Source of the DNA: Prasinococcaceae sp. CCMP 1430
Taxonomy: Eukaryota; Plantae; Prasinodermophyta
DNA: 64,000 nt
Direction: 5' to 3'
Assembly (NCBI GenBank): GCA_013416795.1
Contig: RQSC01000009.1
Span: 1 to 64,000, forward strand
Position 1 is the stretch's first letter. The number at the start of each line of letters is the position of its first letter. The translations under genes were made by a program, and so were the position numbers. This document shows positions 1 to 64,000 of the stretch, piece by piece. The notes beneath the pieces are model-generated. The model was not told the DNA's origin and did not search any database. It saw only the letters and a list, made by a program, of their open reading frames with translations.

Positions 1-1
1 G

Positions 2-1189
2 GCGGCGCAGCGCGCGCTCGACGCCAAGGCCGCCACCGTCGCCGTCGCGCTGCCGGAGGGCGCCGACGTCGCCACGGTGACGCGCGCGCTGCTCGTCGGC
101 GCCACCAAGGAGCAGCGCTTCAAGAAGGACGCCAAGGAGGGCACGCTCGAGTCGGTGGTGCTGTGCGTCGCGGGCGGGGCGAGCGACGCGGACGTCGCCG
201 CCGAGATCGCCGCGGGCAAGGCCGTGGCCGACGGCGTCGTGCTGTGCCGCGAGCTCGTCGACGGCCCGCCGAACTGCGTCAACCCGGCGGGCATGGCGCG
301 CGTCGCGCAGGACCTCGCCGCGCGCTTCGACAACCTCGAGTGCACCATCCTCGAGGCCGCCGACTGCGAGAAGCTCGGCATGGGCGCCTACCTGGGCGTC
401 GCCGCTGCGGGCGCGCCGCCCAAGTTCATCCACCTCACGTACACGCCGCCCGGCGGCGCCGAGGGCGAGCCCGTCGCCATCGTCGGCAAGGGCCTGACCT
501 TCGACTCGGGCGGGTACAACCTCAAGGCGGGCGCGGGCTCGATGATCGAGCTGATGAAGTTTGACATGGGCGGCAGCGCGGCGACGCTGGGCGCCGCCGC
601 GGCCGTGGCGGGCCTCGCGCCCGCGGGGCCCGCGGTGCACTTCATCGTGGCGAGCTGCGAGAACATGGTGTCGTGGAACGGCATGCGCCCCGGCGACGTG
701 CTCACCGCCTCCAACGGCACGACCATCGAGGTGAACAACACCGACGCCGAGGGCCGCCTCACGCTGTGCGACGCCATCGTCTACGCGCAGCGCAACGCCA
801 AGGCCACCAAGGTGGTGGACATCGCCACGCTCACCGGCGCGTGCATCGTCGCCCTCGGCGACGAGATCGGCGGCCTGTTCACCCCCTCGGATGAGATGGC
901 CGCCGCCCTCGAGGATGCGGGCGCGCGCGGCGGCGAGACGCTCTGGCGCATGCCCATGCGCGCCTCGTACAAGAAGGGCCTCGACAGCTCCATCGCCGAC
1001 ATGAAGAACACGGGCCCGCGCGCGGGCGGCTCCATCACCGCCGCCCTCTTCCTCAAGGAGTTCGTCGAGGAGGGCGTCGACTGGGCGCACCTTGACATCG
1101 CCGGACCCGTCTGGGACGGCAAGAAGAGCCTCGCCACCGGCTTCGGCGTTGCCACGCTCACGAACTGGGCGGTCGCCCAGGGCAAGTGA
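2..1189 (+). CDS. Leucyl aminopeptidase (M17 family), 5'-partial
   Basis: Frame is open from base 2. Motifs: GKGLTFDSGG, MKFDMGG, EVNNTDAEGRL, DIATLTGA, HLDIAG. Confidence 0.95.
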   Translation, partial: AAQRALDAKAATVAVALPEGADVATVTRALLVGATKEQRFKKDAKEGTLESVVLCVAGGASDADVAAEIAAGKAVADGVVLCRELVDGPPNCVNPAGMARVAQDLAARFDNLECTILEAADCEKLGMGAYLGVAAAGAPPKFIHLTYTPPGGAEGEPVAIVGKGLTFDSGGYNLKAGAGSMIELMKFDMGGSAATLGAAAAVAGLAPAGPAVHFIVASCENMVSWNGMRPGDVLTASNGTTIEVNNTDAEGRLTLCDAIVYAQRNAKATKVVDIATLTGACIVALGDEIGGLFTPSDEMAAALEDAGARGGETLWRMPMRASYKKGLDSSIADMKNTGPRAGGSITAALFLKEFVEEGVDWAHLDIAGPVWDGKKSLATGFGVATLTNWAVAQGK

Positions 1190-1402
1190 GAGGCCTCGGG
1201 GCGCGCGAGGCCGACGGCTCAAGGGGGGAAGGGGACATCCGCCCCGCCGCGATGCTCCCCGCCACACGCGCGCACGAGCGCGCGCACCAGGCGCCTAACC
1301 GCGGCGCTGCGCCCGTCACGCGCGCGCGATGACCGACCGGCCGCGTAACCCGCTTGACAAGGTCGGGGAGGTCCCTTCTCATTCGCATCGCCCGCGCGTG
1401 CA

Positions 1403-2335
1403 TTACTGCTCAGCCGCCGCGCGTCTCCGTCTCCGCGCCGCCGCGTACGCCCTCGCGATGCGCGAGCCCACGAGCGCGTTGTTTCTCACCAGCGCCACGT
1501 TGGCCGCCAGGCTCGCGCCGCGCGTCGTGTCGGCGACGTACTTGAGGATGAAGGGCGTCGTGTCGGCGCCGCTCACCCCGCGCCGCTCGGCCTCGGCGAC
1601 TGCGGCGGCCGTCGCAGCCTCCACCGGCGCAGCGTCAGCCTCGGCGTCCCGAGGCACAGGGACGGCGAAGAGCGCCCCCGACTCCATCCCCATCCTCTCC
1701 ATCGCCACGAGCATGTCCGCGCACTCCTCGGGCGTGTCGGCGCGCGCGGGCGCCCTGACCCCCGAGCTGCGCGTGAAGAAAGCCGGGAACTCGTCGGTGG
1801 CGTACGCGACGACCGGCACACCCTGCGTCTCCAGGTATTCGAGCGTCTTAGGCACGTCCAAGATGGACTTGGCCCCCGCGCACACCACTGCCACGCGCGT
1901 CCGCCCGAGCTCCGTCAGGTCGGCGCTCACGTCAAAGGTGCGCTCGGCTCCGCGGTGCACGCCACCGATGCCGCCGGTGACGAAGACACGCACGCCCGCA
2001 CGCGCAGCGAGCAGCATGGTGGCCGACACCGTGGTCGCACCCGTGTCACCAGAGGCGACGACGCGCGGCACGTCGCGCCGCGACGTCTTCTTCGCCCCGT
2101 GCCCGAGCTTCGCCAGCTCCTCCAGCTGCGCGTCGCTGATGCCCACTGTGGGCACGCCGCGCATGATTGCGACCGTCGCGGGCACGCACCCCTCCGCGCG
2201 CACGATGGCCTCGACCGCGCGCGCCGTGCGCACGTTCTCAGGGTAGGGCATCCCGTGCGAGATGATCGTGGACTCGAGCGCAACAACGGGTGCGCCACGT
2301 GCGAGCGCCGCCGCGACCTCGCCGGAGACGGCCAC
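1403..2335 (-). CDS. psuG: Pseudouridine-5'-phosphate glycosidase (IndA/PsuG family); true start unresolved
   Basis: Motifs: PVVALESTIISHGMPYPEN, GATTVSAT, FVTGGIGGVHRG, DVSADLTEL, GAKSILD. No in-frame ATG lies between the in-frame stop at 2399-2401 and the conserved N-terminus. Confidence 0.93.
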   Translation of the reverse strand: MAVSGEVAAALARGAPVVALESTIISHGMPYPENVRTARAVEAIVRAEGCVPATVAIMRGVPTVGISDAQLEELAKLGHGAKKTSRRDVPRVVASGDTGATTVSATMLLAARAGVRVFVTGGIGGVHRGAERTFDVSADLTELGRTRVAVVCAGAKSILDVPKTLEYLETQGVPVVAYATDEFPAFFTRSSGVRAPARADTPEECADMLVAMERMGMESGALFAVPVPRDAEADAAPVEAATAAAVAEAERRGVSGADTTPFILKYVADTTRGASLAANVALVRNNALVGSRIARAYAAARRRRRAAAEQ

Positions 2336-2340
2336 CGCCG

Positions 2341-2625
2341 GCGCGGGCGCGCAGGCGCAGCAGCAAAGCCAGCAGCAGCAGCAGCAGCAGCAGCAGGGTC
2401 AGCAGCACCGCGCGCCGCGCCACCAGCCGCGGGGGCAGCACCAACAGCGGAAACACTCCTCCTCAGGAGAAAAGGAAGCGGCGGCGGCGTGCCTCATCCA
2501 GTCGCGCTGGCGCGGGGCGCGCGAGCGCCGGCGGGCGGCGCTCACGGAGCTCGACGCGCTGGACGCCGCCAACCCGCGCGGCTGCGTGCTGCTCGCGCTG
2601 GGCGGCGCGGACTCCGACCCTGGTC
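2341..2625 (+). other. Orphan coding-like fragment: polyQ (CAG repeat) plus IQ calmodulin-binding motif
   Basis: Translates QQQSQQQQQQQQQGQQH...AAACLIQSRWRGARERRR, matching IQxxxRGxxxR. No ATG or splice context is apparent. Confidence 0.45.
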
Positions 2626-2680
2626 GTCGCTGGGGGGGGGGGAAGGGGCGGCGGTGGCTGTGGCAGGGGTTGCGATAGCG

Positions 2681-3906
2681 ATGGCAACGCTGACGAGCGA
2701 GCCATTTGGCGAAGTTGCGGGCGAGGGCGCCGCCACGCTGTACACGCTCACCGACAGACATGGCTTCGTGCTCAGCGTGACCGACTTCGGCGCCGCAATC
2801 GTGCGCTTCGTGGTGCCCGCGGAGCGCGGCGCCGTAGATGTCGCTCTCGGCTTCGACTGCGCGGAGGACTACGACGCGGGGGGCAAGCCCGGCCGGCCGT
2901 ACTTTGGCTGCGTCGTCGGCCGCGTCGCCAATCGCATCGGCGGCGCCAAGTTCTCGCTCGGCGGCGAGGACTACACCGTGCCGGCGAACGACGGCGCCAA
3001 CGCGCTCCACGGTGGGCCGAAGGGCTTCGATAGGCGCCTGTGGCGGAAGGTGGATGACGGTAGTGACAAGAGCGGGCAGCACATCACGTTCGAGCTCGTG
3101 AGCGAAGACGGCGACATGGGCTTCCCCGGCGAGGTCGTCGCGCGCGTGACGTACACGCTCGAGGGAAACGGCAGGCTGCGCACCCAAATGGAGGTGAGCT
3201 GCACGCAGCACGGCATCGCAACCGCGAAGCACAGCGCGCGGGCGCGTCCATCGGAGCGCGCATGGCGTGTGCCGCCGCGTCCCTCTGACTGCTCACAACT
3301 CGCGCTCTCGTCTCCCGACGCGTGCACGCCGTCGCCTCGCAGGCGACGACCACAAAAGAGACCCCGCTGTCGCTCGCACAGCACTGCTACTGGAATCTGG
3401 CCGGCCACGACGCGGGCACGACCGTCGACGCACACGTCCTCGAGATTTCGTCGAACGGCTACACAGCGAGCAATAGCGAGCTCATCCCGACGGCCGAGAT
3501 CGTTGACGTCACGGGCACGCCCTTCGACTTCAGGCTCGGCGTCGCACTCGGCAGCAGAGTCGAGGAGGCAGGCGGCTACGATCACAACTTCGTGCTCAGC
3601 CGGAACCGGTGCCGCCGCGGTGAGGACGTGAAGCGCTGCGCGCGCCTGAGCTGCGTATCCACTGGAGTGGCGTTTGAACTGTGCACCAACGCGCCCGGCG
3701 TGCAGTGCTACAGCGGCAACTTCCTCGACGGAGTCACCGGCAAACACGGCGCCGTGTACCACAAGCGTGGCGGGGTCGCACTCGAGACGCAGGGCTGGCC
3801 CAACGCCGTCAACGAGCTTTCGTTCCCGAGCGTCATCCTGCGGCCGGGGGAGACGTACGCGCACACCATGCTCCACGCGTTCACATGCGAAGCAGCCGCG
3901 GAGTGA
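2681..3906 (+). CDS. galM: Aldose 1-epimerase (galactose mutarotase), 2 exons
   Basis: Exons 2681-3193 and 3343-3906 (GTGAGC..CGCAG, phase 0). Motifs: YFGCVVGRVANRI, LHGG, HCYWNL, GYDHNF, ALETQ. Confidence 0.94.
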
Positions 3907-4022
3907 GCGTCGCGCCCACTCGTGCCCAGGGAGCGCGCCGTGGAATGCGCTCAACCCCCCACAGCGACGCTGGCGAGAGCCTGAGTTACCACGCCGCGAA
4001 GGCGGCGATGCACGATAGGTGT

Positions 4023-4032
4023 TGTAATTACA
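4023..4032. promoter_or_regulatory. Palindromic TGTAATTACA, giving a TGTAA poly(A) signal on both strands between convergent galM and PF20
   Basis: TGTAA is the green-algal near-upstream poly(A) element. It also occurs after other stops at 30460, 37695, 43452, 45227 and 55859. Confidence 0.5.
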
Positions 4033-4144
4033 TGTGCGCGCACGTCGCGCGCAGCAGCCTCCCACAGTGTCGGCGCAAGCCGCCAAGCTGCAAAGGGAGG
4101 GAGGTCGCGCAGCGCGCCGCACACGCTGCGCGGCATGCACACGA

Positions 4145-4175
<31 letters not shown>

Positions 4176-4374
4176 GCAGCGCGTCCTCCGCGCGCGCCGC
4201 CCCGACGCGCACCCCTCCACCAACGCACGTGCACATCCGGGCCGACCCGCCCTCCCAAGGGCGTCTGCGCGCGTTGCTGTGGAAAGGGCCTGGGTCGGTG
4301 GCTCCCTTCCTATCTCGTCTACGCATGGCATCGTCACTGCGCTCGCGCACGCTCCGGAGCGCGCGCGCTACCGC

Positions 4375-6152
4375 TCATCCGAAGAGGCGGAAAGTGTTGT
4401 CGCTGCCCGCGGTAATGAGCGAGCCGCTCGAGTCGAAGACGCACGCCTGCACGGCATCCTCGTGACCCTCGAGCTCCCTGACGAGCTCGAGCCCTCCAGC
4501 ATCGAGCGAATACACCTTCACGGTCGCGTCGTCGCTGGCGACCGCCAGCACCTCGCCCGAGCGGTCGAAGCAGCACTTGTTCGCCGGGTGCGAGCCCGCC
4601 TCGGCGCTGGCGCGCTCGGCCACCATGCGCACGTCCCAAAGCTTGACCACGCCGTCCGCATCGGTGGAGGCCACCGTGTCGGCCTGGGCGTTGAACGCCA
4701 CGTGGTTGCACGAGTTGAGGTGGCCATAGAAGGTCTGCACGCACAGGCCCGAGCGTGCATCCCACAGGCTGACGGTCTTGTCGCTCGAGCCCGTGCACAG
4801 CGTGTTGGTGCAAGGCATCCACGCGAGCGCGTTGACGCTGTCCACGTGCCCTCTGAAAGTCTGCCGGCAGCGCGCGGCCGTGAGGTCCCAGAGCCTCGCG
4901 CTGTGATCCAGCGAGCAGCTGGCCACAAAGTCGCCGCACTCGTGCATCGCCACGTCCCACACCGCCTGCGTGTGCTCTGACAGCGTCAGAACGCAACGGC
5001 TTGCCTCGAAGTCCCACAGCTTGACCGTGCAGTCGCCCGAGCTGCTCACCAGGTGCGCTCCGCGCGGATGAAAGTCCACGCCGCTCACCCAGTCGCGGTG
5101 GCCGTCGCCGCTCATTATGAGCTCGCCACCGGGCAGCCCCCACATCTTCCACGAGCGGTCGTCGCTCGCCGTCGCCACGATGGGCTTCTTCGGATGCATG
5201 ACCACGGATGACACGCTCATCAGGTGGCCCTTGAACGTCTTGCGCAGAGCCAGGCGCGAGGCCTCCACAGGCGGCACGATCGCGTACGCATGTGGGTTGT
5301 CGCGCGTATCGGGAGGCAGCGACGCGCCCCCCCTGAGCGTCTTGCCGCCAGCTTTGCCACCGCGGCTCGCGGCAGGCGCTTTGCCGCCCTGCATGCCCCC
5401 GCTGCCACCTCTCGCCACGTCCTTCTCGGCCCGCGCCGCCTGCTGCTGCTGTGCTCCCGCCGCACCGCCACCAGGGAGTGACTTCATGGTGCTCTCCATG
5501 GCCTCGACCTTTTGCACCATGCGGTCGCGCTCGAGGGTCGCCAGCATTTTCTCCTTCATTGCCGCCTCGTACTTGTGCCGCAGCTCCTTGATGGTTGGCT
5601 CGTACTGAGCATAGTGCGCCTTGAGCCGCTTCAGGTCCGTCACGAGCTTGTTCTTCTCCTGGCCCACGCGCCTGTGCTGCATGCGATGGAAGTCACGCTC
5701 CTTTCGGAACTTGTCCCACGTGCTCGTCGCCTTCGCCGCAATGGCCTTGGCCGCACCGAGCTCGGCGTTGAGCGCGCGCGCGGCGTCCTCGAGCTCCTGG
5801 TTCTTCATGTACACGTCGGGCACGGCGCCAACCTGCCCGTTGTCGATCTGGCCCTGCGTACCGAGCTCGTACCACTCAGTCTCGAACGTCTCTAATGTGC
5901 GGTGCATGCCCATCCTCACCAGGAAGTTGCGAATGAAATCGTCGACCACCTCTGGCAGCCTGGTGACGCGCGTGGACGTGCCGTCCTCCTCGGGACCGGC
6001 CGCGCTCGGACCGGCGTCACCGCCGGCGTTCGGCGGCTGCAGCGAGCGCAGCGCGGCCTCCAAGTCCTCGCTCGCCGCGTCATCGTCGTCAGCCTCCTCC
6101 ACCTCCACCTCCTCGTACACAAAGTCGTCGTCATCATCAGACAGGACCACCT
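4375..6152 (-). CDS. PF20: Flagellar central-pair WD40 protein PF20/SPAG16; first exon uncertain (candidate ATG near 6405)
   Basis: Acidic N-terminus, PEVVDDFIRNFLVRMGMHRTLETFETEWYE, coiled coil ERDFHRMQHRRVGQEKNKL, then about 7 WD40 repeats. CAG acceptor at 6153-6155. Confidence 0.9.
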
Positions 6153-7907
6153 CTGCGGGCGCACACGGCAGAGCGCGCGAGCGGCGCCGCACATGGGCGT
6201 GGCGCGGGCGTGCGTCGGGCGGATGTGCGCCGCGGCAGACGCGCGGGTGCAGGGCGGAGGCCACAAAGGCAGCGCAGTCAGTGTCGACGCTGGCGCTCGG
6301 GGGCAGCCGGCAGCTCGCAGCGGGCTGGCGCTTCCGGCGCGCTCCCCGGCCGCCTCGCTGCGGCGCGGCGCCGCGGCTCCGCCTCGCGCGCGCCTCGGTT
6401 TCCATTTCCCTCTTTCCGTTTCGTTCCGGAGCGCTCGCACGCGCAGAGCCCACGCGATGCGCGCGCGCGTGCGGCCCCGCACGGCCCGCGGCGCAGCGCC
6501 CGCGGCTGCCCGGTTCGGCAGCACACGCAGCCCCTCCGCGATGGGGCGAGCGCTCCGCCGCGGCGGCACGCGACCNCGGGTGACGCGGCCCCCTCCCCCC
6601 TCCCCCCCCAGGGGCCACAGCAGGCGATCGGGGAACGCGGCCGTGCCGAAAGCGGCTCCGGCTCCCCTGGCTGCCGCGGCCCGGGCCTGGCAATGGCACA
6701 CACACAGCAGGGAGTTCGATGCCCACGGGAGAGCTCCGTATGGACTGACAGATGAGGTCCCATGCCAACCTGGATGATGGCGCCGTGAGCAGCAGCAGCA
6801 GTGATGCGTGCGCGCGTGCGGGCCACCCACACGTTGCTCGGCGCGCCAATCATTTCGCCCCTCGGGCGCGGCGGCGCGCGCGCGCGCCGCGCGCGGCGGC
6901 GGCGCCACTCGCGGCCTCGGCCCCTACTTTGACCGAGGGAATCGCGCCGCGCGCGGGAAATCGCCGCAAAAGAAAAAGAAAAAGAAAAAGAAAAAACCTG
7001 ATGCGACCGGCGTGGGCGCGTGGGCACGCTCCACGCCGCAGGTTCGTTCGCATTCGAAGCGGACGACGACGCGCGGTACCAAAAAAAAAACAAAAGGGGT
7101 GGAAAAGGACGCCGCTCCAAAAAAAAAAAAAAAAGAGCTGTTGCGCCCCGCCGCCGCTTTTTGTGCGCGCAGCAGCGCCGAGGGGCCAGAGCGCGCGCGC
7201 GACGGCGCGCACCCTCCCCCCCTTTCCCCCTTTCCCCCCTTCCACCCCCCCATTCCCTGTGGGCGGGGAGGTCGGTGGCGAGGCGGAGGAGGAAGAGCGC
7301 GCCCGGCGGCGCCGGCCAGGGCGGGAGAAATGGCCAAGCGCGGCCGAGCAGCCGACGGCGCGCCGCAGTCGCCCACGGGGAGGTGCGGGCGCGCGCGCTT
7401 CGAACGCGCGAGGCGCGGGCGTGCGGGCGGCAGGGGAAGGCGGTGGGGGGGCGGGGGCGGCTGCGCGCGTGGTCTTGGGGCGGCGTGGGCGAGGTGGTGG
7501 CGGCGGGGAATGACGCGCTTGTCGACCTGTGATGGGTCCGGGCTCGCGCACGTGCGCGGTATCGCGCCGCGACTCGCCCCTCGCTCACTCGACGGGGCGC
7601 GAGTGCGGGCATCCGGAGCGTACGGTCCCGAAGCCGCCGCGGGCCAGGGGGCCGGCGCGCGCGCAACGAGCGGGGTGGGCCACCGCACCCTGGCGCCTGG
7701 GAAGGGCGAAACCGCCGCGCCGCAGCGGCGCAAAACGCAAGCCCCCGCCCCTGCGCTCGCTTGCGCACGCGGGTGGGTGGGTGGGTGGGGGGTGAAGTGC
7801 GCTCCACGCGATCCGCGGGCATCGCAGAAGTGCTGGTGCGCGCCAATTCGCCCGTCCAGACGAGCGCGGCCGCCCCGCGCATCGCGCTGCCGCGCGCTGT
7901 GCGCTCC

Positions 7908-9209
7908 ATGCTCGCGCTGACATTCGCGTTCAGAAGGGGCCTGGCCTCGCGCCTCTCCGGCGCCATCTCCGGTCTGCTCGGGAAGAGCCCGATGGCCGGT
8001 GACGGCGGCGCAGTACACACGCCGGTGCACGCCAGGCGCAAGCGCGCGTCGGGCGATGGCGCGCCGGACAGCTTAATTACGTCCGCGAAGAAGCGCCCGC
8101 GCGTGGACTACGACATGTCGACTCCGCCGCCGATAATGTCGCCTCTGGTTGGGGACGACGAGACGCCCGAGGCGACGCTGCCCGCAGTCGCCCACACAAT
8201 GCTCCCGACGGTCGAGAAGAGACAGAGGAGTCGCCTATCGACGCTCTTCTCCCCTGTGTTCAACGCGTTGGGGCTCGTGGCGTCAGGCGACGAGGAGAAG
8301 GCCGTGCAGCTGGGTGCAGAGGCTATGCTGAGCCCCGGCGTGCACGTGACGACCACCAGTCCGGCGAGCGTCGCCACGGGCGAGGACGGGACGCCTGGGG
8401 ACACGGCGACGGAAGCGGGGGGGTACGTGGACGTCAGCGCGGAGCCAGAGGTGCTAGAGGGAGAGCTAGATGACGAGGATGGCGCTAGGGAGGATGGTGA
8501 GGAGCAGGACGAGGGGCAGTACGAAGACGACGACTATGAGGACGAGGGCGAGTTCGATCCGTACTACTTCATCAAGTGCCTGCCCCCGGTCGAGACCATC
8601 ACGCTGCCGCACCCGCCCCTCCAGAACGCGCCGCGCACGCGCCGCAACAAAAAGATGTGCCTGGTGCTCGACCTCGACGAGACGCTGGTGCACAGCACGA
8701 TGGAGGCGCCTGGAAACGAGGACTTCTCATTCCCGGTCTTTTTCAACAACCAGAGCCACCAGGTGTACGTGCGCAAGCGCCCGCACGTGATGGAGTTTCT
8801 CACCAAGGTTGCGAAGATGTTCGAGGTGGTGGTGTTCACCGCGAGCGCCAAGGTGTACGCTGAGCAGCTGCTGGACATCCTCGATCCCAAGAAAGAGCTG
8901 ATTCGCCAGCGAGTGTACCGCGACAGTTGCGTGTACGTGGAGGGCAATTATCTGAAGGACCTGCGCGTGCTGGGCCGCGATCTGAGCCAGCTGGCGATCG
9001 TGGACAACTCTCCGCAGGCCTTCGGCTTCCAGATCGACAACGGCATCCCCATCGAGTCGTGGTTCGACGACATGAGGGACACCGCGCTGCTCGAGCTTCT
9101 GCCATTCCTCGAGAAGCTCGCGAAGGCGCACGACATCCGCCCGCTGATCCGCAAGCATTTCAAGCTACACCAGGTGATCAAACGCTCGAGGCCGACCGCG
9201 CGGTACTGA
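7908..9209 (+). CDS. SCP1-like small CTD phosphatase (NIF/FCP1 HAD domain, CTDSPL2-like)
   Basis: Motifs: LVLDLDETLVHS (DxDxT), VRKRP, VFTAS, YLKDLRVLGRDL, IVDNSP, NGIPIESWFDD. Confidence 0.92.
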   Translation: MLALTFAFRRGLASRLSGAISGLLGKSPMAGDGGAVHTPVHARRKRASGDGAPDSLITSAKKRPRVDYDMSTPPPIMSPLVGDDETPEATLPAVAHTMLPTVEKRQRSRLSTLFSPVFNALGLVASGDEEKAVQLGAEAMLSPGVHVTTTSPASVATGEDGTPGDTATEAGGYVDVSAEPEVLEGELDDEDGAREDGEEQDEGQYEDDDYEDEGEFDPYYFIKCLPPVETITLPHPPLQNAPRTRRNKKMCLVLDLDETLVHSTMEAPGNEDFSFPVFFNNQSHQVYVRKRPHVMEFLTKVAKMFEVVVFTASAKVYAEQLLDILDPKKELIRQRVYRDSCVYVEGNYLKDLRVLGRDLSQLAIVDNSPQAFGFQIDNGIPIESWFDDMRDTALLELLPFLEKLAKAHDIRPLIRKHFKLHQVIKRSRPTARY

Positions 9210-9570
9210 AGGGCCGGGCGGCGGCTCCCAGCAAGCGCATGGCCAAGCGGCGCTTTGAGGCACGCGTTGTACGAGAGCGGCACCAGTGCGAGGCATGTGA
9301 CGTCTCGTGCTCGAGCGACACGCACCCCGCGGCGCAGGAGCGCGGGTGCGTTGAGATGGAGCTCTTGTTTGCTCGCACATGCGGCCCTGGCTGTTAAAAG
9401 ACATATGAGCAAGGGCATCGTGACGCGAAACGTTGTGCACGCGCTGCGCGTGCGCCCGCCGCCACACCGCGCGCGCCGCGGCTCCGAGGCGCGCTGCCGC
9501 GAGCGCGCGGCGCGTGCCGCGCGCAGGGGCGCGCGGCGCGCTGCGCCCCTCCCCACCCTGGGCGTCCGCC

Positions 9571-11252
9571 ATGTCGCTGCGCGGCAGCGCGCTGGACGTC
9601 GTCGTGTACCTGGCGGTGATTGCGCACATGCTTGCGGCGCCGTACACCAAGGTGGAGGAGTCGTTCAACGTGCAGGCCTGTCACGATGCGATGCTGCTGG
9701 GCGCGTCGCCGTCTGCGCTGGGCGGATGGGACCACGTGCAGTTCCCCGGCGCGGTCCCGCGCACGTTTGTGGGCGCGCTGCTCTCTTCCGCGATCGGCGC
9801 CCCGGCTGCCGCGCTCGCGTGGTCGCGCGGCGCGCCGCTGATTGCGGGGCAGCTCTGCGCCCGCGGCGCCCTCGCGGCAATCTCCGTCGGAGCGTTCGCG
9901 TTGTTTAGGCATGCGACTCGCGACGCGCTCGGCGGCGGCGTGGGGCGCGCGCTCGCGCTCGTCGTGCTCGTGCAGTTCCACCTGCCCTTCTACATGAGCC
10001 GCTTCCTGCCCAACACGTTCGCGCTCGCGGTGGCGCACATAGCGACGGGCCTCGCGCTGCGCGAGCGGCCGTACGCGGCCCTCTCAACCATCGCGGCGGG
10101 CGCAGCGCTCTTTCGCTGCGACCTCGTCCTGCTGCTTGCACCCGTTGGCATCTGGCTGTGGCTGTTTCGGCCGCCCGGCAAGCGGGCGAGCTTCGCGCGC
10201 GCAGCGGCGTGCGCGGCCGGCGCTGCGGCTGCCGCGGCTGCGCTCAGCGTGGCTGTGGACTCGATCCTCTGGCAGCGCACGCTTTGGCCCGAGTTGGAGG
10301 TGCTGCTCTTCAACACCGTGGACAACCGCTCGTCTGAGTGGGGTACGTCGCCGCCATCGTGGTACTTGTATTCGGCGCTGCCCCGCGCACTGCTCGGCGC
10401 GATGCCGCTCGCGCTGGCGGGCTTCGTCCTCGAGCCTCGGGTGCGCGCCCCTGTGCTGTGCTCGGCGACTTTCATTGCGCTGTACAGCGCGTTGCCCCAC
10501 AAGGAGACGCGCTTTCTGTACCCTGCATTGCCGGCCTTCAACCTCGCCGCGGCAGTGGCTGTGGACCGCGCACTCAGGTGAGTCTCGCCGCGAGGCCGCG
10601 ATCGCGCCTCTGCATACATGCGGGCGGCAGCGCTATCGCCGCGTGCTCGTGTGTGTCCGTGCGCTCGCTGATACGATCCCTGAAATCGCCGCATGCCTCT
10701 CACACACGTCGGTCTCGCAGGGCTGCCGCGCCTCCGATCGCCAAGGGCAAGCGCCGCTCCGTGCAAGGCGCCCTGTGCGCGCTTGTTACCTTGGCCGCAC
10801 TCGCCGCTTCCGCGCTGGCCACCTGGGCGCTGTCCGCAGCCGCATGGCGCAACTATCCGGGCGGCGTAGCGCTCGCGCAGCTCCACAGAGCCGAGGGGCC
10901 CGCCGCGGCCGGCCTCAGCGTGCACGTAGAGAACCTACCTGCCATGACCGGCGCGAGTCGCTTCGGTGAGGAGGGGCGCGCGCGCGGCTGGACCTATGAC
11001 AAGACGGAGGGGCTTGAGGTGGGCGACTACCACCCGCGCGGGTACGACAGGCTCGTCACCGGCCACCGCGAGGTGCCTGGGTACCGATGCGCGTTCGCCG
11101 TCGACCAATTTTCGGGGTACGACCTGCCCTCCAAGGCAGACGTGCTCGAAGGCAGGCTATGGCCGCCGCTCGCGCTGCGCACGGCGCCAGCCGTGTTCGT
11201 GCATGAGCGCCTCGCGAACGCCACCGAGGTGCGCGGCTGCGCCGATCATTAA
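9571..11252 (+). CDS. ALG12: Dol-P-Man alpha-1,6-mannosyltransferase (GT22), 2 exons
   Basis: Exons 9571-10577 and 10721-11252. Motifs: PYTKVEESFNVQACHD, DHVQFPGAVPRTF, FHLPFYMSRFLPN, LPHKETRF, MTGASRFGE. Confidence 0.93.
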
Positions 11253-11323
11253 TAAAGCCGCCTCTGCGAGGCGAAAGAGGAAGGGGGGCTGCGAAGGGAT
11301 CGCCGCGTCGGCTCCGCGCGCTG

Positions 11324-12226
11324 CTACACTTCAAGTCGCCTGAACCGCCGCAGCGCCTCCGCGGCCTCGGGCGGCCAGAGGTGCGCCCGCGCGTAGCCCG
11401 GCTCGCTCAAGCTGCCGTCGAGAAACTCGGCGGCTGCGAACTGCTCCTCGGCGGCCTCCTCGCGACCGCGCGCCCAGAGCACGGCTGCAAGTGCCGCGCG
11501 TGCCTCAGCGTAATTGGCGTACTTGCGCGCGAGTCCGCTCAGCAGACGCTCCGACAGGTCTTCCTCCCCAACCTGCCACGCCGCGAGCGCCTGCTTGAGC
11601 CGATATCCGGCGAGTCCAGGCGCGAGATCGGCCGCCTTCGTGTAGTCGTCGAGCGCCTCGCGCCACAGGCCCATGTCGGCCTCGATCTGGCCGCGGTTGT
11701 GCCATGCGGCGAACTCGCGCGCGTCGAGCGAAATGGCCGTTGTGCAGTCAGCGCGCGCCTCTTCGAGCTTGCCGAGCGCCTGGCGCGCCACGGCGCGGTT
11801 GAGGAGCGGCACGGGCGCGTCGGGAGCGCGCGCCACCGCCTCGCTCAAGTTGCGCTCCGCGTCCGCAAAGTTGCCAAGCGAGTTTTGCACGTTTCCCAAG
11901 TTGCTGTAGGCGCTCGCACTGGGGTCTGTCTCGACTACCTGGAGGAAGAGCTGCTCGGCGAGCGCGAAGTCGCCGCGGTCGGCGGCCTCCACAGCGGCGC
12001 GCGTGCGCTGGTCCTCAACGTCCTCCAGGCGGACGTTGTAGTCGGTTGCCGCACGCGCGGCGCCAGTACCGAAGCCGCCGATCGACGCCGCAGCGGCAGC
12101 CGCTGCTGCAGCCAGCGCGTCCCGCCGACCGGAGCGTGCGGCTGCAGGGCATCGCCGTGCCCTCCGCGGCTCCGCGGCGCCGTGGCGCCGAGATGCCCGC
12201 GCCGACGCCTTCGCCGCGGCCGTCAT
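11324..12226 (-). CDS. TPR-repeat protein with plastid transit peptide and twin-arginine (Tat) lumenal signal
   Basis: Arg/Ala-rich N-terminus, GRRDALAAAAAAAAASIGG...ARA signal. TPR units: SAYSNLGN, LLNRAVA, AWHNRG, YAEARAALAA. Confidence 0.8.
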   Translation of the reverse strand: MTAAAKASARASRRHGAAEPRRARRCPAAARSGRRDALAAAAAAAAASIGGFGTGAARAATDYNVRLEDVEDQRTRAAVEAADRGDFALAEQLFLQVVETDPSASAYSNLGNVQNSLGNFADAERNLSEAVARAPDAPVPLLNRAVARQALGKLEEARADCTTAISLDAREFAAWHNRGQIEADMGLWREALDDYTKAADLAPGLAGYRLKQALAAWQVGEEDLSERLLSGLARKYANYAEARAALAAVLWARGREEAAEEQFAAAEFLDGSLSEPGYARAHLWPPEAAEALRRFRRLEV

Positions 12227-12679
12227 CTCTCGCTCGTGCGTGCCCACTGCTGCCGTGCCCCGCCGCGCGAGAGCGGCGCGTGCGTCTCGGCGCGCGTGCA
12301 CGCGCGCGCGCGCCCTTCAGTGCGAGCAACTGCCCCCAGCAGCCTCGCTGGCAGCCTCGCGCGTGCCCGAGGGGACAGCGGGGCAATGGTGCGCACCGCG
12401 CCAGCCCGCGTGTGTGGCGCGCGCGCCGGGCCGGGGGGGGGCGGGAGGGGGGGCAGCACAAAGAAGCGGATGCATCTGCGGTTGAGATGTGCATACCGTT
12501 TTCCCTGGCAACACATCAAAGCGTTTTTGACGTATGTGTGAATACACGGAGTGCATTTGGTTGTGGATAAGGCCAGTGCGCCACGTCGTGACTCGTCAGG
12601 GGATTGGCGAGTCCGGCGCGCACGTGAGACCGCTCGTGCCACAAGCGCGCGGCCGGCCCCGCGCGCCCAGCCCGCGCGC

Positions 12680-13533
12680 ATGATGGCGATGGCGGCGGCG
12701 ACTTCGACTACGTGCAGCGGCGGAGCTGTCGCAGGCGTGGGCGGCCGCGGCTCGGCCGCCGCGCAAGGCGCCGCGCCGTGCGGCGCCGCGGGCCGTGGCG
12801 TCGACGAGCTCCAGCGTGCAGCTCGCCCGCCCGCTGGGCCTCACGCTGGCGAGCGGGCCGGGGGACAACGGCGTCTGGGTGGAGGACATCGTTGCAGGCA
12901 GCAACGCTGAAGCGAGTGGCGCGTTCGCCGCGGGAGACGTGGTTACTGCCGTCGACGGGTGGCAGTGTGCAGGCGAGCCGTTCGAGGACGTGCTAGCGGT
13001 GCTCGCTGCGGGAGGCGAGGGCGACTCCGTCGAACTCGAGCTCAACCGCGCGGGGGAGGGCGCGCTCACTGGCGTCGCTGGTCGCATAGCTCTCGCGGCC
13101 AACGCGCAGCGCGAGGGTGTCACCGTCACCGCGAGCGGGTTGCAATACGAGGTGCTCAGCGAGGGCAAAGGCCGCAAGGTTGCATCCGTCAACGACTCCT
13201 GCGTAGTGCACTACGAGGTGCGAGCGAGCGCGTGCGCCCGCGTGCGCGCCTTGGTGCGTCGTCGCTGCGCGCATCGCTGACCCGACAGCACTCGCCAGGG
13301 CAAGCTAACGAATGGGCAGAAGTTCGACAGCAGCTACGATCGTGGCAAGCCTGCCGAGTTCAAGCCCAAGCAGGTCATCGCCGGCTGGACGGAAGCGCTG
13401 CTCGGGATGCGCGAGGGGGACACCTGGCAGGTGGGTGCTTGCCGCCACTATTGCGAACGCGTGGGCGCCGATTGGTCCACGCACCGCCACCCGCACTGAC
13501 TCACCATCCCTTATTCATCCCCACGCACGCTTT

Positions 13534-13573
<40 letters not shown>

Positions 13574-13693
13574 TGCCTTCTTTGACAGGTCCTGGTGCCA
13601 TGTGAGCTTGGCTATGGCAAGCGCGGCAGCGGCGCGCTCATCAAGGCCGGCGACGCGCTGAGCTTCAAGATTGAGCTGCAGCGCGTGTTCTGA
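12680..13693 (+). CDS. PDZ-domain plus FKBP-type peptidyl-prolyl isomerase, 3 exons; 5' frame uncertain
   Basis: Exons ~12680-13217, 13299-13430, 13589-13693. PDZ-like [28 protein letters not shown]; [41 protein letters not shown]. The ATGs near 12680 are out of frame with the body (frameshift or small intron). Confidence 0.82.
13534..13573 (+). repeat. (GCAC)n tetranucleotide microsatellite in FKBP intron 2
   Basis: About 10 tandem cgca/gcac units are directly visible. Confidence 0.85.
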
Positions 13694-13983
13694 GAGACGT
13701 CGCACTTGCAGTGACCATCGTCAGCCATGCGCTGCTGAGCCGGCTGCGCGCGGCCCCGCCAGGTGGTGGCGATCCGCGCCGAGGCAAGGACGAGGATGGC
13801 ACCCCTTTGCCGCACACAGCGCCCTGGCGCTCGAGGCCGCGCGTGCGCAGGTAGTGTGGTAAGTCGGTGTTTACTGTGTTTCCTATTGCATGGTTTCGTT
13901 TCAAGTGTGTCTCAGTGCGACGTGGATGCGCATGCGTGCTCCGGAAGTCTCGGCGCGCCCACCGCGCCGACCGCGGTGTGCGC

Positions 13984-15237
13984 TCACGCCACCGCCGCCG
14001 CGAGCGAGGGCCTGCGGACCAGGTCGAACATAGCGTTGAAGTGGGACATCGAGCCAAGAATTGTGCCCGCGTGGAAGAGCTCGTGCGAGCCGAACCAGCG
14101 CGGCGCGCGGTCGAGCCAGACGTCCGGCCAGTGACAGGCGTAGCACACGGCACCGCCGATGTACGCCGCGCCGCCGAAAGCGACCTTTTTGAACGTGCGT
14201 CGGCCCATGCCCTGCACCGTGGCGCTCGGCCCCGCCAACATGAAGGCAAAGCTCAGCCCCGTGCACACGACTGCCTCGGCCCAGCGCGGCAGGAACTCCT
14301 TCTCTGGCGTGCCGTCCTTCCTGGTTGGACCGCGAACAGCAGCGATGACGTGCGACGCGATGCCGACGGTCGACGCCGCGGCGACGGACACGAGCACCCG
14401 CGCGCGCTGAGCGCCGCGGAGCGCGAGTCCCACGAGGCCGTAGTACCCCCCGGCGATGCCCAAGAAGATGCCCACGCGGTCAAGGCGCGACAGCACGTGC
14501 ACCGTGTTGTCGTCGCCCCACTCGCAGCGGCGGCTCCACGGCATCCCGAACAGCGCGCTGCCGCGGTGCAGCGCCGCGGAGGCGGTGAACATGAGGCAGT
14601 TTCCCACGCCGAACGCCAGTGCGCCGGCGACCTGCTCACGCGTGCGCGAGATGCGCGCGAGGGACAAGCTCGCGCGCGCTGCAAGCGGCACGGCGGCGTG
14701 GTGCAGCATGCCGCGCAGGTGCGGCGCGTGCTGCGGCTGCCGCGTCCCGCCCCCGGTTTCACCCTCACCCGCGCCCCTGCGCTCGTCCTCGCCCTCGCCC
14801 TCGCCCTCGCCCTCGCTCAGTATCTCCGCGAGGTCGAGGAGCGAGCTTTGCGCCTGGATCTTCTGGAGCGTCGCCGCCTCCTGCGTGGCGGCGTACACCC
14901 GCATCGCCAGCGTCGCCTGGCGGGAGAGGTCGATGTCGCTCATGCTGCGCGTGCGCCGGCGCCCCCTGTGGGCGCAGAACACGCGCCTCGGCTGGCGGAT
15001 GGCGCGCGCGAGCTGCGCCGCCGGCGACCGGCGCTTGATCGCCGTCGCGCCCGTCCACGTCTGATGCTGCTGCTGCTGGCCCTCGAGCGACGCAATGCAC
15101 GCCGCGCTCCGGCTGCGGTGCGCGTACGAGAGCGCTCCGCCGTGTCCTCCGAGGGCGTGCGGGCCGAACGGCGCGACCGCGCCTACGCCGGCCGGGCCGC
15201 CGCGCGCGTGCATGCCGACCTCCGCCTCCATCTCCAT
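13984..15237 (-). CDS. Hemolysin-III/PAQR family membrane protein
   Basis: Motifs: SAALH, SRLDRVGIFLGIAG, WPD..FGSHELFH...SH (PAQR Zn-binding His pattern). Several hydrophobic helices. Confidence 0.8.
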   Translation of the reverse strand: MEMEAEVGMHARGGPAGVGAVAPFGPHALGGHGGALSYAHRSRSAACIASLEGQQQQHQTWTGATAIKRRSPAAQLARAIRQPRRVFCAHRGRRRTRSMSDIDLSRQATLAMRVYAATQEAATLQKIQAQSSLLDLAEILSEGEGEGEGEDERRGAGEGETGGGTRQPQHAPHLRGMLHHAAVPLAARASLSLARISRTREQVAGALAFGVGNCLMFTASAALHRGSALFGMPWSRRCEWGDDNTVHVLSRLDRVGIFLGIAGGYYGLVGLALRGAQRARVLVSVAAASTVGIASHVIAAVRGPTRKDGTPEKEFLPRWAEAVVCTGLSFAFMLAGPSATVQGMGRRTFKKVAFGGAAYIGGAVCYACHWPDVWLDRAPRWFGSHELFHAGTILGSMSHFNAMFDLVRRPSLAAAVA

Positions 15238-15289
15238 GGCGCCCGGTCGCGCGCGCGCCGCGCCGCGCTTCCCCGCTCGTCCCCGCCGC

Positions 15290-16034
15290 TCGCCTGCAGG
15301 CGCTCCACCGCCTTGCGCGAGAAGCCGCAGCGTGGCGCGTCGGGGTTGCCCTTCATGAAGAGCATCACGTCGTGCGAGCGAACGAGGCCCGCCAGGTCGT
15401 CCACAGGACGCTTGAGCGCCTGCAGCGGAGAGGGTTCGGGATGACAGGGGTCAGCGCGCCCGTGTCCGGGTCCAGGGTTGCATGCGGCGGGCGGCTTGGC
15501 GCGTGAGCAGGAACGATGCCACCGGCGCAAGGAGCATGCGCACCTCATCAAATGTCTTCTGCAGCTCGCCGCTCTCAGCCATCTCCTGGATGATGTCGTT
15601 GCCGCCGAGCAGCTCGCCCTTGAGGTATAGCTGCGGGTAGGTGGGCCACTGCGAAAACTTCTTGAGCTCCTGCCGGACGTCCTCGTCCTCGAGGATGTCG
15701 AAGGTGCCGAACTTGTGTCCGGTCGCCTGCAGGCGCTCCACCGCCTTGCGCGAGAAGCCGCAGCGTGGCGCGTCGGGGTTGCCCTTCATGAAGAGCATCA
15801 CGTCGTGCGAGCGAACGAGGCCCGCCAGGTCGTCCACAGGACGCTTGAGCGCCTGCAGCGGAGAGGGTTCGGGATGACAGGGGTCAGCGCGCCCGTGTCC
15901 GGGTCCAGGGTTGCATGCGGCGGGCGGCTTGGCGCGTGAGCAGGAACGATGCCACCGGCGCAAGGAGCATGCGCACCTCATCAAATGTCTTCTGCAGCTC
16001 GCCGCTCTCAGCCATCTCCTGGATGATGTCGTTG
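15290..16034 (-). CDS. Internal fragment of multi-domain monothiol (CGFS) glutaredoxin, GRXS17/GRX3-like; tandem exon+intron units
   Basis: Complete 309-nt phase-0 exon at 15544-15852 ([31 protein letters not shown]). It is flanked by identical 124-nt introns (15420-15543, 15853-15976) and partial neighbouring exons. Confidence 0.8.
15290..16034. repeat. Direct repeat with 433-bp period (15290-15601 = 15723-16034)
   Basis: The two ~312-bp stretches look identical by eye. The second ends at the N at 16035. Confidence 0.9.
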
Positions 16035-17027
16035 NGCGCGCGCGCAGCCACGGGCGGGCGGCCGGGGCGTCGCGGTTTGACCGGCGGGGGTCGTCGTCGG
16101 CGGCGACGCGACGCGAACCAGTTCAGGTTTTATCATTCGCCATTTGGGGTTAATTCTCCATCGACGGTCGGTGGGTGCAATCAGAATACGAACTCATGGC
16201 ACAAACGCGCGGGCGTTGCGTGTAGGGTCTGTGGTGGGCTGTGCGCATGCGATGCTTTTTGATGGCGGGTCGTCCGGCCACCACGCGGCAGGCGCGCGCG
16301 GGCGCGCGCATGCCGAGTGATGGCGCGCCGTTCCCCGACCGACCCGAGTTGCCCAACCAACAGGCCACTCGGGCGTGGGCGCGCGCGCGCGCGCGCGCGC
16401 GCCGCCGGGTTGCCCCCGTTTTCGATCCGCTCGCAGGCTCGCACCCGTCCGCAGTGCCCTACTATCTGTCGCTCGCCGCTACCATCTGTGGGTCTGTCGG
16501 CGGAGGACGGGGGGCGCTCGATCGTTCGGTCGGTCGGAGAGCAGTCGGTCGGCACTTCGTTCGTCGTGATAGCTCGCAGGCCGCGGTGTGCGTCGACGAA
16601 CGACGAAGCTCGATGGAAAAGTGACCTCTCGTTTAAAGGATAACGGCCTGGCTGGCTTGGGTCAACGCAACGGGCAGCGCGGGCGTCGTGTGGGCTGCGT
16701 GCTGCCTGCTGGAGCCGGGGCGGCCAGGGGGCAGCGGGGCGCAAGCGGAGCACGCGGACGCCACGCGACAACGCAGCGTCCACCCCCTGTCAGCGTGTCC
16801 TCCCCTGCTCCCGCGTGGGCCCGCCGCGAGGGCGCGCGCACACACTGCGCCCACCCAGGCGGCCGCGGCGGCGACGCAGTGCGGCACTCGGCGCGCGCCG
16901 CGCCCGAGGCGCAAAGCGCGGCGCGGCGCGGCGCGCCTGCTGCTGCAGCTGCCGCAGCCCGCCGCGCCAGCTGCGGCTGCGCCGAGCAGACGAGCCGCGC
17001 GGGCGCTGCGCAGCTGCAGGCAGCGCC

Positions 17028-18620
17028 ATGGCCGAGGAGGGCGGAAGCATCGCTGCCGAAAATGGCAGCGCGGCCGCATCCGTCGCCAAGGGGGGCGGGC
17101 TTCCCATCGCGCCTCCCGAGCGCGCCAATGGTGGCGCGCCCGCCGACGCTGGCGGCGCGCACGGCGGCGAGGACACGGATGCGCTGACGCGCTCGAAAGA
17201 GATCAGGGCTAGCACAGACGAGGCGGACGAGGCGGAGGATGCGACGACTGTGGGGAGCTCGCAAGCTCCACCATCCGCTCCGCCGCCGCCCCCCCCGGCG
17301 AGCGCGGACCTCCGCGCCGGCATCCAGCGATCGAAAAGCTTCAGGCGCGCCATGGCCAGCATGAGGATGGCGAATCGAGCCCTAGCGACCAGCTTGGTCG
17401 CCGGGAAGCTGGGCGCGCTGGCGCCCTCGTCGAAGCTGCGCTCTTCTGTGGCGGTGGTATCGATTGGCCATTTCTTCGTCGTCGCCACGCTGCCAGCCTT
17501 GCGATACATCGACGCCTATTCCCTCGACGCGAGGTGCGCCCCGCTCGCCGCTTGCGTGAGCGCGCGCGCCACGGTCGCGCCCCACGCTGTGGAGCGCCAC
17601 AGCGAACGCGCGCGCAGACTCGCACGCTCCCTTGCTCACTGCACTGGCGCTCCCGGCGCTCCCGTCCCAAACTTCACATCTTCCGCCCCCCACACGCGCC
17701 CTCGCAGGCTCGTGTGGCTCCCATACACACAGGGAAGCCTCGCGACCGTCACGGCGCTTCTCGGCGTGACAACGGCCTTCGTGAGGACCTCGACGACGTG
17801 GGCGACGCTTTACGCCATGGCATCAATATTTTACGGGAGCTGTGTGGGCGCGCTCACGCTCGCCACGTCCGCGCTCATGGTTGAGCTCTGTGGCCTCGAG
17901 CAGGCGTCATTTCGAGGCTGCAGCGCTGCCGAGACCGGCGACGGCGCCTGCGGGTGTCTTGAGACCTCCACCTGCATCGATGCGAGCCTGGCATCGGAGT
18001 GCCCGGACTGCACGGCGTACTCGGTGGAGGTATGCGACCAATTTCAGGGTACCGGTGCGGCCGCGAACGGTTTTTACCTGGACGCGCTTGCCGCGGCTGT
18101 CATGGTGTTGATGGGCATGGTGTCGAGCTTCTACGCGCTGCAGCTCACCGTGCGCGAGCAGACGGAACGCGCGACAGGCAGCGCTGCTCATGCTCGCACC
18201 GTCAAGGCAGCCTCGACGCGGCGGCCCCGGCCGCCTGCGGAGCCCTCCCGGCCTGCCCGTGAGCCCGTCGCGGGCGGCGTCGCTACCACCTCTCTGGACG
18301 AGCAGGCAATTGAGCAACAGGTTGCGACTGCGGTGGCGCGCGTCTCCGCGGAGATGCGCGCTCATAATGAACATGTGCTGAAGGAAATGACAGGGGCAAT
18401 GCGCGCCGCAAATCAGGACCTGAAGAGAGCTCTGGCAGACGAGCACGGCAAGCTCGCAAGCGAGCTCAAGGCGCAGATGGCACAGATGGTGAGCGCCCAC
18501 ACGAGCGTTGGCACGCTTCGCAGCCTCGGCGGCGATGGTGGCGGCGGTCCGCAATATGTCGAAGATCCCTATCTGGCCTCGCCCACCGCGTACGCGTCAA
18601 CGCACTTGTACAATATGTAA
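17028..18620 (+). CDS. Hypothetical 4-TM membrane protein with Cys-rich loop and C-terminal coiled coil, 2 exons
   Basis: Exons 17028-17533 and 17708-18620 (GTGCGC..CGCAG). Four hydrophobic segments, 8 Cys between TM3 and TM4. TGTAA overlaps the stop codon. Confidence 0.7.
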   Translation: MAEEGGSIAAENGSAAASVAKGGGLPIAPPERANGGAPADAGGAHGGEDTDALTRSKEIRASTDEADEAEDATTVGSSQAPPSAPPPPPPASADLRAGIQRSKSFRRAMASMRMANRALATSLVAGKLGALAPSSKLRSSVAVVSIGHFFVVATLPALRYIDAYSLDARCAPLAACVSARATVAPHAVERHSERARRLARSLAHCTGAPGAPVPNFTSSAPHTRPRRLVWLPYTQGSLATVTALLGVTTAFVRTSTTWATLYAMASIFYGSCVGALTLATSALMVELCGLEQASFRGCSAAETGDGACGCLETSTCIDASLASECPDCTAYSVEVCDQFQGTGAAANGFYLDALAAAVMVLMGMVSSFYALQLTVREQTERATGSAAHARTVKAASTRRPRPPAEPSRPAREPVAGGVATTSLDEQAIEQQVATAVARVSAEMRAHNEHVLKEMTGAMRAANQDLKRALADEHGKLASELKAQMAQMVSAHTSVGTLRSLGGDGGGGPQYVEDPYLASPTAYASTHLYNM

Positions 18621-19480
18621 AGTAGACGTGACTTTATCACACAGCGGAAGCGTGGCGCATGGCTCGCGCCAAGCGATCTCGACGCGGCGCGCGCGGGAAT
18701 CATCGGATGCGCACGCCCAGTCGCGGCGACGGCGGCAGCAGCGAGCAGGTGGTCTGGCGTGACGTGGACATCGGTGCTCTGATTGCATGAAAAATGGGCC
18801 GAGTGGCCACAGCCACTCGAGACCCGGGGAGCGCCCCTGTGACGGGGCGGCCCTCACCACGGCGGAGGGTCTTGGGGCGCGCGCGTGCCAAAAGGCATCA
18901 CGGCCCCGCCGATGGTGCTTGCAGGTGCACCGCAGCGGCGAAGAGAAGAAAGACGCGAGAGCAACTCCGAGAGCGCGAAAACAGCGACAGCACAGCACAG
19001 CAAAGCGCCTGCGACACCAACAGCACAGAACAGCGCGCATTCGAGCGTCATCTCCACCAGCCAGGCAGGGCGCGCGAGCGCGACAACGAGCAGCAAGCAA
19101 CCAGAGCGCCACACCACTTTCCGTCGGGCCCTGCTTGGAACGGGCCGCGCATGGTAGTCGGGCACGGGTAGGGGGCGTGTCGGTAGAAAGAGAATCTCGA
19201 GCGTATCGCGCCGCGTCAAGCAGGCAGACAGCGAGATCTTGCGTGGCACGGCCGCAGCCACGCCGAAACCCCCTTATTCCCTTGAGGACGTCGAGGGTAG
19301 CGTTAGCCGCGGCATCGGCCTCTCAGAGCGAACGGGGCCGAAGGAAGCGCTGCGATCCCTGAGATGCGTCCTCGGGCAGGCCGCAGTGCCCTCAGCAGCT
19401 CGAGTCGGGCGTGCGCCTGCACGCAGACAGCTTCCAACGCCGCTCCGAGCCCACCTCTCGGGTGAGAGCCGAAGGATACC

Positions 19481-19590
19481 GCAGACATGCAGACATGCAG
19501 ACGTGCAGATACAGACATGCAGACATGCAACATGCAGACATGCAGACGTGCGGATACAGACATGCAGACATGCAACATGCAGACGTGCGA
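19481..19590 (+). repeat. GCAGACAT-based minisatellite with 45-bp higher-order unit
   Basis: About 13 degenerate octamers. gcagacatgcagacgtgc(a/g)gatacagacatgcagacatgcaacat occurs twice. Confidence 0.85.
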
Positions 19591-21957
19591 AATGAGAGCG
19601 CGCGACCTCGCGCGCGCATCTCAGCCGGCACGCGATGCTGTCATCGAGCGCGTCACGTTAGGTGGACGACCCGGGAATCACAGCTGAAGCTCGTGTCCCA
19701 CGCCACCAACGGCACAACACCTCTGTGCGGTAGCCTGCACCACGCCACCGTCGCACCGTAGTGTGCGTAGCCTCCCTCCGCCGCGTCGTTTCCCGACCCG
19801 CTCTGGCCTGCAGAATTCGCGTTTGCGCGCATGGCAGGAAGGGCGAGCGCGCCAGAAAGATGGGTTCGAAGGAGGGGAAACGAAGCAAAAGACGGGCATC
19901 GCATTGCAGTTCGCAGCACGCGCGCGTAGAAGGAGGACCTCGACAGGCAGACACCACAAACCCAATTGCAGGGCGAGCAGAAGAGGCGCACACGACCAGT
20001 TGACACCGCGCACAGCAATGGGGCAACACGAGGCACGCGCATTCGAGCAAAGACGAGGGGCACCGCGGGAGAGCACGCAGTCGCATGCAGCAGGCAACGC
20101 AGTGCCGTACACTTTGAAGGAAGGGCAGAGAGACGCCGCCGCGTAGCGTTGCCGTGGACGCAGGGCTCTCGAGAAGCGAACCAGTCGTCGATCTCCAGCA
20201 GTAGAGTCGAGCCAAGCTGCAAGTAGCGGGGCACGGGAAGAGAGCGAGCAGCAGAGCACAGCAGTCACAGGAGCGCGCGGTGAAGCGGCACAGAGAGCAC
20301 GGGGAACACGATGAAATCAAGCAAGAGGCGAGCGCACAGCAACCGCCAAGGCGCGTGCGTCGGGGGTGCATTATTCACAGGGAGCGAGCGGGCGGAAGGT
20401 CGGAGGCAGCAACAAGAACCGCGCTGACAGCAGGCACTCCGCGGCTTTGACCAGACAGCGCTCCGTTTTGACGTCGCAGCGGCGGCGCTCAGGAAGAGGG
20501 GGTTGGATGCGCGCGGCACTCGGCAGGGCACGCCACGGGCTGACTCACGAGCGCAGGCACCATTCAGGCACACCGCCGCGTCGCACACAGGTCGGCTTTC
20601 GCTCCCAAGCACACATGCAGCGGCTCTCGTAGAACGCGGGGTTCGGCGCTTCTTGTGCAGCCACACACGCGCGGGTTTCGTATCGCCCATCGTCGTCGGC
20701 GCACGCGCGTGGCGCCCGACATGCGCGTCCGCAGGCGCAGCGCCGCCATGCCAGCCACGCGGCTCGGCATTTTGGTCTGATGAGTTCGCTGTGCTGCGGC
20801 AGCAGAAGAAGAAGGAGGAGGAGGAGGAGGAGGAGGCGAGGGGAGCGCACGCCGCGCCGCAGCCGTGCAGAAGACTCCCGGACCAGCGCGCGTTCGGCGC
20901 CCACTGTCCCAGCGCCGCGTCGAGTGCGTCGCGCGCTCGCGCCGTCCCGGCCGTGCGCGCGCCCTCGCGGGCAGCGCCTCGCGCCGTATCAAGGCATGCG
21001 CTTTCTCTCGCGCTCGCTTGCGCGGAAGAGAGGAAGAGAGGAAGAGAGGAGGAGGGGGGCGCGCGCGCAGCGCCGGGGGCGCGTGCGCACGCGCGGCTTC
21101 GAGCTCACCCCATGGTAGTTTCCCAAGGCCGGCAACGACGGCCGGTCGGACGGGGGCGCACCACACCTGCGCCGCGTGGCGCGCGGCGTGTGTGCCGCGC
21201 GTGCGCGCGCCTGCCCCCCCGCCCCCCGCTCCCTTGGTGTCCGCGCGCTGCGCCCTAAAAAACAAACCGCGGTGCTGCCCCGCGAAAGCTGTCATTCCAC
21301 GCGTACGTCTCCAGTCCGGCGCCATGCGAGCGCCGTCCCACCAGCCCGCACTGCGCGCACCGAAATCCCACCCCGCGAAACGGACCGCGCCCGACGAAAA
21401 AAAAAAAAAAAAACGCTTTTGGGGGGGCGGAAGCTTCTCCGTTCCGCCGCCCGCGCCAGCACGCCCCCGGCCCCGCACGTCCAACTGCGCATGCATGCTG
21501 ACCTCCGAAAATGAACTCTCCCGTGGGTTTGTGTTGACATCGACGTCACGTTGCATCGGACGGCCGCGCGGCGCACCCCAAACGGGAGCCGCGCGGCGCC
21601 GCGAGTTCAGGTCGGTACCCGAGTTTGGGTATGAATCAAGAGGGTCCATCATTCGATGCTCTCGATCGATGATGATCTGGCGAGCGATGCGGTGCGCGTT
21701 GGCGCATTGGCGTGTGCGCGCAGGCTGGCGGGCAATACCCCCCCCCCCCCTCTCCAACAGCCCCCTGCTGCGCCGCTCGAGGCCGAGGCGCTCGAGGCGG
21801 CTGGGCGCGCTGGTGCTGGCGCCGAGGGGCGGCAGCTCGACGCGCGGGCGCTCGGGCGGCGCCGGGCGCATACCCCCCCCCCGGCGCTGATCCCGTGCCG
21901 CGCCTGCGACGGCACAGGGCGCGCGCCCGGCGCGCGCCTGTCATTGGCGTGGCGGCG

Positions 21958-23424
21958 ATGGCGATGAGCGGTGGGGCGGGCCACATCATCGTGTGCGGCG
22001 AGCGCGTGCCGTGCGGGGCGCGCGTGGTCACGTGGGAGGACCAAGGGGGGCTGAGCGCGTACGCGCCGCGGCGGAGGTCGCCCGACGGCGGCGCACCAGC
22101 ACCTGTGACCGACTCCGCGAGGACGTTCGGCGTGCGACGCGACGAGGGCGGGCGTGAGATCGCACAGCTACGCGCGGGGGCCGGCGTTGGTCCCGAGGCG
22201 CGAGCAGCGCTGCGCGCGCGCGTCCACCAGCTCGTCGCCCATTACGACGGCTGCGGCACTGCGCGCCGCTGCTTCCGCGTCCTCCATGACGAGCGCGGGC
22301 TGTCTGCGCACTTCATCATCGACCTCGACGGTGCGCTCGTGTTCGTGTGCGGTGGCGCGCACGCGGGCATGATTGCGAGCGACTGCGCGCGCGCGCGCGC
22401 CTTCGCGCAGCAGACGCACGTCGCGTGCGCACTCGTATGACGCGCACAGGTCGCCAGGCACTTGGGCCAACACGTGCTGCCATGCGTGCGGACTGACAAC
22501 ACGGGCGTTCTCCTTGCCCCGCCACCGCAGGTACCGTGTGGCAGACACTTGACGTGCGCGAGCGCGCGTGGCACGCCACCGTGGCCAACGACGCCTCCGT
22601 GGGTGTTGAGATATGCAACGTGGGCGCGTGCGAGTGCACCGCCGACGGCAATGCATGCGCTGAGCTGCCCGCACGCCTCGCGAGATGGTACGAGCCCGCC
22701 GACGCAGGCGGCGGGCGGGCAGGCTCGGAGAGCGGCGCCGCCAAGGTTAGTCCTGGCACTAAGACGATCGGAGGGCGCGCGTGGAGGCTGTTGGTGCCGG
22801 ATGGCGAGGTGCCCGCGCTCGCCTCCCTGCCGCACTTCGAGCCACCGTGCGACATCGCCGCCGTCGAGGGGCATGTGCACGGGCAGCGCCTCGTTCAGAT
22901 GGCATTCACGCGCGCGCAGCTGCGCGCGGTCGCGGCGCTCGGCGCGGCGCTCAGTAGCGCGCTACCGGGCATTGTGCCAGCTTTTCCGACCGCCGACGGT
23001 GCAACGGCGCCGTTGTGGACGCAGATGCCCCCCGAGGACCTGCGGGTGTTCCGCGGGCTTCTGGGTCACTTCCACGTCCAGACCAACAAGGTGCGCGCTG
23101 CCGGCGCGCGCCACATGCGAGCGCTGCCAGCGTGCCGCCGCGGCGATGATGCTAACATGCACGCCGCGCGGCGCGCGTGCGCGCCCGCCCGCCCGTGCGC
23201 GGCAGGTCGACCCTGGACCAGCTTTCCCATGGGCGAGCGTTGTCGCCGAGTGGCATGCGTTGCTCGCTGCCGCAACTGACCGGCGTGTCGGAGGCGAGGC
23301 CGCCGGCGCGTTGGGCGCCGCGGGCGGCAGGCTCTCCCCTCGGGAACACCACCTGCCCGATCTGGAGGAGTCGAGCCCGCCACCCGGCCGAGCGCCAGCC
23401 GTGGGAGCTGTCGCCTTCGCTTGA
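21958..23424 (+). CDS. N-acetylmuramoyl-L-alanine amidase (Amidase_2/AmpD-like), 3 exons
   Basis: Exons 21958-22330, 22531-23090, 23206-23424 join in frame. Sequence: LVAHYD..RGLSAHFIIDLDGTVWQ..RAWHA..NDASVGVEICN..FTRAQLRAVAAL..LLGHFH..NKVDPGPAFPW, with His/His/Asp Zn ligands and catalytic Glu. Confidence 0.88.
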
Positions 23425-23545
23425 ATGCACTCGTGAGAATGCACGCAGGATGTTGTTCGTATGCATGCTGTACGTGCTGTAGAAAAAGCATGACACTGTA
23501 CTTGTACACTGAGAGCACGAAGCGCGGCGCTCGCCAAGGGCGCGC

Positions 23546-24070
23546 CTACGCCGACTCGACAGGCGCGTCCGCCCGTTTCCCGCGGCCGAAGCCGAGCCAA
23601 CCTCGCCGCTTCTTGGCCTCGCCCGCGCCCTCGCCGACCGCCTGCGCAGCCTGCGCCGCCGCTCCCTTCTTTCCGTACTGCAGCCGCGGCTCGGTCTCGC
23701 CGAGCTGCATGCCGGCGCGCTCACCCTTCGCTGCGATCTTACCCTGCATCGCCTGCGCCCATCGGTCCTTGTGCGCTTGCTCCCCGCCGCTACGCTTCTC
23801 AGGGTCGAACTCCTCGAGCATAGCGGCCAGGCGCGCCTTGTTGGCGCTCGCAATGACGCGCACGTTCGCGTCGCGCGCGACCGTCTCCGTGGCCGTCCGC
23901 TCTGCTCCGGCCTGCGAGCGCTCGGTGAGGGCGTTGAAGCCCTGGTACACCATATATGGCGCGACCACGGCTGCGCCGATGCCGAACGCGAGCGCGAACG
24001 GGCGGCTCTCGCGGCTGTTGCGCACAAGCGAGCGCCAGAGGCTGCTGTTGCGCATGAGGTACGCGTCCAT
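23546..24070 (-). CDS. Hypothetical single-TM protein
   Basis: ATG ORF with coding-like composition, one hydrophobic segment (FALAFGIGAAVVAPYMVY) and a helical C-terminus. Confidence 0.65.
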   Translation of the reverse strand: MDAYLMRNSSLWRSLVRNSRESRPFALAFGIGAAVVAPYMVYQGFNALTERSQAGAERTATETVARDANVRVIASANKARLAAMLEEFDPEKRSGGEQAHKDRWAQAMQGKIAAKGERAGMQLGETEPRLQYGKKGAAAQAAQAVGEGAGEAKKRRGWLGFGRGKRADAPVESA

Positions 24071-24602
24071 GGTCGCAGCCGAGTACGTGCGCGCGCGTCT
24101 TCGTGGCGCGCAGCGCCCGCTCCTCAAGAACCCGCACCCGACCGGGGCCACCGGCCTAACCTCGCCTCGCCTCGCCAGTGCCCTCTATTCGCGGGTGGCA
24201 GTTGCGCTGAACCTCCCCCTTGGCGTGGGTGCGCCGCGCGCGCGCGCTGTCGCACCCGCAGCTCGCAGAAGGTGAATCGGAGGTTTCGGCGCTGCCAGGC
24301 CCGCGCGCCAGCGCAGTCACCACACTGTGCGCCGCGCGCGGGCGCCTGCGCCTGCGCGCGGACGCCTGCGCGCGGACGTACGCGCTCGGGCCGCGCGGTG
24401 GATAGACACCTCCGTGTGCGCGCGTGCGCACTGCGCGCGTGCGCACTGCGCGCGCGCGCGCGAAGTTGCTGCGCACAGGCGTGACCGCGCTGCGCTCGGG
24501 CGCGTTGGAGCGCTCGTTGCAGGCAGCCGGCGGGGCGTGCGCGAGCGCGGCGCGCTCCCGCCGCTGTGGCCCCGAGGCTGCGCAGGCGTGCGGCCGCCGG
24601 GC

Positions 24603-25019
24603 ATGGTAAAGGCCGCATTGAAGGCCCAGGCACTCGCCGCTGCCATCAATGCGGGCTTTGCGGGCGACCAAATTGACCAGTTGCTCGACGGTCCCGCCAG
24701 GCGACGTGAGCGCGGCCGGCGGGGCGTGTACTTCGAGATCGTTGACTTGCATGTCTTCCCCGGCCTTCCGACGCCCTACGCGCGCTTGGCGCTGGCGACG
24801 CTCGCGCTAGCGATCACTCTGCTCTCTATGCTCTCTGGCGTGCTGCTCGGCGATTATCTGTTTGAGAGGCGCTTCGGCCTGCCATCGGATGTCGCAAGGA
24901 GAGCGTGCTGGCACGCGGCCGCATCGTGCGTGGGCACCATCGTCACGGTGGGCGGCATCGTGTACCACTTCTACGGAGCCAACGCGGGCGAGCTGAGCGG
25001 CGAGCTAGGTGCGAGATAG
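24603..25019 (+). CDS. Small hypothetical 2-TM protein
   Basis: ATG at 24603, 138 aa, two hydrophobic helices, ordinary protein-like composition. Confidence 0.55.
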   Translation: MVKAALKAQALAAAINAGFAGDQIDQLLDGPARRRERGRRGVYFEIVDLHVFPGLPTPYARLALATLALAITLLSMLSGVLLGDYLFERRFGLPSDVARRACWHAAASCVGTIVTVGGIVYHFYGANAGELSGELGAR

Positions 25020-25299
25020 GGCGCGCGGCGCCCATGGCGACCGCTGCGCGTGCGGGGCGGGTGCGACCGCACGCTTTGCTGGACCCTTTCGGGTGCTGAT
25101 ACGCGCTCGCTCGCTCACCCTCAACAGGCGCACGCGACAGGCGCGACATCGAGGCGCTCGACAGGACGCTGTAGAGCGCGCACATCACACCCAATCCTCT
25201 TAATCTACACATAATATGAGCGTCACCCCGGCACGCCCCGGCCCGGCGCGTCTACACCGTGGTGAGTGCGCCTCACCCACCCCCACCCCTGTGCGCGCA

Positions 25300-27758
25300 T
25301 CAATCGAGGCCAGAAAAGCCCCCGCCGCCGCGGCCAGGACCTCGCCGTGCGTACTCTGCCATCGCGCGCCTGTCGTACGAAGCGAAGCGATCTGCGGCCC
25401 TGCGACCGCGCTGGCTGCCCTTCGTCGCGGTGCCGGCGCCAAAGTGCGCGTACCTCGCGCTTCCTCCTTCGAAGCCCCCCTCCCCCGCGCTGCGCATAGC
25501 CTCTCGCGGATTGCCGTAGCGATCCCCCATGTCGTCGGCGTCGGACATCGCCGCAAAGGCCTCCCTATCGAATCCTCCACCCATGTGCGCTCCTCTGATC
25601 CCGCCACCGAGTCCCGCGGCCCCACGGCGCTTCTGATAGAACTGCCAGAGGCCGACCAGGCACATGGCCACCACGAGCACAGGCGACTGCCAGAGCTTCG
25701 CGTTGAAGTTGGGCGGCTGCGCGACGGGGAGCTCGCTCGAGAAGGTGGCCACGATGTCGCCGCGGCCAACGGGAAGTGCAAGCAGACGCCCCTTGCCACA
25801 AGCAAGCGCGGGCGTACCCGCGAAGGCGGCCCCGTGAGCATCTGCGTCGTGTCCGGCCCCCTCCACAAATGTCTGCAACCCCGCCAACATGGCCGCCCCC
25901 TCCTCGTCGTAGTCTGGCAGTGCGTAGCCAAGCGCGGCTGCGACGTCGTGCGCACTCGCGCGCAGCACCGGGCGCGGCGCGCTCTTAGGACCCACGGCCG
26001 ACGTGTTGAATATCGCCAATTCGGCGATGCCGCTGTGCTGCATGCCGCCAGTGCCAGTGGAGCTCGCTATCGCCAGGTAGCCCTTGAAGGGGCGCAGGGT
26101 TGCTGGTGGCAAAAGGCCGCTCGGGCGACGAGCCCGGACGACGCACTTGACCTTGCCGCCCTTCTCAGAGGATACGATGGCACTGAGCAGATCTCCAGTG
26201 TCACTCAGGGCAAACATCTTGGGGCCTGTGAGGGAGTCGAATCGCGCGGCGACCAAGGCGCTGCCGTTGAGGCCGCGACACACCCCAGCCTCGGACACGC
26301 GCGCGGCATCGCAAAGGGAAAGCTCCTGCGGCGTGGGGGACAGCGACAGTGGGTACGTGATGCCATCATCGCCGCCTTTGTCGCTGATGGCGTCCACATC
26401 GGCCGGCATCGCGTGGGCATGGGGTCGCGCGAGCGGGTTTATCCGCACGCTGCCGGTGTGCGTCGCGGCGACGTACACGAGCAGGCCATTCGAGGCGCGC
26501 ATCGCGACGGCGCGCTCGCCCCGCGTGGATACGCTCGCCAGCGGTGCACCGCGTTCCCCGAAGATCTCCACGCCGCCCCCCGCATACGCCACCGCCACCA
26601 CGCGCGTCCCACCCAACTTGAACGCGTCCACAGACGACACCCGCAAGCGTGCGAGCGCACGTGCGCGCTCGTCCGGTCCCACGCCCGCGCCGCCGCTGCC
26701 ATGCTGCTCGGCATCGGCATGCGCCTCCTCAAGCATGGGCGAGCGCATGGCGTACGCGTGGCCTGCCGCACTGAGGGAGCGTAAATCGTCGGGGACATTC
26801 CCGCCCGCATCGGTGCGAACGTGCTCGCGGAGCACGTGTGCCACCACCGCGCCGCCTGCGTGCCCCACCAGCAGCACGGTCTCGTTGCGGCGCCGCACGT
26901 ACGCCCCGAGAACGCTCGCGGCGCCGGTCACGGACGCAGGGAGAAATGTAGGCGGCGACACAGTCTGACATGGAAGCGCAGAGAGTGCTCAGAGCGTCAG
27001 ATGCCTCACGATGCGTGCACATCTCCGCGCATGCGCGCGCGTGTGCGTGGGAACCAACTCACCTCCAGGAGTTCCCCCGTTGCGACCCTGAGCAAATGCG
27101 CGCCACCCGCCTGGTCGCCCGCGGCGACGTATCGCGAGAGCGACTCCGCGGTACTCTCTTGCGGAAGCGCGAGCAGCGCCGTCGCACGCGCAGGTAGTGC
27201 TGTGGCCGCAAGCGGCGAAAATCGCTCTCCAAATGTGTCTCGAAAGCGTCGGGAGAGCGCGCCGGCGGTGATGCTACCCCCGAGGAGCACAGGTGCGAGG
27301 TCGGTTCCGCTGCCGCTGCCGCTGCCAACGAGAGCACTGCTCCCTCTGACGCTGCTGCCCACGCGGTCTGCGCGTGCATCATACTCCGTGTTGGCGCCGG
27401 TGCCACTTGCAGAGGCTAGAAGGCGCGCGCTTGCGCCGGCGCCCGCGCCGCACTCTCCTGACGCGTCCGGCGCGTCCTCGGCGGGCAGAGCGCCGGTCCC
27501 CACGCCTTCGGCCCACGCCTCACCCGCCAGCAGCGCGTCGAGCCTCGCGACGGTGCCCTCCACCTCGGCAGTGAGCGCCACCGCAGCCGCGTGTTGGCGC
27601 TCAGCGGCCGCGCGCAGTGCGCGCAGCTCGGTCAGAGCGCCCGCGCCTGCACCTTGAGGCACCGAGTCCGCAGGCGTCGCCGCTGCCGCGGCCGCGGCAA
27701 GCAGCACAACGGCGAAGAACACGCGTGAGCGAGCGGGCGCCACGCCGAGCTGAACCAT
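25300..27758 (-). CDS. Signal-peptide, single-pass membrane protein resembling plant At1g75140 family, 2 exons
   Basis: Exons 27758-27063 and 26964-25300. Signal peptide, FGERFSPLAA..SRYVAAGD, C-terminal TM WQSPVLVVAMCLVGLWQFYQKRR. Family assignment is from memory. Confidence 0.75.
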
Positions 27759-28247
27759 CGCCTGTGCCCTCTCGCCTCCCTCGCACGCGCGCGAGGAGAG
27801 GGGCGCACGCGCGGCGCGCGCGCGCCCTTCTCGCCCCCTTTCCCTCCCCTTCTGTCCCCCTCCCACCGCGCACGCGGCGCGCGTCCGCGTCCGCGTCCGC
27901 TGTGGCCGCCGGCCACCGTGGGCTGCGCGGCACCGACTCGGGGAATCGGCGAGCGCCGAAACCGCGGCGATGCGCCCGTCCCCCGCCAAAGAATGCAGTC
28001 AGAAATATATGATCATTACGCGGATTCACCGGATGTGACCACGAAATTTGAACCTGCCTTTTTTTCACGCGCATTCGCGCGGGCTGCGCGCGCGACGGTG
28101 CCAGTTGGCGCTCGCGACGCACCGCGGGGTGGGGGTCTCCCTTTTCCCCCACCCCGCCCCACCCCACCGCACCGCACCGTACGCGAACGCGCGCGCGCGC
28201 GCGGCTGTCTCCTCCAGAGCATGGGCAGTTCGTCGTCGCCGCCAGGG

Positions 28248-30450
28248 ATGATGCTGCCTGGCCTCGGGCGGCGGCGGATGTGCGCGCGGCGGGGCGCGGC
28301 CGCAGCTGCACTTGCGGCGATGGTGGTGCTGGCGACGCCAGTGGGGCGCGCCGTGGCGACGGCACGCGCCCCTGGCGTGCCGATCGTGCGGTCGTTGTGG
28401 CCGCCTGCGGGCCATATCGCTGGGGGCGCGCCGGTCACCGTCACTGGCACGCACTTTGCGCGCTCGCCCGGCGTGACCGCGCGCTTCGCGTCGGAGAACG
28501 AGTTCTCAGAGGTGCGCTGCGAGTACATGAGCACGTCCAGCGTCGTGTGCGTCGCGCCACCGAGGAGCCACGCCTCGACCGTGCAGGTGACGGCATCCAA
28601 TGGCGACGGCGCGTACAGCGCAGCTCAGCTCGTGTACGTGGCCGGCGCCGGGACCTCGGCGAAGTTCGTGTACGATGACTCGCCACCTGGCTGCCGCGGC
28701 TGCGGGAGTGGTGGCTTCCAGCGCGGCGTCCAGCCCGCCGACAGGCTCAGAGAGGTGTGGAGCGCGCATCCGACCAAGGGTCCGTACACGGGCGCTACGC
28801 GAGTGGTCATCTCCGCCGAAGGCATCGCCTGGCCCAACGGCACGCGCGTCGAGGGTGGGCGCGTGCCCCACGTCCTCCAGCCGCACTACGAGGGACCATC
28901 GGGCGGTCCTGGGGCCCCGCGGCCGACGCACGTCGATCCCGCGAGCGCAACCAACTCGCGGGTGCCGCAGGGGACCTTTTACCCTGGACCGTTGCTGCAG
29001 TGCATGATGGAGTGCATCGATGCATCCAGCGCGTCCGCCGCCTCTCTACGGCGCGCTGAGTGGCTCGACTACAACCGCGCGGCCTGCCCGACGCCGCCGC
29101 ACCCTTGCCTTGGAGATGACTCGGGCAAGACGTGCGACCCGTCCACCGCGCAGTGCACGCTGCGACTGTCGAACGACGGCGGGGACACCTTCGATCACGG
29201 CTACGACGGCTCCACTCCTGGCGCCGAAGCCATCACCAACGCGGCAGCGGTGCCGTTCGAGTACAGTGCCGTGTTTCCTCGCCTCGACACCGTCGTAAAC
29301 TCGGCGAGCTCGCGGGAGGCCTCGCGCGCGCGCGCGAGGCTCGCCGCCCACCAGCGGGGGGAGGACTCGCCCGAGAGACTCGTGCACGAGCGCGTGCCGC
29401 TGGCCGAGCGCGCGGGCGTCGCGCGCGGGCCGTACGACGCGCATACGCGCGTGTTCATGTACGGTCGCGACTTCCTTCCGTCGGCGAACTTCCGCGTGCG
29501 CTTCAACGACACGGACGGGTGGACGGCCACCGTCCAGGGCGAGGTGGTCAACAGCACCCTCGTGGTGGCCATCGCGCCGCACAGGCTCTCTCCGCTCACC
29601 GCGCCCGCGTACGATGGGGCCTCTGTCAAACCATGCGCCATGGCCACCGTCGAGGTGTCGAATGACGGCTCAGTCTTCTCTACGCGGAATGAGCCATCGC
29701 GTCATCGCTTTTTGTACTGCGGGTGCGTCCCGCGCGCGGTCCTTAGTGCCTGTGCTCTCGCTCGCGCGCACACTTGCCACCGCGCGTGCACCCGCGGCTG
29801 ACTCAGGAGCGCGCGCGGCGACCCGCGCCAGGCTGTACGTGAGCCCGTCGGGCTCGGATGAGTACGGGCGCGGCACGCCCGACAGACCCCTGCGCACGCT
29901 GCAGGCGGCCCTGGACGCGGCGCTTGAGCCCGAGCCCGAGCCACTCCCCGCGCTGCTGCGCCCAGTCCAGGACGCCAGGGTCGAGGATGGCAAGGCCGCG
30001 AGAGCGCCCAGGGCCTGGGCGTCGGCGCACCGGGAGACGGGTGCGGGCGCGTCTCCCACGCGCGCGGTGTACGTCAACATGGACCGCGTGGTGGTGCTGC
30101 CCGGCACGTACGCGGGCACCGGCAACGTGGCGCTTGACCCTCGCGGTAAGGTGGTGGCCGTTGCCGCGGCGAACGGCGTCGGCGGCGCGGGCCGCGCGAC
30201 CATCGACTGCGAGGGCTCCGCGCCTCGAGCAGCGCCGGGCGTGCTCGTGGGTGCGCCGACGCACCCCTTGCCGCAGCGGGGCGTGCTGCAGCTCGATGGC
30301 ATCGACACGCAGCGGTGTGGCGCGCATCCGGCACCTGGCGCACTGCCCATCGGCGGAGACTCGTGCCCGTCGCACGCTGCTGGCTGCGGCTCGAACCCGC
30401 ACAATGCCTTCGACAGCGACGTCTACGCGATCTACCACGACTACAGGTGA
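28248..30450 (+). CDS. Secreted/surface IPT-TIG repeat protein with C-terminal DUF1565/beta-helix-cap-like segment, 2 exons
   Basis: Exons ~28248-29722 and 29832-30450. Signal-like AAALAAMVVLA; IPT units (P.AG..AGG.PVTVTGTHF..VTASNG, GPYTGATRV..LSNDGG, GPYDAHTRV..VEVSNDG); LYVSPSGSDEYGRGTPDRPLRTLQAAL. Confidence 0.78.
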
Positions 30451-32086
30451 TCGCCGCATTGTAACTTGTGTCTCATACGCGTGGCGGCCGCCGGTGCGTG
30501 CCCGACCGCCGCGTCTGCCGCCGCGCGGCCGCGCGGCTTCGCGCACGCAGCGCGCCGCTGTCACATCGCCCGCGAACGCGAAACGACGGGCGCCCCCATC
30601 AAAATGCAAAGAGATCAAAATGCAAAGAGTCGTTCGACCCAGCGGCCGTCGAGGACCGTTTCTGCCGGGTCCCTCTCGCCAATCTCCCATGGATCGATGG
30701 AGGCGCGGGATCGCGCGGCAGGTCCATGTTGAGGTGGGCGAGAGGGCCCCGAAACGCCCCTCGGCGGCGCCTGGATCGCAGCGAGCTGGATGTACTCGCC
30801 GCCCAAAAATTGCAACACCTCACATTTTGAGTCGAACACTAGTCGAACACTAGCTAGTCCAGTTAATAGTAGGGGCGGCGAGGCTGCGACGACGAGCGAG
30901 GGGCGCGCGGCGCATAGTGCGCTCGTGCATCGTACTTGCTCTCGATTGTCGTCGGCGCGCGCGCTTGTTGTCGTCGTCGCGCGACGGTCAGTCGCCGCGC
31001 AGCAGCGCGAGCAGCCCGACGGCCTTGGCCTCTTGGTTGCCGCCGCCGAGCATGCGCTCGATGGCCGCCACGACGCCGGCCTGCGCGCGCACGGCGTCGC
31101 GCGCCTCGCGCCCCGCAGCGCGCCCGCCCCGCCGCTGCCAACGCCCGCGCCGCCGCTCCGGCGGGGCCCGCCAGCCACTCGGCCTGGTCCGCGGATTCCA
31201 TGCTTACTCTGCGCAACCGCGCCGCGCCTATCGAATCCGCACGGTCTGAAGCTGCGTGTGTTCTGCTTGCGCGGAGCGCTGCGCCGCAGCAAAGCGCGCC
31301 TCCACCCTGACCGAATCCGTTCCCCCCGGCCCGGCGCCCGCAGGCGAGCGCTCGCGCTCATTTGTGTGCGCCATGCGCCCGGGCGGTTGCTTTGCTGCGC
31401 GCAGGCGCGGAGGTACGCTGGCAGCGGGGGGGGCGACCTGGCAGGAGTAGTGCCCCCGCGCCTCCAGCCCGCCTCCGGCCGCGGCCGCGACGGGGCCGCT
31501 GTGCCGCGCGCCTTCCGGCCACAGCCCGGGGCGCAACTTCCTACTACTTCCGCCGCCAGCCAGCGGGGCGGGCGCATTCCTCCGCCCCCCCTGCCGCTGC
31601 GCCACGCTCGCGCCGCCCTGGCTGGCGTCGGTCGGGGAACGGACGCGGGCCCGAGCCCGGCGTCCTCCCCGCGCACACACCTGCCCCCCGCCCGCCCCTC
31701 CCCATTCTCTCACCTTGGCGCAGGCCCACGCAGGTGTGGACGGGGCCCCCGCGCACGTGATGGTGTTTTTGCGTCCCGACGTGCGTGCACGTCTGTGCGG
31801 CCGTCGTGGCACCTCGACCAGCCAGCTGGCAGCCGGGGTGGCGGCTGGCTGGCCTGGCTTTGGCTTGCCCGGCTGGACGGGGCGAAAAACGCGATTCGCC
31901 CGCGCGCGCTTTTCGTCCCTCCGCGATTGCGCGATTGTGCGCGCCCGCCCTTTTTGTGGCATTTCCCTTATCGGGATCGATCGCCCTCTGGCGAGATTTG
32001 CGGCTCGGGGGCGCCCCGCCGCGCGGGCCCGCCGTGGGGGCCGATTTTGATTCGCGCGCGGGCGCGGGAGCGCGCGGGAGCGCGCG

Positions 32087-32892
32087 NNNNNNNNNNNNNN
32101 NNNNNNNNNNNNNNNNNNNNNNNNNNNNNNNNNNNNNNNNNNNNNNNNNNNNNNNNNNNNNNNNNNNNNNNNNNNNNNNNNNNNNNNNNNNNNNNNNNNN
32201 NNNNNNNNNNNNNNNNNNNNNNNNNNNNNNNNNNNNNNNNNNNNNNNNNNNNNNNNNNNNNNNNNNNNNNNNNNNNNNNNNNNNNNNNNNNNNNNNNNNN
32301 NNNNNNNNNNNNNNNNNNNNNNNNNNNNNNNNNNNNNNNNNNNNNNNNNNNNNNNNNNNNNNNNNNNNNNNNNNNNNNNNNNNNNNNNNNNNNNNNNNNN
32401 NNNNNNNNNNNNNNNNNNNNNNNNNNNNNNNNNNNNNNNNNNNNNNNNNNNNNNNNNNNNNNNNNNNNNNNNNNNNNNNNNNNNNNNNNNNNNNNNNNNN
32501 NNNNNNNNNNNNNNNNNNNNNNNNNNNNNNNNNNNNNNNNNNNNNNNNNNNNNNNNNNNNNNNNNNNNNNNNNNNNNNNNNNNNNNNNNNNNNNNNNNNN
32601 NNNNNNNNNNNNNNNNNNNNNNNNNNNNNNNNNNNNNNNNNNNNNNNNNNNNNNNNNNNNNNNNNNNNNNNNNNNNNNNNNNNNNNNNNNNNNNNNNNNN
32701 NNNNNNNNNNNNNNNNNNNNNNNNNNNNNNNNNNNNNNNNNNNNNNNNNNNNNNNNNNNNNNNNNNNNNNNNNNNNNNNNNNNNNNNNNNNNNNNNNNNN
32801 NNNNNNNNNNNNNNNNNNNNNNNNNNNNNNNNNNNNNNNNNNNNNNNNNNNNNNNNNNNNNNNNNNNNNNNNNNNNNNNNNNNNNNNNNNNN
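32087..32892. other. Assembly gap (N-run), probably hiding the first exon(s) of Fd-GOGAT
   Basis: Run of N. Confidence 0.97.
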
Positions 32893-33006
32893 GACCGGCG
32901 CGGGCGCGCGCGCACCCTCGCCAGCCGCGCGCCGCTAACCCCGCCGCCGCCCGCGCACACAAACGCGAACGAACGAACGAACGGACGCGCGCGCCTCCGC
33001 GCGCAG

Positions 33007-34593
33007 CGCATCGAGAGCGCGGCGAACAATGTGGCCGACCTGGAGGAGATCCTCGCCGAGCGCGACGCGTGCGGCGTGGGCGTGGTCGCCAACCTCAAGA
33101 ACGAGGCCAGCCACCGCGTGATCTCCGAGTCGCTGGCGGCGCTCGGCTGCATGGAGCACCGCGGCGCGTGCTCGGCCGACGACGACTCCGGCGACGGCGC
33201 CGGCGTCATGACGCAGGTGCCCTGGAAGCTGATCCAGAAGTGGGCGCGCGAGGCCGGCGTCGACGAGCCCAAGTCGGGCACCCACGGCGTGGGCATGGTG
33301 TTCCTGCCGAAGGACGACGAGGCGCGCGCCGCCGAGTACAAGGCGATGCTCGAGGCGGGCGTGGAGGGCGCGGGCCTCAAGGTGGTCGGCTGGCGTCAGG
33401 TGCCCGTCGACCACGACGTGGTGGGCGAGTACGCGGCCATGACCGAGCCCGCGATCGAGCAGATCATCGTCGACGGCTGTGGCGCCGAGGGCGACGAGCT
33501 CGAGCGCAAGCTCTTCGAGGCACGCAAGCTGACCGAGCGCGCCGCGCGCGAGGCGCTCAAGGAAGGCGAGGACCCCAAGTCGTTCTACGTGTGCACGCTC
33601 TCCGGCCGCACCATCGTGTACAAGGGCATGCTCCGCTCCGTGGTGGTGGGCATGTACTTCAAGGACCTGGTGGACGAGGACTTCGAGACCTCCTTCGCCA
33701 TCTACCACCGCCGCTTCTCCACCAACACAGTGCCCAAGTGGCCGCTGGCGCAGCCCATGCGCTTCCTCGGCCACAACGGCGAGATCAACACCGTGCAGGG
33801 CAACCTCAACTGGCTCACCGGCCGCGAGGCCAGCCTCGACCACCCGCTGTGGAAGGGCCGCGAGCACGTGCTGTCGGTCGTCGGCGACCCGGGCAACTCG
33901 GACTCGGCCAACCTTGACCGCATCGCCGAGGTGCTTGTGCGCACGGGCCGCGACCCCGAGGAGGCCATGATGATCTGCGTGCCCGAGGCGTACCGCAACC
34001 ACCCGGAGCTGCAGGAGCAGTACCCCGACGTGGCCGACTTCTACGAGTTCTACAGCGGCGCGCAGGAGGCGTGGGATGGCCCCGCACTCATGGTGTTCTC
34101 CGACGGCAAGGCCGTCGGCGCCACGCTCGACCGCAACGGCCTGCGCCCGGCGCGTTTCTGGCAGACCGCCGACGACATGGTGTACATCGCGTCCGAGGTG
34201 GGCGTCATCCGCCAGGACCCGGCCAACACCATCTCCAAGGGCCGCCTCGGCCCGGGCCAGATGTTCTCCGTCAACCTCGAGACCGGCGTCGCGCGCCAGA
34301 ACGCCGAGATCAAGAAGGACGTGGGTGGCAAGGCGCCGTACGCCGAGTGGCTGCAGTCGCGCCGCAACTACTCGGACGCGGCCTGGGAAGCGGAGGCGCC
34401 GGAGGACTCGGAGGTGCTCACGATGCAGACCATGTTCGGCTACGGCTCGGAGGACGTGCAGATGGTCATCGAGAGCATGGCCGCCGAGGGCAAGGAGCCC
34501 ACGTTCTCCATGGGTGACGACATCCCGCTGGCGGTGCTCTCCTCGCAGCCGCACCTGCTGTACGACTACTTCAAGCAGCGCTTCGCGCAGGTG

Positions 34594-34624
<31 letters not shown>

Positions 34625-37600
34625 GCCTCGTGATGGGCCTGGACATGTGCCTCGGCGCTCGTGGCAACCTGCTCGAGCCCAGCTCGGAGCTCTGCTCCCA
34701 GGTGCACGTGGAGTCGCCGGTGGTCAACGAGGCCGAGCTGGAGAAGATCAAGGCGGACGAGAAGCTCGGCGCCGTCACCATCCCCATCTTCTTCAAGAAC
34801 GACGGCCCCGGCTCCATCAAGAAGGCGCTCGACGAGATCTGCGCCACGGCCGCCGCCGCGGTTGAGGACGGTGCGCAGCTCATCGTGCTCTCCGACAAGC
34901 GGGCGTACGCCGACTACTCCGCGGACGAGGTGAACATCCCCGCGCTGCTCGCGTGTGGCGCAGTGCACCACCACCTCATCTCGAAGGGCCAGCGCGCGAG
35001 CACCTCCATCGCCGTGGAGACCGCGCAGGCGTTCTCGACGCACCACATGGCGTGCCTCGTTGGCTACGGCGCGAGCGCCGTGTGCCCCTACCTGGCGCTC
35101 AGCACCTGCCGCTCGTGGTGGGCCTCGAGCAAGACGCAGTCGTTGATGAAGCGCGGCAAGGTCCCGCAGATTGACATGGACGGGGCGCAGGAGAACTTCC
35201 GCAAGGCGCTCAACGCCGGCCTGAAGAAGATCCTGTCCAAGATGGGCATCTCGCTGCTCTCGTCGTACCACGGCGCGCAGATTTTCGAGGCGTACGGCAT
35301 CGGCGGCGACGCGCTCGATACGGGGTTCAGGGGCTCCGTCTCGCGCATCGGCGGCATGTCGCTCGACGACATCGCCAGCGAGGCGGCGACCTTCTGGAAC
35401 CGCGGCTTCACCGACGCGTCGGCCGACAAGTACAAGCTGCCCAACTTCGGCTTCATGATGACCCGCCCCAACGGCGAGTACCACGGCAACAACCCCGAGA
35501 TGTCGAAGCTGCTGCACACGGCCGTGCGCGACGACTCCGCTACCGCGTACGAGACGTACGTGGACCACCTCGACAACCGCCCGACCAACGTCCTGCGCGA
35601 CTGCCTCGACCTTAAGAGCGACGCCGCGCCGGTGCCCATCGACGAGGTCGAGTCGGTCGGCGACATCATGTCGCGCTTCTGCACGGGCGGCATGTCCCTC
35701 GGCGCCATCTCGCGCGAGTGCCACGAGGTGATTGCCGTGGCGATGAACCGCCTGGGCGGCAAGTCCAACTCCGGCGAGGGCGGTGAGGACCCCATGCGCT
35801 ACGTGCCGCTGGAGGACGCCTCGGAGGACGGCAAGTCGCCCTCGTTCCCGCACCTCAACGGCCTGAGGAACGGCGACGTGGCCACCAGCCGCATCAAGCA
35901 GGTGGCCTCCGGTCGCTTTGGCGTCACGCCCAACTTCCTGGTCAACGCCGACCAGCTCGAGATCAAGGTCGCGCAGGGCGCCAAGCCCGGAGAGGGCGGC
36001 CAGCTCCCGGGCAAGAAGGTGTCCCCGTACATCGCCATGCTGCGCCGCTCCAAGCCGGGCGTGCCGCTCATCTCGCCGCCGCCGCACCACGACATCTACT
36101 CCATCGAGGACCTCGCGCAGCTGATCTATGACCTGCACATGATCAACAAGAACGCCAAGGTCAGCGTCAAGCTCGTGGCCGAGGCTGGCATCGGCACAGT
36201 CGCGAGCGGCGTGGCCAAGGCCGGCGCGGACATCATCCAGGTGTCTGGCCACGATGGCGGCACGGGCGCGTCGCCGGTGAGCTCGATCAAGCACTGCGGT
36301 GGCCCGTGGGAGATGGGCCTCACCGAGACGCACCAGACGCTGCTCGCAAACCAGCTGCGCGACCGTGTGATCGTCCGCGCGGACGGTGGCTTCAAGGGTG
36401 GCCGCGACGTGCTCGTCGCCGCTGCCATGGGCGCGGACGAGTACGGCTTCGGCACGATCGCAATGATCGCCACCGGCTGCATCATGGCGCGCATCTGCCA
36501 CACCAACAACTGCCCCGTCGGCGTGGCTTCGCAGCGCGAGGAGCTGCGCGCGCGCTTCCCCGGCACGCCCGACGACGTGGTCAACTTCTTCCAGTTCGTG
36601 GGCGAGGAGGTGCGCGCCGGCCTGGCGGAGCTCGGCATGCGCAGCATGGACGAGCTCATCGGCCGCAGTGACGTGCTGGTGCCTCGCAAGGACCTGGACC
36701 TTGCCAAGACGTCCGGCCTGGACGTGAGCTTCCTCACGCAGTACAACGACGAGAAGCACTCGACCTCGTCGGAGCGCGTCGCCCAGCCGGCGCACGGCCT
36801 CGGTGACGTGATGGACGACGAGATCCTGGCAGACCCGGCCGTGCAGAAGGCCATCGAGACGGAGGGCGAGGTGACCGTGGTGAAGGACGTGTGCAACCTG
36901 GACCGCGCGTTCGGCGGGCGCATCGCGGGCGTGATCGCCAAGGATTACGGCGACAACAGCTTCGCGGGCGCCGTCAACCTGGAGCTGACCGGCGCGGGCG
37001 GCCAGTCGTTCTGCGCGTGGTCGGTCGACGGCATGAACGTCACGCTGACGGGCGAGGCCAACGACTACGTGTGCAAGGGCATGGCGGGCGGCGTCATCGC
37101 GATCAGGCCGGACCCGACGGCGCCGTTCAAGGCGGCCGACGCTTCCATCATCGGCAACACGGCGCTGTACGGCGCCACGGGTGGCCACCTGTTCGCCGCC
37201 GGCCGCGCGGGCGAGCGATTCGCGGTCCGCAATTCGCTGGCGACCGCCGTGGTGGAGGGCACTGGCGACCACTGTCTCGAGTACATGACGGGTGGTTGCG
37301 TGGCGGTCATCGGCAGCGTGGGGCGCAACGTCGGCGCGGGCATGACGGGCGGCATTGGCTACTTCCTCGACGAGGACGGCACCTTCCTCGATCGCGTCAA
37401 CGGCGAGATCGTCGAGGCGCAGCGCGTGGTGACGGCGGACGGCGAGGCGCAGCTCAAGGGCATGCTCGAGCAGCACGTGGCCAAGACGGGTTCGGTGCGC
37501 GCGCAGGAGCTGCTGGACAACTGGGCCGATGCGCTGCCCAAGTTCTGGCAGCTGGTGCCGCCGTCGGAGGCACAGACGCCCGAGGCGTCGCTCGAGTCCT

Positions 37601-37653
37601 CGAGCGCCTCCAGTCTCGCGCCCGAGCTCATTGGCGCGGGCGCCTCGGCGTGA
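33007..37653 (+). CDS. GLU1: Ferredoxin-dependent glutamate synthase (Fd-GOGAT); transit-peptide exon lost in gap
   Basis: CAG acceptor at 33004-33006. Mature start ERDA|CGVG; motifs [53 protein letters not shown] (3Fe-4S), GXGXG domain. No fused beta subunit. Confidence 0.97.
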
Positions 37654-37988
37654 GTGGTCCGGCGTGTTGCAATCTTGTGTTGCGAGTCGCGGGTTGTAAA
37701 AAGTCTAGTCACGAACTCTTGTTGCCGCACACGCGCGCCCGCCGATCGCAGCGACAGCGCTAGCTGCGCAGTGGGCAAGAGAGTAGTGTGCAAGTTGAAC
37801 AAGGCCTGGGGATTCGATCCCCGCACGAACCTCGCGTGTCTGTGGTTTTTTTTTGTTACGCAGCTCGACGGCGAGCGTTGGTCCTATTCCCTTCTCCCTT
37901 CATCTTTAAAGTACATACAGCGACAAGTGTGCTCCTTCTCAAGTGCTCCTCCCTACGCTCCCCTCGCCATTGTGACAGTTCGGGCCAC

Positions 37989-39899
37989 CTACGCGCCTTT
38001 TGTCTCCGGCACGAAGGCGAACACGTACGAGGTCGCCGCGAGGCAGACGCACGAGAGCACCGTGAACGCCCCGGACACGCCACACGCAGTCATCAGCGGC
38101 AGGAAGTTCCTCCCCACTACGCTCACGCCCAGCCAGTTCGCGGCGGTGCACGCCGAGGCGGCCGTCGCGCGAATCTTGGCCGGGAACAACTCGGTGAACA
38201 TCAGGTACGGCAGCGGGCCGGCGCCGCACGCGAAGAAGAACAGTGCCAAGGGCGCCACGGCGACGGCCACGAGAGGCGCGCCGACCGTCGACGCCACCGC
38301 GAGCGCGCCCATGCTCAAGGCCATGCCACCGAAGCTACCCATGAGGAGCGCCCGCCTGCCGAGCCTCTCTGTGAGGAACAGCGCGGTGATGCAGCCCAGT
38401 AGGTTCGCTGCGCCCGTCGCCAGGGCGGCCAGCTCGGGTGCGGCCACACCGACGTCCTTGAAGATGGTCGCGGTGAAGAAGACGAGCGAGTTGGCGCCAG
38501 ACAGGGCCTGGAAGGCCGACAGGCCGATGCCCGTGAGCACCAGACGCCGGTACTTCGGATTCCGCAGGATGTCAACCAGGGTCGTCGATCCCGCCGTGGC
38601 GCTGGATTCCGCCTCCGCACACGCGCGAGCCTCATTGTCTGCGTCAATGTGCGAGACGCCGCGGGTCTGGCGCAGCGTGCGGGCCGCCGCGGCGATCCGG
38701 CCGCGCCTGGCGAGCCACTGCGCCGTCTCGGGCGTCGTACCGAGCGAGGACATCGCCAGCGAGCTGGCGGCGAGGCCCGCGGCGAGCATGAAGATCGGCC
38801 TCCACCAGAACATCTCAAGACTGCCCAGCGCCATGGCTTGCGCGCCGTTGTGCGCGGCGGACTTGATGAGCGTGCCAGCGGACAGCGCCGAGACCTGGCC
38901 GATGACGAAGGCCGCGCGCGATGTGACCGCCAGCCGCGCGCGCATCGAGGGCGGAGCGAGCTCGCCCACGTACAGCGGCACCAGCATCGACGCGAGCCCT
39001 GAGCCCAGCCCCGTCATCAGGCGCCCCGCGGCGAACACCCCGACATCGGTGGCGGTGCCGCAGAGGGCCGCGCCCGAAGCGCAGATCAACAGCGACAGGC
39101 GGAGAGCGCCCGAGCGTCCGAGGGCCTCGGCAGCCGTGCCAGCGCACACCGCCCCCCAAAGGCCGCCGAAATCGTTCATGGTCACGACGAACAGCGGCAA
39201 CGTGTTCGCGCACAGCCCGAAGGTGTTCCCGATGCACGAGAGCGGGATGTTGATGCACGCGCCGAAGTAGCCAAACAACCAGCTGCCGACACACGCAATC
39301 GCGGCCGCGGCGCCCAGCGCCACCGTCAGGCGCCCGTCGCCTTCGGCGCCGGCAGCGCCGGCTTCGTCGGCGGCGGGCGAGTCCGAGACGAGCGCCGCGC
39401 CCAAATCGAGCTCCGGGAGCGGCCTTTCGGGAGGCGGCAGCGTCACCTCGAGAGTGGAGAGCTCGCGCGGCGCGATCCCTCCCCCTTGGACCCCTAGCGG
39501 ATCGTATCCCTCCGCATCCGACCGTGCGCCATCCGCTGACAGCTGCAGCGGGTCATACGCCAGCGTGGCCTCGTCAGGAGCGCCGAGCGCCGTTTCCACG
39601 CCCGTCTGGGGGGCGATCGGGCCGGAGTTGCCGTACGGGTACACCTGCGCGGCCGGGGTGGCCACGAGCGGCTCGGTCTCGTCGTAGGGGTACAGCTGAC
39701 CCCCCGCCGGGCCTGCCGTGTCCACGGTGTGGATGGCCGCGGCGGTCGCCGTTGCCTCTTCCGGGTACAGTCTATCCATCGCCGCGAGGTTGGTCTGGTG
39801 GGACGCCGGCGGCGCGACGGTCTCGGGAGCCACCGCCTCTCCCACCGCGTCGGGTGGCGTGGCGCCATCGCCGTCATCGAGCGGCGCTGGCGCCGCCAT
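37989..39899 (-). CDS. MFS sugar porter (pGlcT-like), long acidic N-terminal extension
   Basis: Motifs: LFGY, GRLMTGLGSG, PLYVGELAP..RARL, PETAQWL, FQALSGAN, ELFPAKIR, VPETKG. The 5' end may extend into the gap. Confidence 0.9.
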   Translation of the reverse strand: MAAPAPLDDGDGATPPDAVGEAVAPETVAPPASHQTNLAAMDRLYPEEATATAAAIHTVDTAGPAGGQLYPYDETEPLVATPAAQVYPYGNSGPIAPQTGVETALGAPDEATLAYDPLQLSADGARSDAEGYDPLGVQGGGIAPRELSTLEVTLPPPERPLPELDLGAALVSDSPAADEAGAAGAEGDGRLTVALGAAAAIACVGSWLFGYFGACINIPLSCIGNTFGLCANTLPLFVVTMNDFGGLWGAVCAGTAAEALGRSGALRLSLLICASGAALCGTATDVGVFAAGRLMTGLGSGLASMLVPLYVGELAPPSMRARLAVTSRAAFVIGQVSALSAGTLIKSAAHNGAQAMALGSLEMFWWRPIFMLAAGLAASSLAMSSLGTTPETAQWLARRGRIAAAARTLRQTRGVSHIDADNEARACAEAESSATAGSTTLVDILRNPKYRRLVLTGIGLSAFQALSGANSLVFFTATIFKDVGVAAPELAALATGAANLLGCITALFLTERLGRRALLMGSFGGMALSMGALAVASTVGAPLVAVAVAPLALFFFACGAGPLPYLMFTELFPAKIRATAASACTAANWLGVSVVGRNFLPLMTACGVSGAFTVLSCVCLAATSYVFAFVPETKGA

Positions 39900-40000
39900 C
39901 CCGGGGCCCGCGGCGTCGACGGCGGTCGCGTTCCGCCTCCTGCTGGTGGCCCTCGAAGCAGCGAACCTGCCCCTGCGCGCGATGCGCGCACCGCGCGCGG

Positions 40001-40594
40001 NNNNNNNNNNNNNNNNNNNNNNNNNNNNNNNNNNNNNNNNNNNNNNNNNNNNNNNNNNNNNNNNNNNNNNNNNNNNNNNNNNNNNNNNNNNNNNNNNNNN
40101 NNNNNNNNNNNNNNNNNNNNNNNNNNNNNNNNNNNNNNNNNNNNNNNNNNNNNNNNNNNNNNNNNNNNNNNNNNNNNNNNNNNNNNNNNNNNNNNNNNNN
40201 NNNNNNNNNNNNNNNNNNNNNNNNNNNNNNNNNNNNNNNNNNNNNNNNNNNNNNNNNNNNNNNNNNNNNNNNNNNNNNNNNNNNNNNNNNNNNNNNNNNN
40301 NNNNNNNNNNNNNNNNNNNNNNNNNNNNNNNNNNNNNNNNNNNNNNNNNNNNNNNNNNNNNNNNNNNNNNNNNNNNNNNNNNNNNNNNNNNNNNNNNNNN
40401 NNNNNNNNNNNNNNNNNNNNNNNNNNNNNNNNNNNNNNNNNNNNNNNNNNNNNNNNNNNNNNNNNNNNNNNNNNNNNNNNNNNNNNNNNNNNNNNNNNNN
40501 NNNNNNNNNNNNNNNNNNNNNNNNNNNNNNNNNNNNNNNNNNNNNNNNNNNNNNNNNNNNNNNNNNNNNNNNNNNNNNNNNNNNNNNNNNNNNG
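40001..40594. other. Assembly gap (N-run)
   Basis: Run of N. Confidence 0.97.
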
Positions 40595-41803
40595 GAAAAA
40601 AAAAAAAAAAAAACGCAGAGCACTTTCGATTCGGAAGCGGGCCTTTTCCTTTTCGCCCCTTTTCGTTTTCGCGCGGGGCTCCGTCCGAAAACCCGAACCG
40701 TTCCGCCGCGTGCCGGGGCCGACGCCCGCCGCGCGGCGGCAGCGAAATATCCGCCCCCGCGGCGGGAGCGGGCGCAACGTCGAATATCGAGTAAACAAGC
40801 GACGGGAAAGGCATCCAGCCAGCATTTTGTGTCGAACCCTGATTTGCGAAGGGGGGTGAGAGAAACCCATACTCGGGCGTTTGGAAAAAACAGCGGGTCG
40901 GAAGCGCGCGCGTTCGCCCCCGCGGCGAAGCGGGCTTCGGTCGGTCGGTTGGGACGGTGTCCAGCCGGCCAGGCGCCGCCTGCGCTTCCTTGGGCTCGGA
41001 TCCGTGCGTGGGCCCGGGCGCGCGCGGGAGCGCGCCGCGCGCGCGCCGCCGGACAAGGCCGCCGACCCGGAAGTGCCGGCGCCCCGGCCGGGCAGTGCCC
41101 GACCGAGAAATCGGCGTGGCAAATCTGAGCGCGCGACTGGCCGACCAACCAACCACGGGCTCAACCCACCGAGAGTACCTTCACCCGCCATGCGGCCCGG
41201 GCTGCGACGATCGATCAGACCTCCGCCCGGCCGGATCGGGGTGTGGTGTGCCCCTTCGGTTTTCGCCCGCCTTCGCACGTGGTGGATTCCGCCCCCACGT
41301 GGGGTACACGTTCCCCCACGAGCATGCACGGGGCGCATCACACGTTCACATGCATGCAGCTGACGCTGCTGACTCAGAGTATCCCGTGGTTCGCATATAC
41401 GTCGAAGCCCATGAGATCATCACGAGAGCGCGGCGCTGCCCTCCTTCGGAGTTCGGTGGCACGTGTACTGTACTGGACACGCACGCTGCGCGCGCGGCCT
41501 GAAGCTTCTGCCTTTGGACAGCGGGGAGGCCAGCCGAGGCGGCCCACTGTTTTTCCTGCGCGGATTTTCGGCGGATATTTGCGTGCGGAAATACAAAACA
41601 AATTCGGAGCAGGAAAAAAGCGCAGCATCAAACAAACCCTGGATCCGGAACGGACGGTTTGAACCCTTAAACCCAAACCGAAAGGCCACGTCAGCGCCGG
41701 CGCGCGGCGCGGCGCGGCGCGGCGCAGTGCGGCGCGACGGCGCGTGGGTGGCGCGCGGCGACTCGTGGGCGCGCACGCCGCGCGCGCGCGGGGAGAGGGG
41801 GGA

Positions 41804-43411
41804 ATGGAGGGGCGCGACGGTCAGGGGGTGGGGAAGGTGGGCGCTCTCGGGCGGGAGCTCGCCGCGTGCTCGGCGCGGTATGCGCTGCGGCGCGAGCGCG
41901 CGGCGGGGGACGAAGGGGCCGAGGAGGCGAGCGACGATGACGAATGGGAGGCGCTCTTCGAGGCGCGCGTCGCGTGCACTGGCCCCGAGTTCGCCGCGCT
42001 GTGCGAGCGGCTCGGCCTCCCTGCCGACGACACTCGAGTGCCGCTGAGGCTCACGCTGCTCGCGCCTGACGAGTATCCGGACTGCCCTCCCATCGACGCC
42101 GCGCTCGCCGAGTCGCCGCTACGCGAGCGCCTCCCCGCCACCGCCGTCGAGGCTGCAGAGGCAGCGCTCGCCTCCGAGGCCGAGGCCGCCGCAGGCGGGG
42201 CGCGCGCGCTGCGAGGGGTCCTCCGCTGGGCAGAAAACTACCTCGGCGAGTGCCTGCTGACCGCGCTCGGCCCAGAGGCCCTCACGGGCAGCGCAAGCGA
42301 CGCCGGCAGCGGGGCGCAGCCTCTCGGGGATGAGATTGGCCGCCGCGCGCGATCTAGGCCCAGCCCCTCCGCCGAGAGCGCTGTGCTGAGCGGTTCGGAC
42401 TTCGTGGTGAAGCTCGACAACCTGTCGATGTACAACGTCGACGCGGCCGAGTGCTCGAGCGCGCGCGTGCAGCTGTCTTGCGGGGGGTGCGCCGCAGGGG
42501 GTGCCGAGGCGAGCCTTCTCCTCGGGAGCGGTGGGGGCGCGGCGGTGTGGCGGGGCGCGTGCGATCGTTGCGGCTCCAAGGTGGACGTCTCCGCGGGCGC
42601 GGCCGTCATGCACGAGGCGTCGAATCGACTCGTGCGCTTCGACGTGTCAAACAAATGGCTCCCGCGCAAGCTCGCGGGAGTGGTGCTCGGCGCGGCGTGC
42701 TCTGGCTGCTGCTCGCCGGCGGCGTTCCGCTTCGATCCGAGCGCAGGAAACACCGCAGTTGTACGATGCAAACGCTGTCACACGGAGCTTTGCATAAAGT
42801 ACAGCCGCGCGCTCATCGAGGAGTACGCCTGCAGCAGCGGCAGCGCGGTGGGGACGGCCGGCAGCGTGGGCGCGGATCGAGGTGGCAGAGGCGGGACGCA
42901 GCACGGTGACGGCAGCGGCGGTGACGGTGCCAGGGGTTCTTTCAAGTTGACAAAGGGCGCGCCCCTGCCGGCTGCGGGAGTGTGCTCGCACTACCGCCAC
43001 TCCCATCGCTGGTTCAGATTCCCGTGTTGTGGTGGGCTATACCCGTGCGATGTGTGCCACGAGCTCACTGCATCTGCGTCGGAGAAGTGCCTCATGTCTC
43101 CCCGGGCGTCCCGCCAAGTGTGCGGCTTCTGCTCGCACGAGCAACAGGTGTCGCCGTCGTGCAGAAATTGCGGCGAAGTGCTCACAGGTGGGGGCATTGG
43201 CGGCAAGGCGCATACGCGCTTTTGGGAGGGCGGGCAGGGCGAGCGCAACCAGGCGCTCATGTCTCGCAAGGACCAGCGCAAGTACAAGGGACAGGCCAAG
43301 CACAGCAGCAAGGGCAAGACGCAGTCGGCAAAAGCCTCGCGCGTTGGCGCCACGAGGAGCTCGCGCGCCAAGGGTGCGAACGCCACTGCCAGGGAGGGCA
43401 CGAACGACTAA
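41804..43411 (+). CDS. CHY-type zinc-finger protein (possible RWD-like N-terminus, central CxxC pairs)
   Basis: CSHYRHSHRWFRFPCCGGLYPCDVCHE..VCGFCSHEQ..CRNCG..FWEGGQG..MSRKDQRKYK. The N-terminus has PDEYP. Confidence 0.82.
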   Translation: MEGRDGQGVGKVGALGRELAACSARYALRRERAAGDEGAEEASDDDEWEALFEARVACTGPEFAALCERLGLPADDTRVPLRLTLLAPDEYPDCPPIDAALAESPLRERLPATAVEAAEAALASEAEAAAGGARALRGVLRWAENYLGECLLTALGPEALTGSASDAGSGAQPLGDEIGRRARSRPSPSAESAVLSGSDFVVKLDNLSMYNVDAAECSSARVQLSCGGCAAGGAEASLLLGSGGGAAVWRGACDRCGSKVDVSAGAAVMHEASNRLVRFDVSNKWLPRKLAGVVLGAACSGCCSPAAFRFDPSAGNTAVVRCKRCHTELCIKYSRALIEEYACSSGSAVGTAGSVGADRGGRGGTQHGDGSGGDGARGSFKLTKGAPLPAAGVCSHYRHSHRWFRFPCCGGLYPCDVCHELTASASEKCLMSPRASRQVCGFCSHEQQVSPSCRNCGEVLTGGGIGGKAHTRFWEGGQGERNQALMSRKDQRKYKGQAKHSSKGKTQSAKASRVGATRSSRAKGANATAREGTND

Positions 43412-43489
43412 GAGGCGCCTCATCCCTAGCTGCCGCCGCGTGCACCTGCTATGTAATAATTAATGGCCGCTCAATATGCGGGCGGCTGC

Positions 43490-44130
43490 TCAGCCTGCTC
43501 GTCGCCTGCCTCGCGACGCTGCGGCGGCACCCGCGCCGCTGCCTGCTTCGCGCACCTTTTCCCTCGCGGCGGCTGCCGCCGCCTCCTTGCCTGGCATGCC
43601 ATCAAGCACGCGCGCGAGGAGCGTCATCACCGCCGCTTGCACGCCATCGCCAGTCAGTGCCGAGCAATCGACAAAGTCGAGGCCGTGCCTGTCTGCCCAC
43701 GCCTGCGCCTCGGCGCGGTCGACCGCGCCCCCGCCCTTGTCCGCCTTCGTGCTCACCAGCACGCCTTGCAGGCGTTCTGCGCCGTGCCGTTTGGCCTCGG
43801 CCCACCACTCATCGAGCTTGTCGAAGGTGGCGCGTTTGGCCGGGTCATACACGACGAGCGCAGCCTGGCTGTCGGCGTAGAACTCGCGGCGCACGAGATA
43901 CCACTCCTTGGCGCCCGCCATGTCCCATATGTTCAAGCGCACGTCGAAGCCGCCGAGTGCGACGGGCTTGACGCCGAAGTCGATGCCTATTGTCGACACG
44001 TGCTTCGTGGTGAAGCGGTCCTCGCAGAAGCGCTTGATGAGCGAGCTCTTGCCGCAGCCGACCTCGCCCATGGTGATGAATTTCACACGCACGCGGGTGG
44101 CGCGCCGCGACGCCGCCGGAGCGCCGTCCG
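43490..44130 (-). CDS. Rab-like small GTPase, RJL/DNAJC27-like without J domain; start unresolved
   Basis: GEVGCGKSSLIKRFCEDRF, STIGIDFGVK, WDMAG (no catalytic Gln), EFYADSQA, TKAD, SAL. No C-terminal prenylation motif. Confidence 0.8.
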
Positions 44131-44577
44131 CGCGCAGGCCCGCGGCGGATGCATCCGCGCCGGCGCGCGCGCGCGGCCGCCGCCGCAGCCGCCCTGCCCT
44201 CAGTCCAACGCACCCCGCCCTACCCAACTCCGCCCTCCTCTACTCCCCTCGCTGTTATTCGCCCCCCCCCCCCGGTAGGGGGGCGGCGGCGATTGGGGGG
44301 GGGGTGAGGGCGGGGAGGATGGGCGCGCTCTGTGCCCCTCCCGACCCAACGCGCCTCCTCGCTTCTCGCCGCCTGCGCCCGTTGACCCGGCCGGCCTCCG
44401 CGGAACCCGCGCCGCATCAAACGACACGTTCGAACTTTCAACTTTTTCAAAGGCACCCTGCCAGGTCAGAATGAACTCGAAGCTCGTGTTTTTGTTCTTT
44501 TTTTTTTTCTGGCTCTGGCGCGCGGCGCCGCACACCGCGCGCGCGCCGCGCGGCGCGCCGCGGGTGGCTGGCGCGCG

Positions 44578-45096
44578 ATGACGCTCTGGGAGCTGCTCGT
44601 GGTGGGCGTGCTGGCCACCAATGCGGCGGCGATTCTGCACGAGGAGAGGTTCCTCGCCAGGTGTACGTCGGCGGCGCGGGCGCGCCGCGGGCGCGCCAGC
44701 GCGCTGCGTGGGGCGCTGGGCGCGCTTCGCGCGTGCGGCCGGGTGAGCGGGTCGGGCTGGCGACAACAGCAAGAGCGAGTGCTGCTGTTGCGGAGCCGCA
44801 GGCCATTGTGTGCACGGCTCGCTGACGTCAAACGCAAACACACCCGCGCATGCGTGTGCTGCCGCCCCTTGCCTCTCCCTCCACTTCTCGCTTCCACGCA
44901 CCACCGCATGACCGCGCTGCGTCGGGCGGGCTGGCGCGCAGATGGTTGGGGCTTCCAACAGCTCGGCCAGTCCGCCGCCGAGGTCGGCCCATTGAAGTAC
45001 CAGGCCATCAGTGCCATCCACGCCGCCACCTACTTCCAGTTCCCGCTCATCTTTATCAACAGCCTCGTCATTCTCGTCAAACTCGTCTTCGGCTAG
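44578..45096 (+). CDS. YOS1: Yos1/IER3IP1-like ER-Golgi small membrane protein, 2 exons
   Basis: Exons 44578-44662 and 44942-45096 give NAAAILHEERFLARYGWG...LKYQAI..FPLIFINSLVILVKLVFG. Confidence 0.88.
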   Translation: MTLWELLVVGVLATNAAAILHEERFLARCTSAARARRGRASALRGALGALRACGRVSGSGWRQQQERVLLLRSRRPLCARLADVKRKHTRACVCCRPLPLPPLLASTHHRMTALRRAGWRADGWGFQQLGQSAAEVGPLKYQAISAIHAATYFQFPLIFINSLVILVKLVFG

Positions 45097-45293
45097 GGGA
45101 GGGGGCGCGAGATGCGGGACCAGCCGAGCCGCTGCACAGCTGTCGAGGGCCGCGCAGGGTGACGCAGCCCCGGCGGCGAGCGAGCGCCCTGGCAAAGGGA
45201 TGGGCAATGAATATTATGTACACACATGTAATAGCGGCGGCGGAGATGTCCAGGCGCAGCGCAGCGCCGCCGTGCGCTGCGCGCCACCGTGAC

Positions 45294-47270
45294 TCACTCG
45301 TCAGCGCCGTCAAGGCCGTACCCCTCGCAGTTGGCGACTGCCATTGCGAGGCGGTCCTCGAGTACCTCGCGGCATCGGCGCGCTGCTGAGGCGCCGCTAA
45401 GCCCCTCGAGCTTGCATACGCCCGCGTAGTAGTCAGGCAGCTCCAGGATGTTCTCGCACGTGTGTGCCTGCGGCAACATGCCCATCTGTTCGCGCAGGTC
45501 CGCCGCGCCCAGCGCCACGAAGGGCATCTCGACTTTCAGGAGCTCCGCGCCCGGGGCAGGAAGGCGGTCGGAGCCCGTCACGAATACCAAGAACTTGCGC
45601 TTCATGGGCGCCGACCAGCTCCCGACTGTGCTCCACAGCGCGTCGCCGAGCGCCTCGGACGCGCCCCCTCCCTGTAGCTGTGTGTCGACCACCAGCCGAA
45701 ACGCCTTGCGCAGGTCGAGCGCCTCAACGTCCGCCGCACTAGCCCCGCAAAGCGCCTCAGCCAGCTCCTCGCCACTGAACCGCATATCAATCATCGCCTG
45801 TGCGTCAACGGCCGCGGCGAAGCCTGCGCGCAATGCCTCGACCTGCCACGCCACCGATCGCACGAGCACCGAGCGAACGCTGCGTGCCACGTACTGCTCA
45901 TGAGTCAGCTTGCGAGGCAGCTCCTCGAGCTCCAGCATAGCCCTCCACTCCTTCGGTGGCAGAGCGGCGGCAGCGCGGATGGAGCGCGCGGCCGCGGGGT
46001 CGAATTCCTCGAGGTCTTTGAGCGTCGGCTCGTAGGTCGAATGTTGCTTGCATCCCGGTAGCAGCTGGGCACACAACGCCCCAGGCAAACGCAAGCTGAC
46101 CTGCGCGCGGTTGTGGAGCGCCTGCCCCAGCAACCACCCAGCCGCGATGTACGCCTCCCGCAGCTCCTTCGTGCGCTGCTGCTGCTCTATGCTGCGGTTG
46201 GGCCAATGGTACCCCGCTGAGCGGACGTGCTCGAACAGCGCGGGCAGACACGGGCCGCCACTACCTCGCCTGCCACACCCAGCGGGCTGCGCTTTCGCCA
46301 TGTCGGCGCCTGCGAGCACGAAGAATTCCTTTCGTGGGCCGTGCCCCTCGCCGCGCTCGACGCCTGCCTTCACATTTCGCGGCGTCGACTTTGGCAGCTG
46401 CGAACCAAGTGCAGCCGGAACGCCCACTCCTCCGCCACCGCCTCTCCTGCCTTCGCCAGCGCCGCCTGTGTTGCTGTCTGCCACAGCGCTCTCGAGCGCG
46501 TACGTGGGGAAGAGCTTGACACGCCGGCGCGAAGGCGACAGCGCTGTCGCCTCAGCCTCGTAGAAGAGAGTGTCGAGGTTGCCCCAGAATGCGCAACTGC
46601 GAGACACAGAGCCGACAGAGAGTTTGCGCTCCGCGTAACGCATGCCTTGAAGCACGTACAGGAGCGTGGCCTTGCCTGCCGCTCCGCCGCAGCTGGCGAC
46701 GAGTGCAGGTGTTGCGCCCAAGAGTGCAGCGAGGTCGCACCAGGCCTGCCATGTGCGCTCATACACCTCCGGTGACTCAACCGCGACGTTGCGGCAGGCG
46801 AGCGCGGCGAGCGCGTTTAACATGCGCCCGAGCGCCAGGCATGGCTGTACGCGGACGCCTCCTACAGAGTACAGCGCCCACAACGCGTCGCCCACTGTCC
46901 CAGCCGCTGCCGCGACCGCCTCAGCGCTCTCGGGCGGGTTGACCATGCACCGCTTCACCGACGCAGCCAGAAGCTCGACGCCGGCAGTCTCGATGCGACC
47001 GTTCGCGAGAGCCGCATCGACAGCATCGGCTGCGGGCGCCCATAGTGTATGTAGGCATCCGACCGCAGCAGACGCGAGCACTTCCCGCTCCTTCCGCGCC
47101 GCCGCGCCGCCCCGTTGCCCGTCGCTGCTCTTGCTTCTGAGGGCTGCGCGCTCGCATGTCGCACGCGCGTCGCTGAGCGCCCCAGCGTACTGCGCGGCGC
47201 TCGCGGCGGGCGCCGCCTCGGCGGAGAGCGCGCGCAGTGCCTTGAGCGCCGCGTCTACGCCAGGAGCCAT
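45294..47270 (-). CDS. HECT-domain E3 ubiquitin ligase
   Basis: GEGHGPRKEFF, GWLLGQAL, FLVFVTGSDRLP, LPQAHTCENILELPDY (catalytic Cys). Confidence 0.9.
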   Translation of the reverse strand: MAPGVDAALKALRALSAEAAPAASAAQYAGALSDARATCERAALRSKSSDGQRGGAAARKEREVLASAAVGCLHTLWAPAADAVDAALANGRIETAGVELLAASVKRCMVNPPESAEAVAAAAGTVGDALWALYSVGGVRVQPCLALGRMLNALAALACRNVAVESPEVYERTWQAWCDLAALLGATPALVASCGGAAGKATLLYVLQGMRYAERKLSVGSVSRSCAFWGNLDTLFYEAEATALSPSRRRVKLFPTYALESAVADSNTGGAGEGRRGGGGGVGVPAALGSQLPKSTPRNVKAGVERGEGHGPRKEFFVLAGADMAKAQPAGCGRRGSGGPCLPALFEHVRSAGYHWPNRSIEQQQRTKELREAYIAAGWLLGQALHNRAQVSLRLPGALCAQLLPGCKQHSTYEPTLKDLEEFDPAAARSIRAAAALPPKEWRAMLELEELPRKLTHEQYVARSVRSVLVRSVAWQVEALRAGFAAAVDAQAMIDMRFSGEELAEALCGASAADVEALDLRKAFRLVVDTQLQGGGASEALGDALWSTVGSWSAPMKRKFLVFVTGSDRLPAPGAELLKVEMPFVALGAADLREQMGMLPQAHTCENILELPDYYAGVCKLEGLSGASAARRCREVLEDRLAMAVANCEGYGLDGADE

Positions 47271-47512
47271 CGATGGTGCCGCCTGCTGCGGTCGGGGGGG
47301 GGGGGGCGCTGGCGTGCCCCCACCGCCCGGCAGTGCCCAGCGCGCGACGTGCGCTGTATGCGCTATCAGTGCAAATCGAGGCTCTTGCGTGGCGGACGGA
47401 CCGGGACTGTCGTTTCGACGCGAGCGCGGGCGCGGACGGCGAGCGGCGACGCGGGGCGGCGCGGGCGCTGATTATTGTGTTCGCTTACTCCTGCTGCTGC
47501 TGCGCGCGCGCC

Positions 47513-48583
47513 TCACTCGCCGAAAACCGCGCGCTTGCCGTACTCGTCGAGTAAGTCCTCGAGGACCTCGCGTGCTCGGGGGTGCTCCGCGATGCCCTGT
47601 ACGGCGACGAGCGCGTTCTCGGCGGTCTCGAGGTCGTCCTCGGGCAGCAGGTCGACGAGGCCCTGGCCCGCAGCCTCGGCTATGGCGACCTTGGCGTCGA
47701 GCTCCACCGACAGTCCCATAAGCGCGCCCGCCGCCAGGCGTCGTACGTCGAGATCAAAGCAGCCGAGCATCTTTGCGAGCGTCGGCAGTGAGCCCGCCTC
47801 GAGCACCTGGATCTTGCCGCTCGGGTGATGGCACAGGTGGCGCAAGTACTTGGCGGAGAGCGCAGCGACCACAAAGTCGAGCGAATCCGCTTTGAGTGCG
47901 GCCCCGGCGCAGCTGAGCACCACCTTGATGGCATGGTGGCGCAGGTTTGAGGCGATGGCTGAGTCGGTGGTCGACAGGTTGCATAGCGTCGCGATACCCG
48001 CAGCGACGGCACCGGGGGTGGAGTCCTCGTCGCTCACCATGGTGACGAGCGCGCCGATGACGTCGACGCCAGCCTTGTCGCCCGCGAGCACGCCCGCGCC
48101 GTCGCGAGCGCTACTCGCCGTTTCCAGCACGACCGCGGCCGCCTCGCGCGCACGCTCGTCATCGTCCCGCAGCGCCCCACACAGCGTGGACGCGCCTTCC
48201 GCTGCGAACAGCGCGGCGCGGCCGGTCACGAGGGTGCACAAGCTCGCGAGCGCCATACAGCTGAGCTGGCGCACAACCGCGTCCGACTCAGCGTCGGCAA
48301 CGAGCGTCACGAGTGCGCCCACGGCGCCGGAGCCTACGCCGCTCGCTTTGGACTCCTGATTGGAGCACTGGCCGAGGAACGTGCGCAGTGCATGAGCGCG
48401 CTCGCCCGGCGTGAGGTCCTTCCGCGGCAGCGCGAGCACCGCAGAGAGCTTGGGCATACAACGCGCGCCGTACGCCACGGCAATCTCATTCGGTATGACC
48501 TCCTTCGGGAAGGGCTGTCCGCGGTATGGGTGACGCGCCGCAAGCGAGTCGGACGCCACGCGGCGGCTTGCGTGATTCTGCAT
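47513..48583 (-). CDS. RSP14: Radial spoke protein 14 (armadillo repeats)
   Basis: QPFP..IAVAYG..PKLSAVLALP..AHALRTFLGQCSNQESK recalls Chlamydomonas RSP14. ARM repeats follow. Confidence 0.75.
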   Translation of the reverse strand: MQNHASRRVASDSLAARHPYRGQPFPKEVIPNEIAVAYGARCMPKLSAVLALPRKDLTPGERAHALRTFLGQCSNQESKASGVGSGAVGALVTLVADAESDAVVRQLSCMALASLCTLVTGRAALFAAEGASTLCGALRDDDERAREAAAVVLETASSARDGAGVLAGDKAGVDVIGALVTMVSDEDSTPGAVAAGIATLCNLSTTDSAIASNLRHHAIKVVLSCAGAALKADSLDFVVAALSAKYLRHLCHHPSGKIQVLEAGSLPTLAKMLGCFDLDVRRLAAGALMGLSVELDAKVAIAEAAGQGLVDLLPEDDLETAENALVAVQGIAEHPRAREVLEDLLDEYGKRAVFGE

Positions 48584-48788
48584 GGCCGCCGGCTGCCCCT
48601 CCCCCTCCCTTTCACCCTCCCCGCGCGCGCCCGGCGCAGGCGGTCCGTGACGACAGCGGCGCGCAAAAGAAAGGAGCGGCAAGCGCTGGAACAAACGCCA
48701 GACCAGCACCACAACGACCACAACAACACCAACAGCACCAACAGCAGTACGTACTGTGCGTGCAGAGTAACGAGCGAGGGTGGCGGCA

Positions 48789-50357
48789 ATGCGCAGCATC
48801 CGTGGGAGGACGGCGGCGCGCGCGGGCGCCGGCGGCTGGGCGCCGACGTGCACACCGGTGCCGCAGGCGCGCCCGACCGACGGCGCTCCGCGCGAGGTGC
48901 CGCCCGCGTGCCTCGTGAGCGAGGAGGCGCGCCTGGGCTGGATCCGCGACAACGCCAAGCTGCTGGGCAACACGCGCCCGCATCTGGTGGGCCACACAGT
49001 CTGCCAGAACATGGTCATCCACGGGTCGTGCTTCAAGGCCGACCTGTGCTGGTTCAGGCACGACGCCGCGTCCGTGCAGGCCGCCCGCAAAGTGCGCTCC
49101 ATCATCGCGACGGCGCCCCCCCAGGGGACGGGACGCGCGCTGCCAGCCCCGCCGATGCAGCCGCCGCCGCCCGCGAGCTGCGGGGCGCCGACCGTGCGGG
49201 CGAGCTGTGCGCCTGCCGCTGTCGTCAACGCCACCAGCAGGGCGACCAGCCAGTCGGTCGCGCTGCCCGGAGGCGCGCGTCAACACCCCATGCCCTCGGC
49301 CGCCGGCCCACACCAGCGCCGACAGCCCCCAGCTGCCGAGGGGGGGAGGCCCCACCAGGCCGCTCAGGCTTGCAGGGACGGCGCGGCCCCGACGAGCACG
49401 GCACGGCAGTCGTCTGCGCCGTCCTCTCGGGCGGCCGCGTGGCCGCAGCCGCTGCAGCGGCAGACGTCGTCCGGCCCGGGCGCGTCGCCCACGCTCCAGT
49501 GGCACGCGCGTGCCAGCGCGGGAGCATCGGACGCCAGCTGCGACCCCGCCCGCGTCGACCCCTTCTCTTCCTCCTCGCGCGAGGAGCGTCTTGCAGGCGG
49601 CAACCGTCGCGAGGCGCGGGGCGCCGACGCCGCCGCGCTGGGCCCGTGGCCTGCGGCGCCCAGGCGCAGGGCCGCCCTGCTGCCCGCGGCTTTCGCCAAC
49701 AAGCAGTCTGTGGGGCATGCGCCGTGGCAGCACATGCCAGCCGGTGTGCTCAGACGCGTCCTCGATGCCAGCAGCCGCCGTCGGAGCTTGACGGCCGCGC
49801 CTTTCCCATCCGACGCGGTCGGGACGGTGGTTCGCGCGCCGCTGGTTCCCGCTCCATCCTCGCTCGAAGAGGAGAGCGCATCGTGCGCCGACGGCCACGA
49901 CGATTGCGACGAGGACCACCACGCCTGTCAGCAGAGCCTCGAAGAGGCAAGTGACGGACCCAACAACGAAGGCGCAGCGCACGGCGAGCCGAGTCGGCTC
50001 GGCGTCGCGCCGGCCTCGCTCGCGGCCGCCTCCTCGCCCTTCGCTCGTCTGAGGCGCGCCACGCGTGCCACGGAAGCGCGCACCCCGTCACCTTCTCTCA
50101 GCAAGGCGCCCGCAGAGGATCTCGCCGACTGCACGAAGTCGGCACCATCGCCTGACTCAGGCGCGCGCGCGAAGGCGAAACTGGCGGGGGAGACGCCGCG
50201 CTCCTCGCCAGCGCTGGCGCACGCCGCTGCTGCAGTGGCGGCAAAGGTTCCCTGCAGCCCAAGCGCTGTTGTCACCCCCCGCAATTGGCGCCAGGGCGTC
50301 GAGTACGAGGCTGCCCTGCTCGTGCACAGCGTGTGCGCACCATTCCTGGGCGCGTGA
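48789..50357 (+). CDS. CCCH zinc-finger protein with long low-complexity tail
   Basis: Exact C-x8-C-x5-C-x3-H pattern: CQNMVIHGSCFKADLCWFRH. Divergent from RSP14. Confidence 0.65.
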   Translation: MRSIRGRTAARAGAGGWAPTCTPVPQARPTDGAPREVPPACLVSEEARLGWIRDNAKLLGNTRPHLVGHTVCQNMVIHGSCFKADLCWFRHDAASVQAARKVRSIIATAPPQGTGRALPAPPMQPPPPASCGAPTVRASCAPAAVVNATSRATSQSVALPGGARQHPMPSAAGPHQRRQPPAAEGGRPHQAAQACRDGAAPTSTARQSSAPSSRAAAWPQPLQRQTSSGPGASPTLQWHARASAGASDASCDPARVDPFSSSSREERLAGGNRREARGADAAALGPWPAAPRRRAALLPAAFANKQSVGHAPWQHMPAGVLRRVLDASSRRRSLTAAPFPSDAVGTVVRAPLVPAPSSLEEESASCADGHDDCDEDHHACQQSLEEASDGPNNEGAAHGEPSRLGVAPASLAAASSPFARLRRATRATEARTPSPSLSKAPAEDLADCTKSAPSPDSGARAKAKLAGETPRSSPALAHAAAAVAAKVPCSPSAVVTPRNWRQGVEYEAALLVHSVCAPFLGA

Positions 50358-50905
50358 TGATGAGCGGGTGCCTGCGCGGCAGGAACAGACGGCCAAGTAC
50401 CCCGCGAGCGAGTGCGCCCTTCTACTGCACTGCGTCGCGCCCGGGTGGATGCACCTGCGGTGCCGCTGCTGGCTACTGGCAGTGCTTCTTTCTGCTCCTA
50501 ATACCACCCCCATGTGGGCACGACCGATCGATTGAAAAAGAACGAACGATACAAGCACACTTCGTGCGCCCGCCGCCGGCGGGCGGCGGGCACTACAAAC
50601 GCCTGAACCAATGAGCATCGTCACGCATTCAGCCTCCTCTCCACCTCCACCGACGCATCCACCTCCACACACGCCACCACCACCACCAACACACCTGCCG
50701 TTCGCTCTCGCTCGGACAAGCTGCATGCGCGTCTCGATCGCGAGCGACGAGTGCGGCGAGTGAGACGCCGAACGATGCTACAATACTATCAGCCTGTGCG
50801 TTTCTGCCATGTCCTGCAAGCCATCATGCATTTGAGGATAATACACACATTTTCCAGACCTGACTTTCATTACCCCGTCGGAGCCGCGAGCTCGCCGGAT
50901 CGCGC

Positions 50906-52719
50906 TCAGACTCGCTCGACGACGAGGTAGCAGTGCACGTAATCCATGTGGTATTCCTCGGGATTAGCGGCGACGCGCGCCTCGTACATGCCGAACATGC
51001 GGTCGACGATTGCCGCGCGCTCCTCCGCGGGCCGCGTCGCATCCAGCGCGTTCGCAAAGGTCGAGTTGGACCAAGTGCGCATCGTGGGGACGAAGTCGCG
51101 GGCGTGCGTCGCGCTATCCTGGGCCTCGCCGCGCTCCTTCGCGGCGAGATACTCGTCGAGGTACGGGCAGCGCACCACTCGCTCCTCGCACGACACCTGG
51201 GGGGGGGGGGCGCACGGGCAGGAGGACGGGGGGGGGTAGCGCCGAGGGAGGGGGCGTGCACAACGAAGGGAGGTCAGCCACGCCGCACGATCGCTGGCAG
51301 GGCACAGCACCCTGGTCACTTCAGCACGACCTTGAGCGTAACCCAACCCAAAGTTGGGTTCGCGCGCGCGTGGGTCCTGCCCCAAGGCGGATGACGTACC
51401 ACGCGCAGGCCCTCGAATGTGCCATCGGCCTCTTCGAAAGGCGCCAGCGTCTCCGCCATGGTCTTGTAGTGGTTGGGGAACGTGCATGCGGCGAACTCGG
51501 CCTCGGTGATGGTGCCGTCATCCACCAGCTCGCGCCACAGCTCGGCGAAGGTGGAGTACATGTTGGCACCGCGGTCGGTGTTGCCGAGGTAGTACCCTTC
51601 GGTGCTCTCGCAGAAGTTGACGAACACGAAGCGCCCGCCGAGCGCCAGCTCGGCGGAGCGCCGCTTGAGGATGCTCCGCCAGTCCTGCTGCGACTGTGGG
51701 GTGCGAGCCGACGCCACGCCACAGCGCACGCAGCGCGGCGGGACGGAGGCGTCAGCGCGCAGAGCGGCGGCACCGCGCCGGATCGAGCTCAGCCGCGCGA
51801 GCGCACGCGACCGCAGGACGCGCGCGCGCAAAGGAGGGTAAGAGGGGCACGCACCTGCGCCATGAACTTGGCTTTCTCATCGGGCTCGGCCTGCGTGGAG
51901 TGCAGCGTCGCCTGCAGGTCGCACGGCAGCTTGCTGAGCCAGTGCATGGCGGTGAAGCTCATGCCCACCTGCACCGAGGCCGTCGGGTAGCATTGCTCGT
52001 AGAACGACGTGCCGCTGGCCGTCACGAACACGTTCGAGTGCTCCTCGGTGTACACTGGCACGCCCGGCAGCCGCTGCGTGCCCTGCGTGTAGTTGAAGAG
52101 CGACTTCCACTCGTTGAACGGCTGGTCCTCGTATTGGACGAGAACCTCGGTGTCGTCGCCTAGGCGCTCCCGGATCGCCGAGATGGCGCGGCCCATCAGT
52201 GGCATGGACGTGCCGCCGTCGGCAGTTCCGAAGTCGGCGAGCGCGAAAGGCGCCCCCGCGGCGGGCGCGGGTGCGGCGGCGACCGCATCGAGCACGAGGT
52301 CGCTCGCGTTCGCGATGACGTCGAAGCAGCCCTTGGTCGCCTTGCTGTAAAGGCCGTCGCCGTCCTCCCCGAGGGGCTCGTGGTGCGCGCGCTGTCGTCG
52401 GGCGCGACGATTAGAGCGCGCGATGGGGGGAGGGGGGGGGGCGTAAGCGCAGGGCGCAGCGGGCGTCAGCGGCGCAATCCCCTCGACGCGCACGCTCGGG
52501 GAGCGATTCTCCCCGCGCCCAGTCCCAAGTCACAGCCGCGCCACGCCTTGCCGGGAAAGCGCCGCGCCGCCGCACCTCCGTGGCCGCCGCCGCCGCCGCC
52601 GCAGCGCGCGCGCGCGCGCGCGCGCGCGCGCGCGCGCGGCCGCCGGCGCACTTTTCGCCTGCCGTTCGATGACGCGATACCAATGCCGTTCTACCTCGTG
52701 CAATCGTGCGGGCCCGCAT
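50906..52719 (-). CDS. SABATH-family (Methyltransf_7) SAM-dependent methyltransferase, 4 exons, transit-peptide-like N-terminus
   Basis: Phase-0 exons 52719-52576, 52391-51855, 51693-51400, 51196-50906. Motifs: LADFGTADGGTS, YEDQPFNEW, GTSFYEQCYP, SFTAMHWLS, DWRSILKRRSAELALGG. Confidence 0.9.
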
Positions 52720-52858
52720 CGCGATCGATGCGTACTACATTTCCACTCTGGTCAAACGAAGCCACGGGAGATCCCAACTCGCCAATTTCCTCGAGGGCCG
52801 CGGCGCTCCCTGAAGGAAGGATGCGTCGTGCTGCTCGATCGACGCCGCGCGTGTGCCG
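52720..52858. promoter_or_regulatory. Putative bidirectional promoter
   Basis: Short, less GC-rich spacer between divergent ATGs (52719 minus; 52821 or 52859 plus). Confidence 0.5.
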
Positions 52859-55776
52859 ATGCTCGCCACCGCGCCTGGGATGCGCATCGGCGCGCTCTCG
52901 GCGCGCGCGCCGCGCGCCGCTGCGGGTGCGTGCGAGTGCGTGCGAGTGCGCACGCGCGCGTCCTCTTGCCGGAGTGTGTCTGGACGTTTCCGGCCACCGC
53001 CGAGGAGCGCGTCGTCGGCCCGCCGCCCCGGCCGCCGCTGCCGCCGCCGCGTGAGGTGTGTCCCGTGCCGATCACCCCCCCACGCACGCACGCGCGCCAC
53101 GTCTCGCTCGAGAGCATCGCGGCGGGGGCTGGCCAAGGCCGCCGCGCGCATCGGTGCACTTTTTCACTCGCTTTCCACTTTGTGTGGCTTGCGCTGTTCG
53201 CTTTTCGCTTTTTCTTATCCAGTCGGTGACGTGGCCTTCGCAGGGCTCGGGGAGGGGCGTGGCGGTTGGCGCGGCGCGCGCGGGCGCGAGTGGCACGCGC
53301 CGCGCGCGCGCGCAGCGGCGCGGGCGGCCGCGGAGCTCAGGGGCCGCGCAGGCCGGGCGCGGTCGCGGAGAGCGCGTTCGGCATCGCCGACGTGGGGGCA
53401 GAAGAGGGCGCAGAGGATGCGGTCGCTCCCGGCGCATCGGCGAGCCCGCTGGTGCTCAAGTATCCCGGGCCGGCCAACTCGACGCTGTTCGTCGGCAACG
53501 ACGGCCCGCTGTCGACGGACCAACCCGGCAACGGCGGCCTGCGCCTGCTGTCCTACGACACCGAGGCCGACGCCATCCACGAGTGCATCCATCTCACCCA
53601 GGGCATGACCAAGAAGCACGCCGTGTACAACACCGGCTTCGGCGGCGCCAAGCTGGTGGTGCATGCCCCGAACGGGCCCCAGTCGGTCGACAAGAAGGAG
53701 CTCATGGAGGTGGTCGCCTCCTCGCTCAAGGGGCTCAACGGCACGGTCTACACCGGCCAGGACCTGAACACCTCCGCGGACGACATGGACTACCTGGACG
53801 AGCTCTGCGACTACGTGCTGGCCAGCATCGGCAGCGTCACCGACGCCAACGTCGCCACCGCGCACGGAGTCTTCGGCGCGGTGCAAGGGACGCTGCAGGG
53901 CGTGGGGCGCGACGTCGCCGGTGGCTCGTTCTTCGTGCACGGCTGCGGCAAGGTCGGCAGCTCACTCGCGCGGCAGCTCGTCGCCGCTGGGGCGGCGAAG
54001 GTGCTCACATACGACATCAACTCAGAGCTCGCGAGCATACCCGGCTGCGTGAACGTGTCGGACAGCGGCGACGACTGGGTGGCCCACGCGTCGCAGTGCG
54101 ACATGCTCTGCCCTTGCTCGATTTCCTGGCTGCTCACCGAGGAGGTCGTCGCCGGCCTCGACTGCGAGCTCATCGTCGGGGCGGCCAACCTGCCCTTCGC
54201 GACGCCCGCGGCGCGTGAGGCTGCGACGGCCAAGGGGATCCTTTTCGTGCCCGAGTCGGTGGCGAGCGCCGGCGCGGTGATTGTCGACTCGCTCGAGTGC
54301 TTCGACCGCGCGGCGTACCTCAGCGCCCGCCCGTCTGAGGTGTATGCGTTCACGCGCCACCTGACGCGCGAGGGGGCGCGCTCGGTGGCGGCCGCCGCCA
54401 CGTCGTCCGCAGCGGGGGGGGTGGCGTCGCCCGAGGAGGTCGACGCGCTCGTCGCTGACCTCAGCGCGAGCTCCGCGCGGAAAACGCCCGCGTGCGCCCG
54501 CTTTCGCGAGTGGCGCGACGAGGCCGTCGTGCAGCTCGATTCGCTCGTCATCGGCGGCGGCATGGCTGGCACGGCCGCTGCGATGGAGCTGGCGCGCCTC
54601 AGCCCCCCTGGTTCGCGCATGATGCTGCTCGAATCGCGCACGGTCGCCAACGACGCTGCCTCGAGCTTCGGCGAATCGCGCATGTTCCGCCGCATGTACT
54701 CGGACGAGTACTTCTCGAAGATGCAGGCGACCGCCCTCGACATGTGGCGCGAGCTCGAGGAGGCGAGCGGCGAGGAGCTGCTTTCCACCAATGGTCTGCT
54801 CTTCTACGGCGAGACAGACACCGGCGAGACCGTGGAGGGGTCCGTGCCGGGCGCGCGGGAGGTGATGGAGAACCTGGGGATCGAGCACGAGTACTTCGTC
54901 GGCGAGGAGCTCGACAAGCGCTGGCCAAACCTCGTGAGCGGCTCGAGCGACGAGGGCGTCTTCGAGCACGCCGCCGGGAGCGTGAACTCGAGCGCCGCGT
55001 GCGCCGCCATGGCCGCGCGGGCGCAGGCGAGCGGCGTGGAGCTCGTCCAGGGCGAACGCGTCACGGACATGTGGAAGGACGCCGACGGCGCCGACGGTGT
55101 GCTGGTGGCCACCTCGAACGGCCGCCTGCTGCGCGCCAAGAGCGTCGTGCTGTGCGCCGGCGCATGGACAAACGACCTGCTCAAGCCGCTGGGCGTGCAG
55201 CTCGACCTCGAGGTCCACAACATGCACTGGGGACACTTCGAGGTCGAAGATGGCGCCGACATTCCGCAGTGGTTTTGCTTCCGCAAGGAGAAGAACGACT
55301 CCCCCGACGACGACCCCGCCAAGCTCGACGGTGGCTTGTACTACGGCTTCCCCAGGCACCACGAGGGCTCGACCGTCGTCAAGGTGGGCGTCGATTGGTG
55401 CCCTGACACCAGCAAGTTCCGCACGAAGAGCATGGCCGAGTTCTGCTACGAGCCCGACGAGCACGTCGTCAGCTGCATCGAAAGCTTCCTCGCCGAGAAC
55501 TGGACGGGCATCGGCAAGCTCAGCGACATGCAATGCTCGCCGTACACGATGACCAAGGACCAGTACTTCATCCTCGACCGCTTGGAGAAGGTGCCCGAGG
55601 TCACCGTCTTCACCGGCGGGAACGGGCGCGCCTTCAAGTTCGCGCCCCTCATCGGGAAGCTGCTGGCCGAGCTCGCCACCGGCGTGCCCAAGGAGCAGCT
55701 CAGCTACGACGTGGCGCCGTTCGCGGCCGGGCGACAGGCGGCCGGCATGACCGACGTCGAAGAGGTCTGCGCCTGA
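52859..55776 (+). CDS. Fusion: Glu/Leu/Phe/Val amino-acid dehydrogenase + MSOX/PIPOX/NikD-type FAD amine oxidase; 5' exon uncertain
   Basis: Uninterrupted frame 53245-55776. DH domain: NGGLR, GMTKK, GGAK, TGQDLNT, TAHGV, HGCGKVG, CPCS, VGAAN, GILFVPE. Oxidase domain: IGGGMAG, SSFGESRMFRRMY, CAGAW, CSPYTMTKDQYFILD, NGRAFKFAPLIG. Candidate exon 1 52859-53055 splices in phase to 53244. Confidence 0.88.
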
Positions 55777-56221
55777 GGAGGCCCCCGGGCACACCGACTG
55801 TACAGGTACCAAGAAGACAGACACGGGCGGCGCTGTTGCCGGCAATACCACGTGTCACTGTAAATCACTCACCCCTTGCTAACAAGGCGGCCACGGACAG
55901 GGGCGACGGCGCCATCGCCGGCGAGCCAGCGCTCGCGCCCCGCGCCTGGCGCTCGCGCGCAGCACGAAGACGGTCGCATTCGCTCCTCTGGGCGCGTATG
56001 AGTACTACCGGTCATGCATGGATGTAGCAGTACTATGCACGCGTGCTGCGCCTGCGTAGCAGTGCCTCGCGTGCGTGGACCGTGGACGTCCGGCGCGGGC
56101 GCGAGCGCGTCGAGTGCGGGCTCGGGTGGCGGGCCAGTGGCCCCTCCGTCGGCCAGCACTCGCGCGCCCCAGCAGTTGGTTGGAGCGCAGCGCGTCGCTC
56201 CTCACCGCTGTCTCCTTCGCT

Positions 56222-58044
56222 CTAATGCTGCTTGCCAAAGCCGGCCTTTATGGCCTGCTGCGTCCCCCACACGAGCTTGTCCAGCAGGCTCGCGAGGGTG
56301 AAGCATCCTCCGACGATGGCCATGAGGTTGGTCAAGTAGTCGGCGAGCGGTTGCCTCTTCTCCTCGATGACCACCTGGAACGGCGACGGCACGAAGCTGA
56401 TGCGAACCGAGCTCAGCTCACTCGACTCGTACTGGTGGCTGTGCGCAGTCGTGTCGTAGAGGTCGATGGAGAAGTCGCCCTTTTCGACCGTTTGCAGCAC
56501 GGCATTAATGTAGTGCTCGAAGGTCACGTTGTCCGTGCGAGCAGTGAAAGGAGTGTCGACGAAGCGCGCGCTCCACTCCTGCCACTCGCCCCCGTCTGGG
56601 CCTCTCACAAGCGACCTCACCTCGGCCTTGTCGTCTTCGGTGAGCTCGTGGCCGAACGTCAGGTGGTGCACGGTGTGGCTCAGGTTGAGGTGCACGTTGT
56701 TGAACGAGTGCCCCACGGCGTGGGCGCCCAGCTCGATCGTGCCGGGCACCTTCTTCACCATCACGTAGCCATCCAGGCGGCAGCCGATCGCCGCGGAGTC
56801 GTGCTTGACGAGCTGTGCCAGCGCGCCGCGGCGCTGGCGCTTCGTTGCTGACCCGCCTGGGGCTGTTGGATCCTCGTCGCCCACGATACCATCGATGAAC
56901 TTGGTCACCGCGTCGGTCGTCCGATCGCCCATGAACATCTCAGTCTTGCGCGACGCGCCGTCGGCGCGAAAGACGCGGATCGTCGGAAATCCCTGGATGC
57001 CCTCTTGTGAGCAGAAGCGCTGGTGGGCGACGCAGTCCACGCGCGCGATGACGACCTTCCGGTCCCCGTACTTCTGCTTGGCGATGCCGGCCGTGTGCTC
57101 CCACACGGGGAGGAGCATCTTGCACCACGCGCACCATTTCGCCATGTACGCGACCATGACGAGGGGCGCGCTCTTCGTCGCGGCTCCGTGCGTCTCCGGC
57201 GTGAGCTCGAGCGAGTGCTCGTCGACGAGCTGCTCCACCATGTCCTCGTCCTCGTACAGATAGTCGGCGGTCCCGTCCTCATCCGTCGCGGCCTGCACCA
57301 TTTTCACCTCGAGCTCTGCGAACGCGGGGTCCGACTGACGATAGGTGGGCGACAGGCGATCGACGTACTTCTCGCCCTCAGAACCGTCCGCGTACAGCCG
57401 CGTCTTGCGCACCGTCTTCGCGCCGAACGTGGACACGCCGTCCACGTTGAGGCGGTGGCTGCCAATCGCGTTGCTCACATCGAGCGTGGCAAACTCGCAC
57501 GCCAGCTCGGGGAAGCTCACCTGGGCGCGCACGAGCGAGACAAGGGAGGCGCGGGGGACGTCAGCACGCGCGAAAGTGCGATGGGTCGCGTGCCCCGAGC
57601 CATCGGACCGGGCCGACGCGCGGGTGCCGGGCGCGCGCGCGCGCGCGCGCGGGAGCCGCCCACCTTGAAGTTGATCGGCAGCACATCGCCGTTGAGGGAC
57701 TTGTCGACGACGATCGACTGCGCGACACCATGACGGTGCGGCGCGTGCACCCGGTGTGCAGCAGAGGGCAACAGAAATACGGGAGGGGCACCGCGCGCGC
57801 CACGCGAGCGAGCGCGTCAGCGCAAGTAGAGAGTCCGCGGGGGCAGCGCCTGCCAGTAGCGCACGCGCTCGCGCACCGTGGTCGCGTGTGACGAGAGGTA
57901 CGACCTCGTCTCGCCGCCGACAAGGAAGGCCACGGCGAACGCCGCCGCGGTGGTGAGCGCCGCGCCCGCGAGCGTCGACTCGCTCAGGTCGCGCGGCAGC
58001 TTCTTGTAGACGTCCAGCGCGCGCATGCCATCGAGTATGCCCAT
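56222..58044 (-). CDS. PDI-C / PDIL5-type protein (ERGIC_N + thioredoxin + COPII-coated ERV domain), 3 exons
   Basis: Exons 58044-57877, 57717-57664, 57520-56222. Motifs: LDVYKKLPRDL, FPELACEFATLDVS, AKWCAWC, IQGFPTIR, GCRLDG..VKKVPG, NLSHTVHHLTFG, AIVGGCFT, C-terminal GKQH. Confidence 0.92.
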
Positions 58045-58524
58045 CGCGCCCGCGCGCCCCAGGCGGGGGCCCGCGCCGCTCGCGCGCCGAGTGGCGTCGC
58101 GCCGCGCTGCCAACACCCCCGCGCGCGTGCAGACGCTCCGGCCCATTTCGCACGTGCATTGCGTCCATCTTGATGGTTGATGGTGCGGTCCTGTTGCGGG
58201 TCAGATTCGTTCCAGCACCCCCCCCTGCAAGAAAACGCTCTCAGCACCCCCTTTGGGTTAGATTGTTTGAGGTTTATGGCCTTCGCCCTTCGGGCGAAGG
58301 CCAATTTGAATGGATTGTGAAAAGCGATCCACATTAGAACATATATGTAGACCCTTCAGCGGCGACCGAGCAGGCGGAGGAGGCGACGACGAAGCGCCGC
58401 GCTCGAAGGCGGGAGCGGATGGCGAGCGAGGCGAGGAACAATGCGGAGCGTGGCCACAGGGTCGTCGCCACGCTTCCCTACCCGGGCGGAAAAGACGTCA
58501 CGGTCGACGTCGGCCTGAGTTCGC

Positions 58525-58816
58525 GGGAATTTTGGGATTTTCCCCTGAAATTCGAGCGAAATTCGGCCTCGACAACCCCGCCGCCGGCAAAAATGCCGGC
58601 GGGGCGCGAGACGCGCGCGCGCGCCGCTGCCAGGGTGGCCGCTGAAGGCGGCGGCGGCGGCGGCAGCGAATTCCGGGCCGCGCGAAGCGCTCGAGCCTCG
58701 CCGGCCGCGCGCGCGCCGCGCCAGCCAGCGCCAGCGAGCGCCAGCGTGAGCGGGAAGACGACCGAAACTATCCGGGGAATTTTGGGATTTTCCCCTGAAA
58801 TTCGAGCGAAATTCGG
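58525..58816 (+). repeat. Exact 42-bp direct repeat (58525-58566 and 58775-58816), 250 bp apart
   Basis: gggaattttgggattttcccctgaaattcgagcgaaattcgg occurs twice. Confidence 0.85.
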
Positions 58817-59247
58817 ACGTGGGAGCTTTCGCGCGCGCGCTTGTCGTCGGCTGACCGCGCACGCGCGCGCAGCACTGCGGGGCCACCCTCAAGGTGGCCC
58901 CGCAGTCCCACCAATCGCGCGCTTGCGTCGACTACTGGGCGCAGCGGTCGCCGCGGCCGCGGCCGCTGCTCGCCTGGGAGGGCGAGTGGCGGCCGAGCGC
59001 CGCCGAGGCGAGGCAGGCGGCCAGGGAGGCCGCCGGCGGCCAGTGTTCGCGCGAGCATTCCAATCAGCTCGTGCTGATTATGGAGATTGTGGTGGCGCGA
59101 CGTCGCCGCCGAGGCTTCGAGGTGCAGCCACGACGGCTCGATCCCCTCGCCCATCGTCATGGCGGCCCCTTCGACCACGTGGCGGCCGTGCTGCTCGAGG
59201 CACGACCGCGAGGAGCCCTCGCGCGGCGAACCGCCGCCCGGCCTCCG

Positions 59248-59300
59248 CGCGCATGCGTTTCGACCTCGCGGCCCGCCCGCGCATGCGTTTCGACCTCGCG
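59248..59300 (+). repeat. Tandem 23-bp repeat cgcgcatgcgtttcgacctcgcg, 30-bp period
   Basis: Directly visible twice. Confidence 0.75.
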
Positions 59301-59659
59301 CCGCAGAATGTCAGATATTTTCGCACTACACCGCCGCCGCGGCCAGCCCGAAACTGCCGCGCATTGACCGGGTGTGCGCAGGCGCGATCCCAGCAAAGAC
59401 CCGGGCACATCGCCGCGAGCGTCCATAATGACCAGGGTCTATCCGGATCAAACCGGGGTGAGGTGAGGCGGGGCGTGCGCGCGAATTCGCGCGCCACACA
59501 CGCGCGCGCGCGCGCGCGCGCCTGCCTCCCCCAGCAGCAAAGGGGGGGGGGGGGGGGGGGGGGGAAGAAGAGAGGGAGAGAGGTTGGAGGGGGCAGCTGT
59601 GGCAAGGAGGGGAGCTGGGAGGGAGGCGTTCGGGCGCGGCGCGTCGCCGCGCGCGAGCG

Positions 59660-61454
59660 ATGGCGTCGGGGCGCGCGTCGGACCGCCACGCGCGCGCGTG
59701 CACTTCGTCGGCATCGGCGGCGCGGGCCTCTCGGCGCTCGCGCTCCTCGCGCTGCGCCACGGGTGGTTTGTGAGCGGCTCGGACCGCGCGGCCTCGGCGC
59801 GCGCGGAGACGCTGCGCGAGGCTGGCGCGACGGTCATGTGCGGCGATCACACCTCTGCGAACCTGCGGCAGGGCGGAAGCAGCCTGCCCGACGTCGTCGT
59901 CGCGAGCAGCGCCGTTCCGCGCACCAACCCCGAGCTCCTCGCCGCGCGCGCGCTCGGGGTGCCGGTGGTCGGGCGTGACGAGTGGCTCGCGTTCGTCACA
60001 CGAGGGCACGCGCTGCTGGCGGTGGCGGGGACGCACGGCAAGACGACCACCTCCGCAATGCTCGCGGTGGCGCTGCGCGACGGCGGCGAGCGCCCTGTGA
60101 CGGCTGTGGTCGGCGGGGACGTGCCGCAGCTGCCAGGCGGTACCAACGCTGTCGCTGACGCGGGCCACGCGCGTGGCGACCCGTTCGTGCTCGAGGCCGA
60201 CGAGTACGACGGCGCGTTCCTGAAGCTCGACCCGCTCGTTGCGGTGATCAACAATGTCGAATGGGATCACGTGGACATCTACGACAGCGAGGACGCCGTG
60301 CACGCAGCGTTCGCGCGCTTTGCCTCCCGCGTGCGCCCCGGTGGCGCGCTCCTGGCGTGCGGGGACAATGCCGGCGCACTGCGGGTCGCGGACGAGACGA
60401 GGGAGCGCCTCGAGGCGCGGGCCAGCGACGAGGTGGAAGGGGGAAGGCAAGCATCGCAAGTGCGCACGTTTGGCACCGCGGAGGGCAATGACTACCGCGC
60501 ATCCGAGCTCGAGACCAACTCCGTGGGTGGCACGGATTTCGTCTTGACGCACGCGGGCGAGCAGCTGTGCGAGGTCTCGCTGCCCGTTCCCGGCATGCAC
60601 AACGTGCGCAACGCGTGCGCGGCGGTGGTGACGGCGGCTCTGGCAGCCGAGCTCCGAGGGGAGGACGCCACCGCCGCCGCGTCGGGCGCTGCGCGCGCTC
60701 TGGGTGACTTCCGCGGTGTCGGGCGTCGCTTCGAGGTTGTTGGCGCAGCGCGCAGCGCCGGCGTGGCTGCGGTCGTCGACGACTACGCGCACCACCCCAC
60801 CGAGGTGATCGCCACGCTGCAGGGGGCGCGCCAGCGCTACCCAGGGAGGCCGCTATGGGCCGTGTTTCAGCCACACACGCACGCGAGGCTCGCCATCTTC
60901 GAGGATGACTTCGTGGTGCGTTGCCGCAGCGCGGATGCGCACGCGCGTGCGCGCGCGTGCGCGCTTTCGCACGCGTGCCGCAGCGGCATGCCACCGCTCT
61001 GGCGTACTGACGCCCGCGCCGTCTCTCTGCTGGGCGCGCGCATGCGCGCGCGCGCATCCCCGTGGGACCACCTCTGCCCTTCCCCTCGCAGGCGTCGCTC
61101 GCCGCAGCCGACCGCGTCATCGTGGCGCCCGTCTTCGAGGCGCGTGCCGAAGACCCCGCCGCACTCGGCGCGGCTACGCCGCGTGAGCTGGCAGCGCGCA
61201 TCGTCGCCGCAGGCGCGCCCGCTGTGGACATGTCGTCGCTCGATGACGTCGTGGATCGGCTCTCCTTCGAGCTCAGTAGCGGCTTGCATTCTACCCGCGG
61301 CAGCGGCGTCGACAGCGCTGACAAGGACGGCGATAGCGTCGACGCCGACTCGAGCAGCAACGCTGACGCTGACGAAGACGACGTCGTTATACTCACTCTT
61401 GGCGCAGGGGACGTGACCTCGGTCGGGCGACGGCTTCTGGAGCGCCTGCAGTAG
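59660..61454 (+). CDS. murC: UDP-N-acetylmuramate--L-alanine ligase, 2+ exons; start unresolved
   Basis: Exons ~59660-60915 and 61092-61454. Motifs: VHFVGIGGAGLSALA, VSGSD, AVAGTHGKTTT, LEADEYD, NVEWDHVD, PGMHNVRNA, FRGVGRRFE, DDYAHHPTE, FQPH, LGAGD. The ATG at 59660 is off-frame unless the (CG)n run at ~59689 is mis-sized by one unit. Confidence 0.94.
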
Positions 61455-61555
61455 GGCTGCCACCGGGCGCACTGGTGTACTGTACCTCCGCGCGTGTATT
61501 CAATAGCTGATTTTGATTGATTGAGAGTCACTGGCAGGTCCCGCGGCGCGCGCGC

Positions 61556-62635
61556 CTAGCCGCGGGCCTTCTCTTGGATTGGGGACACGGGCGCTTCCGT
61601 GTCTGTGGCCGCCTCAGCGAGGCCGGCATTTCTACGCGCCGCGCGCCGCATGGCCTTTTCTGCATCACGACGCGCGCGCTCGAGCTCGCGCAGCGCCTTC
61701 CGCTCCTCGCGCTCCTGGCGTTTGGCCTCAGCCTGCAGCTCACGCTCATACTCGAGCCGCTCTGCCTCGGCCTCGGCCTCCGCCTCGGCCTGCGTGATGC
61801 GCGTGCCCGATGGTGGATTGTACAGCGACGAGCCGCTGCGTCAGTACGCGCAGCTCCCTGCGTACGCTCTCGGGCTGCGAGCGTGCAACACACGCGCGCG
61901 TGCGACCTCACCTTTGTGATCATGCGCGGCAGCGTGAGCACCATTCCCGGCGAGAGAATCTCCACGTCGGCGATGTGCCCGCGGTTGAGCTCGCGCACGC
62001 GGTTGATGTTCTCCTCGGTGTAGTCACCGACGTACTTGCACACGATGTCACCGAGCGTGTCGCCGCTGCCGATGACGAGCTCGATCGAGCCGGACTCGAC
62101 CTGCAATCCACCCCGCCAATCCGCGCACGTGTGCGCACGCGCACCAATCACCGCTCGCCTCGGTCAGCACAGCGCCGCGCGACCCACGCTCGTGCAAGCG
62201 CAGCTGTGTCACGCGCGCGCGTACTCGCACGGACCTTTTCCGCACGCGTGGGAGGCAGCTTTGCGCCCAGCCTCTGCCCGGGCCTCACGCGCGCGCGCTT
62301 GGGCGACCACAGCGCCGCGCCGATGGAAGCAAACAAGCCGCCGCCATTGCGCATCGCCCACGCAGTACCGGCGCTGCCCAGCACGACGCCAACAGCAATG
62401 CCTGTGACCGCTCGCGCGTGGGGCCAGCGCAGTCACCAGCGCGTGTCAGCCGTCCTCAGTACGCACGCGTCGCGAGCGGGCGCGCGAGTGCGACCACGCC
62501 ACTCCACCCTCCCCCGCGCGCCACCATCATCGCCCCCCCGTGCGCACGCACGCACCTGCGAGCGCGGCCGTGCGCACGCGGCGGCGCTGCGCGTCCTTGT
62601 CGTCTCCGGCGGGCCACGCGGCGCGCGCGGCACAA
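61556..62635 (-). CDS. Membrane-anchored LysM-domain protein with C-terminal charged coiled coil, 4 exons, 5'-incomplete
   Basis: Exons ~62635-62556, 62401-62235, 62100-61912, 61789-61556 join in frame. TM AALAGIAVGVVLGSAGTAW; LysM LVIGSGDTLGDIVCKY..RVRELNRGHIADVEILSPGMVLTLP; E/R/A-rich helix. Confidence 0.78.
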
Positions 62636-62689
62636 GCTCAGCAGCGCGTCGGCGGGCCACTCAGAGAACCAGTCGATGGTGCAGCAATT
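62636..62689 (-). other. 54-nt fragment matching axonemal dynein heavy chain AAA4 motif
   Basis: Translates NCCTIDWFSEWPADALLS. The flanking sequence is not dynein-like. Confidence 0.65.
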
Positions 62690-63833
62690 CGCCGGCAGCT
62701 GGCCCATTTCGCCGTGAGCGCTCCGCGAAACTCGCCACCGAAACGCACCCGGCGCCGTCCCAAACCCGCGCGCTGCGCAGCTGCGGCCGGTCGCGCGAGG
62801 GCTCATCCGCGCGCCTGCAAAAAAAAAATCAATCCCAATCTAAATCTTCTCACTCTCACCCTGCATGCAGCAGAGGTCCGCCCGGACCAGCATCGCTCGC
62901 CTCGCCAGGCCAATCCACGCCCCGCCCAAATGGGCTCCAGCGCGCGCCGCGCGCCGGCCGCGCGCGTCGGTTCGCCCTGGCTGCTCATCGGGACTTTCCT
63001 GGCTGCACACAAACCAAACCAAACCAACCGAACCTCAGTCAAGTCAGAAAAAAAAAGCGCTCCCGCGATCGAAATTCGAATCGGTTGGTTGGCGGGCGCG
63101 CGCGCGCGCGCCCCGGGCCGCTTCGCCCTCAGCGTGTGCCTTTTCTGTGATGTGTTTTGATGTGTAGAGTTGTCTCCCGTGGGCGAAATGTTCGGATGCT
63201 TTTTGATGGTGGAGGTGTGTGTGTGGTGCGTGGCCGGCGGCGGGCGCGGCGAGAGCCAGAGCGCGCGCGCGGGGCGCGCGCGGCGCGCGCATGCGCCTGG
63301 ACCGCGCGACGTTGTGGCCCCCCCGGGCCCTACGCGCGCGCCGCCCGCGCGCGCGCGCGCGCAAAGGCAAAGGCACCCTCCGAAATCGCGCCCACAAAAA
63401 GCGCGCACGCATTGACGAAGCGATCGAAAACACCCCCCGAAACAAACACCGGCGAATGATCCGTCGATCGGCCCACGTACCACCCACGGATCGACCGACC
63501 TTGCGCGCGCGCGCCCGAACAATGATTGATTGATTGATTGATTGAGGGCGGGCCGCCACTCGCCAGCCAGCAGTCTCAGCCTGTGTCTTTGTTGTGGATC
63601 CGATCTCTGCCTGGTTGCCAGCCAGCTTCTTTTTTTCCCGGCGCCCACACGTTGGGATTGGAAACGGCGCGCGCGCGGGGCGCTGGGCGCGGTCCCGCGC
63701 ACGCGGACGCGCAAACGCTCGCGCGGCGCCGACCTTGTGGGCGAGCTCGTCCCACGGATGGGAGCTCGCGTGCCGGGGTCGAGCGTCGCGCGGTGCCACG
63801 CGCGCAGCGCTGACCCGCCGCGCCCTAAATCGC

Positions 63834-64000
63834 ATGCGCTGGGTGGCCGCGCACCCCCTCTCCCCAAACCCCGTCCTTGGGCTGCGCTCCGACAGCAGAT
63901 GTTGGCCGCCGCGTGATTGTGGTGACGGGTCCGACGGCGTCAGGCAAGACAGCGCTCTCGGTGGAGCTTGCGCGGCGCCTCGGCGGCGAGATCGTCTCTG
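63834..64000 (+). CDS. miaA: tRNA dimethylallyltransferase (IPT/MiaA family), 3'-partial
   Basis: RVIVVTGPTASGKTALSVELARRLGGEIVS (P-loop). Runs off the window end; start uncertain. Confidence 0.85.
   Translation, partial: MRWVAAHPLSPNPVLGLRSDSRCWPPRDCGDGSDGVRQDSALGGACAAPRRRDRL

Follow-up and report, generated by a model that had tools for sequence, protein, structure and literature searches.

Within the DNA analyzed here (64,000 nucleotides from the alga Prasinococcaceae sp. CCMP 1430, hereafter the window), a long open reading frame appeared to join an amino acid dehydrogenase to a flavin-dependent oxidase, and the question arises as to whether such a fusion is real and, if so, what its two parts would make together.

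A fusion gene expressed as a single transcript

A Pfam search located ELFV_dehydrog_N, ELFV_dehydrog, and DAO within one 836-codon open frame, all above the curated cut-offs. The features of the gene and its surroundings are as follows.

53230..55776, + strand: dehydrogenase-oxidase fusion frame, stop codon TGA at 55774-55776
53342..55885, + strand: unbroken cover by mRNA contigs of 2593, 2520, and 2394 nt, poly(A) addition site at 55885
52720..53229, no strand: GC-rich region between divergent genes, presumed bidirectional promoter

The RNA contigs, which came from two metatranscriptome studies (three runs) and were approximately 99.7% identical to the window, spanned both domains without a joint and ended in a loose poly(A) end at 55885. 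Since they are unbroken over both domains, there is one mRNA that lacks introns and the linker is not misassembled, and the fusion gene is thus genuine and expressed as a single transcript. A preceding sequence-only reading had described an intron-free frame holding both domains joined by an Ala/Ser linker; this claim held in light of the Pfam matches and RNA contigs, the Ala/Ser string lying at 54388-54420, and the transcript check across the linker ruled out both a misassembled junction and two separate transcripts. The 5' limit that it had set at 53245 did not hold, as that position is not a start and the frame opens at 53230, directly after a stop codon (53227-53229).

The beginning of the gene remained elusive. 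No in-frame ATG occurs from the stop codon at 53227-53229 up to 53605, and the ATG at 53605, the first in frame, falls within the dehydrogenase domain. The Arg/Ala-rich presequence of a relative aligned to the frame, in phase, from 53272. One RNA contig carried 27 letters upstream of 53342 that are not present in the window; a search of the window for these additional 5' letters, with gaps allowed, gave no match, and neither the start nor the first exon was found. Given the lack of an ATG before 53605 and the absence of the 27 RNA letters from the window, the start codon or a 5' exon stays unresolved. It is possible that the first exon is hidden in the GC-rich region 52720..53229, on which no RNA contig of substantial length was found and where simple GCC repeats draw short false matches.

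A 609-codon antisense frame overlaps the fusion gene, and long spurious frames are common in this 70% GC DNA. Such frames, together with the missing start codon, would speak for an artefact of assembly or annotation, i.e., misjoined genes or a chance frame. This explanation is all but excluded by the independent RNA contigs crossing the junction and by full-length orthologues in many assemblies.

A dehydrogenase with a polar substrate pocket

Residues are numbered according to the translation of positions 53416-55773 of the window.

53449..54450, + strand: ELFV-type NAD-dependent amino acid dehydrogenase domain of the Asn/Asp-signature clade (Pfam, PDB, Foldseek, tree)
53530..53532, + strand: Asn39 of the side-chain pocket, at the position of GluDH Lys89 and LeuDH Leu40
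54286..54288, + strand: Asp291 of the side-chain pocket floor, at the position of GluDH Ser380 and LeuDH Val294

The two ELFV families (PF02812 and PF00208) matched with 32.0 bits (gathering threshold 25.3) and 57 bits (threshold 23.4), respectively; the closest solved sequences in the PDB were PheDH and LeuDH (approximately 1e-32), and PheDH matched the domain at a TM-score of 0.84 in Foldseek. When the dehydrogenase domain by itself served as the query, a word-based search returned only ten matches, mostly fusion fragments, and an exhaustive profile search was required. Among 23 aligned fusion sequences, K79, K67, D116, N258, the GCGKVG motif (GxGxxG), and the acidic D200 were invariant; K67 and K79 are the lysines of GMTxK and GGAK, the carboxylate-binding and the catalytic Lys being kept. 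The domain therefore shares with LeuDH and PheDH the two-domain fold, these lysines, the active-site Asp/Asn, and the NAD-type Rossmann motif.

In contrast, the hydrophobic pocket residues of the Leu/Val/Phe dehydrogenases, LeuDH Leu40 and Val294, were not met in the algal dehydrogenase and are replaced with Asn and Asp. Asn39 occurs in every clade member covering the position, which is hydrophobic in canonical Leu/Val/PheDH and Lys in the GluDH-like control, and Asp291 is shared by all 23 aligned fusion proteins and by almost every stand-alone member of the clade, the GluDH-like control carrying Ser. The canonical dehydrogenases of this alignment have Leu, Ile, Val, Ala, or Phe at these positions. 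The Asn/Asp clade stood apart from Leu/Val/PheDH on a long stem (SH-aLRT 98), and the domain failed the equivalog cut-off for the tryptophan dehydrogenase ScyB (NF035922; 90.5 bits vs. 600).

Although no activity data are available, we infer that the Asn/Asp pocket would accommodate a basic substrate, e.g., lysine, and we propose the dehydrogenase as a putative L-lysine alpha-dehydrogenase. The pocket points to a cationic or polar side chain without indicating its length. No ELFV enzyme deaminating the alpha-amino group of lysine (lysine 2-dehydrogenase) was found described in the literature searched.

An oxidase related to NikD

54499..55755, + strand: FAD-dependent amine oxidase domain with the MSOX/NikD fold (Pfam DAO, 2e-42; NikD the best solved match)
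54679..54690, + strand: Arg422 and Arg425, corresponding to NikD Arg50/Arg53 and MSOX Arg49/Arg52 (carboxylate binding), invariant
54835..54837, + strand: Glu474, corresponding to NikD Glu101 (Ser in MSOX), invariant
55381..55395, + strand: Lys656, corresponding to MSOX Lys265, and Asp660, corresponding to NikD Asp276 (MSOX His269), invariant
55534..55539, + strand: Cys707-Ser708, Ser708 aligning with MSOX Cys315
55627..55638, + strand: Arg738, corresponding to NikD Trp355 and MSOX His345, and Lys741, corresponding to NikD Lys358 and MSOX Lys348

NikD, which acts with NikC in the nikkomycin pathway of Streptomyces tendae, was the closest solved match (1e-37 vs. 1e-31 for MSOX), and a profile search with the oxidase gave 5e-54 for NikD and 7.5e-50 for MSOX. 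A fold search did not separate the two, the Foldseek TM-scores being 0.86-0.87 for NikD and 0.86 for MSOX (0.85-0.86 for MSOX/MTOX), and thus the link to NikD rests on conserved active-site residues. Besides the MSOX-type flavoprotein fold, the algal oxidase keeps the Arg53/Lys358 carboxylate clamp, Tyr258, Glu101, and Asp276 of NikD, the last two of which set NikD apart from MSOX. As for MSOX and MTOX, the fold is the same and the equivalents of Arg49/Arg52, Lys265, and Lys348 are retained, but MSOX His269, His345, and Cys315 are Asp, Arg, and Ser, and the NCBIfam cut-offs for MSOX and MTOX membership were not met (195.8 bits vs. 257 and 168.6 vs. 479.65).

The resemblance to NikD has clear limits. 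The identity is only 27%, and the Cys for flavin attachment varies within the family. Trp355, which stacks on picolinate in NikD, is not kept either: every algal form has Arg there, the enzymes of the cyanobacterial operon and the myxobacterial forms have Gln, and Streptomyces has His. The sequence-only reading had placed the Cys of CSPYT near the covalent-FAD Cys of MSOX, and this we correct to the adjacent residue, since the conserved x-Y-T motif aligns the nearly invariant Ser708, and not Cys707, with MSOX Cys315. HMMER aligned Cys707 with NikD Cys321 (covalent FAD) only across a gap, and orthologues have Ala, Ser, Thr, Val, Met, or Ile in its place.

NikD is known to catalyze a four-electron oxidation in which lysine-derived piperideine-2-carboxylate becomes picolinate. 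By analogy, we propose the algal oxidase as a putative piperideine-2-carboxylate oxidase that would yield picolinate, its activity being inferred. The imine would be supplied by the fused NAD-dependent dehydrogenase, unlike in the NikD system, where the aminotransferase NikC serves, and the proposed product would be a primary osmolyte rather than an antibiotic building block.

The other claims of the sequence-only reading fared well. Its motifs were all confirmed, i.e., the GMTxK and GGAK lysines, the GCGKVG fold, NGGLR, TGQDLNT, PESVAS, CSPYT, and NGRAFKF; the altered dehydrogenase specificity it had suggested was supported by the retained catalytic residues and the Asn/Asp pocket, and the comparison with NikD by NikD being the best solved relative with five of its residues kept. 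It had not noticed that the fusion is widespread in algae, that it is tied to a methyltransferase, or that a betaine transporter accompanies it in cyanobacteria, all of which are described below.

Connection of the two domains

54331..54525, + strand: inter-domain connector, predicted to be largely helical, containing the Ala/Ser string

The AlphaFold model placed connector helices at residues 306-331, 339-354, and 359-370, with block pLDDT values of 70-88 across the connector, and its pTM of 0.85 suggested a compact two-domain enzyme. Channelling of an unstable cyclic imine between the domains, as the sequence-only reading had supposed, remains an inference.

A head-to-head methyltransferase gene

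A gene for a SABATH-family methyltransferase was found on the opposite strand of the window, head-to-head with the fusion gene.

52576..52719, - strand: exon 1, ATG at 52719, with a 48-codon Arg/Ala-rich presequence; donor GT and acceptor AG verified
51855..52391, - strand: exon 2, the SAM-binding half of Methyltransf_7, 53% identical to the Pycnococcus neighbour gene
51400..51693, - strand: exon 3, 41% identity, colinear with residues 194-296 of the Pycnococcus protein
50906..51196, - strand: exon 4 and stop codon, 41% identity, colinear with Pycnococcus residues 298-390

A loose RNA end at 52393 continues into exon 1. The exons were compared singly and not as one joined protein; two exon frames matched the SABATH family (PF03492) with 53.2 and 35.6 bits against a gathering threshold of 29.8. 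The nearest solved relative was a mycobacterial fatty-acid O-methyltransferase (2.6e-28), and plant members matched at 1e-14 or weaker. Plant SABATH enzymes belong to the same Pfam family, and one of them, the coffee trigonelline synthase, methylates the ring nitrogen of a pyridine carboxylate isomeric with the substrate proposed here; the algal and cyanobacterial enzymes differ from them in being nearer to the bacterial O-methyltransferase. Both N- and carboxylate methylation occur within the SABATH family. The choice between N- and O-methylation is undecidable from sequence, and methylation of the ring nitrogen is inferred, not established.

Distribution in algae and prokaryotes

The fusion was found in green algae, diatoms, xanthophytes, and haptophytes, in at least 30 algal clusters, with Dunaliella, Pycnococcus, Pedinophyceae, Chloropicon, Pseudo-nitzschia, Cylindrotheca, Cyclotella, and Tribonema among the carriers; an Atlas cluster of 68 fusion members was mostly haptophyte. 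Being so widespread, it is not a singular event. None of the listed fusion matches was a Micromonas- or Ostreococcus-named protein. Homologues also occur in freshwater or terrestrial algae (Tribonema, Trebouxia).

The methyltransferase recurred beside it, head-to-head with the fusion in the diatom Cylindrotheca and in tandem in Pycnococcus. The three activities form a single protein in the order dehydrogenase-oxidase-methyltransferase in Tribonema and Shewanella surugensis; environmental proteins showed the order methyltransferase-dehydrogenase-oxidase, and a Pterosperma transcript joined dehydrogenase and methyltransferase.

The dehydrogenase signature, searched with the clade alignment in 185,579 species genomes, was found at 80 loci, nearly all of them in marine Synechococcus and Prochlorococcus; at 68 of the 80, methyltransferase, dehydrogenase, and oxidase were all present. 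In these cyanobacteria the genes are arranged as an operon, in the order methyltransferase, dehydrogenase, oxidase. An earlier scan with one low-GC (approximately 33% GC) metagenome protein had found nothing, because the back-translated patterns were uninformative. Immediately after the three genes, Synechococcus and myxobacteria carry one for a BCCT betaine transporter, a linkage seen in the loci of relatives and not in the window. Eight freshwater Cyanobium-group loci held the dehydrogenase alone. These results show that the three enzymes are repeatedly coupled in genomes and that a betaine-family transporter is coupled to them in cyanobacteria. The glycine betaine clusters of marine cyanobacteria are known to combine methyltransferase-based synthesis with an adjacent betaine transporter, a similar layout in which solute synthesis genes lie beside a transporter of the product class; they differ in enzymes and solute, and the transporter of the present candidate is of the BCCT type.

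Two further gene neighbourhoods were considered and set aside. Oxidase-dehydrogenase pairs of actinomycetes were examined for a picolinate-containing peptide cluster, and the Amycolatopsis neighbourhood gave no clear one. The most similar-looking cyanobacterial oxidases lay in amino-acid-type ABC uptake operons without dehydrogenase or methyltransferase; these look catabolic, and we regard them as a sister group with a different role that lends the proposal no support.

The genomic coupling bears on two rival explanations, both of which we consider very unlikely. According to the first, the fusion arose by chance between enzymes with unrelated jobs, the dehydrogenase being of the ordinary branched-chain or aromatic amino acid type, as its closest solved structures, PheDH and LeuDH, might suggest. 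Against it stand the retention of the fusion across distant algal lineages, the co-operonic genes of bacteria, the separate clade with its invariant polar pocket, and the compact model. According to the second, the fusion is catabolic: the oxidase would demethylate an N-methyl amino acid or oxidize pipecolate or proline, and the dehydrogenase would deaminate the freed amino acid. In its favor, the best NCBIfam matches were N-methyltryptophan oxidase and tryptophan dehydrogenase, both far below cut-off, and the related cyanobacterial oxidases sit in uptake operons. However, a demethylating route would have no use for a SAM-dependent methyltransferase, be it fused or in the same operon, the fused order dehydrogenase-oxidase-methyltransferase is the biosynthetic one, the hydrophobic pocket of Trp/Phe/Leu dehydrogenases is replaced, and MSOX His269 has become Asp as in NikD.

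A proposed pathway from lysine to homarine

The methyltransferase tie and the betaine transporter together suggest the product. We propose, with the balance of evidence only modestly in favor, that the algal gene pair and the cyanobacterial operon constitute the missing homarine pathway of marine phytoplankton, starting from lysine; substrate, product, and all steps are inferred, without biochemistry. The ELFV-type dehydrogenase with NAD+ would strip the alpha-amino group from lysine to give 6-amino-2-oxohexanoate, which would close spontaneously to the cyclic imine piperideine-2-carboxylate. The flavin oxidase, packed against the dehydrogenase, would then oxidize the imine twice with O2 to picolinate, by analogy with NikD, and the SABATH-family methyltransferase with SAM would methylate the ring nitrogen to yield homarine (N-methylpicolinate), a betaine and compatible solute.

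The same enzyme logic might operate on another substrate or toward another product, which we consider unlikely: the product could be the methyl ester of picolinate, or the substrate ornithine or another diamino acid, in which case the oxidase would give pyrroline- or pyrrole-2-carboxylate for subsequent methylation. This is favored by the nearest solved methyltransferase being an O-methyltransferase, by an Asn/Asp pocket that does not fix side-chain length, and by the loss of NikD Trp355. On the other hand, the BCCT transporter of the operon is a better match for a zwitterionic betaine than for a neutral ester or for an N-methylpyrrole, and homarine is the sole abundant betaine of Synechococcus and diatoms without known genes; to our knowledge, no widespread pyrrole-carboxylate solute occurs in these organisms.

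The homarine proposal can be compared with the known producers. Both of the Synechococcus strains examined, one of them WH7803, have been reported to contain homarine, as have four of six diatoms and one Emiliania strain (PMC8269262), and WH7803 carries the methyltransferase-dehydrogenase-oxidase operon, its three genes lying at 5946-6980, 6932-8035, and 8035-9219 of the extracted locus. The distribution of the genes thus matches documented producers, although Thalassiosira pseudonana, Emiliania huxleyi, and Synechococcus WH8102 were not checked directly. The prasinophytes tested so far were homarine-negative (PMC13236597). Three observations count against the match: the Cyanobium-group dehydrogenase standing alone, the homologues of freshwater and terrestrial algae, and Prochlorococcus, an operon carrier for which no report of homarine production was found.

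No homarine biosynthetic pathway had been characterized as of the 2021 producer survey (PMC8269262), and neither a paper on homarine biosynthesis nor its genes were found in the literature searched. In shrimp, older labelling work had implicated quinolinate, or glycine together with succinyl-CoA, as the starting material (cited in PMC8269262 and PMC13236597), and these data speak against the proposal. So do the low identity to NikD, with MSOX almost as close by sequence and fold, the replaced Trp355, the N-methylation not being established, and the related oxidases in uptake operons.

Implications for homarine in the ocean

Few small nitrogen metabolites are as abundant in ocean particles as homarine, an osmolyte and signalling compound turned over by bacteria within days to weeks, and the genes for its bacterial breakdown were published only in 2026 (PMC13236597). 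If the proposal is true, marker genes for its synthesis would let metagenomes and metatranscriptomes show which organisms make homarine, where, and when, and untested producers would be predicted, e.g., Pycnococcus, Chloropicon, some Prochlorococcus, and the alga of the window. The dehydrogenase would be the first known ELFV-type L-lysine alpha-dehydrogenase, a lysine-specific member of the Glu/Leu/Phe/Val dehydrogenase family, and the aromatization chemistry of NikD would shift from antibiotic synthesis to bulk primary metabolism.

The fusion gene and its transcript

The dehydrogenase-oxidase fusion at 53230-55776 on the forward strand is real, expressed and conserved, and forms part of a three-enzyme module that spans picocyanobacteria to diatoms. 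Its frame of 836 codons runs from 53266 to a TGA at 55774-55776, the same frame being open from 53230, and contains three Pfam domains, all above the curated cut-offs.

Pfam domains of the fusion protein (residues of the frame, forward strand)
86-177, ELFV_dehydrog_N
276-380, ELFV_dehydrog
426-803, DAO

Since the window has a GC content of about 70%, and chance readily produces long frames in DNA of this kind, the open frame by itself is weak proof, and the reality of the gene rests on the domain matches and on RNA. Three metatranscriptome contigs of 2593, 2520 and 2394 nt (three runs, two studies; about 99.7% identity) cover 53342-55885 without a joint, one of them carrying terminal poly(A) at 55885. 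Both domains are thus carried on one intron-free mRNA, and the claim of the sequence-only reading that a bacterial-type Leu/Phe/Val dehydrogenase and a sarcosine-oxidase-family domain share a single intron-free frame was upheld. Neither a misassembly nor two separate transcripts was found at the linker (Ala/Ser string at 54388-54420), which the contigs cross unbroken and which is therefore not an assembly seam.

The sole weak point is the 5' end. No in-frame ATG occurs from the stop at 53227-53229 to 53605, a position already within the dehydrogenase domain. A relative with 69% identity has an Arg/Ala-rich presequence that matches the window in frame from 53272 on, and one RNA contig has 27 extra 5' letters that are absent from the whole window. 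Either a first exon or the start codon is absent from this assembly or differs in it.

As to the surroundings, an unsupported antisense frame of 609 codons (54022-55851, reverse strand) overlaps the gene, as is usual in DNA of 70% GC. The downstream neighbour (56222-58168, reverse strand) encodes a thioredoxin domain and a COPII-coated ERV (ER vesicle transporter) domain, confirming a eukaryotic nuclear context. Runs of N (scaffold gaps) at 32000-33000 and 40000-40600, far from the fusion gene, account for what look like low-GC islands in the base-composition profile.

Conservation and predicted structure of the fusion

With the whole protein as query, 30 clusters holding both domains were found at 39-69% identity, and an oxidase-profile search returned many further clusters. 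Named sources were Dunaliella salina, a pedinophyte, Pycnococcus provasolii, Chloropicon roscoffensis, Pseudo-nitzschia heimii, Cylindrotheca closterium, Cyclotella atomus and Tribonema minus, and an ESM Atlas cluster of 68 fusion proteins was mainly haptophyte among members of known phylum. In an AlphaFold model based on 23 sequences (mean pLDDT 87.9, pTM 0.85), the inter-domain connector was for the most part helix and not a loose tether. The predicted helical connector is compatible with a fixed two-domain enzyme, but is no proof of the channelling proposed with the fusion. The fusion observed from the sequence was confirmed and its interpretation supported.

Dehydrogenase domain

The nearest solved relatives were Rhodococcus PheDH and several LeuDHs (about 1e-32, 26-28% identity, TM 0.84). 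No variation was seen at the lysines for catalysis and carboxylate binding, at the Asp and Asn of the active site, or in the nucleotide fold including its acidic residue. Side-chain specificity in the ELFV family is set at positions represented by GluDH Lys89/Ser380 and LeuDH Leu40/Val294. When the best 150 matches of an exhaustive profile search were aligned to the clade model, nearly all high-scoring proteins covering these two positions, fused or stand-alone, carried Asn and Asp there, respectively, versus hydrophobic residues at both in canonical Leu/Val/Phe-type sequences. Lys and Ser appeared in a GluDH-like sequence of that alignment, confirming that the right columns had been chosen. 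In a phylogeny of this domain, a long branch (98% SH-aLRT) set the Asn/Asp clade apart from its Leu/Val/Phe outgroups, with the algal domains clustering together and adjoining Okeania/Dapis and a Shewanella protein. An acidic pocket floor would likely accommodate a cationic side chain, lysine being the obvious candidate and ornithine an alternative, as inferred from sequence alone.

Oxidase domain

NikD was the top solved match of the oxidase both with a single sequence (1e-37 vs 1e-31 for MSOX) and with a family profile (5e-54 vs 7.5e-50), whereas Foldseek did not separate the two as its nearest fold. The oxidase has equivalents of NikD Arg53/Lys358, which form the family-wide carboxylate clamp, and of Tyr258, and retains the Lys corresponding to MSOX Lys265. 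It shares Glu101 and Asp276 with NikD, the MSOX residues there being Ser and His269. In contrast, the stacking tryptophan of NikD, Trp355 (MSOX His345), is not kept: all algal forms carry Arg at this position, the cyanobacterial and myxobacterial enzymes Gln, and Streptomyces His. Identity to NikD is just 27%. The oxidase belongs to the MSOX/NikD superfamily and has NikD-like active-site acids, but is no NikD orthologue.

The claim of a Cys near the covalent-FAD position of MSOX has to be qualified: the Cys is present, but with the x-Y-T motif as anchor, MSOX Cys315 aligns with the adjoining Ser, which hardly varies. Diatoms, Tribonema, Dunaliella, Chloropicon and picocyanobacteria have other residues in place of the Cys, and covalent flavin attachment is therefore no family trait.

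Two cyanobacterial stand-alone oxidases (loci L006 and L009, both 8001-9215; about 43% identity to the algal domain) have a Cys-Cys pair at the flavin-attachment motif and lie between two permease genes of Peripla_BP_6-type (amino-acid-type) ABC importers, without dehydrogenase or methyltransferase. They likely represent a catabolic sister group that would act on an imported amine; the oxidase family is not limited to the three-enzyme pathway.

Methyltransferase gene and its arrangements

Reverse-strand frames upstream of the fusion gene, head-to-head with it, matched Pfam Methyltransf_7 (SABATH family). Their introns, as defined by RNA contigs, are canonical, and an RNA loose end at 52393 continues, with donor GT and acceptor AG, into an exon whose ATG lies at 52719.

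Exons of the methyltransferase gene (reverse strand)
52719-52576, exon 1, from the ATG; placed by the RNA loose end
52391-51855, exon 2, RNA contigs
51693-51400, exon 3, RNA contigs
51196-50906, exon 4, RNA contigs

Compared singly, without the joined protein being built or searched, the exons were colinear with a Pycnococcus protein (53, 41 and 41% identity). The same methyltransferase lies directly upstream of the fusion in tandem in Pycnococcus, and head-to-head with it in the diatom Cylindrotheca closterium; in Tribonema minus it forms the C-terminal part of a protein of three domains (43% identity over full length). Other fused orders were methyltransferase-dehydrogenase-oxidase in environmental proteins and dehydrogenase-methyltransferase in a Pterosperma transcript; no methyltransferase was found within 10 kb of the fusion in Chloropicon or the pedinophyte. 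A 1170-aa protein of the marine gammaproteobacterium Shewanella surugensis (P0232) combines all three in one polypeptide, in the Tribonema order of dehydrogenase, oxidase, methyltransferase.

The methyltransferase opens with a 48-codon Arg/Ala-rich presequence, and the fusion protein is seemingly alike. These extensions (52576-52719, reverse; 53272-53450, forward), absent from bacterial counterparts, might be organelle-targeting peptides, an inference only.

Prokaryotic operon

On a Tara Oceans scaffold, genes for the methyltransferase, a stand-alone dehydrogenase of the Asn/Asp clade, the oxidase and a BCCT transporter follow in that order with overlapping stops and starts. A prokaryote scan with the clade's signature peptide (one genome per species) gave 108 confirmed loci, 80 of which were kept and tabulated with custom HMMs, Synechococcus WH7803 and Prochlorococcus MIT 9201 being checked with Pfam; all three genes were present in 68 of the 80.

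Locus organisation (MT, methyltransferase; DH, dehydrogenase; Ox, oxidase)
Marine Synechococcus (including WH7803, RCC307): MT-DH-Ox-BCCT
Prochlorococcus: MT-DH-Ox
Myxobacteria, three loci: MT-DH-Ox-BCCT
Okeania and Dapis: DH-MT, oxidase on opposite strand
Cyanobium group, eight loci: dehydrogenase alone
Actinomycetes, two: oxidase-dehydrogenase, no MT

The Cyanobium-group genomes with a lone dehydrogenase, lacking methyltransferase and oxidase in the locus, are mostly freshwater; one such gene (L079, 6899-8020) neighbours a helicase and a spermidine-synthase-like gene. The actinomycete pairs belong to Amycolatopsis sp. lyj-23 (L090, 2042-10449) and Umezawaea tangerina (L091), their dehydrogenase being of the Asn/Asp clade and fused to a HAD hydrolase in Amycolatopsis; the Amycolatopsis pair adjoins genes for an OMP-decarboxylase-domain protein, a MazG/kinase-like protein and an acyltransferase-ACP. 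A Synechococcus-type operon (L044, 51% identity to the query) on a contig binned as Salipiger bermudensis is likely a MAG binning error.

BCCT carriers transport betaines and related solutes, and their presence in the operon argues, without showing it, for a betaine-type compatible solute as product. The nearest solved relative of the methyltransferase is a mycobacterial fatty-acid O-methyltransferase, and a methyl ester therefore remains a live possibility as product, but fits poorly with the BCCT link.

Proposed pathway and homarine producers

In the favoured reading, the product is instead homarine. Lysine would be oxidatively deaminated at the alpha carbon, close spontaneously to piperideine-2-carboxylate, undergo NikD-type aromatisation to picolinate, and be N-methylated to N-methylpicolinate, i.e., homarine. 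This putative chemistry fits all three enzymes; in the absence of biochemistry, homarine synthesis from lysine is the best-supported function of the module, held somewhat more likely than not, and a related methylated heterocyclic acid, the main rival, appears unlikely.

Both Synechococcus strains tested contained homarine, among them WH7803, which has the MT-DH-Ox-BCCT operon in its genome, as did four of six diatoms and one Emiliania huxleyi strain (PMC8269262; concentrations later corrected downward); Thalassiosira pseudonana also accumulates it (PMC12817926). As weak negative evidence, no source-named Micromonas or Ostreococcus protein was among the listed matches, both genera having sequenced genomes. 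The authors of PMC8269262 stated that no homarine biosynthetic pathway had been characterised, and the literature searched, which was incomplete and does not exclude prior publication, contained no paper assigning genes for homarine synthesis and no description of an ELFV-type lysine alpha-dehydrogenase. The Prochlorococcus operon and the freshwater and terrestrial algal homologues would predict homarine in organisms for which the literature searched gave no report of it.
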